NCBI GenBank assembly: GCA_963789535.1
Contig: CAWBKU010000002.1
Coordinates: forward strand, 9,046 to 73,045
Direction of reading: 5' to 3'
Source of the DNA: an uncultured Alphaproteobacteria bacterium
Lineage (GTDB): Bacteria > Pseudomonadota > Alphaproteobacteria > Rhodobacterales > Rhodobacteraceae
DNA length: 64,000 nucleotides
Positions 1 to 64,000 of this stretch are shown piece after piece (positions within the stretch are counted from its first letter, which is position 1; each line of letters opens with the position of its first letter). The position numbers and the translations under genes are program-made. The notes beneath the pieces were generated by a model. It saw only the letters and a list, made by a program, of their open reading frames with translations, had not been told where the DNA came from and searched no databases.

Positions 1-1115
1 CGATGACCACCTTGTTGCAGTCGCTGGGGTCCGAGGTTTCGGTGATGAGCCAGGGCAAGGTGCTGGTCATGTCGAGCCATGGCGCCGCCGAGACGCGGGC
101 CGATTATGATATCGTGCGCAAGATGCGGGCGTCGAACCTGGTGCTCGGCCCGCTACTGGCGCGGCATCACCATGCCGAGGTCTCGTTGCCCGGCGGCTGC
201 GCGATCGGTGCGCGGCCGATGGACATCCACATCGACGCGCTGACCTGCATGGGCGCCGAGATCGAGCTGCGCGACGGCTATCTGCATGCGACGACGCAAG
301 GCGGCCTCAGGGGTGCGGTGGTGCCGCTGCGGTTCGCCAGCGTCGGGGCGACCGAGAACGTCCTCATGGCCGCGACGCTGGCCAAGGGGACGACGGTGAT
401 CGAGAACGCGGCGCGCGAGCCCGAGATCGTCGACCTCGCGACCTGCCTGCGCCGGATGGGCGCGCAGATCGAGGGCGAGGGCACCAGCCGGATCGAGGTG
501 CAGGGCGTCGACCGTCTGGGCGGAGCCACCCATCCGGTCGTGACCGACCGGATCGAACTTGGCACCTATATGCTGGCGCCGGTCTTTACCGGCGGCGAGG
601 TCGAGTGCCTTGGCGGGCGGATCGACCTGCTGGCGGCGTTTTGCGAACGGCTCGATGCGGCGGGGATCTCGGTGAGCGAGACCGACAAGGGCCTCAAGGT
701 CACGCTGAAGGGCGACCGGCCGCGGGCCGTCGACGTGGTGACGGAACCGTTCCCCGGCTTTCCCACCGATTTGCAGGCGCAGATGATGGCGATGCTGTGC
801 CTCGCAGAGGGCACGAGCGTCCTCGAGGAGCGCATCTTCGAGAACCGGTTCATGCATGCGCCCGAACTGATGCGGATGGGCGCGCGGATCGAGGTGTCGG
901 GCGGCCACGCGACGGTTACGGGCGTCGAGCGGCTCAAGGGGGCGCCGGTGATGGCGACGGATCTGCGCGCGAGCGTGTCGCTGATCCTCGCGGGCCTTGC
1001 CGCCGAGGGGCAGACGCAGGTGAACCGGGTCTATCATCTCGACCGGGGATACGAGCATGTCGAGGACAAGCTGAGTGCCGTGGGCGCCCGCATCGAACGG
1101 GTGCCGGGCCGGTGA
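1..1115 (+). CDS. murA: UDP-N-acetylglucosamine 1-carboxyvinyltransferase (MurA), 5' end cut by the window edge
   Basis: ORF 3..1115. Active-site loop [13 protein letters not shown] and overall MurA-like sequence. About 50 N-terminal residues are missing. Confidence 0.95.
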
Positions 1116-1583
1116 GCGATGATGTGAGGGATGCACGGTTCGAGGACGGGGCAGAGCGCCCTCTGCGCCTGCGCGCCTTCGATGCCGAGGATCTGGCGGT
1201 CCTGTCGGCGGCGGCGCAGGACGGGGTATTTCCGGCGACCGAAATGCGCTGGTCGCGCCGCGAGCGTCGGTTCGCGGTCCTGCTCAACCGGTTCCGGTGG
1301 GAGGACGATGGCGCCCGGCCCGAGAGGGTGCAGTCGGTCCTTGCGATCGAAGAGGTGCTGTCGGTGCAGAGCCAGGGCGTTCAGCCCGGCGACGAGGTGG
1401 TGCTCTCGGTGCTGAACGTCGCGTTCGAGCAGGACGGCGACGGCCCGGAAGGCAGGGTGATCCTGACGCTGGCGGGCGACGGCGCCATTGCGGTGAGCGG
1501 TCGAGGCCCTCGAGGTGGTGCTGCGCGACGTGACACGCCCCTATGCCGCGCCCTCGGGCACCGCGCCGTCGCATCCCGCCTGA
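1112..1583 (+). CDS. DUF2948 family protein, frameshifted as given (extra base near 1496)
   Basis: GTG 1112 overlaps the murA stop (GTGA). The N-terminal 128 codons ([23 protein letters not shown]..) run in the frame of ORF 605..2917. The expected family C-terminus [28 protein letters not shown]-stop is in the next frame (1497..1583). Confidence 0.75.
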
Positions 1584-1603
1584 GACCGCAAGAGGAGAGC
1601 GCG

Positions 1604-2917
1604 ATGGCGCAGCGACTGAGCACCGCGGCGCCCGATTTCGAGGCGCGGTTCGCGGCCCTTCTGGGGGCCAAGCGCGAGGAGAGCGTCGATGTCGACGACG
1701 CGGCGGCGGCGATCATCGCGGAGGTCAGGGCAAGGGGCGACGCCGCCCTCTGCGCCTTGACCGGGCGGTTCGACCGGATGGTGGTGACGCCCGGGGGTCT
1801 GCGGTTCACGGCGGAGGAAATCGCCGGGTATGCGGCGCAGGTGGACGCGGCGGACCGCGCGGCCCTCGAGCTGGCCGCCGCACGGATCGGGGCCTATCAC
1901 GCGCGCCAGATGCCGCAGGACGAACGCTGGACCGACGAGGTGGGCGCGGAACTCGGCTGGCGCTGGACGCCGGTGGCGGCGGCGGGGATCTATGTGCCGG
2001 GCGGCACGGCCTCCTATCCGTCCTCGGTCCTGATGAACGCGATCCCGGCGCGGGTGGCGGGGGTGGCGCGCATCGCCATGGTCGTGCCGACGCCGGACGG
2101 GGTGGTGAACCCGCTGGTCATGCTGGCGGCACAGATCGCGGGTGTCACCGAAATCTATCGCATCGGCGGGGCGCAGGCGATTGCGGCGCTTGCCTATGGG
2201 ACCGAGAGCATCGCGCCTGTGGACAAGATCACCGGGCCGGGCAACGCCTGGGTCGCGGCGGCCAAGCGGCGGGTGTTCGGGCGCGTCGGCATCGACATGA
2301 TCGCGGGGCCGTCCGAAATCCTCGTCATCGCGGATGCGGACAATGAGCCCGACTGGATCGCGCTCGATCTTCTCAGCCAGGCCGAGCACGATGTCTCGGC
2401 GCAGTCGATCCTGATCACCGACGACGCCGGGCTGGCCGACAGGGTGGAGGCGGCGGTGGCGCGCCTCCTCGAGACGCTGCCGCGCCGCGCCATCGCGGCG
2501 GCGAGCTGGCGCGACAACGGCGTGGTGATCGTGGTGCGCGATCTGGACGAGGCCGCGCGCCTGTCGGACCGGTTCGCGCCCGAACATCTGGAGCTCTGCG
2601 TCGCCGACCCCGACGCGCTGGCCCTGAAAATCCGCCACGCCGGCGCAATCTTTCTCGGCGCCTGGACGCCAGAGGCGATCGGCGATTACGTCGGCGGCCC
2701 GAACCACGTGCTGCCCACCGCCCGTTCGGCGCGGTTCTCCTCGGGGCTGTCGGTGCTCGATTTCCTCAAGCGGACGACGCTGGCGCGGATGACGCCCGCC
2801 GCGCTCGCCGCCATCGGCCCCGCCGCCGAACGGCTGGCGGCGTCGGAGGGGCTGGATGCGCATGGGCAGAGCGTGACCGCGCGGCTCGTGCGCCTGAACG
2901 AAACGCCCCGGGGGTGA
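1604..2917 (+). CDS. hisD: histidinol dehydrogenase
   Basis: ATG 1604 is preceded by AGAGGAGAG. 437 aa with HisD motifs (GPGNAWVAAAKR, SQAEHD, PEHLEL). Confidence 0.95.
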   Translation: MAQRLSTAAPDFEARFAALLGAKREESVDVDDAAAAIIAEVRARGDAALCALTGRFDRMVVTPGGLRFTAEEIAGYAAQVDAADRAALELAAARIGAYHARQMPQDERWTDEVGAELGWRWTPVAAAGIYVPGGTASYPSSVLMNAIPARVAGVARIAMVVPTPDGVVNPLVMLAAQIAGVTEIYRIGGAQAIAALAYGTESIAPVDKITGPGNAWVAAAKRRVFGRVGIDMIAGPSEILVIADADNEPDWIALDLLSQAEHDVSAQSILITDDAGLADRVEAAVARLLETLPRRAIAAASWRDNGVVIVVRDLDEAARLSDRFAPEHLELCVADPDALALKIRHAGAIFLGAWTPEAIGDYVGGPNHVLPTARSARFSSGLSVLDFLKRTTLARMTPAALAAIGPAAERLAASEGLDAHGQSVTARLVRLNETPRG

Positions 2918-2979
2918 GCCGCATATTGTGACCGGACGGCACCTGTCGTAGTCACGACCGCGCAAGACAGGGGGCCGCG

Positions 2980-3447
2980 ATGAGCCGGATCAGCCATATC
3001 GACCTCGACGACAGCGGCCTGCCGCCGCCGACGCCCGAGATCGAGCAGGAGCGCCGGGTCGCGATCTTCGATCTGCTGGAGCAGAACCACTTTGCCCTGC
3101 CCACGCGAGAGGCCGAGGGGCCGTATCGCCTTGCGCTCGCGATCCGCGAGCGGCGGCTGGTCTTCGCGCTCACCTCCGAAGCGGGCGAGCCCGCCGCCGA
3201 GTTTCACCTCTCGCTCGGGCCGTTCCGGCAGGTGGTGAAGGACTATTTCCAGATCTGCGAGAGCTATTTCGCCGCCGTCAAGACGATGCCGCCGAGCCAG
3301 ATCGAGACCATCGACATGGCCCGACGCGGCATCCACGACGAAGGTGCGCGGGTGTTGCAGGAACGGCTGGCGGGCAAGGCCGAGGTCGACACCGATACCG
3401 CGCGGCGCCTGTTCACCCTCATTTGCGTCCTGCATTTCGGGGGCTGA
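2980..3447 (+). CDS. UPF0262 family protein
   Basis: 155-aa ORF. The pattern IDLD...PEIEQERRVAIFDLLE.N.F is typical of alphaproteobacterial UPF0262, which usually follows hisD. Confidence 0.8.
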   Translation: MSRISHIDLDDSGLPPPTPEIEQERRVAIFDLLEQNHFALPTREAEGPYRLALAIRERRLVFALTSEAGEPAAEFHLSLGPFRQVVKDYFQICESYFAAVKTMPPSQIETIDMARRGIHDEGARVLQERLAGKAEVDTDTARRLFTLICVLHFGG

Positions 3448-3451
3448 GCGG

Positions 3452-3925
3452 TTGGAGGCGCCCCCCCCCATCGCGGCGCTTCCGCAATCGGTGCTTTTCT
3501 GCTGCGATCACAATGCGGTGCGCTCGCCCATGGCCGAGGGCATCATGAAGAAATTCTATGGCACGCGCTGCTATATCCAGTCGGCGGGGGTGCACAACGA
3601 TCTGGCGATCGACGGTTTCGCCATCGCGGTCTGCGCCGAACTCGGGGTCGAACTGGCGCGGCACCGGTCGCGCAGCTTCGAGGAGATGCAGGAATGGGGC
3701 GACGACCTGACCGGGTTCGACCTCATCGTGGCGCTGTCGCCCGCCTCGCAGCGGCTGGCACAGGAATTCACGCGGCTCTATCACATCGACGTTGAATACT
3801 GGCCGATCCTCGATCCGACCGGCATCGGAGAGGCGCGCGAGGCGAAACTCACCGCCTATCGCCAGACCCGCGACATGATCGCGGGGCGCCTGCTCGCGCG
3901 GTTCGGACCCGCGCTCGACACCTAA
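3452..3925 (+). CDS. low-molecular-weight protein-tyrosine phosphatase / arsenate-reductase-like protein (start uncertain: TTG 3452 or GTG 3491)
   Basis: C-X5-R P-loop FCCDHNAVRSPMAE near the N-terminus. The ORF frame is 3344..3925, but its upstream part overlaps the preceding gene. Confidence 0.8.
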   Translation: MEAPPPIAALPQSVLFCCDHNAVRSPMAEGIMKKFYGTRCYIQSAGVHNDLAIDGFAIAVCAELGVELARHRSRSFEEMQEWGDDLTGFDLIVALSPASQRLAQEFTRLYHIDVEYWPILDPTGIGEAREAKLTAYRQTRDMIAGRLLARFGPALDT

Positions 3926-3968
3926 GGGGGAACGGCCGGAGGGTGCGGGCGTCCCGGCGCTTTGTCTC

Positions 3969-3997
3969 TTGAAATATGCCTGCAACGGGCGCATCTA
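3969..3997 (+). promoter_or_regulatory. candidate sigma-70-type promoter of infA
   Basis: TTGAAA (3969-3974), a 17-nt spacer, then CATCTA (3992-3997), about 45 nt upstream of the infA ATG. Confidence 0.3.
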
Positions 3998-4043
3998 GGC
4001 GCCGGTTGCCGCAGCCTGCGGCGATTTCTGTACAGGAGACCTC

Positions 4044-4262
4044 ATGGCCAAGGAAGAACTGCTCGAATTCCCCGGCGTCGTTAAGGAACTCTTGCCGAAT
4101 GCGACGTTCAGGGTCGAGCTGGAAAACGGCCACGAGATCATCGCACACACGGCAGGAAAATTGCGCAAGAACCGGATCCGCGTCCTCGCGGGTGACAAGG
4201 TGCAGGTCGAAATGACGCCCTATGACCTGACCAAGGGCCGCATCAACTATCGCTTCCGGTGA
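4044..4262 (+). CDS. infA: translation initiation factor IF-1
   Basis: 72 aa, [49 protein letters not shown]. Confidence 0.97.
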
Positions 4263-4281
4263 TACGGCGGCCGGGCCGACC

Positions 4282-4884
4282 GTGACGCTGACCCCCGACC
4301 TCCGGCTGCGCCTCGTGCTCGGGTCCGCATCGCAGCGCCGTCTCGACCTGCTGGCGCAGATCGGGATCGTGCCGGACGCGGTGCGCCCGCCCGACATCGA
4401 CGAAACGCCGGGGCGCGCCGAACTGCCGCGCGACTACGTCAAGCGGATCGCGGGCGCGAAGGCGGCGGCGGTGGCGCTGGCCGAGGACGAAGTCGCGCTC
4501 TGCGCCGATACGACCGTGGCGCTGGGGCGGCGGATCATGGGTAAACCGGCCGATGCGGCCGAGGCGCGCGCGTTTCTGACGCTGCTGTCAGGGCGCAGGC
4601 ACCGCGTCATCACTGCCGTGGCGGTGAAGCGCGGCGAACGGGTGTGGTTGAAGGACCAGATGACCGTAGTCGAGATGAAGCGCCTGAGTGGCGCCGAGAT
4701 CGACGCCTACCTCGCGACCGGCGACTGGCAGGGCAAGGCGGGCGGCTATGGCATCCAGGGGACCGCCGGGGCGTTCATCCCCTCGATCAACGGGTCGTTT
4801 ACCGGGGTCGTGGGACTGCCGCTGAGTGTTGCCGTCGGACTGCTGACGGCGGCGGGCTATCCGGTCTACGGGCGCCCGGCATGA
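4282..4884 (+). CDS. maf: Maf-like nucleoside triphosphate pyrophosphatase
   Basis: 200 aa with a GTG start. Contains [10 protein letters not shown] and the C-terminal GAYGIQG-like GGYGIQG motif. Confidence 0.9.
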
Positions 4885-4948
4885 AGGGCCGCGCCGGAGG
4901 AGCGCAATGAAGGGTCTCACCGGAGGAGCGCAATGAAGGGCCGCACCA
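4881..4948 (+). repeat. 26-bp tandem repeat, 2.6 copies, duplicating the RBS + start codon region of the downstream gene
   Basis: Unit 1 is 4881-4906 atgaagggccgcgccggaggagcgca. Unit 2 is 4907-4932 atgaagggtctcaccggaggagcgca. A partial unit 3 starts at 4933 (atgaagggccgcacc). Confidence 0.9.
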
Positions 4949-5952
4949 TATTTCTCGACCACCTCGGCCCGCGCGAGGCGGCGGCGCTGGTGGTCGACGG
5001 GCGGCTCGACGATCTGCTGATCGACGACGACGCGCCGCGCATCGGCACGATCTATCGCGGGATCTGCGACCGGGCGCTGAAGGGGCAGGGCGGCATGATG
5101 CTGCGTGTGCCCGGCGGATCGGCCTGGTTGCGGACCGCCAAGGGCCTGAAGGCGGGCGAGGCGGTGCTGGTGCAGGTCACGGGCACGGCCGAGGCGGGCA
5201 AGGCGGTCCCCGTGACCGACCGCCTCTTGTTCAAGAGCCGCTATGCAATCGTCACCCCCGCCGCCCCCGGCATCAACGTCAGCCGCCGGATCACCGACGA
5301 GGACGAGCGGATGCGCCTGATGGGCATCGCCGACGTGGCCCTCGAGGCAGAGGTAGGCCTCATCCTGCGCTCTCAGGCTCAGGGAGCCGCGGCCGACGAG
5401 ATCGCCGAGGATATCGTCGCCATGGCGGATCTGGCCGCCGCGGTCCTGGCCGAGACCGGCACCGGCCCCGAGACCCTGACCGAAGGCTACGGCCCCCACG
5501 CGCTCGCCTGGCGCGAATGGGACGCGGACGATGTCCTGACGGCGGAGGGTTGTTTTGCGGAGAACGGCGTGCTCGACCTGATCGACGCGCTCGCATCCCC
5601 ACTCGTGCCGCTCGACGAGGGCGCGATGTATGTCGAGCCGACCCGTGCGCTGGTTGCCGTGGACGTGAACACCGGCGGCGATACCTCGCCCGCCGCTGCC
5701 CTCAAGGTGAACCTCGCCGCCGCCCGCGCCCTGCCGCGTGCGCTGCGGCTGCGCGGCCTCGGCGGTCAGGTGACGGTCGATTTCGCGCCGATGCCAAAAG
5801 GGCAGCGCAAGCAGCTCGAGCAATCCCTGCGCAATTCGTTCCGCAACGATCCCATCGAGACGAGCCTCGTCGGCTGGACGCCGATGGGCCTTTATGAATT
5901 GCAGCGCAAACGCGAGCGCGCGCCGACGGCGCCGCTCCTCGGGGGGCGCTGA
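4933..5952 (+). CDS. ribonuclease E/G family protein (short alphaproteobacterial form)
   Basis: 339 aa, with VDVNTGG and LRGLGGQVTVDF.. in the catalytic core. Sits in the conserved maf-rne/rng-like-yacG order. Confidence 0.8.
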   Translation: MKGRTIFLDHLGPREAAALVVDGRLDDLLIDDDAPRIGTIYRGICDRALKGQGGMMLRVPGGSAWLRTAKGLKAGEAVLVQVTGTAEAGKAVPVTDRLLFKSRYAIVTPAAPGINVSRRITDEDERMRLMGIADVALEAEVGLILRSQAQGAAADEIAEDIVAMADLAAAVLAETGTGPETLTEGYGPHALAWREWDADDVLTAEGCFAENGVLDLIDALASPLVPLDEGAMYVEPTRALVAVDVNTGGDTSPAAALKVNLAAARALPRALRLRGLGGQVTVDFAPMPKGQRKQLEQSLRNSFRNDPIETSLVGWTPMGLYELQRKRERAPTAPLLGGR

Positions 5953-6137
5953 TGGCCTGTCCGATCTGCGCGCGCGAGACGGAGGCGAAATTCCGCCCGT
6001 TCTGCTCGAAACGCTGCGCCGACGTGGATCTCGCGAAATGGCTGACCGGCGCCTATGCGATCCCGGTCGAGGCGGTCGACGAGGACGACGACACGGCCTT
6101 TCCGGAAGACCCCGAGGGTGACGGGCGCCCGAACTAG
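5952..6137 (+). CDS. yacG: DNA gyrase inhibitor YacG (zinc finger)
   Basis: 61 aa, CPIC..(12)..FCSKRC..DL..W. Its ATG overlaps the upstream stop (TGATG). Confidence 0.9.
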   Translation: MACPICARETEAKFRPFCSKRCADVDLAKWLTGAYAIPVEAVDEDDDTAFPEDPEGDGRPN

Positions 6138-6721
6138 CCCTGCGTGGCGGCGAAGGTCGCCCAGAGTTCCTGTTGCCACAGGAGGATCGCGTCCTGCGGC
6201 CAGGTCAGCATGATGACGTTGAGCGCAAGGCCATCGCGGATCAACCAGATCGTCAGCGCCTCGAAGAAGATCACCATCGCGACAGAGGCCCAGACCGGCA
6301 ACCGCGAGGCGAGCCAGAACCCCAGCATCATCATCGCGATGTCGCTCACCGAATTGATGACCGAGTTGCCGAAGTAATCCAGCGCCACGGTCGTCTCGCG
6401 GTAGCGGTTGATGATCGCGTCCGAATTTTCGGTGATTTCCCAGGCGCTCTCGACCACCGTCGCGATGGCGAGGCGCCAACCGAACGGCAACCGCCATGCA
6501 ACGAGCCAAAGGGCCCCGTAGAAGATCGGCCCGTGCAGCAGATGGCTCGGCGAATACCAGTCCAGCAGGTGCTGCGAGTTCTGCGCACTGATGATGTCGC
6601 CGTGCCAGAGCTTGACATAGCCACAGGTGCAGATCGGCGCGCGACCGATCGACAGCAGGTAGAACGCGGCGACCGCAACGATGGCGGCAGTGACGAGATA
6701 GGGGAGGCGGGACTGGGTCAT
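6134..6721 (-). CDS. DUF2585 / UPF0314 family membrane protein
   Basis: Multi-TM ORF containing HLLDWYS.SH..HG and E..EN. motifs. Start taken at MTQSRL (6721); an alternative start is at 6736. Confidence 0.8.
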   Translation of the reverse strand: MTQSRLPYLVTAAIVAVAAFYLLSIGRAPICTCGYVKLWHGDIISAQNSQHLLDWYSPSHLLHGPIFYGALWLVAWRLPFGWRLAIATVVESAWEITENSDAIINRYRETTVALDYFGNSVINSVSDIAMMMLGFWLASRLPVWASVAMVIFFEALTIWLIRDGLALNVIMLTWPQDAILLWQQELWATFAATQG

Positions 6722-6764
6722 GCGCGCATTGAACATCGTTCAAGGCGTTTGTCCAGCAACATCT

Positions 6765-7796
6765 TCACGCGCCGGCAAACCCTTCGAGGACGTTGACCGT
6801 GTTGATGCCGACCTGTTCGATGGCATATCCGCCCTCCATCACGAACAGCGTCGGCAGGCCGAGGCTGGCGATGCGGCGGCCGGCGTCCGTGAAATCGGGG
6901 CTGTCGAGGGAGAAGAAGCTGATCGGGTCGTCCTTGTAGGCGTCGACGCCGAGAGAAACGACGAGGGCGTCGGGTGCAAAGCTGCGGGTGCGCGCGATGG
7001 CATGGTCGAGGGCCTCGGCCCATGTGCCGTAGCCGGTTCCGGGCGGCATCGGCAGGTTCAGGGTGAACCCCTCGCCGGCGCCGCGCCCGGTCTCGTCGGC
7101 ATAGCCCGTGAACCAAGGATATGCTTCCTCGGGCGCGCCGTGCAGCGAGGCGAAGAACACGTCGGCCCGGTCGTAGAAGATGTCCTGCGTGCCGTTGCCG
7201 TGGTGAAAGTCGATGTCGAGCACCGCGACGCGCGCGGCGCCGCCGTCGCGGAACATCTGCGCCGTGACGGCGGCGTTGTTGAGAAAGCAATATCCGCCGA
7301 ACTGGTCCACGGTCGCGTGATGCCCGGGCGGACGGCAGAGCGCGAAGGCGGCGGGCGCACCCCCCGCGATGGCCCGCTGCGCCGCCTGTGCGCTGGCCAG
7401 CGAGGCGCAGGCCGCGGCCCAGGTACCGCCCGTCATCGCCGTCTCGCAGGCGTGGCTGTGCCAGCCGACGAGGCCCTCGATATGGCTCGGCCGCCGCGCT
7501 CCCTCCATCCGGCGCGCGGGCACGTTGGTGGCGATGATCTCGCCCGCGTTGCCCGCCGCCTTCCAGCGGTCCCAGGCGGTCGCGAGAAAATCGAGATAGC
7601 CCGGATCGAGCAGCGCGCGGGCCGGCGCGAGGTCGGCAGGCCCGGGATCGACGGGGGCGGCAAAGCCGCGGTCGAGCAACCGCTGGCGGACGTATTCGAC
7701 GCGGGCAGGACGCTCGAACGGGGTGACGAACTGACCGCCGGAAATCTCGCCCTGGGGGTAGTGGCGGCGGTGGTCCTCGCTGAAATAGGTCTGCAT
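6765..7796 (-). CDS. histone deacetylase family protein (acetylpolyamine amidohydrolase-like)
   Basis: Contains PPGHHA, GGYCFLNNAAV, LDIDFHHGNGTQ and MEGGY. Start taken at MQTYFSEDH. Confidence 0.9.
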   Translation of the reverse strand: MQTYFSEDHRRHYPQGEISGGQFVTPFERPARVEYVRQRLLDRGFAAPVDPGPADLAPARALLDPGYLDFLATAWDRWKAAGNAGEIIATNVPARRMEGARRPSHIEGLVGWHSHACETAMTGGTWAAACASLASAQAAQRAIAGGAPAAFALCRPPGHHATVDQFGGYCFLNNAAVTAQMFRDGGAARVAVLDIDFHHGNGTQDIFYDRADVFFASLHGAPEEAYPWFTGYADETGRGAGEGFTLNLPMPPGTGYGTWAEALDHAIARTRSFAPDALVVSLGVDAYKDDPISFFSLDSPDFTDAGRRIASLGLPTLFVMEGGYAIEQVGINTVNVLEGFAGA

Positions 7797-8000
7797 CGGC
7801 GGCGATCCCCGGGGACGGTCATGTCGCCGAAGGCTGCCCCGTCTCGCGACACCGCACAAGACCCCGAAAACCGAACCCCGGCGACGGGATCGACCGCGAC
7901 GGCGGCACCCCGACGAAAGCCTATGGACACCCGAAACCGCCTCGCCTAGACAGCAGCCACCCGACGACGGCCCTGATGATTTCAGGCCCGCGTCACCGGT

Positions 8001-8075
8001 GCCCGGGTAGCTCAGGGGTAGAGCAGTGGATTGAAAATCCTCGTGTCGGTGGTTCGATTCCGCCCCTGGGCACCA
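8001..8075 (+). tRNA. tRNA-Phe (GAA)
   Basis: Acceptor GCCCGGG/CCTGGGC, D-arm GCTC-AGGGGTA-GAGC, anticodon loop TTGAAAA, T-arm GGTGG-TTCGATT-CCGCC, encoded CCA. There is one U-U mismatch in the anticodon stem. Confidence 0.92.
8057..8072 (+). repeat. attL core (direct repeat)
   Basis: Identical 16-mer to 14871-14886. The match extends to 18 of 19 nt if the following [c/a]ca is included. Confidence 0.85.
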
Positions 8076-8078
8076 CTC

Positions 8079-9239
8079 CTATTTTTTATCGTTGCGTTTC
8101 AACGCGGTAGGGGTCGAAATTGTCCCACCGTCTGCCACGTCACCCGAAAGTGGGACACTTTTGTCCACGATTTGTCCCGCAGACATGCGCGCCAGAGCGG
8201 ACTCCGCGCCGGTTCTCTGACGTGCCGCACGGGTGTATCGCGTGACCTCTTTCGAGGTCCGGTGGCCCGTAATCGACATGATCTCATGTTCGGTGCAGCC
8301 CAGTTCGGCGAGCCGCGCCGCCGCTGCCTTGCGCAGACCGTGAACGGTGCATCCGGGCAGCTTCGCGTCGTCGCACCACTTGCGGAACCTGTTGCCGAAA
8401 CCGTTCGACGTGAAGGGGCGACCGAACTCGGTTTTCAGGAAGGCGAGGTCGCCCGTCGGTGTCGCGTCGATGATCCGTTGCATTTCGGGGATGACCGGAA
8501 TTTCGAGCCGGACGGGCTTGGTGTTGCGGCCCTTGGTCTGTGTGAAAGCCAGCCATCCGTCGCGCACATGCTGGCGACCGAACTGAACCAGATCGGCGCG
8601 GCGTTGCCCCGTATAGAGGGCGAGGGCGAGGGCCAGTCGCGCGGTAGTGCCGACAGGATGCGCGTTCTCGAATTGGTCAATCTCGGCAAGGGACCAGCTA
8701 TGGAAGCCCTCGGGATTGCCCTTCAGATACTCGACGCTGACAGCCGGGTTCACGTCATGCAGGTCATAGCGCAGGGCGAACTTGAATAGCTGGCGCAGCG
8801 CCTTGACCATACCGTTCGCCGCCTCGGGCCGGTCCATCATGTCGTCGCGCCGCGCACGGATATGCCGGGGCAGGAGCATGGCAAACGGTTTGTCGCCGTC
8901 GCCCTTGTTCTGGCAGACCCGCTCTAGGATTGCCCTGCGCACGGTCTGGGTGCGGGGGTCCATCTCCCTGAACATGGCCGACTTGTAGTATTCGACGCAA
9001 AGCCATTTCAGGCTGTGGGGCACCACACGCCCTGCCTTTGCGACAGACGCCTTGCGCGGGGTCTTGGGGTTCGCGGCGGCGCGGTAGTCGGTCAGGAACT
9101 CGGGCGAACCAGTCGGCCCCCTCAGTCGGACCTTGCGACCGTCGTGCCGGTAGTAGAGCCGCACGTTGCCGTGCCGGTCCACGTCCTCCACCACATACTT
9201 CAGGCGCATCTGCATGGCGTCCCCCACACGATCAGTCAT
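8079..9239 (-). CDS. int: tyrosine-type site-specific integrase
   Basis: Catalytic signature TGQRRADL ... HGLRKAAA ... GHRTSKEVTRYT. The stop lies 3 nt from the tRNA CCA. ATG 9239 overlaps the xis stop by 8 nt. Confidence 0.93.
   Translation of the reverse strand: MTDRVGDAMQMRLKYVVEDVDRHGNVRLYYRHDGRKVRLRGPTGSPEFLTDYRAAANPKTPRKASVAKAGRVVPHSLKWLCVEYYKSAMFREMDPRTQTVRRAILERVCQNKGDGDKPFAMLLPRHIRARRDDMMDRPEAANGMVKALRQLFKFALRYDLHDVNPAVSVEYLKGNPEGFHSWSLAEIDQFENAHPVGTTARLALALALYTGQRRADLVQFGRQHVRDGWLAFTQTKGRNTKPVRLEIPVIPEMQRIIDATPTGDLAFLKTEFGRPFTSNGFGNRFRKWCDDAKLPGCTVHGLRKAAAARLAELGCTEHEIMSITGHRTSKEVTRYTRAARQRTGAESALARMSAGQIVDKSVPLSGDVADGGTISTPTALKRNDKK
8117..8180. repeat. cluster of TTGTCCCAC / GTGGGACA motifs (candidate integrase/Xis arm-type sites), attL side
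   Basis: TTGTCCCAC at 8120-8128 and GTGGGACA at 8150-8157, plus degenerate copies ttgtccac (8161-8168) and ttgtcccgc (8172-8180). The same motifs recur at 14779-14786 and 14827-14835. Confidence 0.6.
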
Positions 9240-9480
9240 CGTAGGGATTGTGGTCTGACTCGTCGCCCCCCGGCAACAGGTCAAAAGAACGGTCCAGTGC
9301 CCGCACGTCCCAGACCCTGCGACCGTCTATTTTCTTGGGTCTAGGCATCCGCCCGTCACCCGTCATGGCATCGAATTTCGTCGGGCTGACGCCGATGTAT
9401 TCCGCCGACTCGACACGATTCAGCCCGCGCCGCGTTGGCGGGGGGACTGCATCGTGCCGAATCGGACGGGCATCGGTCAT
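9232..9480 (-). CDS. xis: excisionase / AlpA-like helix-turn-helix DNA-binding protein
   Basis: 82 aa. LNRVESAEYIGVSPTKFDAM...GRMPRPKKIDGRRVWDVRALD matches the excisionase-family HTH pattern. Lies directly upstream of int. Confidence 0.8.
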   Translation of the reverse strand: MTDARPIRHDAVPPPTRRGLNRVESAEYIGVSPTKFDAMTGDGRMPRPKKIDGRRVWDVRALDRSFDLLPGGDESDHNPYDD

Positions 9481-9484
9481 CGGC

Positions 9485-9808
9485 TCAGCCGTCCAGCCGG
9501 ACGTTGACGCTGGCGGACGGGTTGCCTGCCACAGTGACGGCGAGGCCAACGCGGGTGTTGCCGCTGGCGGTGGTCGTGACCAGTCCGTCGGATGCCCGGT
9601 GGTAGGCGATGGCCCCCACGGCGAAGGCGTCGGTTTCGACCTTGGGCAGATCGAACACGCCGACCGTGGACAGGACCAGAGGCTCGCCGATAGCGGCGTC
9701 CCCGAAGGCCACGCCGATCAGGTTGCCGACTTTCACCACGTCGCCAGAGGCGGCGATTGCGGCGGCGGTGAGGGTGATGCGTTCACCCGGCTGCACGTAG
9801 TTTTTCAT
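9485..9808 (-). CDS. DUF2190 family protein (phage head decoration-type)
   Basis: 107 aa, MKNYVQPGE.ITLTA......GDVV.VG.L.GVA..DAA.GE......VGVF.LPK family pattern. Confidence 0.8.
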   Translation of the reverse strand: MKNYVQPGERITLTAAAIAASGDVVKVGNLIGVAFGDAAIGEPLVLSTVGVFDLPKVETDAFAVGAIAYHRASDGLVTTTASGNTRVGLAVTVAGNPSASVNVRLDG

Positions 9809-9809
9809 C

Positions 9810-10028
9810 TCAGATTCCCTTCGATGTGTTGAGGTAGATGGTGTGGACCGGCTGACGGCTGGCCTTGGCGATTTCGGCCTCTAGAAAGCCAATGGCGCGG
9901 GCCATCTCGCCGTCGGTGCGGTAGGTTACGAGTTCGCCGCTCTGGTCCCTGAAGGTGAGGACACCACTGGCCCTGTTGAGGACCAGAGCATCGCGGGCAG
10001 CGACCAGAGCGGCGAGGGTGAGGGCCAT
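9810..10028 (-). CDS. gpW-like head-tail joining protein
   Basis: 72 aa. L.ALVAARDAL......G....F.D..G..V.Y......M...I.FLE.EI aligns by eye to lambda gpW ([46 protein letters not shown]). Confidence 0.7.
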   Translation of the reverse strand: MALTLAALVAARDALVLNRASGVLTFRDQSGELVTYRTDGEMARAIGFLEAEIAKASRQPVHTIYLNTSKGI

Positions 10029-10029
10029 A

Positions 10030-11859
10030 TCAGTCCCCCGGGTTCAGGTAGGCAGCGCGCCAGTCGAGCCAGCCCGCGCCGAAGTCGAGCCACGCGCGGA
10101 ACTTCAGGCCCAGCGTGTCCCACGCCTCTGCCCGCTGAATCTGGACGCCTTGGGCACTGGACAGGTAGCCGTATTGCAGCGCCGCGACACGGGCCGGGTC
10201 GGCGAAGATATACCAGCTTTCGTCTTCGATCCGGGGTTCCACCAGAAGGGTCAGCTTCGCCATCCCCGACTGAGCGTCGGCACTGGTGGCCGGGTATATC
10301 GAGGCGAGGAACCTCTCAGCCGCCGCCTCGCCAGCGGGACCGACCAGCAGATAGCGGGGGGTCACGTTGATGAGGGTCTTGCCGTCGAGTCCTTTGAAGC
10401 CCCGCATGGCCTTGCGGGCGTCGTCCAGTGCGGCGGTGTCGCCTGTGCTGCCCAGCGACACGCCGGACGCGATGGTGTTGCCCCGTGCCGTGCTAAAGAC
10501 GGGGTTGCCGTCGGACAGGTTCGGGTTGCCGGTGATGAGGTCCGTCATGATATCCCGCTCAGTGTCGGCAGCCGCCTCACCAAACGCCGCCGTCATGTCG
10601 CCCAGCAGGTTGAGGTCATCGTTGATGATGAGGTTGCGCGACACGGTGATGGCCCGGGCGTAGGTCTTCAGGACCAGCGACTCGCCGTTTTCCGCGCGGC
10701 TGGTGTGGGTGATTTCGCCAGACTCGGCGAGTTCTTCCAGACGGCCCATCTCGCCCAGACGGATTGCCGTGCTGGTCTTGAAGTTGCTCAGCGACCGTTG
10801 ACGGCCAAGTTGCTTCAGGGGCGACTGAGCGGCTTGATAAGAGGCCATCGCGGTCTTGTTCGCGGCGTTGGACACGACGAGGGCGAAGTCGCTGGTGGTA
10901 TGCTCGCCTGCACGGGTCAGCACTTCGTCATTGCTCATGCCGCGTGTCGAGATACCGGCGCGGCCCAGCGAGTCCTTCGCCACGTCCATGAGCGACATGG
11001 ACATGAACTGCCGAACCTCGGGGGCCGGGGTGCCGCCCGCCATGCGGACGTGCAGGGCGTCGGCCATGCGGTCACGGATGACAGCGGGGTCATCGTTCGC
11101 CGGGGTGTGGCTGCGGATGATCGGGGTCGTGCTGCGGCGGGTCGCCCCTACAAGGTGCGCGTCGGTAAGCTGGTCGAGTTCGTTCGCGGCGATGACAGCC
11201 GGGGCCACGCGCGACAGCCCGCGCACCTGACCCGCCGATTGCGCCTCAAAGACGTGGATCACGTCGGCGGCGTCAAACCGGACAGAGGGCGCATATTCGG
11301 TGAACTCGGCAGTCGGGCGCTGGGGAAGAATCCAGTAGGCGACAATCTTGCCACCGATGAACTCCACGCCGTTCACGATTTCATGGTGGGAGGCGATGAA
11401 GGCGGTCTTGGACTCGTCCAGATGCTCGGGCGGCAGAACCTGAATCCACAATTCGCCGTCGTCGCCGACGTGCAGGATTGCCAGTCCCTCGCCGTCGCGG
11501 ACCATGTGCAGGGCGAGGATGCGTTGCAGACCGTAGAAGTCGGTGCGACCGTCATAGTCGGCGGCGGTGGTCCACGACTCGAAACGCCGCATGACCTCTT
11601 CGTCGGCGACGTTCGGGCGGATGCCCGTGCCGGTCATGGACGTGACGAGATTATCTAGGGCATTTCGGATCAGCCCGTTATTCACATAGAGGCTGCGGGA
11701 ACGGCTGCGCACAATCGGCCCAGCCGCCGCAATTTCAGAATTGACCGGCCCGAACGTCCCTTGACCTTTGCCACGCCGCTGCCTGCCCGCTGCGTCAATA
11801 GAGCGAACGTGCGGGGCCGGGTCGGCGCGGCGAAAGAATTTGGGGAACGGGAAGGCCAT
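10030..11859 (-). CDS. chimeric ORF: lambda-family portal N-terminal half fused in frame to a complete phage major-capsid domain
   Basis: Residues about 50-250 align by eye to lambda gpB (RS.SLYVNNG.IRNA.DN.V....GTGIRP; VIHVFEAQSAGQVRG..). Residues about 285-609 carry the capsid pattern SLMDVAKDSL...RGMS..EV..RA..HTTSDF....N.ANK, ITVSRNLIINDDL..LGDM, WYIFADP, LKFRAWLDFG. The portal C-terminal half, protease and scaffold are absent. Confidence 0.7.
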   Translation of the reverse strand: MAFPFPKFFRRADPAPHVRSIDAAGRQRRGKGQGTFGPVNSEIAAAGPIVRSRSRSLYVNNGLIRNALDNLVTSMTGTGIRPNVADEEVMRRFESWTTAADYDGRTDFYGLQRILALHMVRDGEGLAILHVGDDGELWIQVLPPEHLDESKTAFIASHHEIVNGVEFIGGKIVAYWILPQRPTAEFTEYAPSVRFDAADVIHVFEAQSAGQVRGLSRVAPAVIAANELDQLTDAHLVGATRRSTTPIIRSHTPANDDPAVIRDRMADALHVRMAGGTPAPEVRQFMSMSLMDVAKDSLGRAGISTRGMSNDEVLTRAGEHTTSDFALVVSNAANKTAMASYQAAQSPLKQLGRQRSLSNFKTSTAIRLGEMGRLEELAESGEITHTSRAENGESLVLKTYARAITVSRNLIINDDLNLLGDMTAAFGEAAADTERDIMTDLITGNPNLSDGNPVFSTARGNTIASGVSLGSTGDTAALDDARKAMRGFKGLDGKTLINVTPRYLLVGPAGEAAAERFLASIYPATSADAQSGMAKLTLLVEPRIEDESWYIFADPARVAALQYGYLSSAQGVQIQRAEAWDTLGLKFRAWLDFGAGWLDWRAAYLNPGD

Positions 11860-11861
11860 AG

Positions 11862-12467
11862 TTAGTTTGCGGCGTTGCGAGCGGCACGGCGGCTCGGGTG
11901 AACGCGGTCCAGAATGTCGGTCATCGGGACAGACAGGACAGCCCGCGCCTCATACTGAGGGCCGGGGTGCGTGACATTTGTGCCCTCTGCCGTCGGACGC
12001 GACATGAAGCGGCCTTGAAACAGTTTCTCGCCGGTGGGGGTGGCAAAGAGCCAAAGGTCAAACACCCAATCGCGCGATCCGCCCTCATATTCGCGGATGA
12101 CGTGCTGCCCCGGCGTGATTGCGGGGTATTTGTTGTCGGGGGCATCCCCGTCGCGCCAGAAGTTGAACGCCATCGCGACGGCTTGGGCAGCGCCGTTGCC
12201 TGAAATGCCGAATTGATTCAGCCGCACCAGAACTTCTGCCACCAGAATTTCACCGGGCAGAAAGAGAAAAGCCCGCTTGCCCTCAGTCTCTTGGGCGATG
12301 GGGGTCAGTTGGCCTTGCCGCATATACCAGCGCAGCCGGTCAGTGACCGCCTTCTTGTCTTCGCCGGGATAGGCGACAGCATCGGCGAGGTCGCCGATAG
12401 TCAGAAGGTCGCCCGGGTTCTTTCGGACCTGCTTGGGGATCATCGCCCCGCCATAAATCTTCGCCAT
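11862..12467 (-). CDS. hypothetical protein with MerR/TerS-like N-terminal HTH motif; first gene of the leftward operon
   Basis: Start chosen at ATG 12467: GGAGAGG lies 8 nt upstream, and hand-counted GC3 rises from about 48% upstream to about 76% downstream. The N-terminus LLTIGDLADAV.....K.VTDRLRWYMRQGQL.P is HTH-like. Confidence 0.6.
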   Translation of the reverse strand: MAKIYGGAMIPKQVRKNPGDLLTIGDLADAVAYPGEDKKAVTDRLRWYMRQGQLTPIAQETEGKRAFLFLPGEILVAEVLVRLNQFGISGNGAAQAVAMAFNFWRDGDAPDNKYPAITPGQHVIREYEGGSRDWVFDLWLFATPTGEKLFQGRFMSRPTAEGTNVTHPGPQYEARAVLSVPMTDILDRVHPSRRAARNAAN

Positions 12468-12498
12468 TTGTCGCACCTCTCCATTGTCAGGATAGGGC

Positions 12499-12533
12499 GA
12501 CTCATATGCCGGATTGCCCGCATATGTCGAGTC
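12499..12533. promoter_or_regulatory. imperfect inverted repeat in the divergent intergenic region (candidate operator)
   Basis: gactcatatgc (12499-12509), a 10-nt spacer, then gcatatg-tc-gagtc (12520-12533). Lies 32-66 nt upstream of the 12467 start. Confidence 0.35.
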
Positions 12534-12737
12534 GAAAACCAATTGTAAACCGTAGGTTAGCAATGCCATGAGACTTGACCAAGGCGGGCCACCCGGTGTA
12601 GTGAGTCGTTGTTGGCCGCTCGTTGTAGTGATCGTCGGTTGGCTCCTGTCCGGGTTTGGTTGGCCCGGAACTGGCGGCGGGGGTTTGTCCATGTCCCCCG
12701 CCGCTTTCTTTCCCCTGAACTCGAAAGGACCAAGCCC

Positions 12738-12974
12738 ATGCGACAGTTTACCAAAGGACACGACAAGGCCCTCGGGCTTGCCCGAGTGGCGATGCACGTC
12801 AATTCGATAGAGGGGTGCAGTCTGCAATCGTGGCGGAACGACGTGCAGCTTATATGCAAGATGTGCAACGTCTCCGCGCCCGACGACTATCTGGCATGGG
12901 TGACGGGCGGCGACATGAAGGACGCCGACATTGCGGACCGGTCGCGGGCGTTCGGGATGCAAAGAGTCCGCTAA
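12738..12974 (+). CDS. small hypothetical protein (78 aa), divergent from the head-gene operon
   Basis: ATG 12738 with AAAGGA 8 nt upstream. Hand-counted GC3 is about 78%, which favours coding on this strand. Has three Cys and one His (H20, C27, C41, C44) but no recognisable family. Confidence 0.45.
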   Translation: MRQFTKGHDKALGLARVAMHVNSIEGCSLQSWRNDVQLICKMCNVSAPDDYLAWVTGGDMKDADIADRSRAFGMQRVR

Positions 12975-13080
12975 ACCGACTGCTGACTAATAGTCTACCA
13001 GCAACAATCGAAGCTGCGCGGCAACGCTCAGAAGTCTGACGCGCCTCAACGGGAAATAGTCGCTAGTTGGACAGCTTAAA

Positions 13081-14100
13081 TCAAACCTTCCGGGTAATTG
13101 ACATCTCCAGCACCAATTTACTTCCCAAAGCAGTCAAGCTCAGAAATTCAGAGTAGCTGCCAGCAGTTGTCTTGGAAACATGGCTCGACACCAGCCCTAA
13201 GGCGATAAGTTGGTTCTTGATGCGAATAATAAAAAAGTCCGAAATTTTCGAAGGTTCTTTAAATGACCCAGTATCAGCTGCAAGAGCACGCAGGCCATAC
13301 AAGATACAGTAGGATGGTGGGCGAGCCAGATCAAGCTGGGATGCAACTGCAAAAAATATTTGCTTCCAACTCAAATCGACGGAACGCTCGTATTCAGAAG
13401 TCCTTCCTTGGTTTGTCTGTTTAAATTTATACTCAATTGAAAAAATGTCCTCAAGGCCAGCAATATTATCAAATTTAGGCGCCATCGCCGCTTCAGCGCG
13501 CGCTAGTTTTTGCTCTGCTGAACTGAGAAGTTCCCTAAGTTCTTTGTTCTTTGTCATTTCGTCATTCAAGCGATTTACTGCCTCTTCGCTAGCGGCAGTA
13601 TTGGCACGAATCCAACCCACTTGCGGATGGTCGTTCAAAGCATGCATCAATGATTTGAGAAGAGTGCTTTCAAGGTCCTGCCGCGTCTTCCATGTCTTTA
13701 CTAGACGGCCCGTCACTACTTTTCTTCTAAATTCATCGAGAGCATTTGCCGCCTTGGTCTCGACCTCACTCTTACCAATAGAGATTTCCTCAGGGTTAGA
13801 GTGCACAAATGCTAAGACAATTTTATTTGTCTCTATTGCGTATTCATATTCCTTTTCTGTGAAGCTTATACCCTCTGAGTCCACTGAGCCGTATCGACCC
13901 CCGATGATAAGCACGTAATAGTCGCACTCATCAATGACCTTTTTAATATATGAGAATTGCTCTGTATCCGATGCGGGAAATAACTCCATTCCGGCAGGAA
14001 TGTGGTTAAGATCTAGGATGCTACGAATCGCATCAGCGCGCTCGTCTTTAAGGTCTGTGAAGGTTGAAGAGACAAATACTTGGAATTTCTTGACGCTCAT
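13081..14100 (-). CDS. DUF4062 (TIR / nucleoside-2-deoxyribosyltransferase-like) domain protein with coiled coil and an unassigned C-terminal domain; low-GC foreign cassette
   Basis: 340 aa from ATG 14100 (GAAGGTG 8 nt upstream). N-terminus is KFQVFVSSTFTDLKDER..MELFPA..DECDYYVLIIGGRYGS..SFTEKEYEYA..NKIVLAFV. A heptad-like stretch covers residues about 170-205. Hand-counted G+C is 32-50% per 60-nt line against about 68-70% in the flanks. Confidence 0.8.
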   Translation of the reverse strand: MSVKKFQVFVSSTFTDLKDERADAIRSILDLNHIPAGMELFPASDTEQFSYIKKVIDECDYYVLIIGGRYGSVDSEGISFTEKEYEYAIETNKIVLAFVHSNPEEISIGKSEVETKAANALDEFRRKVVTGRLVKTWKTRQDLESTLLKSLMHALNDHPQVGWIRANTAASEEAVNRLNDEMTKNKELRELLSSAEQKLARAEAAMAPKFDNIAGLEDIFSIEYKFKQTNQGRTSEYERSVDLSWKQIFFAVASQLDLARPPSYCILYGLRALAADTGSFKEPSKISDFFIIRIKNQLIALGLVSSHVSKTTAGSYSEFLSLTALGSKLVLEMSITRKV

Positions 14101-14123
14101 ACAACCCGCACCTTCTGAAATTG

Positions 14124-14654
14124 TTAGTGTCCGTCTAGCCATGCGCTTCGGATCACGCTAGCGGATTTTTTTGGCATGCCCCCCAGCGCCCCGTTGAGGC
14201 GCGCCAGAAGGGCAGTCCGTTGTTCGGGGGAGTGGGCTTTGCTCAAAGGGCAGAAGACGCGCCAGCGCCGCCCCTTCCCGGGCTTACCGTCGCTAGGTGT
14301 CGTGTAGATCAGGGCGGTGATACCGGCCTTCTCGACAAGCCCCACGGCCTCCACGGGGGCCACGTCCCCTGCGTCATAATCGACCTCAACGCCCGTGATG
14401 CTCAAGACATTGGAGTCATAGCGCAGGCAGTTCTTATCGGACGGCACGTCGCCGAACGTCGCGCCCTTCAAGAAGGGCAGCAGGTCCTTGGACGGGGCGA
14501 TGCGCTTTTCGATCCCAGCGGCGAGGCGGCGCAGGCTCAGCGTCTTCTCAGCCTTGGTCTTGGCATATTGGTCGGGGAAGAGCGTGACCGTCATGGGGGC
14601 GTCCAGAGGGTCTTGATCGGGGGCCGGATTGGGGGTATTCAGATACCGCGACAT
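14124..14654 (-). pseudogene. 5' fragment of an island/phage replication (primase-like, VirE-N/AEP-type) gene, truncated at the low-GC cassette junction
   Basis: 176 aa from ATG 14654 (AAAGGA upstream). The pattern PFLKGATFGD....R.D.NV..ITG.E.DYD ... YTTPS......RWRV..PLS resembles N-terminal domains of primase-helicase proteins that are normally several hundred aa long. The reading frame ends within about 40 nt after composition switches to AT-rich. Confidence 0.45.
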
Positions 14655-14778
14655 AGTGTTGTCCTTTCGCATGTCGTTTTCAGGGATTGGCTTTGGGGCC
14701 GGTTCAATCTTCCAGACCCCCGGCAGGCTCGCTCACCTGCCGGGGTTTCTGTTTTTCGGGGGATAAGGGTCTGTTTCG

Positions 14779-14835
14779 GTGGGACAAAAATTCCCGAAAA
14801 ACCTAATGAAACTATGGGAAGAACGATTGTCCCAC
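14779..14835. repeat. GTGGGACA / TTGTCCCAC motif pair (candidate arm-type sites), attR side
   Basis: GTGGGACA at 14779-14786 and TTGTCCCAC at 14827-14835. The extended match cgaaa(a)gtgggaca is shared with 8145-8157. Confidence 0.55.
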
Positions 14836-14870
14836 TTTTCGCTAAGCCACAGGAATCAAAGGCTTAATGT

Positions 14871-14886
14871 ATTCCGCCCCTGGGCA
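14871..14886 (+). repeat. attR core (direct repeat of the tRNA-Phe 3' end)
   Basis: attccgcccctgggca, identical to 8057-8072. Confidence 0.85.
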
Positions 14887-15073
14887 ACATTTACCGCGTC
14901 GAGATCGGGACGTGTCGGAGATGCGCGCGGAGCCGACTGCGTCGTCCCTCGTGCCCGTCCCGGAGGACAGGAAGTGAAGTGGATCGTTGCAGCCTGTCCG
15001 CTGAAAAATGACGGGCTCCGACGGTGATGGGCCACATTGCCTCTTTACAGCGTAACCGTCCGGGCTGACTGCT

Positions 15074-16573
15074 CTACTTCGGCCGGTTCCACGGCAGCAG
15101 GTCGTCCACGCGGGTGATCTTGTAGTCGGGGATGCGGGCGAGGGTATCGGCGAGCCAAGCCTGCGGATCGACACCGTTGAGCTTGGCGGTCTCGATGAGG
15201 GTATAGGCGATGGCAGCGGCGCGGCCGCCGGTGAGCGAGCCGACGAAGAGGTAGTTCTTCCGACCGATCGCGACGGAGCGCATCGCACGTTCGGCCGTGT
15301 TGTTGTCCAGCTCCAGGACCCCACAATCGAGATAGGGCCGGAGCCGCTTCATGCGGGTCAGGGCGTAGCGGATCGCCACGGCCAGCGGCGACTTGCCGGA
15401 GATGGATGGCAGCTGGAGGTGCAGCCAGGCCTCGAGGTCGTCGAAGATCGACACCGCCTTGGCCTGCCGGATCTCGACGCGCCTATCCGGGGGCGAGGCT
15501 CTCACCTCCTTCTCGACGCCGTAGAGTTGGGCGATGCGCGCGATGGCCTCCTCGGCGATGGCCGAGCCCTGGACCCGATGAACGTCGACGAACTTGCGCC
15601 TGACATGGGCCATGCAGGCGACCTCGCGGATGTCGCCGGACCGGTAGATGTCCTCGAACCCGGCGTAACCGTCGGCATGCATCCAGCCGCGGTAGTCGGC
15701 GAGATGGTCCTTCGGATGCTGACCCTTCCGATCCGGCGAGAACCGATACCAGCTGGCGGGCGGTGCGGCACCGCCCCAGGGTCGCTCATCTCGCGCATAG
15801 GCCCAGAGCCGTGCCGTGGCCGTCTTGCCGGTGCCGGGTGCCAGCATCCGGACGGGCGTGTCGTCCGCGAAGATCGCCTGTCCGGCCAAGACGTGCCGGC
15901 CGATGGCGTCCGCCAGCGGCTCGAGTAGCGCGGTGCTCTTCCCCACCCAGTCCGCCAGCGTCGAACGGTCGATGTCGAGCCCATCACGCTCGAAGATCTG
16001 GCTCTGGCGGTAGAGCGGCAGATGATCGGCGTATTTGTTGACCAGAACGTGGGCGAGCAGGCCAGGACCGGGGCGTCCACGCTCAATGGGGCGGGATGGC
16101 AGGGACGCCTGGGTGAAAGCTTCGCAGCCGGAACACGCGAAGCGCGGTCGCACGATGCGGTTCACGATGAACCGCCCGGGCACATACTCGAGTTCCTCGG
16201 TCACGTCCTCGCCCAAGCGACGCAGCACGCCGCCGCACTGGGCGCAGTCATCGTCGCCGGTGGTGAGTTCGACTTCCATCCGCGGAATGTGATCCGGGAT
16301 CGGGCGGCGCTTCGGCTTGTCCTTGGGCTCCTCGTCGGGAAGCCGCAGCTTCGCCGTCATCTTCGCGATCGAGATCTCGGTCGCCTCGAGCGCCAGCTGA
16401 AGCTGCTCGATGGTCTCCGACGAGGTGCCGAACCGGGAGTTGCGGTGACCGGCAAGCTGATGCTGGAGCTTCATGATCAGCATCGCCTGCGACTTAACCT
16501 CGGCCAGAAGCAGGGCCGTGAAGTGACGTAGTTCGTCGGGATCTTCCGGCAGGGATCGGGCGGTGTAGAGCAT
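15074..16573 (-). CDS. tnpC: IS66 family transposase TnpC
   Basis: 499 aa from MLYTARSLPED. Contains a leucine-zipper region, the zinc-finger C.QCGG...C..C, and the LPLYRQ and DDT....L DDE region. Confidence 0.93.
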   Translation of the reverse strand: MLYTARSLPEDPDELRHFTALLLAEVKSQAMLIMKLQHQLAGHRNSRFGTSSETIEQLQLALEATEISIAKMTAKLRLPDEEPKDKPKRRPIPDHIPRMEVELTTGDDDCAQCGGVLRRLGEDVTEELEYVPGRFIVNRIVRPRFACSGCEAFTQASLPSRPIERGRPGPGLLAHVLVNKYADHLPLYRQSQIFERDGLDIDRSTLADWVGKSTALLEPLADAIGRHVLAGQAIFADDTPVRMLAPGTGKTATARLWAYARDERPWGGAAPPASWYRFSPDRKGQHPKDHLADYRGWMHADGYAGFEDIYRSGDIREVACMAHVRRKFVDVHRVQGSAIAEEAIARIAQLYGVEKEVRASPPDRRVEIRQAKAVSIFDDLEAWLHLQLPSISGKSPLAVAIRYALTRMKRLRPYLDCGVLELDNNTAERAMRSVAIGRKNYLFVGSLTGGRAAAIAYTLIETAKLNGVDPQAWLADTLARIPDYKITRVDDLLPWNRPK

Positions 16574-16632
16574 GCCAGAACATAGCAAATTATGAGCCTG
16601 ACGGGAATCCTCGATGCGCGCGCCTTGCCAGA

Positions 16633-16980
16633 TTATCCCGCTCTGAGCGGCTTCCAGCTGCGCTGCGGCTGTCGCCAGTCGATGCCCTCCAGGAGCATCG
16701 CCAACTGCGCCGCCGTCAGAGAGATCTTGCCCTCCTTCGCCGACGGCCAGACGAACCGGCCCGTCTCCAGGCGCTTGGAGAACAGGCATGCGCCCTGGCC
16801 GTCCCACCAGATGATCTTGACCAGATCGCCGCGCCGCCCCCGGAAGACGAACATGTGGCCCACGAACGGATCCAGCTTCAGCGTCTCCTCCGCCTGCGCG
16901 GCCAGCGTCGTGAACCCGCGCCGCATGTCGGTCACCCCCGCCGCCAGCCAGACCCGCGTGTTCGACGGAACGGGGATCAT
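16633..16980 (-). CDS. tnpB: IS66 Orf2 family protein TnpB
   Basis: 115 aa, [23 protein letters not shown]...... typical TnpB. Its ATG overlaps the tnpA stop (ATGA). Confidence 0.92.
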
Positions 16981-17357
16981 CCCGACAGACCCCGGATCAG
17001 CCGGGCCAGCGCCTCGGGGTCGTAAGTCCCGACGATCCGCAGCCGATGGCCGCCCGCGACGTCGATCTCGATCGTGCCAGGCGCAGGCGTCGGATCGGAC
17101 ACTGACGCCAGATCTTCGCTTTGTGGCTGATTGACGATCTGAACCGGCAGGAAGCCATGCGGCTCGACCGCGGGCTCGTCGGCTACAGTGCCGACAGCGG
17201 CAAATCGTGCATCGCGCAGCCACGTGAAAACCAAGTTCGCATTGACGTCGTAGCGCCGCGCGACCTGGCTGACCGACACGCCCGCCACCCGCGTCTGCTC
17301 GCAGATCGCCCGCTTCTCGTCGTCGCTCCAGATCCTGCGCTTGCGCCGCTTCGACAC
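16977..17357 (-). CDS. tnpA: IS66 Orf1 (transposase TnpA, HTH)
   Basis: 126 aa, RR.WSDDEKR.I..Q....G.SVS.VARRY.VNANL.F.W. Confidence 0.9.
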
Positions 17358-17519
17358 CCTACGACCCCGATAATGTCCACTATCCCTTAGTGGACACTAT
17401 CGACGGGCAGACGCCGCCGTCAGAGCAGCGAGCCCGGACAGTTACTCTACAGCGGCCTCCTCGGAATCCGGATGATCGAAAGGCTTTGCAGACAGGCAAT
17501 TTCCGGGACCGTTTCTGAA

Positions 17520-17765
17520 GAGGCGCTGGATCACCGCGGTTTTGACCCGTTGGCCGATCCCGGTATACCGTATTGGATGAGCCGATCCGGGAACGTCAGG
17601 GACAACGCGGCGATGGGGAGCGTCTTTTTGTCCAAAGACCGACTGCACGCCCGGCGAGGCCCGCGCGGATGTGTTCGCCTCCGTCGAGCGGATCGACACT
17701 CCGGTCCGGCGGCACGCGACCATCGGATATCCCGCCGCAATGCCAGTCGGTGCGGGCAGCGCGAA
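17520..17765 (+). pseudogene. remnant of an IS3-family transposase (OrfB C-terminus), frameshifted
   Basis: MSRSGNVRDNAAMGSVF (frame of 17472..) corresponds to MSR.GN.WDNA.MESFF. EARADVFASVERIDTPVRRHATIGY (frame of 17671..) corresponds to EA...+F.YIE.FYN..RRHS.LGY. The two pieces are in different frames. Confidence 0.55.
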
Positions 17766-18370
17766 AGCTCGAATTGCCGCCGACGAGACCGGCAGCGGGC
17801 CGAATATCCGGTCCGCAGAAGCAACGGCCAACGACGGCGCGGCGCGGGAGGCCGAACCGGCTGACCAGCGTTACCTTGGCGGCGGCTACCGGGCAGGGTT
17901 CGGCGCGGAAGATGCCGGCCGATCCCGCTCCGGACCCCGAAGGGATATCCCGCCCCGGCGTCGACCCCGTTCCGGGAACGGGCCCCTGCGTTCTCATCCC
18001 GCATGGTCCGGTCATGGCCGCTCCATGCCATTGGGTCACCACGATCGACCCGTCGGACGTGGCGCGCCGGGATCGCCGCCGTCGACGGATTGCAATACGC
18101 ATTGGTCGCATGGTTCAGCAAGGATGAGGTGTGCGGTGGCCGCCTTGGCGGAACCGACGGCGGCCCGCCGCGCGGGGATGTCGCCGCCGCCGCGGTCATC
18201 GTCGACGGTTTTGGCGATGCCGCGGACCTGAGTGTCGGGGCGGCCCGGATGCCCTCGGGCGCGCTGATCGTCCCGTTCGATGGCGCCTTTTTGGAACCAG
18301 ATCGCGGTGAGGGGGGTTCATCCTGCCTACACCAAGTAGGGGGATGCGTCCCAGAAAAGGATCATGTGCC

Positions 18371-18831
18371 ATGGCAGAGAACGAACGAGACCACGCAGGC
18401 GGCGGAATGGGATACGGCCCGTTCGGGGCGATGATCATCGCCTCGACGGTCATGATATTCGGGCCGGTGTACTTGGATATATACGCGCCGGATCACCTCC
18501 CCTTCTCGCAGACGGGCATTGCGCTCTATACCGGCGGGGCCATGGCGATCATCACGCTGGCGCTCATTCAGGGCATGTATACGAACCGGAAGGTGGACAG
18601 GGTGGTCGTCTCCGGCACGGCGTCGCGGTCGCAGGGCGAGCCGGACTTGGCCGTTCAGCGGTCACGATCGGCGACGTCGCGGGAATGACGGCAATGTTCC
18701 GCACGATCCGATCGCGATCCCGACCCGTGAACCGGACAGTATTTCCGATCTGCGCGTGCGGATGCTGGCCGATGCGATCATCGCCGCACGGGGCCGCACG
18801 GGAGGCCGCGATCGCCGGGATGATGACCTAG
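18371..18831 (+). pseudogene. DUF305-type membrane protein gene disrupted by at least three frameshifts
   Basis: The N-terminal TM region up to MYTNRKV is in frame 2. LGRSAVTIGDVAGMTAM is in frame 1. VPHDPIAIPTRE..ISDLRVRMLADAIIAA is in frame 0. The AAREAAIAGMM-stop tail is back in frame 1. Concatenated, these follow the DUF305 order (..TIGD..M..MIPHHSIAI.TS...I.D.RVR.LAD.II.AQ..EI..M). Confidence 0.6.
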
Positions 18832-18910
18832 TCATCGGCAGCGAAGTGGACGGCGACGTCCCGGCGGGCACCCCCCGCACCGAAAGATACCGACGAAGGG
18901 AGACCATACC

Positions 18911-19726
18911 ATGACCGCAACCGACATCATCGACGGCCCGGACGCCGCCCGCGCCAAGAGCCAGGGCACCGCGAAGGTCGCCTCTCTCTACCGCATGGCG
19001 ATGCCGGGGCACCTGTGCCCGTTCGGATTGAAGTCCAAGTCGCTTCTGGAACGCAAGGGCTACGAGGTGAACGACAACCTGTTGACCACGCGCGAAGAGG
19101 TCGATGCCTTCAAGGCCGCCCATGAGGTGAAGACGACCCCCATCGCGTTCATCGACGGCACCAAGATCGGCGGCTACACCGACCTCAAGAAACACTTCGG
19201 CTATCGTGTTCTGGGAGAGGACGACACGACCTACAGGCCGATCGTCGCGATCTTCGGCTCGACCGCCCTGATGGCTCTCGCCCTTACGCTCAACCTCTAC
19301 GACGGTCTGTCGGCTGTCGCCTTCCTGATGTGGTTCTTTGCCATGTCCATGGTCGTCCTCGCGATCCAGAAGTTGCAGGACGTCGGGGGCTTCGTGAACG
19401 GGTTCCTCGGCTACGACCTGCTGGCACGGCGCTATGTGCCCTACGGCTATGCCTATCCGTTCCTCGAACTCTACGCCGGCGTGGGCATGATGGCGTTGAT
19501 CGGCACCGTCTCCGCGCTTATCTGGCTGGTTGCTCCGGTCGGCATCCTCATCGGCACCATCGGCGCGGTCAGCGTGATCAAGGCGGTCTATATCGAAAAG
19601 CGCGACCTGAAATGCGCCTGTGTCGGCGGCGGGTCGAACGTGCCGCTGGGGGCGATCTCGCTGTCGGAGAACCTGATCATGGCGGGAATGGGGGTCTGGA
19701 TGCTCGGGATGTGGTTTGCGGGCTGA
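18911..19726 (+). CDS. glutaredoxin-like domain fused to a MauE/DoxX-type membrane domain
   Basis: 271 aa. The N-terminus has CPFGLKSK.LL...GY........TREEVDAFK......TTP..FIDG..IGGY.DL, followed by about five TM helices ending in the C.C.GG motif typical of MauE. Confidence 0.75.
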   Translation: MTATDIIDGPDAARAKSQGTAKVASLYRMAMPGHLCPFGLKSKSLLERKGYEVNDNLLTTREEVDAFKAAHEVKTTPIAFIDGTKIGGYTDLKKHFGYRVLGEDDTTYRPIVAIFGSTALMALALTLNLYDGLSAVAFLMWFFAMSMVVLAIQKLQDVGGFVNGFLGYDLLARRYVPYGYAYPFLELYAGVGMMALIGTVSALIWLVAPVGILIGTIGAVSVIKAVYIEKRDLKCACVGGGSNVPLGAISLSENLIMAGMGVWMLGMWFAG

Positions 19727-20130
19727 TCCTCCGGGGCGAGGTCCATCGCGGATGCTCGACGCCATGATCCTCACCCGTCGGCAGTTCTTGCGAAGACCTG
19801 ACCCGTCTCTCCCGGAGCGGCGCCGGTGCCGGGGGGTGGCTTTGCACGGGCGTCCGACGGGCCGTCCGTCCGAGGCGCGGCCTTGCCCGATGGGCATCGC
19901 CGCCGGACGCGCCGTGTTTCCCGCATCCATCCCTTTTACCCGTCTTGGTCCGACGACAATCCTGCCGTCGGTTTCGGGCCGTCCGGCGCCGAACCGCACA
20001 GCGCGGCATCGGGCCGGTTCCCGACCCGCCGTGACAGGGTGCCCGCATCTGCCGGCCGATGCGGCGCGCTCCTGAAACAGGCGCATCCCCTGCCTTGAAA
20101 ACCATGCGTCCGCCGCCGGACCCAGCGCCA

Positions 20131-20176
20131 CGAATTGCCTCGGGGAATTCGACGTCGAAATCTGTCGCGGATTTCG
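20131..20176. repeat. double stem-loop intergenic element, copy A
   Basis: cgaatt-gcctcgggg-aattcg, then a, then cgtcgaaatc-tgtcgcg-gatttcg. Shares the 15-mer tcgacgtcgaaatct with copy C at 54786-54800. Confidence 0.6.
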
Positions 20177-20251
20177 TTTCGCCGGACGTGCTTCGTTCGC
20201 CTTCGGCTGGACAGCGCGCCCCCGGATCGCTAACCCGGCCCGAGAAGTGTC

Positions 20252-20267
20252 ACGTTAGCGCTAACGT
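20252..20267. promoter_or_regulatory. perfect 16-bp palindrome ACGTTAGCGCTAACGT upstream of zwf (candidate operator)
   Basis: Ends 21 nt before the zwf ATG (20289). An extra half-site cgctaac is at 20228-20234. Confidence 0.4.
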
Positions 20268-20288
20268 CCAAACCTCCAGGAGGGCCCG

Positions 20289-21743
20289 ATGGTCTCCCGC
20301 GTCATTCCCGTCGACCCGTTCGATCTGGTGATCTTCGGCGGCACCGGCGATCTGGCCCGCCGCAAGATCCTGCCCGGCCTCTTTCGCCGGTTCCGCACGG
20401 GCCAGATGCCCGCCGAGGCGCGCATCGTCGGCGCCGCCCGGTCCGACCTCGACGATGCCGGCTATCGCAAGATGATCCGCGCGGCCATCGCCGAGTTCGG
20501 GGCAGAGGAGGCCAAGGACAAGAAGGGGATCGAGGCCTTCCTCGAGCGGCTCCACTATATCGCGATCGACGCCACCGGCGACGCGGGGTGGAAAGAGCTT
20601 GCCGCGCTGGTGCGTGACGACGTCGTCAAGGCGTTCTATTTCTCGGTCGCCCCGTCGCTGTTCGGTGCGCTGGCCGAGCGTCTGTACAAGCACAAGATCG
20701 CCGACCGCAAGGCGCGGATCGTGGTGGAAAAGCCGTTCGGCCGCGACCTCGGATCGGCACAGGAGCTGAACACCACATTGGCCAGGCATTTCCGCGAGAG
20801 CCAGATCTACCGGATCGACCATTATCTGGGCAAGGAAACGGTGCAGAACCTGATGGCCGTCCGCTTCGGCAACGTCCTGTTCGAGCCGCTGTGGAACAAT
20901 CACTATGTCGACCACATCCAGATCACCGTCGCCGAGACCGTCGGCGTCGGCGGGCGCGGCAGCTACTATGACAAGTCCGGCGCGATGCGCGACATGGTGC
21001 AGAACCACCTCATGCAGCTCCTCTGCCTGATCGCGATGGAGCCGCCGGGGCAGTTCGAGGCCAATGCGGTACGCGACGAGAAACTCAAGGTGATCCGCGC
21101 CTTGCAGCCGGTGGCGCCGCACCACATCGTGCGCGGTCAATATGGCGCCGAGGGCAAGAACAAGGGCTATCGCGACGACGCCGAGAACCCGAAGAGTTTC
21201 ACCGAGAGCTTCATCGCCCTGCGGTGCGAGATCGCCAACTGGCGGTGGGCAGGCGTGCCGTTCTATCTGCGCACCGGCAAGAAGCTGAAGGGGCGGTCGA
21301 GCGAAATCGCGGTGGTGTTCAAGGATCTGGGCCACACGATCTTCGAGGGCGACGAGGCGCGTCACCGCAACATCCTCGCCATCCGGTTGCAGCCGAACGA
21401 GGGTATGGACCTTCAGGTCACGATCAAGGAGCCGGGACCGGGGGGGATGCGGCTCGTCGATGTGCCGCTCGACATGACCTTTGCGGACGCGCTGGGGGAC
21501 GAGGCCGGGGACGTGACGGACGCCTACGAGCGTCTTATCATGGACGTGATCCGCGGCAACCAGACGCTGTTCATGCGCGGCGACGAGGTCGAGGCGGCCT
21601 GGGCCTGGACCGATCCGCTCATCGCCGGCTGGGAGGCGCGGCACGACGTGCCCAAGGTCTACGACGCGGGCTCGAGCGGTCCCGAGGATGCGCTGGCGCT
21701 GATGCACCGCGACGGGCGCAAATGGCGCGAGATCAAGAACTAG
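20289..21743 (+). CDS. zwf: glucose-6-phosphate 1-dehydrogenase
   Basis: 484 aa with FGGTGDLARRK, RIDHYLGKE and the EKPFG motif. Confidence 0.96.
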   Translation: MVSRVIPVDPFDLVIFGGTGDLARRKILPGLFRRFRTGQMPAEARIVGAARSDLDDAGYRKMIRAAIAEFGAEEAKDKKGIEAFLERLHYIAIDATGDAGWKELAALVRDDVVKAFYFSVAPSLFGALAERLYKHKIADRKARIVVEKPFGRDLGSAQELNTTLARHFRESQIYRIDHYLGKETVQNLMAVRFGNVLFEPLWNNHYVDHIQITVAETVGVGGRGSYYDKSGAMRDMVQNHLMQLLCLIAMEPPGQFEANAVRDEKLKVIRALQPVAPHHIVRGQYGAEGKNKGYRDDAENPKSFTESFIALRCEIANWRWAGVPFYLRTGKKLKGRSSEIAVVFKDLGHTIFEGDEARHRNILAIRLQPNEGMDLQVTIKEPGPGGMRLVDVPLDMTFADALGDEAGDVTDAYERLIMDVIRGNQTLFMRGDEVEAAWAWTDPLIAGWEARHDVPKVYDAGSSGPEDALALMHRDGRKWREIKN

Positions 21744-21848
21744 GGCGGGGCACTTCGCCGGCGCAGGTTGACAGCGTGGGTCGGGTGGCGTGGAGTCGCG
21801 CGTGACCCGATGCCCCGGGAACATGCGCCGCGGCGCGCGAGGATGACT

Positions 21849-22517
21849 ATGGAACTTATCGAATATCCCGACGCCGAGATGATGATGATGCAACTCGCCA
21901 CCAAGCTGGCGGGCGCGTTGCGCCAGGCGCTGACGAACCACGACACCGTCAGTTTCGCGGTGCCCGGCGGCACCACGCCGGGGCCGGCGTTCGACAGCCT
22001 GTGCGCCGCCGACCTCGACTGGTCCCGTGTTCACATCCTGCTGACGGACGAGCGCTGGGTGCCCGAAGACGATCCGCGTTCCAACACCCGCCTGCTGCGC
22101 GAACGCCTGCTGGTCGACCGGGCGGCGGCCGCGAGGCTGGTGCCGTTCTATGCGGCCGGCACGCCCGAAGAGGCGCTGCCCGCCCTGCGCGAGGCGCTGG
22201 CGGCGGAATTGCCGCTGTCGCTCTGCCTGCTCGGGATGGGGACGGACATGCACACGGCGTCGATCTTTCCGGGCGCCGATAACCTCGACGCGGCGCTGCA
22301 TGGCGAGGACACCCTCGTCGCGATGCGCGCGCCGGGCGCACCCGAGGCGCGGATCACGCTCTCGGCGCCGGTGCTGAACGATGCGATGAGCCGCCACATC
22401 CTCATCGTCGGCGAGGCCAAGCGAGCAGCGCTCGAACGCGCGCGGGGTCTGCCGACCGAGGAGGCACCGGTAGCGGCGATCCTCAAGGGCGCGACCGTGC
22501 ACTGGGCAAAGGAATGA
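21849..22517 (+). CDS. pgl: 6-phosphogluconolactonase (start 21843 or 21849)
   Basis: Contains FAVPGGTTP and LLTDERWVP motifs. GAGGA lies upstream of the ATG. The stop overlaps the pgi ATG (ATGA). Confidence 0.9.
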   Translation: MELIEYPDAEMMMMQLATKLAGALRQALTNHDTVSFAVPGGTTPGPAFDSLCAADLDWSRVHILLTDERWVPEDDPRSNTRLLRERLLVDRAAAARLVPFYAAGTPEEALPALREALAAELPLSLCLLGMGTDMHTASIFPGADNLDAALHGEDTLVAMRAPGAPEARITLSAPVLNDAMSRHILIVGEAKRAALERARGLPTEEAPVAAILKGATVHWAKE

Positions 22518-24119
22518 GCGACATGTGGGACGACCTGCGCGCCCATGCGGCGCGGTTCGCCGACCGCCGGATCGAGGCGCTGATCGAGACGCGGCCCGGT
22601 TTCGTGCTCGACGTGGGCGACATGCGCCTCGACTATGCCAAGACCAACATCGACGAGACGGCCCTGGGGCTTGTTGATCGGCCTGCTGGACGAGACGGAC
22701 GTGGCCGAGCGGCGCGAGGCGATGTTCCGCGGCGAGGCGATCAACGAAACCGAGGGGCGCGCCGTCCTGCACACGGCCCTGCGCAACCTCGACGGCGATC
22801 CGGTGATCGTCGACGGCATCGACGTAATCCCCGGTGTGCGCGCCACGCTGGATGCGATGGAGGTCTTTGCCGAGGCGGTGCGGGGGGGCGGCTTTGCCGG
22901 GCAGGGCGGGGCGATCACCGACGTTGTGAACATCGGCATCGGCGGCTCGGACCTCGGTCCCGCGATGGCGGTGCGGGCGCTGGCGCCCTATCACGATGGT
23001 CCGCGCTGTCATTTCGTGTCGAACGTCGACCCGGCCGACATCGCGGCGGTGCTGCGCACCTGCGATCCGGCGACGACGCTGGTGATCGTGGCGTCAAAGA
23101 CCTTTACCACCATCGAGACGATGACCAACGCCCGCACGGCCCGCGCCTGGATGGGCGAGGCGGTGGCTGACCCCGGCGCGCAGTTCGCGGCGCTGTCGAC
23201 GGCGGCGGAGAAGACCGCCGATTTCGGCATCGATGCGTCCCGCGTCTTCGGATTCGAGGATTGGGTCGGCGGGCGCTATTCGATGTGGGGGCCGATCGGC
23301 CTCTCGCTCATGATCGCCATCGGTGGCCCGGCGTTCCGCGCCTTTCTGCGCGGCGCGCAGGCGATGGACGTGCATTTCCGCGCCGCCCCCTGGCGCGAGA
23401 ACATGCCCGCCCTGCTGGCCCTGACCGGCATCTGGCACAATCAGGTCTGCGGCTACGCCACGCGCGCGGTGCTGCCCTATGACGAGCTGCTGGGACGGCT
23501 GCCCGCCTATCTCCAGCAACTCGAGATGGAGAGCAACGGCAAGGGCGTGTCGATGGACGGCGCCGCCCTGAGCGTCGACAGCGGCCCCGTCGTCTGGGGT
23601 GAGCCGGGCACCAACGGGCAGCATGCGTTCTACCAGTTGATCCATCAGGGCACCCGCGTCGTGCCCTGCGAATTCCTCGTCGCCGCCCGCGGCCACGAAG
23701 AGGCGCTGCACCATCAGCACCAGTTGCTCGTCGCCAATTGCCTGGCGCAGAGCGAGGCGCTGATGAAAGGGCGCAGCCTCGACGCGGCGCGGGAAATCAT
23801 GGCCGCAAAGGGCCTGACGGGGGCCGAACTCGACCGGCAGGCCGCGCACCGTGTCTTTCCGGGCAACCGGCCCTCCGTGACGCTCGCCTATCCGCTGCTC
23901 GACCCGTTCCGGCTGGGACAGATCGTGGCGCTCTATGAACATCGCGTGTTCGTCGAGGGGATCGTGCTGGGGATCAACTCCTACGACCAGTGGGGGGTGG
24001 AACTGGGCAAGGAGCTTGCGACCGCGCTGCAACCGGTGGTCGAAGGGTCCGAGAGTCCGGACGGCAAGGATGCCTCGACGGCGGGCCTCGTCGGGTTCCT
24101 GCGGGCGCACGGGGTCTGA
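22514..24119 (+). CDS. pgi: glucose-6-phosphate isomerase, apparent +1 frameshift at about 22661-22670 as given
   Basis: The N-terminal 50 codons (..[15 protein letters not shown]) are in the frame of ORF 22514..23170. The rest ([56 protein letters not shown]..) is in the frame of ORF 22635..24119. Removing one G from the run ctggggc restores ALGLLIGLL. Confidence 0.88.
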
Positions 24120-24144
24120 CCGGGCGCTGCGCCGACGCCGGAAC

Positions 24145-24190
24145 CAAACTCTTTCAAAGAGTTTGACGCCGAAGTTTTGGAAAAACTTCG
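24145..24190. repeat. double stem-loop intergenic element, copy B (between pgi and tRNA-Gly)
   Basis: Consists of caaactcttt-c-aaagagtttg, then acgc, then cgaagtttt-gga-aaaacttcg. Confidence 0.6.
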
Positions 24191-24217
24191 CGCCCGGCAT
24201 CCGATGACGGGGGAGTC

Positions 24218-24291
24218 TGGAGCGGGTAACGGGAATTGAACCCGTAACTAAAGCTTGGGAAGCTGCCGTGATACCTTTTCACCATACCCGC
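24218..24291 (-). tRNA. tRNA-Gly (CCC)
   Basis: Reverse complement is GCGGGTA TG GTGA AAAGGTA TCAC G GCAGC TTCCCAA GCTTT AGTT ACGGG TTCAATT CCCGT TACCCGC T CCA. The acceptor and T stems pair perfectly, the discriminator is U, and there is one C-U mismatch in the anticodon stem. Confidence 0.8.
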
Positions 24292-24335
24292 GCCCGGGGA
24301 CGGATACGCAGAGCTGCCGCCATCGTCAATGGGGT

Positions 24336-24851
24336 TCATCCTTCCCAGACGTTTCGATCGAGGCGATAGCACCGCCACGTCCCCGGCATACCGCCGACCG
24401 TCTTGCGCGTCTCCTCGACGAATGCCGCACCGAGCTTTGCAATCGCCTTCTGCGAGCGGATGTTGTCCGGCGAGATATGAAACCAGACCGTATCGTGGTC
24501 GCCGACCGCATGGGTGAGCATCGCCCGCTTCATGTCGCGGTTCGTCGGACCGCCCCAGCAATCGCGGCGCAGGAAGGTAAATCCGATGGCGATACCGGCT
24601 GCATCCTCGGGCGGGGTGTAGAATCGCGAGCATCCGATGATCTCGTCGTCGCGTTCGACCACGAGGGTCTCGCCCGATGCGAGCAACATGTCGAAATAGC
24701 GGTCGAACACGGGCTTTTGCCAGCGGTCGTGCGCCGGGTGGCCGGCCCATGTTTCGGGGTCGGCGGCTGCCGTGAACAGTCCCGCGCGGTCGCCTTGCGT
24801 AACCGGCCGGAGGGTGAAGGTGGCGCCGCCGAGGATCGGTTGCCGGTCCAT
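24336..24851 (-). CDS. GNAT family N-acetyltransferase
   Basis: 171 aa from MDRQPILGG, lying within the longer ORF 24336..25829. Has a GNAT-like core (IIGCSRFY, RRDCWGG..NR.MKR.ML.HA). Confidence 0.8.
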   Translation of the reverse strand: MDRQPILGGATFTLRPVTQGDRAGLFTAAADPETWAGHPAHDRWQKPVFDRYFDMLLASGETLVVERDDEIIGCSRFYTPPEDAAGIAIGFTFLRRDCWGGPTNRDMKRAMLTHAVGDHDTVWFHISPDNIRSQKAIAKLGAAFVEETRKTVGGMPGTWRCYRLDRNVWEG

Positions 24852-24853
24852 CG

Positions 24854-26896
24854 TCACACCCGCGCGCGCCGCCGCCTGCCGCCACCGTCGCCGCCCGACC
24901 CCTGGTTGAAGTTCACATCCGGCAGGGTGACGATGGCCGCGAGGTTCGGGAACGGATCGGTCGCATGCGGCACGGCATTGGCGGCGACGAAGTGTTCCTG
25001 GAACTTGGGCTCGATGGCGGTCTCGACCTTGGTGATCTCGCGCACCGTGGCCTCGATGGCGGTGCGCGCGGCAACGGAGCAGAGCGCGATCCGCGCGCCG
25101 GTGCCTGCCGCATTGCCCGCCGACGTGACCTTGTCGAGGGGCGCATCGGGGATCATCCCGAGGATCATGGCGTGTTTGGGCGAGATATGGGCACCGAAGG
25201 CCCCGGCCAGCACGACGCGGTCGACCGTGTCCACGCCCATCGTGTCCATCAGCAGCCGCGCGCCGGCATAGAGGGCCGATTTCGCGAGCTGAATGGCGCG
25301 GATGTCGGTCTGCGTGACGGTAATGACCGGTCCACCGGCGGCACTGCCGTCGTGCACAAGATAGGAGTGGGTGCGCCCCTCGGCCAGCATCCGGTCGCTG
25401 CCGGTCTGTTCGGCGCTGCCCATCAGGCCGCGCGCGTCCATCAGGCCCGCCACGCGCAATTCGGCCACCGCCTCGATGATGCCGGACCCGCAGATGCCGG
25501 TGACGCCGGTGTCGGCGATGGCCCCGGCGAACCCCGGCGCATCGGACCAGAGGTCGCAGCCGATGACGCGAAAGCGTGGCGCCTTCGTGTCCGGGTCGAT
25601 CTCGATATGTTCGATGGCGCCGGGGGCGGCGCGCTGGCCGCTGCTGATCTGCGCGCCCTCGAACGCGGGGCCCGTGGGCGACGAACAGGCCAGCACGCGG
25701 GTGCGGTTGCCCAGCAGCAGTTCGGCATTGGTGCCGACGTCCACGATGAGCACCAGGTCGTCCGATTGCCCCGGCTGCTCGGCAAGTGCCACGGCCGCCG
25801 CGTCGGCGCCGACGTGGCCCGCGATACACGGCAGGATGAAGATGCGCGCAGCCGGGTTTACCGACGCGAGGTCGAGTTCATTCGCATTCAGCGAAACGGA
25901 ATTGGATGTCGCCAGCGCAAACGGCGCCTGACCGAGTTCCACCGGGTCGATCCCCAGCAGGAGGTGGTGCATGACCGGGTTGCAGACGAACACCGCCTCG
26001 AGGATCTGCGCGGTGTCGATCCCGGCCTGCTGCGCGAGGTCACGGGCCAGACCGTCGATCGCCTCGCGCACGGCGCTCGTCATCTCGATATCGCCGCCAG
26101 GGTTCATCATCACATAGCTCACCCGGCTCATCAGATCCTCGCCAAAGCGGATCTGCGGGTTCATCGCCCCCGCACTGGCGGCGACGGTGCCGTTGCGCAG
26201 GTCGGTCAGATGCGCTGCGATGGTGGTCGAGCCGAGGTCGATGGCGAGGCCGTAGAGCCGCCCCTCGTGAAAGCCCGGGAAGATGTCCAGAACGCTGTGA
26301 TGGTCGTCGCGGTGCCCCTTGTGCAGGGCGACAGTCACCTCCCATTTTCCCTTTCGGAGGGCGGGTTGCAGCTTGCGCAGCACGCTCAGCGGCGCCGATA
26401 TCCGCGCGATCCCCCATTGCGCCCGGAGCGCGTCGCCCAGACGCTCGAAATCGCCCGAGGGCTCGTGCATGTCGGGTTCCAGCACCTCGACGAAATAAAG
26501 CTTGGTCGCCGGGTCCATGACCAGCGCGCGGGTATCGGCCTCCTTGCGGACGACCTGGCGGTGCACCTGGCTTTCGGGCGGCACGTCGATCACGACATCG
26601 CCCTGCACCGTGGCCTGACAGCCCAGACGCCGCCCCTCCTTGAGGCCGCGCACCCGGTGATAGCGGTCCTCGACGGCGTTCCAGTCCGACAGGGCGCCTT
26701 CGGCCACCGTCACGCCATGCTTCGGGAATGCGCCATAGGACGGGGTGATCTGGCATTTCGAGCAGATCCCGCGCCCGCCGCAGACAGAGTCGAGATCGAC
26801 GCCCAGTTGCCGCGCCGCCGTCAGCACGGGCGTGCCCGGCGGAAAATGGCCGCGCTTGCCCGATGGGGTGAAGATCACGAGGGGGTTCGTCGCCAT
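24854..26896 (-). CDS. 2Fe-2S ferredoxin + ASKHA (DUF4445) protein, corrinoid reductive-activase-like
   Basis: About 680 aa. The N-terminal plant-type ferredoxin has CGGRGICSKCQ and C...V. ASKHA motifs are GLAIDLGSTT, LIVDVGTNAE and TGICGSGI. Confidence 0.85.
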   Translation of the reverse strand: MATNPLVIFTPSGKRGHFPPGTPVLTAARQLGVDLDSVCGGRGICSKCQITPSYGAFPKHGVTVAEGALSDWNAVEDRYHRVRGLKEGRRLGCQATVQGDVVIDVPPESQVHRQVVRKEADTRALVMDPATKLYFVEVLEPDMHEPSGDFERLGDALRAQWGIARISAPLSVLRKLQPALRKGKWEVTVALHKGHRDDHHSVLDIFPGFHEGRLYGLAIDLGSTTIAAHLTDLRNGTVAASAGAMNPQIRFGEDLMSRVSYVMMNPGGDIEMTSAVREAIDGLARDLAQQAGIDTAQILEAVFVCNPVMHHLLLGIDPVELGQAPFALATSNSVSLNANELDLASVNPAARIFILPCIAGHVGADAAAVALAEQPGQSDDLVLIVDVGTNAELLLGNRTRVLACSSPTGPAFEGAQISSGQRAAPGAIEHIEIDPDTKAPRFRVIGCDLWSDAPGFAGAIADTGVTGICGSGIIEAVAELRVAGLMDARGLMGSAEQTGSDRMLAEGRTHSYLVHDGSAAGGPVITVTQTDIRAIQLAKSALYAGARLLMDTMGVDTVDRVVLAGAFGAHISPKHAMILGMIPDAPLDKVTSAGNAAGTGARIALCSVAARTAIEATVREITKVETAIEPKFQEHFVAANAVPHATDPFPNLAAIVTLPDVNFNQGSGGDGGGRRRRARV

Positions 26897-27050
26897 GAAT
26901 GCCAATCCGCCTGTCTTTGCGCCAGCCTAGAGGGCAGGGAGCGCGGGCGCCCCGTCTCCTTGCGTCATTCCCCGTCCGATATGCGGCATCGCGCGCGGCG
27001 TAAAGCCATGACACACGGGGCCTTTCGCCGCCCCGCACTCTGTGCGATAG

Positions 27051-28538
<1,488 letters not shown>

Positions 28539-28541
28539 GGC

Positions 28542-29714
28542 ATGACGCCGGGCGCGCGCCTTGCCGCGGCGATGGAGGTGCTGGACGCGGCACTGGCCGG
28601 CGCGCCGCTGGAAAGGGCGCTGACCGGTTGGGCCCGGGCAAGCCGGTTCGCTGGCGCCAAGGACCGCGCGGCGGTGCGCGATCTGGTCTATCAGGGCTGG
28701 CGCTGCCGTCGCAGCCACGCGGCCCTCGGCGGCGCCGGGACCGGACGCGGCATCGTCCTCGGCGGTCTGCGTGCCGCAGGGACCGTGCCCGAGACGCTCA
28801 TGACCGGCGCAGGCCACGCGCCGGCCCCGCCGGGGCCGCAGGAGGGGGGGCGCACGCCAGAAGGTGCCGAGGCGCTGGACCTGCCCGACTGGCTGTGGCC
28901 GCTCTTTCGGACCGATCTGGGGACCGACGCTGCCGACGTCGCCGAGGCCCTGCGTCACCGCGCGCCGGTGTTCCTGCGCGTCAACCTCGCGCGGACGACA
29001 CGCGACCAGGCGATCGAGGGCCTGGCCACGGACGAGATCGTCGCCCGGCCGCACGATCACGTGAGGACCGCCCTCGAAGTGACGGAAAACCCAAGACGTA
29101 TCGCACAATCGACGGCATATGCAGACGGTGTTGTCGAGCTTCAGGACGCGTCCTCGCAGGCCGCCGTCCTCGCCCTCCCGCTGACCCCCGGCGCCCGCTT
29201 GCTCGACTATTGCGCAGGCGGCGGCGGCAAGGCGCTGGCCGTCGCCGCCCTGGCACCGCCGGGTGCTCCGTTCGACCTGTGGGCGCACGATGCGATCCCC
29301 GCGCGTCTCGCCGACCTCGCCCCGCGCGCCGCGCGCGCCGGGGTTCGTATCCATATCGTCGACGGCGACGCCCTCGCCGGCCTGCCCCCGTTCGACGTCG
29401 TCCTCGTCGACGCGCCCTGTTCGGGCAGCGGCACATGGCGGCGCGATCCGGACGGCAAATGGCGGCTGACCGACGGACGCCTCGACGCCCTCGTGGCGCT
29501 ACAGTCCGACATTCTCGATGCAGCCTGCCTCCACGTCGCGCCCGGCGGCGTGCTCGCCTATGCGACCTGCTCGGTCCTCGGGATCGAAACGACGGGTCAG
29601 GTCTCGGCCTTTCTGCATCGCCATCCCGGCTGGACGCTCGAGTCCCGGCAGGCATGGCGACCCGGTCCGGCAGGCGACGGCTTTTCGCTCGCGGTCTTGC
29701 GGCGCGCGCCCTAG
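28542..29714 (+). CDS. RsmB/NOP (Sun) family RNA cytosine-C5 methyltransferase
   Basis: Contains VELQDASSQ, LDYCAGGGGK, VLVDAPCSGSGTWRR and YATCS motifs. Confidence 0.85.
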   Translation: MTPGARLAAAMEVLDAALAGAPLERALTGWARASRFAGAKDRAAVRDLVYQGWRCRRSHAALGGAGTGRGIVLGGLRAAGTVPETLMTGAGHAPAPPGPQEGGRTPEGAEALDLPDWLWPLFRTDLGTDAADVAEALRHRAPVFLRVNLARTTRDQAIEGLATDEIVARPHDHVRTALEVTENPRRIAQSTAYADGVVELQDASSQAAVLALPLTPGARLLDYCAGGGGKALAVAALAPPGAPFDLWAHDAIPARLADLAPRAARAGVRIHIVDGDALAGLPPFDVVLVDAPCSGSGTWRRDPDGKWRLTDGRLDALVALQSDILDAACLHVAPGGVLAYATCSVLGIETTGQVSAFLHRHPGWTLESRQAWRPGPAGDGFSLAVLRRAP

Positions 29715-29800
29715 CGCACAACTTTTACGTGCAGGGGTCGAATATTTGCCGTAGGAGGGGGGTGAACTTAACCGGTTCTTAGGGTTTCGCCGGGACAAGG

Positions 29801-32206
29801 ATGGGACACGATAGGGACCGAAAATTGACCCTCACAGCAGAGCAAGCAGCCCCGGTCCCCGTCGTCGACGTGCGCGGTATCGGGCGTTTCCTCGGGGTGG
29901 CGCCGCTCGCCGCCTTCGTGGGCGCCGTCATCGCGGTCGGTTTCGCGATCCTGTCGGACGGCCTCGCGGTGCAGGTGGTTCTTTCGGTCGCCGCCGTCTT
30001 GATGGCGGTCGCCGCAGCGGGTCTCAGTGTCGTGGCGATGCGCAGCCGCGACCGGGCCGAGGCGATCGACGGCGCCGCGCGCCTGATCGCGAGTGCGGAC
30101 GAGAGGCCTGTCTACATGACCGATGCGCAGGGGCAGATCGTGTTTCGCAACGCCGCCGCGACCGCGCGGATGACCGGCCGGCCACCGATAAATTTGCACG
30201 ATGCGCTGGCCGATCTCTGCGCCAACCCGCGCAAGCTCATCGCCGATCTACAAGGCCGCGCCCGGTCGTTCGGCACCGCTTCCGAGGATGTCGTCAGCCG
30301 CCGGTCGCATCAGCGCGTGACGGTCAACTGGCTCGACACGGCCGTCGTCTGGCGGATCGAGGATGTGGCGGGACGGGCCGGTCAGGCCCGATCGGGTGCG
30401 ATCAGCCTGCCGATGCTGACCGCCGGCCCGTCCGGCACGATCCTCTACATGAACGAGGCGTTCCGGCGCCTCGTCGGTGCCCGCGAACGGACCTTGCAGG
30501 CCGTGTTCCCGGACCTGCCGCTCGTCTCGGGCAACGTCCACGCCGTCGAGGGCGTCGACGGCCTCGTGCGGACACTGGTGGCGCAGGTGCCCTGTTCGGG
30601 CGGGCGCAGCGAAATCTATCTGCTGCCGCCGTCGAGCATCGATGCCGTCCGCGTCGCCGAGGCCACCGGCGCCTTTTCCAGCGTGCGCACGGATGCGTCG
30701 GCCCTGATCCGGACGACGCCGGCGACCTGGGACGAAATCGAATCGCTTCCCGTGCCACTCCTGAAGCTCTCGCACGACGGAATCGTGTTGTCGGCGAACG
30801 CCTCGGCGCGGGCTCTTCTGCCGATGGAGGTGACGTCGGGCACGCGCCTGTCGGACCTGTTGGAGGGACTGGGACGGCCGGTCATCGACTGGTTGGGCGA
30901 TGCCGCCGCCGGGCGTGGTGCGGGAAAATCCGAGTTCCTGCGCGGCACGGGCGCGCATCAGGACACGTTCGTTCAGGTCTCGCTCAGCGGCGTCGGTGCC
31001 GGCGCGCGCTCGCTCATCGCCGTGTTGCAGGACGCGACCGAGCTGAAATCGCTCGAGGCGAAGTTCGTGCAAAGCCAGAAGATGCAGGCCATCGGACAAC
31101 TTGCGGGGGGCGTGGCGCATGACTTCAACAACCTGCTGACCGCAATTTCGGGTCACTGCGACCTCTTGCTGTTGCGCCATGATCAGGGCGATCCGGACTA
31201 TGGCGACCTCATCCAGGTGCATCAGAACGCGAACCGCGCGGCCAGCCTGGTCGGTCAGTTGCTCGCCTTCTCGCGCAAGCAGAACCTGATGCCCGAGGTG
31301 ATCGACCTGCGCGACACGCTGTCGGAACTGACGCATCTGCTGAACCGGCTGGTCGGCGAAAAGGTGCGGCTTTCGCTGAACCACGACCCGCTCCTCCTGA
31401 ACATCCGTGCCGACAAGCGGCAGTTGGAACAGGTGCTGATGAACCTCGTGGTGAATGCGCGCGACGCGATGCCGAAGGGAGGCGAGATCAAGGTCGAGAC
31501 CGAGAACGTCACGCTGCGCGAACCGCTCGAGCGGGACCGGGTGAAGGTGCCCGCGGGCGACTATATCGTGCTGCGTGTCGTCGACGAGGGCACCGGCATC
31601 CCCCCCGAGAAGCTGCCGAAGATCTTCGAGCCGTTCTATACCACCAAACGCCCCGGCGAGGGCACCGGCCTTGGCCTGTCGACCGCCTACGGCATCGTCA
31701 AGCAGACCGGCGGCTTCATCTTTGCCGACAGCACGGTCGATGTCGGAAGCACGTTCTCGTTGTATTTTCCGGCCCACGATCAGCCCGCGACTGTCACCGC
31801 AGAGGCGCCGCGCATGTCGAGCGAGATCCTGTCCGAGACAGCCGATGGCGTGGTGCTGCTGGTCGAGGACGAGGCGCCGGTGCGTGCCTTCGCGAGCCGC
31901 GCGTTGCGCCTCAAGGGCTATTCGGTGCTCGAGGCCGACAGCGCCGAGGCGGCCCTCGAACTTCTGGCCGACCCCGGGGTCAAGGTCGACATCTTCGTCA
32001 CCGACGTCATCATGCCGGGCAAGGACGGACCCACGTGGGTGCGCGAGGCGCTGCGCGACCGGCCCGATACCAAGGTCGTCTTCGTTTCCGGCTATGCCGA
32101 GGACGCCTTTTCCGAGCACAAGGCGCTGATCCCGAATTCGGTGTTCCTGCCCAAGCCATTCTCGCTCAACGATCTGACCTCGACGGTGCAGCGCCAGTTG
32201 CACTGA
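29801..32206 (+). CDS. cckA: hybrid sensor histidine kinase/response regulator, CckA-like
   Basis: 801 aa. Has N-terminal TM helices, a PAS-like region, the H-box GGVAHDFNNLL, N/G boxes (NLVVNARDAM, GTGLGLS), and a C-terminal receiver (VLLVEDE..DVIMPG..). Confidence 0.8.
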   Translation: MGHDRDRKLTLTAEQAAPVPVVDVRGIGRFLGVAPLAAFVGAVIAVGFAILSDGLAVQVVLSVAAVLMAVAAAGLSVVAMRSRDRAEAIDGAARLIASADERPVYMTDAQGQIVFRNAAATARMTGRPPINLHDALADLCANPRKLIADLQGRARSFGTASEDVVSRRSHQRVTVNWLDTAVVWRIEDVAGRAGQARSGAISLPMLTAGPSGTILYMNEAFRRLVGARERTLQAVFPDLPLVSGNVHAVEGVDGLVRTLVAQVPCSGGRSEIYLLPPSSIDAVRVAEATGAFSSVRTDASALIRTTPATWDEIESLPVPLLKLSHDGIVLSANASARALLPMEVTSGTRLSDLLEGLGRPVIDWLGDAAAGRGAGKSEFLRGTGAHQDTFVQVSLSGVGAGARSLIAVLQDATELKSLEAKFVQSQKMQAIGQLAGGVAHDFNNLLTAISGHCDLLLLRHDQGDPDYGDLIQVHQNANRAASLVGQLLAFSRKQNLMPEVIDLRDTLSELTHLLNRLVGEKVRLSLNHDPLLLNIRADKRQLEQVLMNLVVNARDAMPKGGEIKVETENVTLREPLERDRVKVPAGDYIVLRVVDEGTGIPPEKLPKIFEPFYTTKRPGEGTGLGLSTAYGIVKQTGGFIFADSTVDVGSTFSLYFPAHDQPATVTAEAPRMSSEILSETADGVVLLVEDEAPVRAFASRALRLKGYSVLEADSAEAALELLADPGVKVDIFVTDVIMPGKDGPTWVREALRDRPDTKVVFVSGYAEDAFSEHKALIPNSVFLPKPFSLNDLTSTVQRQLH

Positions 32207-32439
32207 GGCGCGCGCGCGTCGGTTGCCGCGAACGCGCGGAGAGAGGATCAGGTCTGCGTCGAGCCGCGATCCGACGTCCGATCCCGCGGCCTTTGGATCC
32301 CCGGAGGGTTCGATTGTCCGCCACAAGGCGTCTCCCTGTCTCGACAATGCCGAGCCTGCCACACGGAAACTTTCCCGCACGATCGTGTCGTGCCGGACCC
32401 GCCACCTCTTCGACGCGATCGGCCCTCTTGGCCTCGCGC

Positions 32440-33132
32440 CTAGCCCAGAACGCGGCTCAGTTCGCGGATGATCTTGTCGCGGATCGCGCGGGGATAGTCG
32501 CGGTGACCGCGCGCCGTGATGACGAAGCCGTCCCGCGTGACCAGGGCGCGCTGATAGAACCCGGTGATCGCGATACCCATCGATTCGATGGCGACACCGT
32601 TGATCGTCACCCCGGCCCGCTCGGCGGCGAGGCGGGCGCCGGCGACATCCGAACCGGCGTTCGGCGTGCCGTCGCCGGAGACGTCGATGATGTGGCGCGC
32701 GCAATCCTCGACCTGGGCGAACTGCCGCAAGGCGAAATAGATCGCCTCGGCCGGTGCCGTATCCGACAGCACGAATGCGCGTTCGGTCAATCGCGCGGCA
32801 AGGGCAAAGCGCGCCACGTCCTCGGCGGTGCGCATCCGCGTCCACGGGATCGAGATCGCCTGCCGTTCTTCCCCCGACCATTGCATGACGGCCAGCGCGA
32901 CCTCGCCCTGCACCAGCGCCTCGATGATCTCGGGATCCCCGAGCGCATCGGCGAGGCCGTCGGTCTGCAACCGGAACTCGCCCGGATCGACCGAGTTCGA
33001 CACGTCGATCGTCAGCATGAGCGCGGTTTCACAGGCAGCCCTTGCAGGCAGGGCCGCTCCGCACCAAACGGCCGCCGACAGCATGGCGATACGTGCGGCG
33101 ACGAAAGGGTGCAGGACCAGAAAGGCGTTCAT
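32440..33132 (-). CDS. DUF1194 (vWA-like) domain protein
   Basis: Has a signal peptide, then LMLTIDVSNSVD..E..LQ..G.A.A, DVSGDG.NN-like and TINGV.I motifs. Confidence 0.8.
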   Translation of the reverse strand: MNAFLVLHPFVAARIAMLSAAVWCGAALPARAACETALMLTIDVSNSVDPGEFRLQTDGLADALGDPEIIEALVQGEVALAVMQWSGEERQAISIPWTRMRTAEDVARFALAARLTERAFVLSDTAPAEAIYFALRQFAQVEDCARHIIDVSGDGTPNAGSDVAGARLAAERAGVTINGVAIESMGIAITGFYQRALVTRDGFVITARGHRDYPRAIRDKIIRELSRVLG

Positions 33133-33323
33133 GTGCCATCATGCAGAGCGCCCCACCCGCGACGCAACCGCAAATTGGTATCCAAGAACCGCGACGGGGC
33201 GGATCGTCAGTCGCTTGCATTCGTGTTTTCCCTCTGTATGAGAGGGCTTATCGGTGGTGCGTCTGGACCTTGCCTGCCACTGCCGACGATATTGTTTAAC
33301 GGAATTTACAGAAAGGAACTAAG

Positions 33324-33767
33324 ATGCGCGCGATTATCGGATTGGCCATCGCGGCCCTCATTGCTGTGGGCGCCTATTTCGGCCTCACGGCCGCCGGGGT
33401 CATCGGTGGCCCGGCGGCGATGACGCCCGAGGATGTGACGGCGGGCCTGACCGTCTATGCCGACGACATCAACGACGACGATAACCTGCGGTTCGACGAC
33501 TTTTCGAACCTGGTGAACGCGGTCGTGGTCGAGCGGCAGATCACCATCCGCGGCGAAACGATCACCGACATGGCCGACGTGAGCGAGGGCTATCTCGAGA
33601 GCCGTGAGGCACAGGGTCTGAACAGGCTGTGCAGCGACGACACGAACCGGGCCCTGCTGGCAAACGGCGCGACCTATGTCTTCAACTGGTTCTCCGCTGA
33701 CGGCGAAAGCATCGGCATGGTCACGATCCGCGGAGCGCAGGAACCGTGCGAGGCCGCCGGCCTCTGA
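33324..33767 (+). CDS. hypothetical membrane-anchored/secreted protein
   Basis: 147-aa ORF with an N-terminal hydrophobic helix and high GC3. No family recognised. Confidence 0.6.
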   Translation: MRAIIGLAIAALIAVGAYFGLTAAGVIGGPAAMTPEDVTAGLTVYADDINDDDNLRFDDFSNLVNAVVVERQITIRGETITDMADVSEGYLESREAQGLNRLCSDDTNRALLANGATYVFNWFSADGESIGMVTIRGAQEPCEAAGL

Positions 33768-33791
33768 TCCACCGATCCATGACACTCGAAA

Positions 33792-33821
33792 AGGCCTCCC
33801 GGCAGTCCGGGGGGCCTTTGG
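33792..33821. terminator. bidirectional stem-loop terminator
   Basis: aggcctcccgg-cagt-ccggggggcct, flanked by A-rich sequence on the left and T-rich on the right. Serves the 33324..33767 gene and the 3' end of ssrA. Confidence 0.6.
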
Positions 33822-34160
33822 CGCATTGCGAAGAGGGAAAGTGCAGGCTTCTGTTGCCAGGTGCCTGCGAACCCCGCCTTACGCTGCTAGGCGCAAGGAC
33901 TTAGGTTTCGGCAACTCGGACTGCTTACGCAGCCAGAGCCATAGCCGGAGCACGGTTGTTATTGGCAACTGTACAATTCGGACCGATAACGGTGGTACCT
34001 CACCGAGACAAAGACATCCCCTTTAGACGTTCGTCGATCCTGTTTCGACCCCATCGGCCCCCAATAAGGGTGTTTGGTGGAGTCGCCGGGTACCGCCCCC
34101 GGGTCCGATCCGCGTATTACGAGCGCGTTTATGTCCATAGTCCCGAAGGACAGGATCAAC
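33795..34160 (-). ncRNA. ssrA: tmRNA (ssrA), circularly permuted two-piece alphaproteobacterial type; outer ends approximate
   Basis: Minus strand. The acceptor piece ends ..GGAC-CCGGG-GGCGGTA-CCCGG-C-GACTCC-ACCA (CCA at 34075-34077). After a 22-nt spacer, the coding piece starts GGGGUCGAAACAGGAUCGACG (5' end at 34052). G3-U pairing with CGACUCC gives the Ala identity pair. The tag ORF at 33925-33966 encodes ANNNRAPAMALAA-stop. Confidence 0.88.
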
Positions 34161-34211
34161 ATAGGCGCTGAGGCGACATCCGGCAAGGGGTTCACCGAAC
34201 CGCCGGGCGGC

Positions 34212-34559
34212 CTAGCGCCAGAGGTTGGCGAGACCGGCGAGAGCGACCGCCGTCTCGATCGCGAAGTAGAGCCATTTCTTCGAAAGCGCCCCGTCGAGGG
34301 CGAGGGAAGTGGCGCGTCCGACGGCGGCACCGCCCCAGCAAAAGCCGAGCATCGCATAGGCGGCGGGCGTGCCGATCAGCAGGGCCCCCAGCCCCATCCC
34401 GACGAAGAGCGCGCCGGAGGCGGCCCGCACCTCGGAATATCCCATGCTGCTCTGCCCCGCGTGCAGGTCGAGAACCTTCATCGCATAGCGCGGCGCGAAC
34501 CAGCCGATCGCGCCGAGGCCGATGCTGGCGAGGGCCAGAAGGATGTTGAGGATGTCCAT
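34212..34559 (-). CDS. small membrane protein (DUF4345-like)
   Basis: 115 aa from MDILNILLAL, with four predicted hydrophobic helices. Confidence 0.65.
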   Translation of the reverse strand: MDILNILLALASIGLGAIGWFAPRYAMKVLDLHAGQSSMGYSEVRAASGALFVGMGLGALLIGTPAAYAMLGFCWGGAAVGRATSLALDGALSKKWLYFAIETAVALAGLANLWR

Positions 34560-34655
34560 GTGCGGTCTCCGGTCCGGTGATCTCGTCAAGATAGGCCGGA
34601 CACGCAGAAGGGCGACCCCTTTCGGGGCCGCCCTCGTTTGCCGGAAATCGGCAGG

Positions 34656-35705
34656 TCAGAAACCGGCCTTGATCAGTTCGAACTCCTCGGCCTGACGCTC
34701 GCGCTGTTCGTTCGACATCGGGAGTTGCGCCAGAACCGGCACCGCGACGCTGCCGATCCCCGAGGCGACGAGGTCTTCCTCGGAAATCTGGTCGGACAGG
34801 GCCGCGGCATTGGCGGTGCCGAAGCCGTTCTCGAGCAGGGGCCGGGCGGCGGAAGGGTCGAGCATGGCGTTGATGAAATCATAGGCCTTGTCCTCGGACC
34901 CGGCGCCGTCGGTCATGTTGACGTAGCCGCAGAGCCAGACCGAGGATCCCTCCGCCGTCTCGCGCTGATAGGCGATGGAGCGGCCTTCCTCGACCATCGT
35001 CGGATAGGTCTCGTTCCACGCCCAGCTTACCAGCACCTCGCCCGAGGCGAGGAGTTGCGAGAGTTCGGCGGGATCGGTCCAGTAGGTACGCAGGTTCGGA
35101 TGCACGAGGCGCAGCCAGTCCGAGGCGGCGGCGAATTGCTCGTCCGTGACATCCGCCCAGGAGGTCAGGCCGGTGGCGAGGTAGGCCAGCGCATAGGCGT
35201 CGTCGACGTTGTCGGGGATCGTCATGCGGCCCATGAATTCGGGGTTCTGGAACACCTGGAGCGAGGCCACCTGATCCTCGGTCACGAGATCGGGGTTATA
35301 GGCGATGGCGGTGGCGCCGAAATCGGTGGGGATCCAGTAGACGTCATCGCCGCCGCCGATCCGGGTGCCGGTCAGGTTGCGGTCGATGCTGTCGTAATTG
35401 GGGATGCGGCTGATGTCCCAGGGCTCGATGATGCCGCTTTCGGCCCATTTGGTCACGGAACCGGCGCAGATATGGGTCACGTCGGCGGCAAACCCGGCGC
35501 GCACCTTCTGGAACGCCTCTTCCTCGTCGCCGAAGAACGAGAACGTCGGGCTGTCGCCGTTGGCCTCGACGTAGGCCGCGTGAAAATCGGGATTCTCGAA
35601 CCCCGGATAGTCGAGCACGGTCAGGTCCGCATCCTGTGCGGCGGCGGCAGTGGCCAGCGCCGCGAGCGAGGCGGCACCGAAGAGGTGAATGAGTTTCATG
35701 GACAT
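34656..35705 (-). CDS. ABC transporter periplasmic substrate-binding protein (PotD/PotF-like)
   Basis: 349 aa with the signal peptide ..AALATAAAAQD and polyamine-type SBP similarity. Confidence 0.8.
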   Translation of the reverse strand: MSMKLIHLFGAASLAALATAAAAQDADLTVLDYPGFENPDFHAAYVEANGDSPTFSFFGDEEEAFQKVRAGFAADVTHICAGSVTKWAESGIIEPWDISRIPNYDSIDRNLTGTRIGGGDDVYWIPTDFGATAIAYNPDLVTEDQVASLQVFQNPEFMGRMTIPDNVDDAYALAYLATGLTSWADVTDEQFAAASDWLRLVHPNLRTYWTDPAELSQLLASGEVLVSWAWNETYPTMVEEGRSIAYQRETAEGSSVWLCGYVNMTDGAGSEDKAYDFINAMLDPSAARPLLENGFGTANAAALSDQISEEDLVASGIGSVAVPVLAQLPMSNEQRERQAEEFELIKAGF

Positions 35706-35920
35706 CTCCCAAGGTATGTGTCGGACCGGCCGGTGGTGAGTGGTTCGCGACCGTTGCAGGGCAGACTAGGCACCCGGTCCGCGGCTTTCAAGTAAAGCCG
35801 TGTTTCGCGGGTGGGCCGACGGCGGCCCCTTGCCCGGTGCCCCCGTCTTTGGCAGGGTTGACGAGGATCGCCGCTTTGCCGGGCACCGGCCGGCCGTCCG
35901 GCGCGCGGGGGGCAGGCACG

Positions 35921-36430
35921 ATGATGATAACGCCCGACTATTGCCGCATGATGGCGCGCTACAACGCCTGGCAGAATACGGGGCTGCGCAGGATCGTGCA
36001 GGCAATGCCGGTGGCGGACCTCGACGCCGACCGCGGCGCCTGGTTCGGCTCGATCCGCGCGACGCTCAATCACCTTTTGTGGGCCGACGTGCTGTGGATG
36101 TCGCGCTTCGACGGCGGGACGGCACCCGAGGTCGGCATGCGGGCCAGCGGGACGCTGACCCCGACGATCGGCGTCTGGCAGGCCGAAAGGTTCCGCACCG
36201 ACGGTCGGATCACCCTCTGGGCGGAACGGCTGCGGGCGCTCGACCTGACCGGAACGCTTCGGTTCCGCTGGAAGATCGGGGGCCGCGAGGTCGTCAAGCC
36301 GAAAGACCAGATGGTGGCGCATTTCTTCAACCACCAGACCCATCATCGCGGGCAGGTCCATGCGATGCTGACCGCGGCGGGTCAGCGTCCGGGCGACACC
36401 GACCTCTATTTCATCGACGAAATCGCCTGA
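35921..36430 (+). CDS. DinB family protein
   Basis: 169 aa from MMITPDY. Contains N.W.N, NHLLWAD..W and HFFNHQTHHRGQ motifs. Confidence 0.85.
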   Translation: MMITPDYCRMMARYNAWQNTGLRRIVQAMPVADLDADRGAWFGSIRATLNHLLWADVLWMSRFDGGTAPEVGMRASGTLTPTIGVWQAERFRTDGRITLWAERLRALDLTGTLRFRWKIGGREVVKPKDQMVAHFFNHQTHHRGQVHAMLTAAGQRPGDTDLYFIDEIA

Positions 36431-36573
36431 TTCGCCCCGCACCACGGTCCGGGCAACGGTGTCAGGACGACTCTCTGCGACATGACGTCGCTTTTGGCGC
36501 ATGACTTCCGGTCCCTGGTCCCGTAGGTTTGGCCACGCTCAAAAAAATGGCACACAACGGACAGGGACACATC

Positions 36574-38277
36574 ATGGCGCTAGAACCACCTCTCACGGAA
36601 CTTCCGATCAAGACGGCCACCAGCGGATTCTACCGTGGCTTCTCGGTCGACGTGACGATCACCTCGAAGATCATCATCGGCCTGCTGGTCATCTGGGCGG
36701 TCGCCTTTCCGGCACAGGCCGGCGACGTGCTGGGCAGCCTGAACGGCTTCATCCTCACCAATTTCGCCACCTGGTACGTCTGGGTGATGGCGGCCTTCGT
36801 GCTGGTGTGCATCCTGCTGGCGGTCTGGCCCGCGGCGGGCCGACTGCGCCTCGGACAGCCGGGCGAAGTGCCGGAGTTCTCGAACTTTTCGTGGTTCTCG
36901 ATGATGTTCGGCGCCGGAATCGGCGTCGGCATGCTGACCTGGTCTGTCGCCGAGCCGATCTATCACTTCGGCAACAACCCCGACGTCATCCAGGGGTTCG
37001 CCACCGGTGCCGGCGATGACAACCTGCTGAACGCCTACAAGTGGTCCTACCTGCACTGGGGTTTCACCGCCTGGTCGTCCTATGCGATCACCGGCATGGC
37101 GCTCGCGTATTTCGCCTATCGCCGCGGCCTGCCGCTGACGATCCGCTCCGCGCTCTCGCCGCTCTTCGGCAAGTCGCTGTCGGGTCCGCTCGGGCACGTG
37201 ATCGACATCGTCGCGGTCGTGGCGACCATCCTCGGCGTGGCACAGACCCTCGGGTTCGGCGTGAACCAGTTCATCGACGGCATGTCGCGGATCGGCGTGG
37301 GCGACTGGCTCATGGTGGCCGACGCGGCCGGCACGAACGTGCCCTCGACGCTGGGCATCCTGTTCGCGATCACGATCATCATGGCCGCCTCCACGCTCTC
37401 GGCGCTCTCGGGCGTCGGCAAGGGGATCAAGTGGCTGTCGAACATCAACATGGCCCTGTCGATCTTCCTTCTGGCGTTCCTTCTGATCTTCGGATCGACA
37501 TGGTTCGGCCTCTGGGCGCTCTTCGTGGGCATGTGGGAATACGTCCTCGCGCTGCCCTCGATGATGGTCACGGTCTACGGCGGCTCGACCGAGACCGAAC
37601 AGGCGCTGGCCACGTGGCAGGGCGGCTGGACGGTGTTCTACTGGGCCTGGTGGGTCGCGTTCGCGCCCTTCGTCGGTCTGTTCCTCGCGCGGATCAGCCG
37701 GGGCCGCACCATCCGCGAGTTCGTTCTGGGCGCGGTGATCGTCCCCTCGGTCATGTGCTTCGTCTGGTTCGCCTGGGCCGGCGGCACCGCCATCGACCTG
37801 TCGATGCAGGAGGTCGCCTCGGGTGCTGCGGCAACCTTCGGCGAGACGACGATCGGTCAGGCCACAGACGGCGGCAAGATCTTTGCGATGACCGACATCA
37901 TCCTCGGCGACGGCACCCTCGGCTGGCTGATGGCTGTCATCATCGTGATCCTGCTGATGACCTACCTCGTGACCTCGGCGGACTCTGCGGTGCTGATCGT
38001 GAACACGATCAACGCCGCCGGTGACGAGGGGCCGAAGGCGCGGCCGCACATCATCTTCTGGGGTGTGGCACTGGGGGCCGTGGTCGCGGCGTTGCTGCTG
38101 ATCGGCGGGATAAGCGCGATCCAGACCGCCATGGTGATCGGCGCGCTGCCGTTCAGCTTCGTCATGGTGCTGATGGGGATTGCCCTCATCAAGGCGATCT
38201 ACAACGACGGGCGCCGGATGAGCCAGGGTGTCGAAACCTTTGGCGAGGTCGGCGCGGCATACCAGCCCGGCCAATAG
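36574..38277 (+). CDS. BCCT family (betaine/carnitine/choline) transporter; start uncertain (36547 or 36574)
   Basis: Contains FSWFSMMFGAGIGVGML.W.VAEP and WT.FYWAWW.AFAPFVG.FLARISRGRTIREF signatures. Confidence 0.9.
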   Translation: MALEPPLTELPIKTATSGFYRGFSVDVTITSKIIIGLLVIWAVAFPAQAGDVLGSLNGFILTNFATWYVWVMAAFVLVCILLAVWPAAGRLRLGQPGEVPEFSNFSWFSMMFGAGIGVGMLTWSVAEPIYHFGNNPDVIQGFATGAGDDNLLNAYKWSYLHWGFTAWSSYAITGMALAYFAYRRGLPLTIRSALSPLFGKSLSGPLGHVIDIVAVVATILGVAQTLGFGVNQFIDGMSRIGVGDWLMVADAAGTNVPSTLGILFAITIIMAASTLSALSGVGKGIKWLSNINMALSIFLLAFLLIFGSTWFGLWALFVGMWEYVLALPSMMVTVYGGSTETEQALATWQGGWTVFYWAWWVAFAPFVGLFLARISRGRTIREFVLGAVIVPSVMCFVWFAWAGGTAIDLSMQEVASGAAATFGETTIGQATDGGKIFAMTDIILGDGTLGWLMAVIIVILLMTYLVTSADSAVLIVNTINAAGDEGPKARPHIIFWGVALGAVVAALLLIGGISAIQTAMVIGALPFSFVMVLMGIALIKAIYNDGRRMSQGVETFGEVGAAYQPGQ

Positions 38278-38280
38278 GGC

Positions 38281-38330
38281 TCGACTTCGAAATGCAGGGG
38301 CCCCGGGACGTTCCCGGGGCCTCTTTCGTT
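38281..38330 (+). terminator. stem-loop terminator after the BCCT gene, related to the double stem-loop family (copy D)
   Basis: tcgacttcgaaat core, followed by aggggccccggg-acgtt-cccggggcct and ctttcgtt. Confidence 0.5.
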
Positions 38331-38388
38331 CCGCACCGTCGTGCGCTGCCCCTTGACGGCGCGACACTCATGGCGTCACGCTTGCCCC

Positions 38389-39624
38389 ATGACACTCGAC
38401 ACCGCCTGGGTGCGCACCCAGTTCCCCGCCTTCGACACGCCCGCCCTGTCGGGCCTCGCCTTCTTCGAGAATGCGGGCGGCAGCTATGTCTGCCGGCAGG
38501 TGATCAACCGGCTGACCCGGTTCTATACCGACCGCAAGATGCAGCCCTATGGCGCCGCCGATCCGTCGCGGCTGGGGGGCGAGGAGATGGACGAGGCCCG
38601 CGCGCGTCTGGCCGCGATGCTGGGCGTCGATACCGACGAGCTGTCGTTCGGCCCCTCGACCTCGGCCAATACCTACGTTCTGGCGCAGGCCGTCGCGGGG
38701 TGGCTGGCGGCGGGCGAGGCCACCGCGGCAAAACCCGCGATCATCGTCACCGATCAGGACCACGAGGCGAATACCGGCTTCTGGCGCAGGCTCTCCGAGC
38801 GCGGTATCGAGGTCCGCGAGTGGAAGCTCGACCCGGGCACCGGTCGCCTCGAGGTCGCGGGCCTGATCCCGCTGCTCGACGGCGCCCGGCTGCTGGCGTT
38901 TCCGCACTGCTCGAACGTGGTGGGAGAGATCAACGACGTCGGCGGCATCTGCGCACTGGCGCGGTCGGCGGGGGTGCGCACAATCGTCGACGGGGTAAGC
39001 TATGCGCCCCATGGCCTGCCCGACGTGGGCGCGATGGGGGCCGACGTCTATCTCTTTTCGGCCTACAAGACCTATGGCCCGCATCAGGGCATTATGACGA
39101 TCCGGCGCGATTTCGGCGCCGCGTTGCCCAACCAGGGGCATCATTTCAACGGTGGGACGCTCTACAAGCGGTTCACCCCCGCCGGTCCCGACCACGCCCA
39201 GATCGCCGCCTGCGCCGGGATCGCCGACTATCTCGAGGCGCTGTCGGCGCACCATGGCGGACCGGGCAGCGGTGGCGGGGCCGCGCGCTTTGCCCACGAC
39301 CGGATGCGCGCCGCCGAAATCGCGCTGATGACGCCGCTTCTCGAGTATCTCGCCGCACGCAACAGCGTCCGCATCCTCGGGCCGCTGGCCCCCGAAGGCC
39401 GCGCGCCGACGATCGCCGTGGAACTGGCCGGCCCGGCGGAACCGGTGGCCGACCTGCTCGCCGAACATGGCATCATCGCGGGCGGCGGCAGTTTCTATGC
39501 GCAGCGCCCGCTGGCGGCGATGGGTATCGATCCCGACAAGGGCGTCCTGCGGCTCAGTTTCGTGCACTATACCGATAGGTCCGAGGTTGACCGACTGATC
39601 CGGGCGCTAGATCACGTGCTCTGA
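38389..39624 (+). CDS. class V aminotransferase / cysteine desulfurase-like PLP enzyme
   Basis: 411 aa from MTLDTAWV. Contains HEAN, a H.SNV.G-like motif and SAYKTYGPH.G (PLP lysine region). Confidence 0.8.
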   Translation: MTLDTAWVRTQFPAFDTPALSGLAFFENAGGSYVCRQVINRLTRFYTDRKMQPYGAADPSRLGGEEMDEARARLAAMLGVDTDELSFGPSTSANTYVLAQAVAGWLAAGEATAAKPAIIVTDQDHEANTGFWRRLSERGIEVREWKLDPGTGRLEVAGLIPLLDGARLLAFPHCSNVVGEINDVGGICALARSAGVRTIVDGVSYAPHGLPDVGAMGADVYLFSAYKTYGPHQGIMTIRRDFGAALPNQGHHFNGGTLYKRFTPAGPDHAQIAACAGIADYLEALSAHHGGPGSGGGAARFAHDRMRAAEIALMTPLLEYLAARNSVRILGPLAPEGRAPTIAVELAGPAEPVADLLAEHGIIAGGGSFYAQRPLAAMGIDPDKGVLRLSFVHYTDRSEVDRLIRALDHVL

Positions 39625-39657
39625 GGGGCGGGCGCGCCCGGCAAGGGCAGGGCACCG

Positions 39658-41079
39658 ATGACCGACACTTCCCCGATCCTGATGTGGTTCCGCCGCGACC
39701 TGCGGCTGGGCGACCATGCCGCGCTGAGCGAGGCGGTCGGTTCGGGCCGACCCGTCGTCCCGGTGTTCGTGCTCGACGAGGTGTCAGAGCGCTTCGGTGC
39801 CGCCCCGAAACTGCGCCTTGGTCTGTCGCTGGCGGCGCTCGGCGACGATCTGGCGGGCAAGGGCAGCCGACTGATCCTGCGCCGGGGCGATGCGCTGGCG
39901 ACGCTGCGCGCGCTCATCGCCGAAACCGGCGCCACGGCGGTCTACTGGTCCCGCCTCTACGATCCGGACAGCCGCAAGCGCGACGAGGCGGTGAAGGCGG
40001 CGCTGAAGGGCGACGGGGTCGAGGCGAAGAGCTTTGCCGGTCACGTCATGTTCGAGCCGTGGACCGTCGAGACCCAGACCGGCGGCCTCTACCGCGTCTA
40101 TACCCCGTTCTGGAAGGCGGTGCGCGACCGCGACGTGCCCGCGTCCCTGCCGACGCCGGGCGCGTTCCCGGCGCCGGACACATGGCCCGGGACCGACGAC
40201 CTCGATGACTGGCATCTCGACGCCGCGATGGACCGGGGTGCCGCGATCGTCGCCCCGCATCAGGTGGTGGGCGAGGCCGCCGCCTCGTCGCGGCTCGCGG
40301 CCTTCGTCGCCAATCACATCGACCACTACAAGGACCGGCGCGATTTCCCGGCCGAAGGCGTCGCCAGCGGCCTGTCCGAAAACCTCGCCTGGGGCGAGAT
40401 CAGCCCGGCCCGCGCCTGGCACGCCGGCTGGCGCGCCGTCCACGACGGCAAACGCGGCGCCGAGCATTTCCTCAAGGAGCTGGTCTGGCGCGAGTTCGCC
40501 TATCACCTCGTCCACCACACGCCGCACATCACGACCCGCAACTGGCGCGAGGAATGGGACGCCTTTCCCTGGAACGACGACGAACGCCGGGCGGAAGTTA
40601 AGGCGTGGAAACAGGGCCGCACCGGCATCCCCTTCGTCGATGCGGCGATGCGGCAGATGTATGTGACCGGCACCATGCACAACCGCGCCCGGATGATCGT
40701 GGCCTCCTACCTCACGAAGCATCTGATGTGCGACTGGCGGATCGGGCAGGCATGGTTCGAGGACTGCCTGACCGACTGGGATCCGGCGTCGAACGCCCTC
40801 GGCTGGCAATGGGTTGCGGGGTCCGGCCCCGATGCCGCGCCCTATTTCCGCGTCTTCAACCCGGTTTCCCAGGTCGAGAAGTTCGACCCCGACCACGCCT
40901 ATCTCGACGCGTGGATCGCCGAAGGGCGGGCGCGACCGGCGGCGACGGCGCTGTCCTACTTCGACGCGATACCGCGCCGCTGGACCATGGCACCGGACGA
41001 CGCCTATCCGGACCCGATCGTCACCCACGAAGCGGGTCGCAAGGCGGCGCTCGACGCCTATGAGGCGCGGAAATTCTGA
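39658..41079 (+). CDS. phrB: deoxyribodipyrimidine photolyase
   Basis: Contains ILMWFRRDLRLGDH, TG.PFVDA.MRQ...TG.MHNR.RMIVASYL and W...F.....D.D.ASN..GWQW. Confidence 0.93.
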   Translation: MTDTSPILMWFRRDLRLGDHAALSEAVGSGRPVVPVFVLDEVSERFGAAPKLRLGLSLAALGDDLAGKGSRLILRRGDALATLRALIAETGATAVYWSRLYDPDSRKRDEAVKAALKGDGVEAKSFAGHVMFEPWTVETQTGGLYRVYTPFWKAVRDRDVPASLPTPGAFPAPDTWPGTDDLDDWHLDAAMDRGAAIVAPHQVVGEAAASSRLAAFVANHIDHYKDRRDFPAEGVASGLSENLAWGEISPARAWHAGWRAVHDGKRGAEHFLKELVWREFAYHLVHHTPHITTRNWREEWDAFPWNDDERRAEVKAWKQGRTGIPFVDAAMRQMYVTGTMHNRARMIVASYLTKHLMCDWRIGQAWFEDCLTDWDPASNALGWQWVAGSGPDAAPYFRVFNPVSQVEKFDPDHAYLDAWIAEGRARPAATALSYFDAIPRRWTMAPDDAYPDPIVTHEAGRKAALDAYEARKF

Positions 41080-41124
41080 ACCTTCGCACGGGCTTGACGG
41101 GACGGCGCGAAACTTTTCTGCGCC

Positions 41125-42420
41125 ATGTCGCGTGACATTCCCGACAGCGGCGATATCTTTCCTGCTGGGGACGCGCACGGGATGCCCGGCGCAGGCATGG
41201 ATGGGAACGCGATGATCCTGACGACGACGCAGGGGCAGCAGGGTCTGCCCCGCTATTTCGGTCCGGTATTCGAGCGGCTGCGCAGCCTGCCGCGGGGGCG
41301 CGTCGACATCGTGCTGCCCGACGGGCGCCGGTTCCGCATCGACGGCGCCGAACCGGGCCATGTCGCCGAAATCACGGTCGAGAACCCCGACCTGTTCGCG
41401 CGCCTCATCCGCGAGGGCGATCTGGGCTTCTCCGAGGCCTATATGGACGGCTGGTGGTCGACGCCGGACCTTCAGGCGTTCATGGATCTGATGCACGACG
41501 GCAACGATGCCGTATACGACGGTTTCCCCGGTCAGGGCCTCGTACGGACGTGGGAGCGGCTGCGGTTCTGGCTCCAGTCCAACTCGAAGCGTCAGGCCCG
41601 CAGGAACATCTCGCACCACTACGATCTCGGCAACGATTTCTACGGCCTCTGGCTCGACGAGACGATGACCTATTCCTCCGCCATCTTCGCATCCGGACAG
41701 GAGAGCATGGAGCGGGCGCAGACCCTGAAATATGCGTCCATGGTCGACCAGATGGGCACCGAACCGGGCGACCATGTCCTCGAGATCGGTTGCGGCTGGG
41801 GCGGGTTCGCCGAATATGCCGCGCGCGAGCGGGGGCTGCGGGTGACGGGCCTGACGATCAGTCGCGAGCAGTTCAACTACGCCGTCGAGCGCATTGAAAA
41901 GGCTGGTCTTTCCGATCTCGTGACGTTCAAGTTGCAGGACTATCGCGACGAGCGCGGCACCTATGACGGCATCGCCAGCATCGAGATGTTCGAGGCGGTC
42001 GGCGAGAAATACTGGCCCGCCTACTTCAATGCCGTGCGCGAACGGCTGAAGCCGGGCAAGAACGCGACCTTGCAGATCATCACCGTCGCCGACCGGCGGT
42101 GGGAGGTCTACAAGCGGGGCATGGATTTCATCCAGAAATTCATCTTTCCGGGCGGCATGCTGCCCTCGCCTCTGGCCCTGCGCGCAGAGGTCGAACGGGC
42201 CGGCCTGTCGGTGGCGCGCTCGGTCGAATTCGGCGAGAGCTACAGCCAGACGCTGCGCCGCTGGCACGACACCTTCAACGCGAAATGGGACCAGGTGGCG
42301 GCGCTTGGCTTCGACGCGCGGTTCCGGCGGATGTGGAACTTCTACCTGACCTCTTGCGCCGCGACATTTCATAGCGGAAACTGCGACGTGACGCAGATCA
42401 CGGTGAGCCGTCGCGCCTGA
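41125..42420 (+). CDS. cyclopropane-fatty-acyl-phospholipid synthase family SAM-dependent methyltransferase (start uncertain)
   Basis: Contains HYDLGNDFY..WLD..M.YS, LEIGCGWGG, S.EMFEAVG and CAA.F motifs. Confidence 0.88.
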   Translation: MSRDIPDSGDIFPAGDAHGMPGAGMDGNAMILTTTQGQQGLPRYFGPVFERLRSLPRGRVDIVLPDGRRFRIDGAEPGHVAEITVENPDLFARLIREGDLGFSEAYMDGWWSTPDLQAFMDLMHDGNDAVYDGFPGQGLVRTWERLRFWLQSNSKRQARRNISHHYDLGNDFYGLWLDETMTYSSAIFASGQESMERAQTLKYASMVDQMGTEPGDHVLEIGCGWGGFAEYAARERGLRVTGLTISREQFNYAVERIEKAGLSDLVTFKLQDYRDERGTYDGIASIEMFEAVGEKYWPAYFNAVRERLKPGKNATLQIITVADRRWEVYKRGMDFIQKFIFPGGMLPSPLALRAEVERAGLSVARSVEFGESYSQTLRRWHDTFNAKWDQVAALGFDARFRRMWNFYLTSCAATFHSGNCDVTQITVSRRA

Positions 42421-42469
42421 CGCCGCACCGACACGCCGGGGATACCGGCGGGCAGGGAGGGCAGGGCAT

Positions 42470-42910
42470 ATGCTGACGATGGGACGGCTGGTGGCGGCGG
42501 TGCTGTTCGCGGGCTTGGCGTGGTACGCCTCGCAACTCATCATTCCGCGTTTTCCCGAAGGGTTCGCCCCCGGCCGCTTTGCCGAGGTGAACGCCCTGAT
42601 CGCGATGCCGGTCGCCTGGAAGATCGCGGGCAGCCGCGCGGGTGACGGCTGGGCGGCATCGCTCAGCTACGGTCTGACCACGACGGTGGCGATGGTCGTG
42701 ACCTGCCTGTTCCTCCAGTCGTTCGGCGAGATGATCCGCCAGTCGCTCAAGGACCGCTACGACGGCCCGATCAGCGCCGTCACCGACGTGTTCGAGATGA
42801 TGGTCGAGTTCGGGCAGTTGATGATCGAGCCGACGATCATCGGCGTGCTGGTCGGCGGCGGCATCATCGCGGGACTTCTCGTCGAGATCACCGGCCGCAA
42901 TTTTCGCTAG
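42470..42910 (+). CDS. trgA: TrgA family membrane protein (tellurite-resistance locus)
   Basis: 146-aa multi-TM protein directly upstream of a GGCT-NUDIX gene and cysK. This is the arrangement described for Rhodobacter sphaeroides trgAB-cysK (from memory). Confidence 0.65.
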   Translation: MLTMGRLVAAVLFAGLAWYASQLIIPRFPEGFAPGRFAEVNALIAMPVAWKIAGSRAGDGWAASLSYGLTTTVAMVVTCLFLQSFGEMIRQSLKDRYDGPISAVTDVFEMMVEFGQLMIEPTIIGVLVGGGIIAGLLVEITGRNFR

Positions 42911-42943
42911 GGCGGGTCGCGCCATCGTTTCGCCCGGTATCAT

Positions 42944-44077
42944 ATGACACAAAGACCGATTTTCCTGTACGGCACGTTGCGCCATGACCCGATCTTCGCG
43001 TCCGTCGCGCGCCGTTTTTCGGAAGGGGCGCCAGGCAGCAGGGTCGATGCGGCGCTGTCCGGCCACGGGGTCTTCGAGGCGCCGGACGGCCTGCCGATGC
43101 TCGTCGCGATGCCGGGCGAGGTGGCGCCCGGCCACCTCTGGCGGGGTCTCGACGGGGCGAGCACCGCGCGGCTCGACCGCTACGAGATACCCTTTGGCTA
43201 TGCCCGTCGCCCCGTCACCGTCGCGACCGCGGAGGGTCCGGTCGCGGCGGACGCCTATTTTCCGCCACGCGATGCCGCCATCACGGATATTCCGTGGTCG
43301 CTCGATCGCTGGGTGACCGCGCATTTTCCGGTCGCCTATCAGGTGGTGCGCGAACTGGCGGGTCACGACCCGGAACTGAGCGGGGACGAATTGGTGCGCC
43401 AGTGGCCGATGATGCGCGCGCGCGCCGAGGCGGTGAGGCGCACATCTCAGAGCGACCGCCCGGCGACGGTGCGCCGCGCGACGCACGAGGGCGACTTCGG
43501 CGTGCGGCGGGCAGGACCGCTGTCGGGCGATTTCTTCAAGCTGGCGCGCATGGACCTCGACCACGAACGGTTCGACGGCAGCCGTGCCACCCTCCTGCGG
43601 CGCGAGGTCTTGGTGGGCGTCGATGCGGCCCTGGTCCTGCCCTATGATCCGGCGCGCGACCGTGTCCTGATGGTCGAACAGATCCGTGCCGGCCCTGCAT
43701 GGCGTGGCGACCCGAACCCCTGGACCCTCGAACCGGTCGCGGGCATCGTCGACGGCGGCGAGACGCCCGAACAGGCCGCCGGTCGCGAGGGAATGGAAGA
43801 GGCCGGACTCGCGTTCTTCCATCTGGAGCGGATGTTTGCGGCCTATCCGTCGCCCGGATCCTCGACCGATTTCTTCCACTGCTTTCTCGGCCTGACCGAT
43901 CTGCCGGACGACACGGCCGGGCGCGGCGGCCTCGCGTCCGAGGGCGAGGACATCGCGCTGCACCGCCTCGCCTTCGCCGATGCGATGGTCCTGGCGAAGA
44001 GCGGGGAGATCACCGCGTTGCCGCTTCTGGGGATGCTCTACTGGCTTGCCGCGCACCGCGACCGGTTGCGCGCCTGA
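42944..44077 (+). CDS. trgB: gamma-glutamylcyclotransferase-like + NUDIX hydrolase fusion (TrgB-like)
   Basis: The N-terminus LYGTLRH is AIG2/GGCT-like. The C-terminal NUDIX box is G.VDGGE.PE.AA.RE..EE.G. Confidence 0.7.
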   Translation: MTQRPIFLYGTLRHDPIFASVARRFSEGAPGSRVDAALSGHGVFEAPDGLPMLVAMPGEVAPGHLWRGLDGASTARLDRYEIPFGYARRPVTVATAEGPVAADAYFPPRDAAITDIPWSLDRWVTAHFPVAYQVVRELAGHDPELSGDELVRQWPMMRARAEAVRRTSQSDRPATVRRATHEGDFGVRRAGPLSGDFFKLARMDLDHERFDGSRATLLRREVLVGVDAALVLPYDPARDRVLMVEQIRAGPAWRGDPNPWTLEPVAGIVDGGETPEQAAGREGMEEAGLAFFHLERMFAAYPSPGSSTDFFHCFLGLTDLPDDTAGRGGLASEGEDIALHRLAFADAMVLAKSGEITALPLLGMLYWLAAHRDRLRA

Positions 44078-44174
44078 GGCGTGGCCTGCTTGAGTTCGCG
44101 GCGCGCGCCGCCTAGACAAGGCGACACGCCGGAGGACCATGCGCCGCCCCGTCGCGGCCGCGAAAGGACACATT

Positions 44175-45209
44175 ATGCCGATCCATCCCGACCTCGCCGC
44201 CGCCGTCGGCAACACGCCGCTGATCCGCCTGCGCGCGGCGTCAGAGGCGACGGGCTGCGAGATCCTCGGCAAGGCCGAATTCATGAACCCCGGCCAGTCG
44301 GTCAAGGACCGCGCCGCCCTCTACATCATCCGCGACGCGATCGCGCGCGGTGCGTTGAAACCGGGCGGCACCATCGTCGAGGGCACGGCGGGCAATACCG
44401 GCATCGGTCTGGCGCTGGTTGGCGCCTCGCTCGGGTTCCGGACGGTGATCGTGATCCCCGAAACGCAATCGCAAGAGAAGAAGGACATGCTCCGCCTCGC
44501 CGGGGCCGACCTGATCCAGGTGCCCGCCGCGCCCTATCGCAACCCCAACAACTACGTGCGCTATTCGGGGCGGCTGGCCGAGAAGCTGGCCGAAACCGCT
44601 GAAAACGGCGTCGTCTGGGCGAACCAGTTCGACAACACCGCCAACCGGCAGGCCCATATCGAGACGACGGGCCCCGAGATCTGGGAACAGACCGGCGGCA
44701 AGGTCGACGGGTTCATCTGTGCGGTGGGCTCGGGCGGCACGCTCGCCGGGGTGGCGGCGGCGTTGCAGACGAGGGGGGTCAAGATCGGCATCGCCGACCC
44801 GGACGGCGCGGCGCTCTACGATTACTATACGAAGGGGGAACTGGCGTCGCACGGCGATTCGATCTCCGAAGGGATCGGGCAGGGCCGGATCACCGCCAAC
44901 CTCGAGGGGCTGACGCCCGATTTCGCCTACAACATTCCGGATGCCGAGGGTCTGCCGATCTGTTTCGACCTGCTGGCACACGAGGGTCTCTGCATGGGTC
45001 TGTCGACCGGCATCAACGTCGCGGGCGCGATCCGTCTGGCGCGCGATCTCGGCCCCGGCCGTACGATCGTGACGATCCTGTGCGACTATGGCACCCGCTA
45101 TCAGGCCAAGATGTGGAACCCTGCGTTCCTGCGCGACAAGGGGCTGCCGGTGCCCGGCTGGCTCGACCGCGGCCCCGGCGCCATTCCGGGTGTGTTCGAG
45201 GACGCCTGA
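44175..45209 (+). CDS. cysK: cysteine synthase A (O-acetylserine sulfhydrylase)
   Basis: Contains GNTPL.RL, the NPG.SVKDR PLP lysine, TAGNTGIGLA and GSGGT. Confidence 0.93.
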   Translation: MPIHPDLAAAVGNTPLIRLRAASEATGCEILGKAEFMNPGQSVKDRAALYIIRDAIARGALKPGGTIVEGTAGNTGIGLALVGASLGFRTVIVIPETQSQEKKDMLRLAGADLIQVPAAPYRNPNNYVRYSGRLAEKLAETAENGVVWANQFDNTANRQAHIETTGPEIWEQTGGKVDGFICAVGSGGTLAGVAAALQTRGVKIGIADPDGAALYDYYTKGELASHGDSISEGIGQGRITANLEGLTPDFAYNIPDAEGLPICFDLLAHEGLCMGLSTGINVAGAIRLARDLGPGRTIVTILCDYGTRYQAKMWNPAFLRDKGLPVPGWLDRGPGAIPGVFEDA

Positions 45210-47671
45210 TGCGGGTCTTGGGCCGGGCAGGCCTCTGGGCGGCGTTCGCCGTCTTCGCGCTCGTGTCCGGTGGCTGGGTCGCACCTGCCGCCGCGCAGTC
45301 GCCCGATACCGCCGCCACCGAACCAGCCCCGACCGACCTGATCGGTCCGCCCGTGCCCGGCCCCGGCGACCTCGATCCCGAGGCGGCGGGTCTGGACGCC
45401 TGGGCGTCGCTGGCCACGCGGGTCGAGGATGCGCTGATGCAGGGGGTCGCCTCCGAATTCGCGCTGCTGCGGCTGCGGGTCGCGGTGGCCGAGTGGCGTG
45501 ACAGGTTCCTGACCGAGGAGGGCGTCAACGCCGCGCGGATCGCCACGGTGACGTCGCAGATCGCGGCCCTCGGCCCGCCGCCCGAGGGGGACGCGGAAGA
45601 AGAGCCGCGCATCGCCGCCCGCCGCGCCGAACTCGATGCGCAACTGCGCAAGTTGCGCGCGCCCGTCCGCCTTGCGCAGGAGGGGTTTGCCCATGCCGAC
45701 GGTCTGGTGGGCGAACTCGACGCGGCACTCCGCGCGGCACGGCAGGCGACGCTGGCGGTGCGCGGCGTCTCGCCGCTCGATCCCGGCATCTGGTCCGAGG
45801 CGCTGTCGGCCCTCACCACGCGTGCGACGATGCTGATGGTCGAGGTCCGCACGACGTTCGGCAGTGCCGCGCGGCGCGAGACCTTCGCCCGCAACCTGCC
45901 GACCTTCGCGTTCCTCGGTCTGCTGGCCACGGTGCTGGCGCTCTGGGGCCAGCGGGGCACGGCGGCGCTTGCGGGTCTGTTCGCGCAGGATTCGGCACGC
46001 GGCACGGTGGGCGCGCGCATCTTTGGGGCGCTCTGTCAGGTGGCGGTCCCGCTCTTTGCCCTCCTCGCGGTCTGGGGTGCGCTCGATCAGTCGGGGCTCT
46101 TCGGGTTCCGGGTGACGCGCCTGATCGACGTCCTGCCATCTGCGGGCACCACGGTGATCGTCGCCCACTGGCTCGCCGCCCAGTTCTTTGCGCCCGAGCG
46201 CGCCGAGCGGTCCTCGCTCGACATCACACCCGAACGGCGGTCCGGGATCCGGCGCCTGCTCGGCTGGCTGGGGTGGCTGCTGGCGACCTCGATCCTTCTC
46301 GACGCGGCGATCGGTGGCGGCGACCTGCCGCAGGCGGCAACGGTCGTGGCCTATCTGCCGCTGGAACTGGCGCTGGCCTATGTCCTCTTCCGGCTCGGCC
46401 TTCAGTTCATGCGCATGCGCGCCAAGGGTACGGACGACGCGCCGGGGCGGCGCGGCGCGGTTCTGCCGCTCTTTGGACGGCTTCTGGTGATCATCGCCAT
46501 CCTCGGCCCGGCGCTCGCCGCCCTCGGCTACAGCCGCGCCGCCGACGCGCTGATCGAACCGGCGGTGATGACGCTGGCGCTGATGGGCGTGGTGATCGTG
46601 CTGCAACGGCTCGTCTTCGACATCTATACGCTGTTCTGGGGTGGCACCGGGCGGGGCGAGGATGCGCTGGCGCCGGTGCTGATCGGCTTTGTGCTCATCG
46701 TCGTGGCGGTGCCGGTGCTGGCGCTCATCTGGGGCGTGCGCGTCGAGGAGCTGACCGAGATCTGGCAGCGGTTCCGCGAGGGGTATTCGCTCGGCGAGAG
46801 CCGGATCCGTCCGACCGATTTCATCACCTTCGCACTCGTCTTCGCCGTGGGCTATGCCGTCACCCGGCTGGTGCAGAGCACGCTGCGGTCCTCGATCCTG
46901 CCGCGTACCCGCCTCGACGTCGGCGCGCGGACGGCGCTGGTCGCGGGCCTCGGCTATGTCGGCATCTTTGCCGCGGCATTGGCCGCGATCACCAGTGCGG
47001 GCATCGACCTGTCGGCATTCGCCATCGTCGCGGGGGCGCTGTCGGTCGGCATCGGCTTCGGCCTCCAGAACATCGTGTCGAACTTCATCTCTGGGATCAT
47101 CCTGCTGATCGAGCGGCCGATTTCCGAAGGCGACTGGATCGAGGTCGGCGGGCAGATGGGATACGTGCGCGCGATCTCGGTCCGCTCGACCCTGATCGAG
47201 ACCTTCGACCGCACCGATGTGATCGTGCCGAACGCCGACCTCATTTCGGGAACGGTGACGAACTGGACGCGCAACAATTCGGTGGGCCGGGTCAAGGTGC
47301 CGGTCGGCGTCGCCTATGGCACCGACACCGCCCGCGTCGACGCCATCCTGCGCGAGGTGGCCGAGGCCAATCCGATGGTCCTGCTGCATCCGCCACCCAA
47401 CGTCTTCTTTCTGGGGTTCGGCGCGGATTCCATGGATTTCGAGATCCGGGCGATCCTGCGCGACATCAATTTCCAGATGGTCGTGACCTCCGAGATGAAC
47501 CACGCCATCGCCGCCCGGTTCGCCGAAGAGGGAATCGAGATCCCGTTCGCGCAGCGTGACATCTGGTTGCGCAACCCCGAGGCACTGCGGCCGCAGGGGT
47601 CCGATCGGGGCGTGCCGATGCCCGCGGCGGATGACAATGACGTTCATCCGGGCCCGGGCAGGGCGGATTAG
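45209..47671 (+). CDS. mechanosensitive ion channel family protein (MscK/KefA-like, large periplasmic N-terminal domain)
   Basis: ATG 45209 overlaps the cysK stop. Has a signal peptide, a coiled-coil periplasmic domain and multiple TM helices. The C-terminal MscS core is GFGLQNIVSNFISG..LL.ERP...GDWI. Confidence 0.88.
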   Translation: MRVLGRAGLWAAFAVFALVSGGWVAPAAAQSPDTAATEPAPTDLIGPPVPGPGDLDPEAAGLDAWASLATRVEDALMQGVASEFALLRLRVAVAEWRDRFLTEEGVNAARIATVTSQIAALGPPPEGDAEEEPRIAARRAELDAQLRKLRAPVRLAQEGFAHADGLVGELDAALRAARQATLAVRGVSPLDPGIWSEALSALTTRATMLMVEVRTTFGSAARRETFARNLPTFAFLGLLATVLALWGQRGTAALAGLFAQDSARGTVGARIFGALCQVAVPLFALLAVWGALDQSGLFGFRVTRLIDVLPSAGTTVIVAHWLAAQFFAPERAERSSLDITPERRSGIRRLLGWLGWLLATSILLDAAIGGGDLPQAATVVAYLPLELALAYVLFRLGLQFMRMRAKGTDDAPGRRGAVLPLFGRLLVIIAILGPALAALGYSRAADALIEPAVMTLALMGVVIVLQRLVFDIYTLFWGGTGRGEDALAPVLIGFVLIVVAVPVLALIWGVRVEELTEIWQRFREGYSLGESRIRPTDFITFALVFAVGYAVTRLVQSTLRSSILPRTRLDVGARTALVAGLGYVGIFAAALAAITSAGIDLSAFAIVAGALSVGIGFGLQNIVSNFISGIILLIERPISEGDWIEVGGQMGYVRAISVRSTLIETFDRTDVIVPNADLISGTVTNWTRNNSVGRVKVPVGVAYGTDTARVDAILREVAEANPMVLLHPPPNVFFLGFGADSMDFEIRAILRDINFQMVVTSEMNHAIAARFAEEGIEIPFAQRDIWLRNPEALRPQGSDRGVPMPAADDNDVHPGPGRAD

Positions 47672-47744
47672 GGTTTCCCCCCGTTGATCTGGTCGCATGT
47701 CGACTGCTAGCGTTCGGTATTCACCCCAGACCGGGAACCCCGAC

Positions 47745-48380
47745 ATGCGACCTTTCCTGATTGCAACCGCCCTCTTCCTGTCCTCGCTCATGCTCTCGGC
47801 GAAAGGCGCCGCGGCGCAGAGCTTTGCCCGCTGTGCCGGATATCAGTCGGCCACCGTGCAGCAAATCCTGCCGCGCGCGGTCGACCTTGCCAACCGCGCC
47901 GCCGCCGCCGTCGCCGACGACGCCAACTTCGCGGTCTGGTTCGGGGTCTATTCCAGAGCCAAGGCCGACATCGTGCGCGCCAACCTCAAGGCGGTGCACA
48001 AGGTGCTGGCGACCGGCGACCTGCGGTTCTATTGCGGCAGTCCGAACGAGCCGACCTGCAAGGACAACACCTACGCCTACGTCTATTCGACCGAACCCTA
48101 TGCCATCACCCTCTGCCCGAGTTTCTTTTCGATGCCGATGCTGCCCGGCGGTTCGCCCATCGACGCGGTCTACGAGGATGGCACGATGGAAGGCACGCTG
48201 ATCCACGAGATCAGCCATTTCGAGATCGTGGCAAACACCGACGACAACTGCTACTCCCGGCCGGTCTGTCAGGACATGGCGATCAGCGACCCGGCACAGG
48301 TTCTGGTCAACGCCGACAGCTATCAGTATTTCTCCGAAGACGTGATGTTCGCGATAAACGCCGCCGAGGCCCAGCCCTAG
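47745..48380 (+). CDS. secreted M35/aspzincin-like metalloendopeptidase (peptidyl-Lys type)
   Basis: Has a signal peptide. HEISH zinc motif is followed by TDD..Y and NADSY.YF, as in the HExxH + GTxDxxYG family. Confidence 0.7.
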   Translation: MRPFLIATALFLSSLMLSAKGAAAQSFARCAGYQSATVQQILPRAVDLANRAAAAVADDANFAVWFGVYSRAKADIVRANLKAVHKVLATGDLRFYCGSPNEPTCKDNTYAYVYSTEPYAITLCPSFFSMPMLPGGSPIDAVYEDGTMEGTLIHEISHFEIVANTDDNCYSRPVCQDMAISDPAQVLVNADSYQYFSEDVMFAINAAEAQP

Positions 48381-48402
48381 GTCAAGGCGGCGGGCGCGCG
48401 CG

Positions 48403-49494
48403 CTATTCGGCGGCGTCGCGGTAGTCGGTCGCTTCATTCACCGGCGTCTCCGGTTCGGGCAGGCCCTCGCGCGACAGCAGGATCGCGACGGGGCGCAGGG
48501 CCGGGATCTCGGAGCAGACGATCATGCCCGCGACCATGATCGGCACCGACAGGAACATCCCCGGAATCCCCCAGACCGCGCCCCAGAACGCCAGGCTGAT
48601 GATGATCCCGAACGACGACAGCCGCAGTGCCCGGCCCATGAGCCACGGGTCGATGACGTTGCCGTTAAGGAACTGGATCGCGCCGACGGCGGCAAAGATG
48701 CCGAACGTCGCGCCAGGATCGCCCAGTTGCACGTGGGTGACGAGGGCCACGAGGAACGTCACCACGATCGAGCCGATGTTGGGGATGTAGTTCAGGATGA
48801 AGGTGATGACCCCCAGCGCCACCGCCAGCTCGAGGCCGAACGCCAGCGCCACCGCCCAGACCATCACCCCCGTCGCGAGGCTCACCAGCGTCTTGACTGC
48901 CAGATAGCGGTTCACCCGGCGGATGATCGAGGCCACGATCTTGCCCACGCGGTCGGCCTGTGCCGCGTCGCCCACGAAACTCTCGAGCTTGGTCGAGAAC
49001 CAGACCCGTTCGGCAAAGAGGAATCCGACGAAGAGGATGACGAGGACGGTCGCCTGCAACAGGTTGCCCGCCTGGCCCGCGACCGCCCGGACATAGCCCG
49101 AGATGTCGATCGTCGAGAGCGAGTTGAACACCGCCCGTTCGGCGTCGTCGCCCAGGAACCCGAAGAGTTCGCCCACCGCCGCCGGCACCCGCTCGGAATA
49201 GCTCAGCGTGGTGACGAGCACGGTATTGATCTGCGCCAGCACGATCGAGGTGAGCGCCAGCAGCGCCAGCGAGATCCACGCCACCGCGACGAGGGTCGCG
49301 AGCCAGTTCGGGATGCCGATGCGCCCGATCCGCAGCCGCGCGAGAAAGCTGATCGCGTCCGAGGTGAGCGAGAAGAGCACGATCGCGGTGGCCAGCGAGA
49401 TCAGCAGGAACCGTGCCTGCACCAGCAGGAACAGCACCACCGCGAACGAGATGATGATGAGCGAGATCGCCTGGATACGGCCCGGATCCTGCAT
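48403..49494 (-). CDS. AI-2E family transporter (PerM-like); start uncertain (49494 or 49557)
   Basis: Eight predicted TM helices. Contains the NYIPNIGS and ...FWG..WG..G..L..P signature. Confidence 0.85.
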   Translation of the reverse strand: MQDPGRIQAISLIIISFAVVLFLLVQARFLLISLATAIVLFSLTSDAISFLARLRIGRIGIPNWLATLVAVAWISLALLALTSIVLAQINTVLVTTLSYSERVPAAVGELFGFLGDDAERAVFNSLSTIDISGYVRAVAGQAGNLLQATVLVILFVGFLFAERVWFSTKLESFVGDAAQADRVGKIVASIIRRVNRYLAVKTLVSLATGVMVWAVALAFGLELAVALGVITFILNYIPNIGSIVVTFLVALVTHVQLGDPGATFGIFAAVGAIQFLNGNVIDPWLMGRALRLSSFGIIISLAFWGAVWGIPGMFLSVPIMVAGMIVCSEIPALRPVAILLSREGLPEPETPVNEATDYRDAAE

Positions 49495-49826
49495 CGGCGG
49501 ACGCACAAGGCCGCGACGATGCGCCCCGCCGCCCGGCGCGCGACTGACACCGGGCATCTGTGCGGGTGTCGGCGGCGGCCTTCCGGGGCCGTGAGACGTG
49601 GGGCCTGACATCGGGCCATTCTTCCTTCTGCGGTTCGCACCGTCGTCAGTCGGGACGGCGTCTCCGACGTCGCTGCGGTCCGGGCGACGGCGCGGAAACC
49701 TCCTGCGCCGGACCGCCCCCGACTATGCGATGCGCCGGGCACGCTGACAATGGCCGTCGCTCCTCCGCCCGACCCGCCCGCCGGCCCACTTGCCAACCCA
49801 ATACCTGCGCGGTAAGTGCGCCGGAC

Positions 49827-49916
49827 GGAGCGGTGGCCGAGTGGTCGAAGGCGCACGCCTGGAAAGTGTGTAGGCGGGAGACCGTCTCCAGGGTTCGAAT
49901 CCCTGTCGCTCCGCCA
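49827..49916 (+). tRNA. tRNA-Ser (GGA)
   Basis: 90 nt with acceptor GGAGCGG/TCGCTCC, anticodon loop CTGGAAA, a long variable arm, T-arm CAGGG-TTCGAAT-CCCTG, and G + CCA. Confidence 0.9.
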
Positions 49917-50087
49917 GTCCCATGACACGACGGACGGTCGGCCTCCTGCGCAAGAATGCGGAGGTTTCGGGTCCGGCGTGCCGTTCTTTCCGACCGCGCT
50001 AAGACTTCCTTAACCAATCCCGGCGAAAGCTGATCCCGTTACGATTTACCTTGATTTGTTCTCTCTTTGATCTCATATCGGAAAGAA

Positions 50088-50102
50088 GAACAAGGCAGGA
50101 AC
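50088..50102 (-). promoter_or_regulatory. LexA (SOS) box, alphaproteobacterial GTTC-N7-GTTC type, upstream of recA
   Basis: The plus strand reads GAAC-AAGGCAG-GAAC, 68-82 nt before the recA ATG. A second near-match, GTTC-TCTCTTT-GATC, is at 50058-50072. Confidence 0.6.
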
Positions 50103-50169
50103 ATCAGCGGGCGGCCGCGCAGCCGCGGATTGCCGACCCGCAGGGGTTGTGGAATAAGAGGACCGGACA

Positions 50170-51255
50170 ATGGCAGCAGCAGAAATACTGATGATGAATG
50201 ACCGCAAGTCGGCAGACAAGCAAAAGGCCCTGGACAGCGCGCTGGCGCAGATCGAGCGGCAGTTCGGCAAGGGCTCGATCATGCGGCTCGGGGGCGAGAA
50301 CAAGCTGCCCGATATCGAGGCGACCTCGACCGGCTCTCTCGGCCTCGACATCGCCCTCGGCATCGGCGGGCTGCCCAAGGGGCGGATCGTCGAGATCTAC
50401 GGCCCCGAAAGCTCGGGCAAGACGACGCTGACGCTGCATGCCATCGCCGAGGAACAGAAGAAGGGCGGGGTCTGCGCCTTCGTCGACGCCGAACACGCCT
50501 TCGATCCGGGCTATGCCAAGAAGCTCGGGGTGAACCTCGACGAATTACTGATCTCGCAGCCCGATACGGGTGAGCAGGGTCTCGAGATCGTCGATACGCT
50601 CGTGCGTTCGGGTGCTGTCAGCATGATCGTGGTCGATTCGGTCGCGGCGCTGACGCCCAAGAGCGAGCTCGAGGGCGACATGGGCGACAGCTCGGTCGGC
50701 GTGCACGCCCGCCTGATGAGCCAGGCGATGCGCAAGCTTACCGGTTCGATCAGCAAGTCCAACTGCATGGTCATCTTCATCAACCAGATCAGGATGAAGA
50801 TCGGCGTGATGTTCGGTTCTCCCGAGACGACGACGGGCGGCAATGCCCTGAAATTCTACGCCTCCGTCCGCCTCGACATCCGCCGCATCGGTGCCGTCAA
50901 GGACCGCGAGGAGGTCGTGGGCAACACCACGCGCGTGAAGGTCGTCAAGAACAAGGTGGCGCCGCCGTTCAAGCAGGTCGAGTTCGACATCATGTACGGC
51001 GAGGGTATCTCGAAGACGGGCGAGATCATCGACCTCGGCGTCAAGGCCGGGATCGTCGAGAAGTCGGGCTCGTGGTTCAGCTATGGCGACCAGCGGATCG
51101 GTCAGGGGCGCGAGAATGCCAAGACGTTCCTCAAGGAGAACCCCGGCATCTCGTGGGAGATCGAGGACAAGATCAGGGCCGCCAACGGCCTCGAGTTCGA
51201 CATCGCACCGGGTGAGCGGGACGAGGACGACACCGCCGAGATGATCGACGGCTGA
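50170..51255 (+). CDS. recA: recombinase RecA
   Basis: Contains [20 protein letters not shown], the Walker [10 protein letters not shown], and the FINQIR L2 region. AGAGGA lies 7 nt upstream. Confidence 0.97.
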
Positions 51256-51279
51256 GACCCCTCGCGGTCACGTTTATAA

Positions 51280-51307
51280 GGGGCGTCGGGCAACCGGCGC
51301 CCCGTTT
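51280..51307 (+). terminator. rho-independent-like terminator after recA
   Basis: ggggcg-(12-nt loop)-cgcccc followed by gtttg. Confidence 0.5.
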
Positions 51308-51382
51308 GCATCTGCGGCAATGGACAAGGCCCCGCTGCGGCGGCTACACCCTGCGGACCCGCCTCTGACCCCGGAATTTGCC

Positions 51383-54016
51383 ATGACCAGCCTCGCCGAT
51401 ATCCGTTCCACCTTCCTCGGGTTCTTCGAGCGTCATGGCCACGCGCGCGTGGACTCCTCGCCGCTGGTGCCGCGCAACGATCCGACGCTGATGTTCACCA
51501 ATTCGGGCATGGTGCAGTTCAAGAACCTGTTCACCGGCGCCGAACACCGCGACTACGTGCGTGCGACGACCAGCCAGAAGTGCGTGCGCGCGGGCGGCAA
51601 GCACAACGACCTCGACAACGTCGGCATGACGGCGCGGCATCTGACGTTCTTCGAGATGCTCGGCAACTTCTCGTTCGGCGACTATTTCAAGGAACAGGCG
51701 ATCGCCTTTGCCTGGGAACTGCTGACCCGCGATTTCGACATCGACCCCGGCCGCCTGACGGTCACGGTCTATCACACCGACGACGCGGCGGCGGACCTGT
51801 GGCGGCGGATCGCGGGCCTGCCCGATCAGCGGATCATCCGCATCGCCAGCGACGACAACTTCTGGCGCATGGGCCCGACCGGGCCCTGCGGTCCCAGCAC
51901 CGAGATCTTCTTCGATCACGGCGATCATATCCCCGGCGGCCCCCCGGGCAGCGCGGACGAGAACGGCGACCGGTTCATCGAGATCTGGAACAACGTCTTC
52001 ATGCAGAACGAGCAGTTCGAGGACGGCACGATGCGCCCCCTCGAGATGCAGTCGATCGACACCGGCATGGGCCTCGAGCGGTTCGCGTCGATCCTTCAGG
52101 GCACCAACAACGTCTTCGAGACCGACCTGATGCGCGCCCTCGTCGAGGCCTCGGCACATGCGACCTCGACCGACGTGGGCCCCGACCATATCGTCCACCA
52201 CCGCGTCATTGCCGACCATCTGCGCTCGACGTCGTTCCTCATCGCCGAGGGCGTCCTGCCGTCGAACGAGGGGCGCGGCTATGTCCTGCGCCGGATCATG
52301 CGCCGCGCGATGCGGCATGCGCATCTGCTGGGTGCCGCGGATCCGGTGATGCACCGCCTGGTGCCTGCGCTGGTGCGGCAGATGGGCGACGCATACCCGG
52401 AGTTGCGGCAGGGTCAGGCAGTGATCGAAGAGACGCTGCGCGCCGAGGAGACCCGGTTCAGGACGACGCTCGATCGTGGGCTGAAACTCCTCGACGAGGC
52501 GATCGGCGGGATCGCCGAGGATGCAGACCTGCCGGGCGAGACGGCCTTCAAGCTCTACGATACCTACGGCTTCCCCCTCGACCTCACGCAGGACGCCCTG
52601 CGCGATAGGGGGCGCGGCGTGGATACGGCCGGGTTCGATGCGGCGATGGCCGCGCAAAAGGCGCAGGCACGCGCGGCATGGTCCGGGACGGGGGCGGCGG
52701 CGGACGATGCGCTGTGGCTCGATCTGGCGGACCGGCATGGCGCGACCGAGTTCCTCGGCTACGAGACGGAACGCGCCGAGGGTCAGATCCTGTCGGTGAC
52801 GGGTGAGGGCGACACGGTGCAGGTGGTCCTGAACCAGACGCCGTTCTATGCCGAGGCGGGTGGTCAGGTCGGTGACACCGGGACGCTGACGACCGAGACG
52901 GGCACCGTCGAGATCACCGACACCCGCAAGATCGCGGGTCTGTTCGTTCACATTGGAAAAATCAAAAAAGGAAGTGTTGCCAGGGGACAAGGCGCCGTCC
53001 TTGAAGTGGATCATGCGCGGCGTTCGATGATCCGGGCGACCCATTCGGGCACCCACCTGCTGCACGAGGCGCTGCGGTGTGCCCTTGGCGATCACGTCGC
53101 ACAGCGCGGCTCGCTCAACGCGCCGGACCGGTTGCGCTTCGACTTCAGTCATGGTGCGGCCCTGACGCTCGAGGAGATTGCGCGTATCGAAGCAGAGGTG
53201 AACGCCCTCATCCGTCAGAACACGCCGGTCAGCACGCGCATCATGACGCCGGACGACGCCCGCGCCATCGGCGCACAGGCGCTGTTCGGCGAGAAGTACG
53301 GCGACGAGGTGCGGGTGGTGTCGATGGGCCGCCGCGACGGCTCGGGCAAGGGTACGGACGGCGTGACGTACAGTCTGGAACTCTGCGGCGGCACGCATGT
53401 GGTCCGGACCGGCGACATCGGCGCCTTCGTGCTGCTGGGCGACAGCGCATCGAGTGCTGGCGTGCGCCGGATCGAGGCGCTGACCGGGCAGGCAGCACTC
53501 GACTATCTGCGGGCGCAGGATCACCGTCTGGCGGAGGTTGCGCTGGCGTTGAAGGCGCCGGCGGCAGAGGCGGCCACCCGGGTCCGGGGCCTCGTGGCCG
53601 AGCGCAGGGCCCTGACGGCAGAGGTCGCCGAGTTGAAGCGCAGGCTGGCCGTCGCGGGACCGGGCGCGGCAGAGGAAACACGCGATATCAATGGGATGAA
53701 GTTCAAGGCCCAGGTTCTATCGGGCGTAACGGGCAAGGATTTGCCCGGGATGGTCGACGCCTTCAAGGCAGAGATCGGGTCGGGCGCGGTGCTGCTCATC
53801 GCGGATGCCGACGGCAAGGCGGCGGTGGCGGCAGGCGTCACCGCGGATCTTGCCGCGCGACTTTCCGCGGTCGATCTGCTGCGCGCGGCTGTCACGGCCC
53901 TTGGCGGCAAGGGCGGCGGTGGCAGGCCGGAACTGGCGCAGGGTGGTGCTGCCTCGGCCGAGAAGGCGGACGACGCCATCGCGGCGGCCATCGCCGTGAT
54001 GGAGGGCACGCAATGA
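51383..54016 (+). CDS. alaS: alanine--tRNA ligase
   Basis: 877 aa from MTSLADIR. Contains [20 protein letters not shown], the editing-domain H..HLLH, and a C-terminal GGKGGG DHHA1 region. Confidence 0.96.
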
Positions 54017-54300
54017 CCGCCCTCTGGATCGCCCATGTCGCCGTGACCGACGCCGACCGATATGCCGAATACGCGCGTCGCGCGACGGATGCCATCGCGG
54101 CACATGGTGGCGTGTTTCTGGCGCGCGGCGGCACCTATGAACAGCTCGAGGGGCCTGACCGTCCGCGCAACGTCGTGGCGCGGTTCCCGAGCCTTGCCGC
54201 GGCGCATGAGTGCTATTTTTCGGCGGCCTATCAGGAGGCGCTGTCTTTTGCCAAGGGCGCCGCCGACCGGGAACTGGTCCTCGTCGAAGAGGTGCCATGA
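54013..54300 (+). CDS. DUF1330 domain protein
   Basis: 95 aa, [12 protein letters not shown]...Y.EY.......I...GG.FLARGG. Its ATG overlaps the alaS stop (ATGA). Confidence 0.8.
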
Positions 54301-54764
54301 GCGAGATCGCCCGCCTTCTGGCGACGCATGCCGGGCCGGGGCGGATCGACTGGATCGGGCTGCGGCCCGCCCGCCTCGGGCCGATGCAAGTGGTCGAAAG
54401 GGCCGACCTGCGTCTCACCGGCCTCGTCGGGGACCGGGGGCGCAGGGGCAAGCGGGCGGTGACGCTCATCCAGGCCGAACATCTGCCGGTGATCGCGGCG
54501 CTGGCGCATGTCGGCGCCATCGTCCCCGAAACCCTCCGGCGCAATATCGTCGTCTCGGGCATCAACCTGACGGCGCTGCACAATCATCCGGTGCGGATCG
54601 GCACGGCACTGCTGCGGTTCACCACGATCTGCGCGCCGTGCAGCCGGATGGAGGCCGCCCTCGGAACCGGCGGCTACAACGCGATGCGCGGCCACGGCGG
54701 CTGGTGCGCCGAGGTGCTGGAGGAGGGCGAGATCGCCGTGGGGGATGCGGTCGTGCGCGGCTAG
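54297..54764 (+). CDS. MOSC domain protein
   Basis: 155 aa with R.N.VVSGINL....H..RIG.A.L.FT..C.PC.RM. Its ATG overlaps the upstream stop. Confidence 0.8.
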   Translation: MSEIARLLATHAGPGRIDWIGLRPARLGPMQVVERADLRLTGLVGDRGRRGKRAVTLIQAEHLPVIAALAHVGAIVPETLRRNIVVSGINLTALHNHPVRIGTALLRFTTICAPCSRMEAALGTGGYNAMRGHGGWCAEVLEEGEIAVGDAVVRG

Positions 54765-54765
54765 G

Positions 54766-54813
54766 GTCGATTTCTTTCAAAGAAATCGACGTCGAAATCT
54801 ATGATAGATTTCG
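54766..54813. repeat. double stem-loop intergenic element, copy C (between convergent MOSC and typA genes)
   Basis: Consists of gtcgatttcttt-c-aaagaaatcgac, then gt, then cgaaatct-atgat-agatttcg. Confidence 0.65.
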
Positions 54814-54819
54814 TCTTCA

Positions 54820-56637
<1,818 letters not shown>

Positions 56638-56838
56638 GGCGGGCCTCGATGGTTTCGCTGCGCCCTTACCCCGCAGCACCGCGGAAGGCCAGTGCCAAAG
56701 CTGCGCTGCGGCAGCGCCGGGCCGGGATGCAACAGAACCCTTGCCGATCGTCCCGGGCGCTTGATCGCGCGGCGGTTTGGCGCGACAGTGACGGCACACC
56801 CGCCCGATCACGAGGCGGGACCAAAGGCAGAGGCAGGT

Positions 56839-57657
56839 ATGGACGGCAGCATCCCCCCGGTGATCGGGGCGTCTTTCGAGGGCGCCCAGGCGCTCGAGCG
56901 CAAGATCGACCAGCTCATGAAACTCATGGGCGAGAACGTGACGCTCCAGCGGATCGCGGAACTGGAGGCGGGCAATATCTGCCGGTTCGGGCACCACGGG
57001 CGCGAGGTCGCCCTGACGCTGCCCGATGCGCAGCGCGACTATCTCCAGCGCACGGTCCTGAACCACCGGACGTTCTACGAGACGCGGCAACTTGGCCTGC
57101 TCTACGACAAGGGGATCGTGACGCCGGGTACGACGGTCTGCGACGTCGGTGCCAATTTCGGCAACCATACGGTCTACTTCGGTGCCATCCTGCGCGCGGG
57201 CCGGGTCATCGCGTTCGAGCCGCAGGACTATTCGTTCAAGGCGCTGCGGCAGAACATGGCGCTCAATGGCATCGACACGGGCCGCGCCGTCAATGCGATG
57301 GTCGGGCCGGTGGCGGGACACGGGCGGCTGATCTCGTTCAACCCGTCGAACCTCGGCGCGACGAGCTACAAATCCGACCCCAATGGCGAGGTGCCGATGG
57401 TCTGCCTCGACGAGGCGCTGTCGGCGGAAGAGCAGGCGCGGCTGTCGCTGTTGAAGATCGACGTGGAGGGGATGGAAAAGGATGTGCTCTGGGGGGCGAC
57501 CGAACTCTTGGGCCGCTACCGCCCGGCGATCTGGGTCGGCACGGTGCCGCGCAGCGGTGCCCTGGCGCTGATGAAAGAGTTTCTGGCGCCCTTCGGCTAT
57601 ATCTCCGAGGCGCTGTCGCCGAACGACCATCTGTTCACCGCGCAGCCCAAGTCCTGA
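56839..57657 (+). CDS. FkbM family methyltransferase
   Basis: 272 aa. Contains CDVGAN.G.HT.YF (SAM site), AFEP and LLKIDVEG.E..VL.G. Confidence 0.8.
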   Translation: MDGSIPPVIGASFEGAQALERKIDQLMKLMGENVTLQRIAELEAGNICRFGHHGREVALTLPDAQRDYLQRTVLNHRTFYETRQLGLLYDKGIVTPGTTVCDVGANFGNHTVYFGAILRAGRVIAFEPQDYSFKALRQNMALNGIDTGRAVNAMVGPVAGHGRLISFNPSNLGATSYKSDPNGEVPMVCLDEALSAEEQARLSLLKIDVEGMEKDVLWGATELLGRYRPAIWVGTVPRSGALALMKEFLAPFGYISEALSPNDHLFTAQPKS

Positions 57658-57659
57658 GG

Positions 57660-58268
57660 TCAGGTGGCGACGTAGCGGTCGCGGCGGTGGTTGACGGCGA
57701 TCACGAGGTTGAGGACGAGTGCGCCGAGGAGCGACCACAGGACCACCGGGACGGGGAACAGGAACGCGGCGACGGCGAAGATCGCGGCGTCTGCGATGAG
57801 CTGAACATAGCCCGCGCGAAATCCCGTGCGGTCCTGAACGATGAGCGCGACCACGCCGAGACCGCCGAGCGAACCGCCATGGCGGAACAGCGCCAGAAGG
57901 CCCGCGCCCGACACGCTCCCGAAGGCGAGGGCGGCGAGCCAGGGCGAGAGGGCCGCAAACTCGAACCGGCCCGGCAGGATCGCGCTGACGACCGACAGGA
58001 CCGTGACGCAGAGGATGGATTTGAGGGTGAAGACGGACCCGAGCCGAAAGTAGGCGAGGACGTAGAACGGCAGGTTGATGACGAAGAACGCCGCTCCGAA
58101 GGACCAGTCGGTCAGATAGGAGACGATGACCGCAATCCCGGCGGTCTGGCCGGTGACGAGACCGGCGGTGGTCAGGATGTGCAGGCCGATCCCGGCCATG
58201 AAGGCGCCCATGACGATGCCCTGTGCGTCATCGAGGGGCGTGTGTTTCGCAGATGGGGTATCCGGCAT
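57660..58268 (-). CDS. YitT family membrane protein
   Basis: 202 aa with about six TM helices and G.TAG.A...SY pattern. Confidence 0.7.
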   Translation of the reverse strand: MPDTPSAKHTPLDDAQGIVMGAFMAGIGLHILTTAGLVTGQTAGIAVIVSYLTDWSFGAAFFVINLPFYVLAYFRLGSVFTLKSILCVTVLSVVSAILPGRFEFAALSPWLAALAFGSVSGAGLLALFRHGGSLGGLGVVALIVQDRTGFRAGYVQLIADAAIFAVAAFLFPVPVVLWSLLGALVLNLVIAVNHRRDRYVAT

Positions 58269-58359
58269 GGGCGGCAGCTAGGTCACTTTGGCTGACCTGT
58301 CCAGAGTGGCGGGGACAGGACCGGTCCGCGACCGGCCCCGTTCCCCGACGCGCGCGCGA

Positions 58360-59568
58360 CTACAGCGCCTTTGCCAGATATTCGTCGACCTTCTCGAGAT
58401 AGCCGATGGTGGTCAGCCATTTCTGGTCCGGCCCGACCAGCAGCGCCAGATCCTTGGTCATGTGGCCGTCCTCGACCGCCTGCACGGTCACGCGCTCCAG
58501 CGTCTCGGCGAATTTCGCCAGCTCGGCATTGTCGTCGAGCTTGGCGCGGTGCTTGAGACCGCCCGACCACGCATAGATCGACGCGATCGAATTGGTCGAG
58601 GTGGCCTTGCCCTGCTGGTGCTGGCGGTAGTGGCGGGTGACGGTGCCGTGCGCGGCCTCTGCCTCGACGGTCTGGCCGTCGGGCGTCATCAGAACGGACG
58701 TCATCAGGCCGAGCGAGCCGAAGCCCTGCGCCACGGTATCTGACTGCACGTCGCCGTCATAGTTCTTGCACGCCCAGACGTAACCGCCCGACCATTTCAT
58801 CGCGCTGGCGACCATGTCGTCGATCAGGCGGTGCTCGTAGGTGATCCCCGCCTTCCTGAACCTGTCGGCGAATTCCTCGTCGAACACCTGCTGGAACAGG
58901 TCCTTGAACCGGCCGTCATAGGCCTTCAGGATCGTGTTCTTGGTCGACAGATACACCGGCCAGCCCTTGACGAGGCCGTAGTTCATCGAGGCGCGGGCAA
59001 AGTCGAGGATCGACTGGTCGAGGTTGTACATCGCCATCGTCACGCCGGCGCCGGGCGCGTCGAAGACCTCGCGCTCGATCGTCTCGCCGTCCTCGCCGAC
59101 GAACTTGATCGTCAGTTTGCCGGGTCCGGGAAAGCGGAAGTCGGTCGCGCGGTACTGGTCGCCATAGGCGTGGCGCCCGACGACGATGGGCTTGGTCCAG
59201 CCGGGAACGAGGCGCGGAACGTTGCGGCAGATGATCGGCTCGCGAAATATCACGCCGCCGAGGATGTTGCGGATCGTGCCGTTCGGGCTGCGCCACATCT
59301 TCTTGAGGCCGAATTCCTCTACCCGGTCCTCGTCGGGGGTGATCGTGGCGCATTTCACGCCGACGCCGTGTCGCTTGATCGCCTCGGCGGCGTCGACGGT
59401 GATCTGGTCGTCGGTGCGGTCGCGCTCCTCGATGCCGAGGTCGTAGTATTTCAGGTCGATGTCGAGGTAGGGCAGGATCAGTTTCTGCTTGATGAAATCC
59501 CAGATGATGCGGGTCATTTCGTCGCCGTCGAGTTCGACGATCGCGTTGGCTACCTTGATCTTCGACAT
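58360..59568 (-). CDS. icd: NADP-dependent isocitrate dehydrogenase (eukaryote-like dimeric type)
   Basis: 402 aa from MSKIKV. Contains [40 protein letters not shown] and TSTNSIASI. Confidence 0.95.
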
Positions 59569-59744
59569 AGGGTCCTCGGTGCTGGCATTCAGGGTCGCGC
59601 GTCTCTTAGCGCAGATGCGCCCGCGCGGAAAGCCGCGATCCGGACCGTCCGGGACCATGCGAATGGCGCGCCCCCGGGGGGGGACGCGCCAGGGCAGGCC
59701 GGTCTCTGGAGGGGGCGCCGGCCCGCGACCGGCGGGGCCGGGGT

Positions 59745-60158
59745 CTACTCGGCGGTGATGACGGCCATCACGAGGTTGCCGTCCATCCGGAACGGGCCGT
59801 CCTCGGTCGCACCCAGCGTGTATTCGAACACGCCGGTCGCCATGCCGCCCTCTTCGCCGTGGACCATGAGCATCAGCATGTCGCCGGGTGCCACGTCCTC
59901 CTGAAGGATGGCGGCGACGTCTGTATTGTCGCCCATCCGCAGCGGCGCATAGCCGACGACGGGGCCGGGGGCCATGTCGGCATCGGTGCGGTGCACCACC
60001 ATCCAGCCGTTGGCGGGCGCCATCACCATCCCGGCGCTGACGACGCCGTTGGCGACGGATTGGTCCGCGGCATCGACCATCGACATCTCGTGGGCGGCGG
60101 CAAGGGCGACCGTGCCGAGGGTCGCGGCGGCGGCAGCAAGGGTAAAGGTGCGGATCAT
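59745..60158 (-). CDS. secreted hypothetical protein
   Basis: 137 aa from [15 protein letters not shown] (signal peptide). No family firmly recognised. Confidence 0.6.
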
Positions 60159-60422
60159 CGTATTCCTCCTGGATGTCGCGCCGTTCATCGGCGCTGATGG
60201 GGGCAACCACGTTCAGACCCGCCGAAGAGTTTCACCGCGCCGCCGATATTCCGGATCCGCCGCCGCCGCGGCGATCGGGACCGCCGCGCGTCATGCCGTC
60301 GCCCCTAGCTGCCCTTCGGTCACACCCGGGGCCCGGTCCGGTCGACCGGGTCGTCGCGTCTCGACGGCGGTGCGGCGGATCGATGGGCCGCCTGTCCGCC
60401 GAAGGCGGGGCCGGGCCGTGCC

Positions 60423-60998
60423 TCAGCGGCCCCCGAACCATGCGTCGATGCGATCCTTCATGTGTGCCCACAGCGCGGGCGCGCCGCGCCGCACCTTCGA
60501 TCCCACGCGCGCCTCGAGCATCTGCGGCGTCACCCCGTATTCGGACCATGTGCCGCCGCCACTCTCGAGGTTGGACATCACCGGCTGCACCCGGTCGATG
60601 GACTTGGCGAAGATCGCGTCGTCGCTCTCGGCAGCCTCGAATTCGTCCCAGAGGGCGCGGTAGGCGGCCCCCTGATCGGCGGGCAGCAGGCCGAACAGAC
60701 GGTCGGCGGCGGCGGCCTCGATGCGCGCCATCTCTACCGGATCGTGGTCGCCGTGGATCGGGTTGTCGCCCGCGTCGATCTCGACCAGATCGTGCAGCAA
60801 CAGCATCCGCAACACCCGGTCGATCCGCACGGGCCGGACCGCGTGCTCTGCCATCGTCAGGGCATAGAGCATGATGTGCCAGGAATGCTCGGCCGAATTC
60901 TCGCGCCGCGAGGCATCGTTCAGCGTGGTCCCGCGCAGCACCGACTTGAGCCTGTCCGCCTCGTTCAGAAAGGCGAACTGGGCAGTCAGCCGGTCCAT
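60423..60998 (-). CDS. HD domain protein (YfbR-like 5'-deoxynucleotidase family)
   Basis: Contains R.ENSAEHSWH ... LLHDLVEIDAGD motifs. Confidence 0.85.
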   Translation of the reverse strand: MDRLTAQFAFLNEADRLKSVLRGTTLNDASRRENSAEHSWHIMLYALTMAEHAVRPVRIDRVLRMLLLHDLVEIDAGDNPIHGDHDPVEMARIEAAAADRLFGLLPADQGAAYRALWDEFEAAESDDAIFAKSIDRVQPVMSNLESGGGTWSEYGVTPQMLEARVGSKVRRGAPALWAHMKDRIDAWFGGR

Positions 60999-61109
60999 GG
61001 CGATCCGCCCCGCGTCGCCGACGGATGATCGGGGCCGACACGCCCGGGATGGACGCGGGGCGTCACCTCCGCTGGTCCGCGTCGCCCGTCGATCCAGAGG
61101 GTCGCGCCA

Positions 61110-61412
61110 TCAGTGACCGCCCGCGCTGCCGTCTTCCTCGACGTTCATGATCTTGCGCGTCGAGAGATCCATCTTCTGGCGTTTCTGTCCGCTGGCCCGC
61201 GCCGCCTCGAGCTTCTGCTCGAGGGCGACGTGGCCGCGCCGGATCGCGAGGCGGACCCGGACCGCGGTCATGAAGATTTCCTGACTGGTCTGCGAGGTCG
61301 AGCCGATCATCTTGGCGATCTGTTCGATCAGTTCCGGCTCGCCCAGTTCCTCGGCGGCGGCGATGGTGGCCTGCGCCAGATCGTCGGCCAGCTTTTCGAC
61401 GATGTCGCTCAT
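61110..61412 (-). CDS. small hypothetical protein (100 aa)
   Basis: ATG 61412 with AAGGAG 6 nt upstream. Helical and charged. No family recognised. Confidence 0.6.
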   Translation of the reverse strand: MSDIVEKLADDLAQATIAAAEELGEPELIEQIAKMIGSTSQTSQEIFMTAVRVRLAIRRGHVALEQKLEAARASGQKRQKMDLSTRKIMNVEEDGSAGGH

Positions 61413-61434
61413 CGGGGTCTCCTTGTCGTGAACA

Positions 61435-62271
61435 TCAGGGGCGGGGCGGAAACCCGGCCAGCGCTTCGTTGATCCGCATCCAGTCGATGACCGGGTCGAT
61501 GGGACCGCCCGCGCCGAGCCACCGGCGCAACACCAAAAGGTCGCGTGCACCGACATAGGCCTGCATCTCGGCCTCCGTCACCGGCGTCTCGCGCAGGCCA
61601 CGATACCCTTCCCAGCCATCGAAGGGCAGCCGGTAGGTGCCGGGGGCGAGATCGACCCGTTCGATCCAGACGGCAAGCACGAAGGGCAACTCGTGGTAAA
61701 GGGCCATGTAGCCCGCCTCGCGCGCGGGCGGCAGGTCGAAGGTGCCCGTCGCGTCCAGCGGCACTTCCTCGCCCAGAGCCAGCGCGATGTCGGCCTCCGT
61801 GTAGTGATAGTTTCCGAAAGGATATTTGAAGTCGATGTATCCTTGACGCCACCAGGCCCGCGCGAGGAGGCGGCGATGCTCCGGCAGGACGGCGATTTCC
61901 GCGGGGGCCACGACCGGGAACGATCCGCTCAGGCGGTCGGGGTCGACCGGATAGGTCGCGTTCTCGAGGCTGCCGTGCAGCATCATCGCCAGCAGAACCC
62001 TCTCGAACCGGGACGCGCGGGCGCCGGTCCCGAGGAAGTCGGCAAAACTTCCGACCGTCTCGCCGGGCGGCAGCAGCATCGGCGCGCCGGCCTCGGCGAA
62101 GGTCCAGGCGACGGTCGTGCCGCGAAACCAGGCGATGTCCTCGGCGGTGATGGCGACCGGCTCGGGAAAGTCGAGGTCGTCGGGGCCCGCCGCGACCGGC
62201 CCGCCGACCAGCCCCAGGACAAGCGCCGCGGCTGCGACCAACCGCGCCATTCCCATGCGCCCATATCCCAT
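61435..62271 (-). CDS. secreted hypothetical protein (start 62250 or 62271)
   Basis: 278-aa ORF with the signal-like ARLVAAAALVLGLVGGPVAA. No family recognised. Confidence 0.6.
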   Translation of the reverse strand: MGYGRMGMARLVAAAALVLGLVGGPVAAGPDDLDFPEPVAITAEDIAWFRGTTVAWTFAEAGAPMLLPPGETVGSFADFLGTGARASRFERVLLAMMLHGSLENATYPVDPDRLSGSFPVVAPAEIAVLPEHRRLLARAWWRQGYIDFKYPFGNYHYTEADIALALGEEVPLDATGTFDLPPAREAGYMALYHELPFVLAVWIERVDLAPGTYRLPFDGWEGYRGLRETPVTEAEMQAYVGARDLLVLRRWLGAGGPIDPVIDWMRINEALAGFPPRP

Positions 62272-62274
62272 CCT

Positions 62275-62928
62275 CTAGCGAGACGTCTCGGTCATGCGGC
62301 GGCGGACATAGCCGGTGACACTCGCGTTGAGGTGATCCATGTAATCGTCCTCGAAGAAGTGGCCCGCCCCCTCGACGACCTCGTGGGTGATGGTGATCCC
62401 CTTCTGCTCGTGCAGCTTGTTCACCAAAGTGACCGTATCGGCGGGCGGGGCCACGCGGTCGGCAGAGCCGTTGATCACGAGGCCCGAGGACGGGCAGGGC
62501 GCGAGAAACGAGAAGTCGTACATGTTGGCGGGCGGGGCGACCGAGATGAAGCCGGTGATCTCGGGGCGGCGCATCAGGAGCTGCATCCCGATCCAGGCGC
62601 CGAACGAGAATCCGGCCACCCAGCAATGCTTGGAATTGTTGTTCATCGATTGCAGGTAGTCGAGCGCGCTCGCCGCGTCCGAGAGTTCGCCGATACCCTG
62701 ATCGTATTCGCCCTGACTGCGCCCGACCCCGCGGAAATTGAACCGCAGGACGGTGAAGCCCATGTTCTTGAAGGCATAGTGCAGGTTGTAGACGACGCGA
62801 TTGTTCATCGTGCCGCCGAACTGCGGGTGCGGATGCAGGATGATCGCGATCGGCGCGTCGCGCTCCTTTTGCGGGTGGTATCGGCCTTCGATGCGGCCGT
62901 CGGGGCCGGGAAAGATGACTTCGGGCAT
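62275..62928 (-). CDS. alpha/beta hydrolase
   Basis: 217 aa with the nucleophile elbow GFSFGA and LRFNFRGVG.S.G. Confidence 0.85.
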   Translation of the reverse strand: MPEVIFPGPDGRIEGRYHPQKERDAPIAIILHPHPQFGGTMNNRVVYNLHYAFKNMGFTVLRFNFRGVGRSQGEYDQGIGELSDAASALDYLQSMNNNSKHCWVAGFSFGAWIGMQLLMRRPEITGFISVAPPANMYDFSFLAPCPSSGLVINGSADRVAPPADTVTLVNKLHEQKGITITHEVVEGAGHFFEDDYMDHLNASVTGYVRRRMTETSR

Positions 62929-63190
62929 GAACGCTCCATAAAGGCCGGGGCCGGACCCTGCGGTGGATCGGCGGCCCCGCGGGGACTTGCGGCCCTCGAT
63001 TTCTTCGGCCGGTTTCGTTGACAGAAACGCTCGGCTATCTTAGAACCATTCTAATCTGCGGACCGGGGCTTCCCCGTGCCACGCTCCGGCCCGAGGTAGT
63101 GAACCCGGGCTGTCAGGTCAATGTCTTTGCGCCCCTGCGGCGCAACGGTCGGGGGACCGGAATCCCGGGCCCCACAATGAAGGTGTCGCG

Positions 63191-63649
63191 ATGAAGCTGT
63201 CGACCAAGGGACGCTATGCGATGGTGGCGCTGGCCGACCTCGCGCTGCAACCGGAGGGGGCGCTCGTCAGCCTGGGCGAGATTTCGCGGCGGCAGGACAT
63301 TTCGCTGGCCTACCTCGAGCAGTTGTTCGTGAAACTGCGGCGCGACGGTCTGGTCGACTCGGTGCGCGGCCCGGGCGGCGGGTATCGCCTTGCCCGGCGC
63401 GCGAGCGAAATCCGCGTGTCCGACATCCTCGCCGCCGTCGACGAGACGGTAAGTGCGATGCACACCGGCGCCGGTGCGTCCGGGGCGGTGTCGGGCAGCC
63501 GGGCTCAGTCGCTGACCAACCGCCTGTGGGAGGGGCTGAGCGCGCAGGTCTATGTTTTCCTGCACCAGACGCGGCTCTCGGACATCGTCGGCAATACGCT
63601 GGCGCCGTGCCCCGCCGTGCCGGGTCTGTTCGAGGTGGTGGACGGATGA
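63191..63649 (+). CDS. iscR: Rrf2 family transcriptional regulator (IscR-like)
   Basis: Starts [14 protein letters not shown], then [26 protein letters not shown]. Precedes a cysteine desulfurase gene. Confidence 0.85.
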
Positions 63650-64000
63650 GCGGCCGGGTCTACCTCGATCACAATGCAAGCGTGCCGCTGCGCGCCGAGG
63701 CCCGCGCGGCGATGATCGCGGCGCTGGAGGCGGGCGGCAATCCGTCGTCGGTCCATGCCGAGGGGCGCGCGGCCAAGGCCATCGTCGAACGGGCGCGGGC
63801 GCAGGTGGCCGAGGCCGTCGGCTGCGCGCCGGGCGAGGTGGTGTTCACCTCGGGCGCGACCGAGGCCGCGTCTGTGCTGGCGATGGCCGAACATGACGTG
63901 ACGGTCGAGGCCACCGCGCACGACGCGCTCTGGGCGCATCGGCGCGAGACGGGGGCGGCGCGGCGCATCCTCGCCACCGGCATCGCGAACGGCGAGACCG
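63646..64000 (+). CDS. cysteine desulfurase (NifS/IscS-like), 3' end cut by the window edge
   Basis: ATG 63646 overlaps the iscR stop (ATGA). Translation [12 protein letters not shown]......M........GNPSS.H..GR.A......AR..VA...G....[11 protein letters not shown] is the class V N-terminus. Not in the ORF track because it is open-ended. Confidence 0.8.

What the first reader, a model, noticed from the sequence alone, without database searches (positions are those of the whole stretch)
8057..14886. Compact 6.8-kb att-flanked element at tRNA-Phe: decayed prophage or a phage-satellite-like island that keeps only int/xis, a few head genes and a switch region
A perfect 16-bp direct repeat of the tRNA-Phe 3' end (8057-8072 and 14871-14886) brackets the following: int, xis, DUF2190, gpW, a portal::capsid chimera, an HTH protein, a divergent small gene, the low-GC cassette and a primase-like fragment.

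There is no terminase, tail, lysis or complete replication gene, so it cannot be an autonomous phage. Yet the recombination module and both att sites look intact. The six leftward genes are packed with 1-4 nt gaps or overlaps: 11862/11859, 10030/10028, 9810/9808, 9485/9480, and 9239 overlapping 9232.

This size and content (integrase, primase-type replication gene, capsid-related genes, defence-like cargo) resembles helper-dependent satellites more than random decay.
Basis: partly seen in the sequence, partly recalled or inferred. Interest (0 to 1): 0.7.

Follow-up and report, generated by a model that had tools for sequence, protein, structure and literature searches.

The report
Decayed capsid-forming phage satellite with defence gene
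The 6.8-kb island at tRNA-Phe is a half-deleted copy of a roughly 12-kb tail-less, capsid-encoding phage satellite that is common in Rhodobacterales; it keeps its integration machinery and an anti-phage NADase gene but has lost what it needs to replicate and package itself.

Summary
tRNA-Phe (8001-8075) and an exact 16-bp direct repeat (8057-8072 / 14871-14886) bracket int, xis/AlpA, a DUF2190 decoration gene, a gpW-like adaptor, a portal(1-239)::capsid chimera, a 201-aa gene, a small divergent gene, a low-GC gene and a primase N-terminal fragment.

Relatives decide the interpretation. Nine full-length relatives in Rhodobacterales are att-flanked elements of 12.1-13.9 kb, not 40-kb prophages. 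Their order is primase, TerS, TerL, a low-GC cargo slot, a small divergent gene, a ~200-aa gene, portal, protease::capsid, adaptor, decoration, xis, int, tRNA. There is no room for tail or lysis genes, so the design is that of a capsid-forming PICI.

The window copy differs by two deletions. One runs from primase residue ~175 to the end of TerL. The other is an in-frame 1.45-kb loss joining portal to capsid.

The low-GC gene is a Swarozyc (KpSwz) homologue (E 5e-59), a portal-activated NADase defence. It sits in the family's defence hotspot, which holds ShosTA, AriAB or GmrSD in relatives.

Int, xis and conserved arm motifs at both ends look intact, so excision is plausible. Autonomous satellite function is not. 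Verdict: a decayed member of a known kind, with moderate interest.

The parts
8001..8075 (+). tRNA-Phe(GAA), the integration target. Its 3' end carries the attL core.
   Evidence: ARAGORN; Rfam tRNA, 61.7 bits.
8057..8072 (.). attL core, the left copy of the exact 16-bp direct repeat.
   Evidence: (D13).
8120..8180 (.). Cluster of TGTCCCAC-type 9-mers (8120+, 8150-, 8172+) inside the 3' end of int. Putative arm-type recombinase sites.
   Evidence: The same pair, 30 bp apart, is found beside the tRNA in L001, L003, L007, L010, L014 and L023.
8079..9239 (-). Tyrosine integrase, 386 aa, full length.
   Evidence: PF00589 and phrog_1. 76% identical to the L001 int over its whole length and 99% to the L023 int. 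The R, HxxR, H and Y motifs are visible in the translation.
9232..9480 (-). AlpA-like excisionase/regulator, 82 aa.
   Evidence: phrog_25900 at 5.9e-15 and phrog_66. 76% identical to the L001 homologue.
9485..9808 (-). DUF2190 / Phage_cement_2 head decoration protein.
   Evidence: Pfam 8.8e-25 and phrog_122 at 3e-29.
9810..10028 (-). gpW-like head-tail adaptor (Ad1), 72 aa.
   Evidence: phrog_2545 at 9.4e-10. Conserved at the same place in L001, L009, L011-L014, L016 and L024.
10030..11859 (-). In-frame chimera: portal residues 1-239 fused to residues 221-590 of the protease::capsid fusion protein.
   Evidence: Pfam and PHROG. Alignments to the L016 portal (86%), P0003 and P0002.
11143..11159 (-). 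Deletion junction 1. Relative to L016, 1,461 bp are missing (portal C-half, a 54-aa gene, protease/scaffold); 15 unaligned bases remain. Net loss is 1,446 bp, in frame.
   Evidence: blastn of window against L016; codon view.
11862..12470 (-). Conserved ~200-aa gene that precedes portal throughout the family. Possible N-terminal MerR-like winged HTH; function unknown.
   Evidence: 24-25% identity to the L001 and L016 homologues; 57% to P0244 in complete element L024. AF2 pLDDT 53 with MerR-family top matches at E 0.03-0.1. No Pfam hit.
12609..12974 (+). Small divergent gene (the true start may be later, around 12738). Conserved partner of the ~200-aa gene; putative regulator.
   Evidence: Homologues on the opposite strand at the same place in L016 (42%), L001 (35%) and L024 (83 aa). 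No family hit.
13081..14142 (-). Swarozyc-type DUF4062 TIR-like NADase defence gene. Low-GC cargo in the family's accessory slot.
   Evidence: PF13271 at 7e-30. PDB 10wc_A KpSwz at E 4.9e-59, aa 18-269 against 4-250 of 326, with the 'FTE' catalytic Glu conserved. Function taken from preprint 10.64898/2026.05.01.722283.
13035..13053 (.). Left arm of a 19-bp inverted repeat that brackets the low-GC gene (right arm at 14190-14208). Unexplained.
   Evidence: I10.
14124..14672 (-). N-terminal fragment (182 aa) of the element's primase/helicase. Deletion junction 2 lies at about 14100-14145.
   Evidence: 47% identity to residues 6-172 of the 774-aa L001 primase; 61% to the L016 primase N-part.
14779..14835 (.). 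Two exact TTGTCCCAC sites (14779-, 14827+), 48 bp apart, beside attR. Putative arm-type sites.
   Evidence: The same pair, 47 bp apart, is found at the distal att of L001 and L003.
14871..14886 (.). attR core, the right copy of the 16-bp repeat.

Best explanation
The island is a deletion derivative of a tRNA-integrating, tail-less, capsid-forming phage satellite. This satellite family, about 12-14 kb, is widespread in Rhodobacterales.

Intact members encode a primase/helicase, TerS, a lambda-type TerL, a variable low-GC cargo slot, a small divergent gene, a ~200-aa gene, a lambda-type portal, a protease::capsid fusion, a gpW-like adaptor, a DUF2190 decoration protein, an AlpA-like xis and a tyrosine integrase. 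By inference, they build and fill their own small heads and borrow only tails and lysis from a helper phage, as cf-PICIs do.

The window copy carried a Swarozyc-type NADase defence gene in the cargo slot. It then suffered two deletions:
1. From primase codon ~175 to the end of TerL, which placed Swz directly behind the primase stub.
2. An in-frame 1.45-kb loss, which fused portal residues 1-239 to capsid residues 221-590.

What is left is a probably still excisable island, since int, xis, both att cores and both sets of arm motifs are intact. Its only plausible current function for the cell is anti-phage defence by Swz. It cannot replicate, make heads or package DNA on its own.

Shown: the anatomy, the homologies, the family architecture and sizes, the deletion endpoints and the identity of the cargo.

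Inferred: helper dependence of the family, excision competence, Swz activity, and the order of events.
For: Family size and boundaries. tRNA 3'-end direct repeats of 15-56 bp bound elements of 12,069-13,892 bp in L001, L003-L006, L009, L012, L013 and L024/L026. The targets are tRNA-Phe, Glu, Met, Pro and Tyr.

Family content. L001 has a D5_N/DUF5906 primase, TerS (phrog_57), GpA-type TerL, PF05136 portal, procapsid fusion, adaptor, DUF2190, AlpA and int, with no tail or lysis gene and no space for one. The same order holds in 13 other loci and in L024. In the 123 matching phage records, the capsid match is always below 60% identity; the best is 32%.

Window against relatives. The primase stub equals residues 6-172 of 774, and there is no TerS or TerL. 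Window 9484-11143 matches L016 9233-7573 at 90.8%, and window 11159-11835 matches L016 6111-5435 at 87.5%, which leaves a 1,461-bp gap. The junction falls at chimera residue 239/240. Among the 120 best-listed of 806 homologues, only P0001, which is identical to the window protein, carries portal plus capsid domains; its cluster-mate P0121 is the same locus as L015.

Cargo slot. In all 10 elements examined, the stretch after TerL is 7-14 GC points below its locus. It holds ShosTA (1.7e-89 / 9e-45), an AriAB-like gene (1.3e-42), GmrSD/HEC-06 (3e-160), DUF2971 or DUF2806. The window gene in that position matches KpSwz at 4.9e-59.

Mobility. The window int is 99% identical in protein to the L023 int, decoration 96% and adaptor 92%. 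L023 sits at the same tRNA-Phe in another species whose flanking housekeeping proteins are 68-92% identical; the adjacent HDAC-family protein and RNase G are both 78%.

Decay is recurrent. L023 is cut by IS elements, L014 lacks everything upstream of portal residue 152, and P0002 joins an AAA_25 helicase gene to the procapsid gene.

att integrity. TGTCCCAC motif pairs sit at both ends in the family-conserved geometry.
Against: No experiment or read-level data show that any member of this family is induced, packaged or helper-dependent. The satellite lifestyle is inferred from gene content and size alone.

No helper phage was identified. The rest of the window is housekeeping.

All retained genes are intact ORFs with normal codon bias, and the chimera is in frame. 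This could mean selection rather than very recent deletion.

The direct ancestor is not available. L016 is only 87-91% identical, so the breakpoints are approximate and the order of events is a guess.

Remnants were found by capsid similarity, so the apparent survival of the int-proximal end is partly ascertainment bias.

The source appears to be a metagenome-derived assembly, so small indels cannot be excluded.
Confidence: 0.8

Rival explanations
1. The 6.8-kb element is a working minimal satellite. It would excise with its own int/xis and be replicated and packaged in trans, either by a helper phage or by an intact sibling element of the same family. That would make it a satellite of a satellite.
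For: Int, xis, both att cores and the arm motifs are intact. All retained ORFs are uninterrupted and the chimera is in frame. Sibling elements with complete head and terminase modules exist in the same sample or genome: P0003 and L016. The window capsid part is 100% identical over 370 aa to that of P0002.
Against: The architecture is unique to this locus among the 120 best-listed of 806 homologues. The region where lambda-type cos sites normally lie, upstream of TerS, is deleted along with TerS and TerL. Other remnants have different, unrelated breakpoints. An in-frame outcome has a one-in-three chance. No attP junction was found in JGI metagenomes, though that search is weak.
Confidence: 0.1
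2. It is the collapsed end of an ordinary ~40-kb temperate prophage.
For: The head genes (lambda-type portal, protease::capsid fusion, DUF2190, gpW-like) have distant homologues in real siphoviruses such as the 41-kb Rhodobacter phage RcDormio group.
Against: Every relative with both att sites is 12-14 kb, with int 2 kb from the capsid gene and primase at the other end. Identity to any cultured phage capsid is at most 32%. No tail or lysis gene is present in any of the elements examined.
Confidence: 0.03
3. The chimera and the truncations are assembly artefacts of a metagenome-derived genome that holds several similar copies of the element.
For: At least two other related copies exist (P0002, P0003). 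One of them shares an identical 370-aa capsid segment that starts exactly at the junction. The source looks like a long-read metagenome assembly (record names).
Against: A second, independent and noisier contig (L015) shows the same order and the same junction. A repeat-driven mis-join would need similarity between portal codon ~239 and procapsid codon ~220, and there is none. The junction keeps the reading frame and the flanks are collinear with the chromosome.
Confidence: 0.03

Closest known systems
Capsid-forming PICIs (cf-PICIs; Alqurainy et al. 2023, cited from memory and via reference lists; model and statistics from de Sousa et al. 2023, PMC10085698)
   Same: At family level: a chromosomal island of about 12-14 kb (cf-PICI median 14 kb) with int, an AlpA-type regulator, primase/replicase, TerS, TerL, portal, prohead protease, major capsid and head-tail adaptor, and with no tail or holin genes. 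The protease and capsid are merged, as reported for some cf-PICI variants.
   Different: No HNH nuclease. The terminase and portal are of lambda GpA/gpB type, and the capsid is of the Mu gpT / Phage_capsid_4 type. Int and xis sit at the capsid end and primase at the other end. The hosts are Rhodobacterales (Alphaproteobacteria), which the cf-PICI section and the text searches of the census paper do not name. Helper dependence is untested. The window copy lacks 5 of the 11 core components outright (primase, TerS, TerL, HNH, protease), and its portal and capsid survive only as parts of one chimera.
P4-like satellites and PICIs with defence hotspots (established knowledge: Rousset et al. 2022 and Fillol-Salom et al. 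2022, cited from memory)
   Same: A fixed position in a conserved satellite backbone holds interchangeable, low-GC anti-phage systems. Here these are ShosTA, AriAB-like, GmrSD, DUF2971 and Swz.
   Different: The backbone is different, and here the slot lies between TerL and the morphogenesis operon. No defence phenotype was tested.
Swarozyc (KpSwz) DUF4062 NADase defence (preprint 10.64898/2026.05.01.722283; PDB 10wc/11cq/11cv). Related: Evangelion (10.64898/2026.06.25.731849)
   Same: A single gene with an N-terminal DUF4062 TIR-like domain. It is alignable to KpSwz over 250 of 326 residues at E 4.9e-59, and the catalytic Glu is conserved.
   Different: The last ~80 residues, which are part of the portal-binding AUX domain in KpSwz, do not align. 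The host is an alphaproteobacterium and the carrier is a satellite remnant whose own portal gene is truncated. Activity and trigger are untested. PADLOC v2 (2023) does not recognise the gene.
Marine VEIMEs and PICMIs (PMC9618062, PMC10803314)
   Same: Small tRNA-integrating marine satellites with int, AlpA and a primase.
   Different: VEIMEs encode no major capsid gene, and PICMIs are minimalist without capsid genes (abstract). This family encodes a complete head and packaging module.

Membership tests
cf-PICI (11 core components plus forbidden tails/holins, per PMC10085698) | Integrase and AlpA-type regulator | tested here: met
   PF00589 at 3e-16 and phrog_1; phrog_25900 at 6e-15 and phrog_66.
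cf-PICI | Primase/replicase | tested here: not met
   The window has only residues ~6-172 of a 656-774-aa primase/helicase. Full-length relatives have it.
cf-PICI | TerS and TerL | tested here: not met
   tblastn with TerS and TerL of L001 and L016 finds nothing in the window. Both are present in L001, L003-L006, L009, L010, L012, L013, L016 and L024.
cf-PICI | HNH nuclease | tested here: not met
   No HNH hit in the window ORFs or in the L001 or L024 gene sets. It may be dispensable with a GpA-type cos terminase; that point is inference.
cf-PICI | Portal, prohead protease and major capsid as separate working genes | tested here: not met
   The window has portal residues 1-239 fused to capsid residues 221-590, and the protease/scaffold part is deleted. 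Relatives have a complete portal and protease::capsid fusion.
cf-PICI | Head-tail adaptor / connector | tested here: inconclusive
   An adaptor is present (phrog_2545 Ad1, 9e-10). No separate connector was recognised. Several small conserved ORFs remain unannotated.
cf-PICI | No tail or holin genes inside the element | tested here: met
   All ORFs between the att sites are accounted for in the window, L001 and L024, and none matches a tail or lysis family.
cf-PICI | Helper-induced excision and packaging into own small capsids joined to helper tails | not testable with these tools
   Needs induction, virion DNA sequencing and EM. The attB and attP exact searches in JGI metagenomes were empty.
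cf-PICI | Sequence relatedness to the described cf-PICI clade | not tested
   No reference cf-PICI sequences were compared. The domain families differ from those I recall for EcCI/KpCI-type cf-PICIs (memory only).
Swarozyc (DUF4062 NADase defence) | DUF4062 TIR-like domain with catalytic Glu | tested here: met
   PF13271 at 7e-30. KpSwz alignment at E 4.9e-59. The Glu of 'SFTEK' aligns with KpSwz E97, counting from the 16-C construct.
Swarozyc | C-terminal AUX domain of the KpSwz type | tested here: inconclusive
   The alignment runs to residue 250 of 326 in KpSwz; the last ~80 residues of both proteins are unaligned.
Swarozyc | Portal-triggered NAD+ hydrolysis and abortive infection | not testable with these tools
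   Property taken from the preprint.
Remnant of a full-size temperate prophage | Close relatives are ~40-kb elements with tail and lysis modules between the same att sites | tested here: not met
   Nine relatives with both att repeats are 12.1-13.9 kb and tail-less.
tRNA-targeting tyrosine-recombinase island | Direct repeat of the tRNA 3' end at both borders, int adjacent, arm-type repeats | tested here: met

The most novel reading that the evidence does not exclude
The deletions are not neutral decay. Once the satellite acquired a portal-activated NADase (Swz), its own ring-forming portal became a liability, and loss of the portal C-half and of the packaging genes was selected. This turned the satellite into a resident, still excisable defence island.

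The retained in-frame portal-N::capsid protein might then act as a decoy or modulator of Swz, or as a dominant-negative poison of sibling or helper head assembly.

Alternatively, the mini-element is mobilised in trans by the intact sibling element (P0003/L016 type), making it a satellite of a satellite.
Probability: 0.1. Interest if true: 0.7.

Novelty: new member of a known kind. Interest (0 to 1): 0.45.

Why it matters
For this locus the result is mostly clarifying: a puzzling mix of head genes, int/xis and a low-GC gene is explained as a decayed satellite carrying a defence gene.

The by-product is of wider use. There is a coherent, previously unannotated family of about 12-kb capsid-forming satellites in Rhodobacterales. 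It targets several tRNAs, is recently mobile between species, and has a defence hotspot that holds ShosTA, PARIS-like, GmrSD and Swarozyc genes.

Several members sit in cultured strains: Primorskyibacter flagellatus, Seohaeicola nanhaiensis, Wenxinia marina, Heliomarina baculiformis and Roseovarius sp. C7. Helper identity and tail theft in marine alphaproteobacteria are therefore directly testable.

The co-occurrence of a portal-sensing NADase with a truncated self-portal is a concrete, cheap experiment on conflict between a satellite and its own cargo.

Tried and rejected
Searches that gave nothing:
- Exact-protein contig look-ups for the chimera, P0002 and P0003 returned nothing. The 1.0-Mb contig holding the closest siblings could therefore not be read.
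- The single genome-collection scan did not return the source genome.
- Exact searches of JGI metagenomes for an empty attB and for an attP junction found nothing. This is uninformative, because the organism appears only in ENA/NCBI data.
- L022, the closest flank homologue, has no tRNA-Phe next to the deacetylase gene, so it is not an empty site.

Annotation attempts that failed:
- PADLOC v2 gives no hit for the DUF4062 gene, the 201-aa gene, the small gene, the primase stub or the chimera.
- Pfam at E<=5 gives nothing for the 201-aa gene, the small divergent gene or the unknown ORFs of L001 and L016.
- The AF2 model of the 201-aa protein is poor (pLDDT 53). Its MerR-like matches (E 0.03-0.1) are only a hint.
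- Rfam finds only the tRNA.
- The sigma-70 promoter scan is not above chance.
- Swz homologues in phage collections are few and distant.

Ideas considered and rejected:
- That the low-GC gene was inserted into and destroyed the primase gene. Rejected because the same slot after TerL carries low-GC cargo in every intact relative, so a deletion from primase to TerL explains the adjacency.
- That the TGTCCCAC motif is enriched window-wide. It is not (10 found against 10 expected). Only its clustering at both att ends and its conservation in relatives is meaningful.
- A GTA-like origin. Rejected because the elements have int, att repeats, different tRNA targets and a different capsid family.

Full report
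OBSERVATION

tRNA-Phe(GAA) lies at 8001-8075 on the plus strand. The 16-mer ATTCCGCCCCTGGGCA, which covers the end of the T-arm, the 3' acceptor strand and the discriminator base, occurs exactly twice in the window. The copies are at 8057-8072 and 14871-14886, and the expected count allowing up to two mismatches is 0.11. With one mismatch the repeat reaches 19 nt (D13).

- int, 8079-9239 (PF00589; phrog_1).
- An AlpA-like xis, 9232-9480 (phrog_25900).
- A DUF2190/Phage_cement_2 decoration gene, 9485-9808.
- A gpW-like head-tail adaptor, 9810-10028 (phrog_2545).
- A 609-aa ORF, 10030-11859, whose residues 37-251 match the lambda-type portal family and whose residues 314-604 match Phage_capsid_4.
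- A 201-aa gene, 11862-12470.
- A DUF4062 gene, 13081-14142, in a 43-47% GC block. The surroundings are about 65% GC.
- A 182-aa ORF, 14124-14672.

One small gene, 12609-12974, reads rightward. An IS66 element (15045-17452; 27-nt terminal inverted repeats) lies 160 bp outside the right repeat. An independent, noisier metagenome contig (L015) has the same order and junctions at 99.25% identity over 6.66 kb.

WHAT THE RELATIVES SHOW

A search with the chimera found 806 homologues. The 120 best are almost all ~590-aa 'prohead protease/major capsid fusion' proteins of Rhodobacterales at 53-88% identity. Among those 120, only the window's own protein, P0001, combines portal and capsid domains. Its cluster-mate P0121 is the L015 copy of the same locus.

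Fourteen genome loci were fetched. In eleven of them a tRNA gene lies close downstream of the capsid gene, about 2 kb away in most. In eight, a 17-56-bp repeat of the tRNA 3' end recurs upstream and bounds elements of 12,069-13,892 bp. A ninth complete element (L024/L026, tRNA-Tyr, 15-bp repeat) is 12.25 kb. The targets are tRNA-Phe, Glu, Met, Pro and Tyr.

Annotation of L001 (Primorskyibacter flagellatus, tRNA-Phe, 12,264 bp) gives this order:
1. D5_N/DUF5906 primase, 774 aa.
2. A 119-aa ORF.
3. TerS (phrog_57).
4. GpA-type TerL.
5. Two unknown ORFs.
6. A small ORF on the opposite strand.
7. A 202-aa ORF.
8. Lambda-type portal, 464 aa.
9. Protease::capsid fusion, 593 aa.
10. gpW-like adaptor.
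11. DUF2190.
12. AlpA/xis.
13. int, followed by the tRNA.

The same order is seen in the other loci and in L024, whose genes carry precomputed Pfam hits: Prim-Pol/PriCT_2/AAA_25, GpA terminase, DUF2971, portal, capsid, cement and integrase. There is neither a tail or lysis gene nor room for one.

No record in the phage collection has a capsid more than 33% identical. The nearest full phages are 41-kb Rhodobacter siphoviruses at about 30%. This is therefore a separate lineage of small, tail-less, head-and-terminase-encoding integrative elements. Its design is that of capsid-forming PICIs: median 14 kb, 11 core components, tails and holins absent (PMC10085698).

HOW THE WINDOW COPY DIFFERS

The 182-aa ORF aligns to residues 6-172 of the L001 primase (47%) and to the primase N-part in L016 (61%). 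Nothing in the window matches the rest of primase, TerS or TerL.

At DNA level, window 9484-11143 matches L016 9233-7573 (90.8%) and window 11159-11835 matches L016 6111-5435 (87.5%). So 1,461 bp of the relative are missing, covering the portal C-half, a 54-aa ORF and the protease/scaffold N-terminal 220 codons. Fifteen unaligned bases stand in their place, a net in-frame loss of 1,446 bp. The protein junction is ...LTDAHLVGA|TRRSTTPII..., at chimera residue 239/240.

The 201-aa gene is a diverged homologue of the ~200-aa gene that precedes portal in L001, L016, L009 and L024: 24-25% identical to the L001 and L016 proteins and 57% to that of L024. The rightward small gene has homologues on the opposite strand at the same place in L016, L001 and L024.

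The element therefore equals the family backbone minus two blocks. This accounts for the size difference: about 12.3 kb against 6.8 kb.

THE LOW-GC GENE

It matches the solved structure chains of KpSwz (PDB 10wc/11cq/11cv) at E 4.9e-59, over residues 18-269 against 4-250 of 326. The 'FTE' glutamate that corresponds to KpSwz E97 is conserved.

According to a 2026 preprint, Swarozyc is a single-gene TIR-like NADase defence. The phage portal switches it on, and it causes abortive infection. A second preprint describes related DUF4062 defences under the name Evangelion. PADLOC v2 predates these and gives no hit.

Its position is not accidental. In all ten family members examined, the stretch just after TerL is 7-14 GC points below the rest of the locus and holds one or two variable genes:
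- ShosTA in L009.
- An AriAB-like gene in L012.
- GmrSD/HEC-06 in L013.
- DUF2971 in L006 and L024.
- DUF2806 in L010.
- A SEC-C-motif protein in L003.

The family thus has a defence hotspot, as P4-like satellites and PICIs do (established knowledge, from memory). Swz is the window copy's cargo. A deletion from primase codon ~175 to the end of TerL is enough to put Swz directly behind the primase stub, so no separate insertion into primase is needed.

RECOMBINATION MODULE

The int is full length: 76% identical to the L001 int over its whole length, with the R, HxxR, H and Y motifs visible in the translation.

TGTCCCAC-type 9-mers are not enriched in the window as a whole. However, five of the ten matches lie within about 100 bp of the att cores: 8120+, 8150- and 8172+ on the left, and 14779- and 14827+ on the right. 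The same geometry recurs in relatives with related integrases. A pair 30 bp apart sits beside the tRNA in L001, L003, L007, L010, L014 and L023, and a pair 47-48 bp apart sits at the distal att of L001 and L003.

I read these as arm-type sites, which is an inference. Both arms are intact, so excision is plausible but not shown.

MOBILITY AND DECAY

L023, from the same sample, is a different species. The housekeeping proteins around its tRNA-Phe are 68-92% identical to those of the window; the adjacent HDAC-family protein and RNase G are both 78%. Yet the element's int is 99% identical, decoration 96% and adaptor 92%, while the capsid is only 53% identical.

That pattern means recent horizontal spread of the int-proximal module, together with mosaicism. 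The L023 copy is cut off upstream of the capsid gene by IS elements and has no distal repeat.

Two further remnants exist. L014 (Oceanicola granulosus HTCC2516, tRNA-Phe) lacks everything upstream of portal residue 152. P0002 is a run-on ORF that joins an AAA_25 helicase gene directly to a complete procapsid gene, and its last 370 residues are identical to the window chimera.

Decay by internal deletion is therefore common. Since remnants were found through capsid similarity, survival of the capsid end is partly ascertainment bias.

MECHANISM AND CONFIDENCE

Best explanation (0.8): a decayed capsid-forming satellite that now functions, if at all, as an excisable defence island expressing Swz.

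Rivals:
- A working mini-satellite mobilised in trans (0.1). For: the intact recombination module and uninterrupted ORFs. Against: uniqueness of the architecture, loss of TerS, TerL and the likely cos region, and the differing breakpoints of other remnants.
- A collapsed 40-kb prophage (0.03). Contradicted by the relatives.
- An assembly artefact (0.03). Contradicted by L015 and by the lack of any repeat at the junction.

The most novel reading still open (0.1): portal loss was selected because the cargo senses portals, or the chimera modulates Swz or poisons head assembly.

COMPARISON WITH KNOWN SYSTEMS

The family works like cf-PICIs. It differs in lacking HNH, in using lambda-type TerL and portal with a Mu-gpT-type capsid fused to its protease, in gene order, and in host range (Rhodobacterales).

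Library searches found no description of it. VEIMEs lack capsid genes.

Membership in cf-PICI proper is not established. The window copy itself fails the primase, TerS, TerL, HNH, portal and protease criteria. I file the finding as a new, degraded member of a known kind.

LIMITS

- There are no expression, induction or packaging data.
- No helper was identified; the rest of the window is housekeeping.
- The DNA of the closest siblings could not be fetched.
- The attB and attP searches were empty and uninformative.
- The function of the 201-aa gene rests on a poor model with weak MerR-like matches.
- A 19-bp inverted repeat (13035-13053 / 14190-14208) bracketing the Swz gene is unexplained.

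Noticed in passing
window 15045-17452: A complete-looking IS66-family element: 27-nt terminal inverted repeats at 85%, transposase at 15074-16807, orfA at 16977-17357 and a TnpB-like ORF between them. It lies 160 bp outside attR. The decayed sister element in L023 also has an IS66 on its distal side, with a transposase 87% identical.
   Followed up: partly
window 13035-13053 and 14190-14208: A 19-bp inverted repeat (18/19) brackets the low-GC Swz gene. The right arm lies inside the primase-stub coding sequence. The repeat does not extend and its origin is unexplained.
   Followed up: partly
L009 5535-7050; L012 5556-7121; L013 5151-6842; L006 6078-7031; L024 4818-5786; L010 5192-6202: The satellite family has a low-GC defence hotspot just after TerL. 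It carries ShosTA, an AriAB/PARIS-like gene, GmrSD/HEC-06, DUF2971 and DUF2806 genes in different members.
   Followed up: yes
L016 1-11630 (ENA ERZ25039505 contig_6783): The contig ends look circularly permuted. The primase N-part is at the contig end and the AAA_25 helicase part is at the contig start, with an ORF open across the join. This may be an excised, episomal or tandem form of a complete sibling element. Its int differs from the window's and is inverted.
   Followed up: partly
L023 5884-9762 (ENA ERZ25039505 contig_14660): A second species in the same sample carries, at the orthologous tRNA-Phe, a further-decayed copy. Its int is 99% identical but its capsid only 53%. This indicates recent inter-species transfer plus module exchange.
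   Followed up: yes
L014 10001-14752 (Oceanicola granulosus HTCC2516): A cultured strain carries another truncated remnant at tRNA-Phe. It runs from portal residue 152 onward, and has no TerL, no primase and no distal repeat within 10 kb.
   Followed up: partly
L001 3705-3792: Three ATGTCCCAC copies, with the same core as the att-arm motif, cluster between primase and TerS of the intact element. This is possibly a cos/TerS site or an AlpA site.
   Followed up: no
window 14718-14745: A strong GC-rich hairpin followed by a T-run (terminator-like, plus strand) lies between the primase-stub start and attR.
   Followed up: no
window 33834-34168: A permuted (two-piece) tmRNA with tag ANNNRAPAMALAA, typical of Alphaproteobacteria. 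No island is adjacent; the neighbouring genes are DUF4345 and a solute-binding protein.
   Followed up: partly

Follow-up and report, generated by a model that had tools for sequence, protein, structure and literature searches.

The window, the 64-kb stretch of DNA analyzed here, carries a compositionally foreign gene whose product, judged by its sequence, is a DUF4062 protein of the Swarozyc lineage, an assignment founded on family membership, domain homology, and the conservation of the catalytic residue and of residues validated in relatives. By analogy with those relatives, we consider it probable, at roughly three chances in four, that the protein is a single-protein abortive-infection NADase of this lineage carried as satellite cargo, with NADase activity, an abortive outcome, and a portal trigger read across from characterized members. 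A first-pass annotation of the same DNA had already proposed an abortive-infection NADase, and we keep this as the best reading.

A low-GC gene stands out from the window

Base composition singles out positions 13081-14100 as the lowest-GC kilobase of the window (44.3% G+C vs 66.6% for the whole window). The minimum among all 1,020-nt windows falls exactly at 13081 (z = -8.9; mean 0.67, sd 0.026), and outside the low-GC region every such window has at least 0.596 G+C. The block from 12975 to 14165 has 45.5% G+C compared with 63% in the remaining island, and a 100-nt GC profile places its edges at about 13000 and at about 14150-14175. The compositionally foreign block of about 1.1-1.2 kb described in the first-pass annotation is thus borne out; it is the only strong compositional anomaly of the 64 kb, which is explained by an immune gene retained in a dead satellite.

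The ORF in this block is real, although it lies on the minus strand and encodes 339 aa plus a stop rather than the 340 aa given originally (Table 1). That the block holds exactly one ORF is correct for supported genes, but not for the mechanical list, which shows ORFs of 51-157 aa in other frames of the block. An in-frame ATG at 14142 is an unlikely start, because the N termini of the homologues read M-x-x-KK[YF]Q[VI]FVSS.

Table 1. Coordinates of the DUF4062 gene, its predicted parts, and the element that carries it.
Feature	Position	Strand	Remarks
tRNA-Phe	8001..8075	+	3' end, 8057-8075, is attL
Tyrosine integrase	8079..9284	-	PF00589; 75% identical to the integrase of the relative satellite L017
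AlpA-like regulator/excisionase	9232..9549	-	phrog_25900, phrog_66
Capsid cement/decoration protein	9485..9808	-	PF09956
Head-tail adaptor Ad1	9810..10028	-	phrog_2545
Portal(1-~240)::capsid fusion ORF	10030..11859	-	Pfam Phage_portal_2 (partial) and Phage_capsid_4
Pre-portal ORF, conserved in the satellite family, ~200 aa	11862..12467	-	residues 173-363 match the L112 and L115 pre-portal ORFs at 42-43%
Inverted repeat, left arm, 19 nt	13035..13053		TCTGACGCGCCTCAACGGG; brackets the cassette; also present in L001
Swarozyc-family gene (Swz)	13081..14100	-	ATG 14100..14098, stop 13083..13081; predicted DUF4062 TIR-like NADase domain, helical stalk, presumed AUX sensor domain
AUX domain, residues 207-339, presumed trigger sensor	13084..13482	-	beta-hairpin 219-244, then winged helix-turn-helix
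Helical stalk, residues 172-206	13483..13587	-	single long helix in the AF2 model; aligns with the KpSwz stalk
TIR-like DUF4062 catalytic core, residues 4-165	13606..14091	-	AF2 model: beta-alpha repeat with five parallel strands; Foldseek matches
Codon of Glu84, predicted catalytic residue	13849..13851	-	equivalent to KpSwz E97 and Eva01 E87; codon verified
Shine-Dalgarno-like AGAAGGTG	14109..14116	-	8 nt upstream of the ATG; direct reading of the sequence
Truncated primase-helicase gene, 182 aa	14124..14672	-	residues 12-172 of a 782-aa D5_N/DUF5906 protein; tblastn vs the L017 primase
Inverted repeat, right arm	14190..14208		18/19 complementary; inside the retained primase coding sequence (LLARLNG)
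attR	14871..14889	+	18/19 direct repeat of the tRNA-Phe 3' end

The protein is a predicted TIR-like effector of the Swarozyc family

A Pfam check on the N-terminal region upheld the DUF4062 signature recognized in the first-pass annotation: PF13271 aligns with residues 7-88 over profile positions 1-82 of 82 and scores 103.6 bits against a gathering cut-off of 24.7 (E=6.7e-30). All of the motifs that had been quoted (KFQVFVSSTFTDLKDER, MELFPA, DECDYYVLIIGGRYGS, and SFTEKEYEYA) are present, and phrog_15411 matches over the full length of the protein (E=2e-87). The AF2 model (mean pLDDT 84.6, AUX 95-98) predicts a TIR-like core, a 35-residue helix that corresponds to the heptad-like segment noted earlier, a hairpin, and a winged helix-turn-helix (wHTH).

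The closest characterized protein is the founding member of Swarozyc, KpSwz of Klebsiella pneumoniae (Osinski et al., bioRxiv 10.64898/2026.05.01.722283; PDB 10wc, 11cq, and 11cv). It matches at E=4.4e-59 over residues 4-255 in a search with the single sequence and at E=1.8e-86 over 300 positions (of 326 chain residues) with a profile of 49 homologues; pairwise identity is 40% over 254 aa. Stand-alone proteins with a DUF4062 domain, a stalk, and an AUX domain have been described as Swarozyc (10.64898/2026.05.01.722283) and also within the Evangelion family (10.64898/2026.06.25.731849), so the earlier statement that this protein is not one of the named defence systems, and with it the claim of an undescribed system, is outdated by two 2026 preprints. 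Neither PADLOC-DB 2.0 nor NCBIfam contains a model for the family, the only matches being coiled-coil JetC at 0.012 and MiaB at 0.042, and this absence is no evidence of novelty because both libraries predate the preprints.

The predicted catalytic glutamate is the second Glu of TEKE-Y (E84), which aligns with the substituted Ala in the E97A chain of PDB 10wc and is invariant across the 49 homologues; the Glu of MELF (E39) is also invariant. The window protein keeps every residue on which the other 48 aligned homologues agree without exception, including E84, F9, and W163. In Eva01, a member of the Evangelion family, the equivalent residues F11, E87, and W162 are essential for defence (10.64898/2026.06.25.731849, Ibarra-Chavez et al.).

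The earlier proposal of a fold resembling TIR and nucleoside-deoxyribosyltransferase (NDT) modules was checked with the predicted structure and Foldseek and holds: the core matches TIR domains (4c6t, SPARTA, and TIR-STING) and NDT-like N-glycosidases (4jen and DNPH1). The PDB library, which ends on 2026-04-08 and is without the KpSwz entries, yielded TIR, NDT, and PadR folds only. The resemblance to NDT-type enzymes such as BcmB and DNPH1 brings in the idea of a nucleotide-metabolism enzyme, a nucleoside 2-deoxyribosyltransferase or N-glycosidase that serves salvage or the modification of phage DNA precursors instead of an immune NADase, and the best viral structural match is indeed annotated "Deoxyribosyltransferase". 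We regard this as extremely unlikely: that annotation is automatic, the patchy, horizontally transferred, low-GC distribution is unlike that of a housekeeping enzyme, and two independent studies of DUF4062 proteins, including KpSwz, measured NAD+ depletion or NADase activity that was phage-triggered and led to abortive infection (10.64898/2026.05.01.722283; 10.64898/2026.06.25.731849).

The C-terminal domain, for which the first-pass annotation could name no motif and suggested a sensor, does have a name, being homologous to the AUX winged-helix domain of KpSwz: a profile built from AUX only finds KpSwz residues 205-303 at E=6e-10 and thereafter only PadR-type wHTH proteins, and the Foldseek matches of the domain are PadR (TM 0.5-0.56). 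The sensor-like character fits its rapid evolution, since variability within the protein peaks in AUX, with a column identity in the family of 48-54% compared with means of 82% for the core and 51% for the stalk. Among satellites whose TerL and portal proteins are 93-96% identical, AUX is merely 62-77% identical. In an exhaustive search with AUX only, all 54 matches were C termini of proteins of at most 341 aa or fragments, and there is therefore no sign of the AUX sensor being paired with other effectors.

The gene is carried by a decayed satellite at a tRNA-Phe gene

As the first-pass annotation had it, the gene lies in a phage-derived element at tRNA-Phe, and att sites and element genes bear this out. 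The positions of attL and attR delimit an element of 6.8 kb (8057-14889). Read from its gene content, the element appears to be a decayed capsid-forming-PICI-like (cfPICI-like) satellite. No relative turned up when genome contigs were scanned with the 182-aa primase fragment, and related islands were located through IMG/VR instead. The cfPICI definition that we used comprises an integrase, an AlpA-type regulator, a primase-replicase, terL, portal, protease/capsid, and adaptor genes, no tail or holin genes, and a size of about 10-15 kb (PMC10085698). Three related satellites (L017, L018, and L019) are intact at 12-13 kb, with integrase, AlpA, primase, terL, portal, protease-capsid, adaptor, and decoration genes and no room for tail genes; the window copy is without terL, most of the primase, the portal C terminus, and the protease, and terS and a connector were not identified.

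The window satellite has thus decayed, having lost the C terminus of the primase-helicase, terS/terL, the C terminus of the portal, and the protease, while the Swz ORF is intact. The fusion ORF matches residues 43-244 of 460 of the L017 portal and residues 179-581 of 587 of its protease-capsid protein, and results from the loss of about 1.2 kb, in which the portal C terminus and the prohead protease went missing. The pre-portal ORF had been called as 366 aa, an over-extension; in the metagenome contig L001, which is 99.3% identical, the call is 201 aa. At the other side of the gene, the upstream edge of the cassette does meet the point where a truncated primase-like ORF (14124-14672) ends, as had been noted, and the D5_N and DUF5906 domains are found by Pfam in the primase of the intact relative. 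The explanation given at the time, that insertion of the cassette as a moron truncated the primase, is rejected: intact satellites carry Swz in the same slot after terL, and the window element has lost about 5 kb from primase residue ~172 up to the ribosome-binding site of Swz.

Decay of the carrier raises the question of whether Swz is itself an inactive relic of a dead satellite, non-expressed or non-functional and with no present role in this strain. The carrier is without replication and packaging genes, no promoter-like site was found upstream of Swz in a scan for sigma-70 promoters, the gene is disrupted by +1/-1 indels and a stop in the near-identical contig L001, and its low GC content could draw xenogeneic silencing. 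However, the ORF is full length with a good ribosome-binding site and keeps all of the family-invariant residues listed above, the promoter scan covered sigma-70 consensus sites only, and the integrase and Ad1 genes of L001 are also frameshifted, so that an assembly error looks likely there. On this evidence we consider a relic very unlikely.

The two arms of the 19-nt inverted repeat are its only copies in the 64 kb, even with three mismatches allowed (expected 0.09), and none of ten other loci has a comparable repeat flanking Swz. We considered and rejected the cassette as a mobile unit with its own terminal inverted repeats, the right arm being native primase coding sequence. A metagenome scan with the left flank and arm, aimed at an inverted state, matched no contig and so carries no weight either way.

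Swz occupies a variable slot between terL and the portal gene

A Swz homologue sits at this position, between terL and the portal gene, in intact relatives such as the satellite of Salipiger aestuarii DSM 22011 (L017). Four of about 35 related satellites have it (L017, L018, L019, and L057); in the first three, the gene lies 3-9 nt after terL and is co-oriented with the packaging operon, and the L057 copy is encoded on the other strand. In other satellites the slot holds PARIS AriAB (E=5e-144), a PIN_12/PDC-S34 protein, a TIR/NDT-like effector, a CoiA-like nuclease, and several occupants without a known domain. Swz is therefore cargo of a low-GC slot, hypervariable in content, that separates terL from portal, and its setting, here a satellite cargo slot common to PARIS and other defence genes, is one of defence islands and mobile elements.

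The position inside a packaging operon, co-oriented and beside the satellite's own portal gene, could also suit a satellite weapon against the head assembly of helpers or competitors, or an addiction toxin that stabilizes the island, with host protection incidental. Genes for abortive infection and interference are known satellite cargo (PMC10085698), and Swz has stayed intact while the rest of the window island decayed. The small share of satellites with Swz, the unrelated cargo in the slot elsewhere, and the reversed copy in L057 speak against such a role, as do the homologues, which lie mostly outside satellites, and the lack of a conserved antitoxin-like partner adjoining Swz; satellite portals, moreover, are 94-96% identical with or without Swz. 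We therefore consider a satellite weapon or addiction role unlikely. A related and similarly improbable idea concerns a suicide NADase that is triggered by portals and encoded in a head-morphogenesis operon. Because the satellite builds its own portal and capsid, such an enzyme would have to tell the satellite portal from those of helpers and competitors; sparing its own, it would be a portal-discriminating weapon, and the 19-nt repeat could make the gene invertible and hence phase-variable. The basis of both ideas is the gene position and the repeat.

Homologues are widespread and mobile

The homologues number more than 3,700, come from at least 556 species genomes, and include a large alphaproteobacterial clade of proteins of about 330-335 aa, mostly seen just once. 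The GC content of the Swz gene is below that of its flanks in 96% of the 80 genomes checked. IMG/VR has homologues on 126 viral contigs; among the cultured phage genomes of INPHARED, the sole match is from an Acinetobacter phage and is 24% identical, and carriage by phages therefore runs through prophages and satellites, not through known isolated phages.

The neighbourhoods are mixed. The R. leguminosarum copy adjoins SIR2-HerA, NTase-conflict, and KAP NTPase genes, and an Agrobacterium homologue lies inside an int-AlpA-capsid element, while of the seven close homologues sampled, four stand alone among housekeeping genes, which we counted against the main reading. In a crude comparison of PADLOC neighbours, 40 families were hit near the gene (<3 kb) and 11 far from it (>6.5 kb), yet these correspond to roughly 15 and 13 genes, so that counting genes shows no clear enrichment, and the far matches are mostly to generic ATPase models.

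Proposed mechanism and trigger

The mechanism that we favour is modeled on KpSwz. The resting protein would be an autoinhibited oligomer, held through its TIR-like heads and helical stalks. During infection a newly made phage structure, which for KpSwz is the dodecameric portal (10.64898/2026.05.01.722283), would bind the beta-hairpin and winged helix of AUX; the stalks would realign, the heads would become active, and depletion of NAD+ would halt the infected cell ahead of the release of phage progeny.

In KpSwz, W238/Y239 at the tip of the hairpin (TVGWYDE) anchor the protein to the portal; the tip reads QTNQGRT in the window protein, and the last ~35 residues do not align with KpSwz, so the trigger may differ. 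The same DUF4062 NADase effector could respond to another virion protein, or to phage replication or recombination intermediates as proposed for Eva01, whose escapers map to RecA/UvsX-like genes and which binds recombination-like DNA (10.64898/2026.06.25.731849); the rapid evolution of AUX and its PadR-like wHTH, a common nucleic-acid-binding fold, fit with this. Nevertheless, AUX is homologous to that of KpSwz and not to the Eva01 C terminus, and loss of the W-Y pair is compatible with portal binding because the AUX-portal contacts of KpSwz are flexible and heterogeneous interfaces (10.64898/2026.05.01.722283). The W238/Y239 pair is a specificity determinant of one member, not a stated criterion of the Swarozyc family. 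A different trigger is accordingly possible but, in our judgment, doubtful, and a KpSwz-like, portal-triggered NADase remains the reading that we prefer.

Comparison with known systems

With the TIR NADase effectors (Thoeris ThsB/ThsA, SPARTA TIR-APAZ, TIR-STING, and SARM1), the window protein shares the flavodoxin-like TIR fold and the catalytic Glu and, by analogy, would share NAD+ depletion as output and activation through rearrangement of an oligomer. It differs from them in that sequence similarity exists at the fold level only and in that it would act without a separate signalling molecule or partner; the KpSwz dimer, in addition, uses an AB interface where SARM1 uses AE.

Eva01 is closer. 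Its DUF4062 core is 36% identical over 170 aa (pairwise with the S. aureus Eva01-type protein WP_000072391.1), F11, E87-Y88, and W162 correspond to F9, E84-Y85, and W163, and Eva01 likewise consists of one gene on a mobile element, acts by abortive infection, and needs its C-terminal auxiliary region. In contrast, Eva01 is plasmid-borne in Firmicutes (S. aureus pMW2-type plasmids), its proposed trigger is associated with replication or recombination, and the Eva01-type protein aligns with residues 5-170 and has no detectable similarity past residue ~170, for which reason the window protein is placed with Swarozyc and not with Eva01.

As for the carrier, its integrase-AlpA-primase backbone at a tRNA gene is that of P4-like satellites, PICIs, and cfPICIs, and the family has its own terL, portal, protease-capsid, adaptor, and decoration genes without tail or lysis genes, as in cfPICIs (PMC10085698). 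One slot with variable low-GC cargo, PARIS included, resembles the defence hotspots of P4-like satellites and PICIs, but the hosts here are Alphaproteobacteria and the window copy is defective (6.8 kb). We found no description of a terL-portal hotspot position in the phage-satellite papers that we consulted. In cfPICI-like satellites of Alphaproteobacteria, the interval from terL to portal is maintained as an exchangeable site for defence genes, one in which further cargo can be sought.

KpSwz is the nearest parallel: a single gene of about 330 aa with the same order of parts, from the DUF4062 TIR-like head through the helical stalk to AUX (beta-hairpin and winged helix), and with the catalytic Glu and the Trp at the base of the stalk conserved (W163, equivalent to KpSwz W176). 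Besides the AUX differences described above, the window protein has an alphaproteobacterium as host and a satellite as carrier, and its stalk exceeds that of most close homologues by 7 residues. Taken together, these comparisons reveal no new mechanism; the protein is a member of an already described defence family, and the recent Swarozyc/DUF4062 family now extends to a large alphaproteobacterial clade.

The low-GC block encodes one DUF4062 protein with homologues

The first-pass annotation had described the block at 12975-14165 as compositionally foreign, and comparison with the whole window bears this out: G+C is 44.3% in the Swz gene (the DUF4062 ORF), 63% in the remainder of the element that carries it, and 66.6% in the window. 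Of all windows of 1,020 nt in the 64 kb, the one with the lowest GC begins exactly at 13081 (z = -8.9), and away from the cassette region every such window had at least 59.6% G+C; the block is far from chance. The claim that it holds one ORF stands for ORFs with homologues, which the Swz gene alone has, but short mechanical ORFs exist in the other frames. AGAAGGTG sits 8 nt 5' of the Swz ATG, and every motif string quoted in the annotation was found in the product. Elsewhere in the window, a permuted (two-piece) tmRNA together with 67% GC fits an alphaproteobacterial host.

Coordinates of the features in the window and of cargo genes in related satellites
Feature	Location	Strand	Detail
tRNA-Phe	8001-8075
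Portal::capsid fusion	10030-11859	minus	609 aa
Intermediate-GC stretch	12468-13080		~600 nt, pre-portal ORF to Swz stop
ORF without homologue in related islands	12609-12974	plus	121 aa, or 78 aa from internal Met
Inverted repeat, left arm	13035-13053		27 nt past Swz stop codon
Swz gene	13081-14100	minus	ATG 14100, stop 13081-13083, 339 aa
Inverted repeat, right arm	14190-14208		89 nt upstream of Swz ATG
IS66-family element	15074-17357	minus	TnpA-like, TnpB, DDE transposase
tRNA-Gly(CCC)	24218-24291
Permuted tmRNA	33834-34168		tag ANNNRAPAMALAA
tRNA-Ser(GGA)	49827-49916
Swz in sister satellite	L057:5859-6851		opposite to packaging genes
Fused PARIS AriAB	L116:4831-6450		E = 4.9e-144
PIN_12 protein	L114:4641-5699		matches PADLOC candidate PDC-S34
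NDT/TIR-like effector	L109:9366-10211
CoiA-like nuclease	L115:6761-7564
Slot proteins without known domain (examples)	L106:6717-7601, L108:1442-2254, L100:5889-6632

Homology places the protein in the Swarozyc family

Pfam matched the window protein to DUF4062 (E = 6.7e-30) and PHROGs matched it over its full length to phrog_15411, of unknown function (E = 2e-87); PADLOC-DB 2.0 and NCBIfam gave no family match. An AlphaFold2 model built on A1, an alignment of the protein with 48 homologues, had a pLDDT of 84.6 (95-98 for residues 210-339) and comprised a five-stranded beta-alpha head, one long helix at 172-206, then a beta-hairpin at 219-244, and finally a winged helix. Foldseek, using a PDB library older than the KpSwz entries, returned TIR domains, NDT-type N-glycosidases, and PadR proteins. 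The annotation had read a DUF4062 N-terminus with a TIR-like fold from sequence motifs; Pfam supports the domain and Foldseek the fold. An enzyme of nucleotide metabolism is a weaker reading of the protein; the NDT-type matches speak for it, and the NADase activity reported for DUF4062 proteins speaks against it.

DUF4062 has been described as a TIR-like NADase, and Swarozyc as a defence system of stand-alone bacterial proteins combining DUF4062, a helical stalk, and an AUX (auxiliary) winged-helix domain; in KpSwz, the founding Klebsiella pneumoniae protein, E97 is catalytic and abortive infection results (Osinski et al., bioRxiv 10.64898/2026.05.01.722283). Compared with the KpSwz sequences in the PDB set (10wc, 11cq, and 11cv), the window protein matched over residues 4-255 in a single-sequence search (E = 4.4e-59), with 40% pairwise identity across 254 aa, and the A1 profile covered 300 of the 326 chain residues (E = 1.8e-86). 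The alanine of the E97A construct aligned with Glu84. A profile restricted to the C-terminal 133 residues matched KpSwz 205-303 (E = 6e-10) and after KpSwz reached just PadR-type winged-helix regulators (E ~0.2). Because this AUX-only profile finds KpSwz, the C-terminal domain that the annotation could not name is identified as the Swarozyc AUX. By homology, then, the window protein is a Swarozyc family member. Column identity across the family is 82% in the head and 48-54% in the stalk, hairpin, and winged helix, a contrast that would be expected of a fixed effector and an evolving sensor.

More than 3,700 matches were found among 5.8 billion proteins. The best were full-length (327-340 aa, 45-57% identity), came from Rhizobium, Shinella, Agrobacterium, Sphingomonas, and roseobacters, and were nearly all singletons labelled just "DUF4062 domain-containing protein". 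Relatives are encoded by at least 556 species-representative genomes of many phyla; in 80 such genomes (L176-L255) the GC of the homologue averaged 11.7 points below the 10-kb flanks (extreme -29) and was below them in 96%. The family seems to be AT-rich regardless of host.

The neighbourhoods of seven close homologues were mixed. One was the same island on a metagenome contig (L001); one, in R. leguminosarum (L009:1-9511, GCA_052138695.1), had SIR2_2 with DUF87 (HerA-like), NTase-conflict, and KAP NTPase genes directly upstream, in a defence island adjoining phage head genes; one, in Agrobacterium, lay inside an int-AlpA-capsid element; and four were solitary, flanked by housekeeping genes. 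When the PADLOC matches of neighbours within 3 kb were roughly compared with those of genes more than 6.5 kb away, no clear enrichment emerged. For bacterial DUF4062 genes, ~20% are reported in defence islands and more than half with a defence neighbour (10.64898/2026.05.01.722283).

The carrier is a putative decayed satellite at tRNA-Phe

Since the last 19 nt of the tRNA-Phe recur at 14871-14889 (18/19 identical), we delimited the element as 8057-14889 (6.8 kb). In ascending order, all on the minus strand, its genes are integrase, AlpA-like regulator, cement protein, Ad1 adaptor, portal::capsid fusion, a ~200-aa pre-portal ORF, Swz, and a 182-aa primase fragment. The IS66-family element lies outside, ~185 nt beyond attR, an arrangement identical in L001.

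Scanning IMG/VR with A1 yielded 126 viral contigs with homologues, four of which (L017, L018, L019, and L057) were related to the window element by local tblastn, with identities of 75% (integrase), 64-68% (cement), and 56% (capsid). L017, the same locus as L183 in Salipiger aestuarii DSM 22011, is intact and encodes, in order, a D5_N/DUF5906 primase-helicase (782 aa), two small ORFs, a gpA-type TerL (631 aa), a Swz homologue (331 aa, 45% GC), a 172-aa ORF, a lambda-family portal (460 aa), an S78 protease-capsid fusion (587 aa), an adaptor, a cement protein, an AlpA-like regulator, and an integrase. Its architecture, 12-13 kb without tail or lysis genes, is that of capsid-forming PICIs (PMC10085698), and the intact relatives appear to be capsid-forming-PICI-like satellites.

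Relative to L017, the window keeps only residues 12-172 of the primase, 43-244 of the portal, and 179-581 of the protease-capsid protein, and terL is absent throughout the 64 kb; judged by gene content, the element is a decayed satellite. In its 609-aa ORF, the first ~240 residues of a lambda-family portal are joined directly to the capsid protein. Compared with intact relatives, ~1.2 kb is missing, covering the C-terminal part of the portal and the S78 protease, and the same fusion is present in L001. By alignment, the primase truncation marks one edge of a ~5 kb deletion that reaches to just upstream of the Swz RBS. Insertion of the cassette did not cause the truncation; the annotation's view of a moron in a phage-derived island therefore holds for the location, a defence-cargo hotspot of a satellite, but not for the loss of the primase.

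A 19-nt inverted repeat (arms 18/19 complementary) brackets the low-GC cassette exactly. These are the only 2 copies in the 64 kb with three mismatches permitted (0.09 expected), and both also occur in L001. The right arm is part of the native coding sequence of the primase (LLARLNG in the window, LLARVNG in L017). No comparable repeat was found beside Swz at other loci, and a search of metagenomes for the other junction returned 0 contigs with the locus. The repeat may be a rearrangement scar, or it may render the segment invertible (an inverton).

The metagenome copy (L001:3446-4353, ENA ERZ25039505 contig_6766) is 99.3% identical, with Swz disrupted by a GAG-to-TAA change as well as by one +1 and one -1 indel, and integrase and Ad1 likewise frameshifted. 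Either assembly error or genuine decay in a sister strain could account for these lesions. The weaker possibility that the window gene is an inactive relic is favoured by this copy and by the decayed carrier; the full-length ORF and the conserved residues of its 339-aa product speak against it.

The terL-portal interval is a defence-cargo slot

A second IMG/VR scan, with a TerL query (A2), gave ~35 related contigs of 10-14 kb (L097-L137). Every one of them has 1.1-2.7 kb of low-GC sequence between terL and portal, made up of a conserved pre-portal ORF and a hypervariable part. Swz is present in only 4 of the ~35, and the remaining occupants are mostly singletons. In L057 (the contig is also L128) Swz lies in the same slot on the opposite strand, and was therefore acquired independently or inverted. 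When the ten largest occupants were annotated by Pfam/PADLOC, they included the PARIS, PIN_12, NDT/TIR-like, and CoiA-like proteins listed in the table, one of each; two were DUF-bearing, and four had no Pfam family, one of these being a marginal PADLOC match. Cargo differs between satellites whose TerL and portal are 92-96% identical, and AUX is just 62-77% identical between satellites sharing Swz. The Swz gene occupies a defence-cargo hotspot. A role in serving the satellite itself, favoured by the position among packaging genes, is a weaker alternative, against which stand the few satellites with Swz and the unrelated cargo in this slot elsewhere.

Proposed function and comparison with Swarozyc and Evangelion

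Alignment shows all three parts of the window protein to be homologous to Swarozyc, with catalytic and validated residues conserved, and we put the probability that it acts in Swarozyc-type abortive infection, the family-level function, at about 75%. The protein would rest as an autoinhibited oligomer; a phage assembly, by homology the portal, would bind AUX and activate the TIR-like heads, and Glu84-dependent NAD+ hydrolysis would then kill or arrest the infected cell. The portal as trigger is a tentative assignment, somewhat less likely than not. The main rival keeps the same effector and gives it a different trigger. In its favour, the portal anchor at the KpSwz hairpin tip (W238/Y239) is QTNQGRT in the window protein, whose last ~35 residues are unaligned to KpSwz; the match of the C-terminal profile to the KpSwz AUX counts against it.

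The annotation's functional guess appears essentially right, but two preprints of 2026, on Swarozyc and on Evangelion, have overtaken its proposal of an undescribed defence module. The analysis adds the anatomy of the satellite and its cargo slot between terL and portal; the Swarozyc kind itself was already known. Evangelion (Eva01) was described independently from S. aureus plasmids; it requires F11, E87, W162, and its AUX region, infection lowers NAD+, escapers map to RecA/UvsX-like genes, and satellites are among the carriers listed (Ibarra-Chavez et al., 10.64898/2026.06.25.731849). At the positions of Eva01 F11, E87-Y88, and W162, the window protein has F9, E84-Y85, and W163. The alignment with an Eva01-type protein encoded on a pMW2-like plasmid covers residues 5-170 only (36% identity); because it stops at residue 170, whereas AUX matches KpSwz, we file the window protein with Swarozyc rather than with Eva01.
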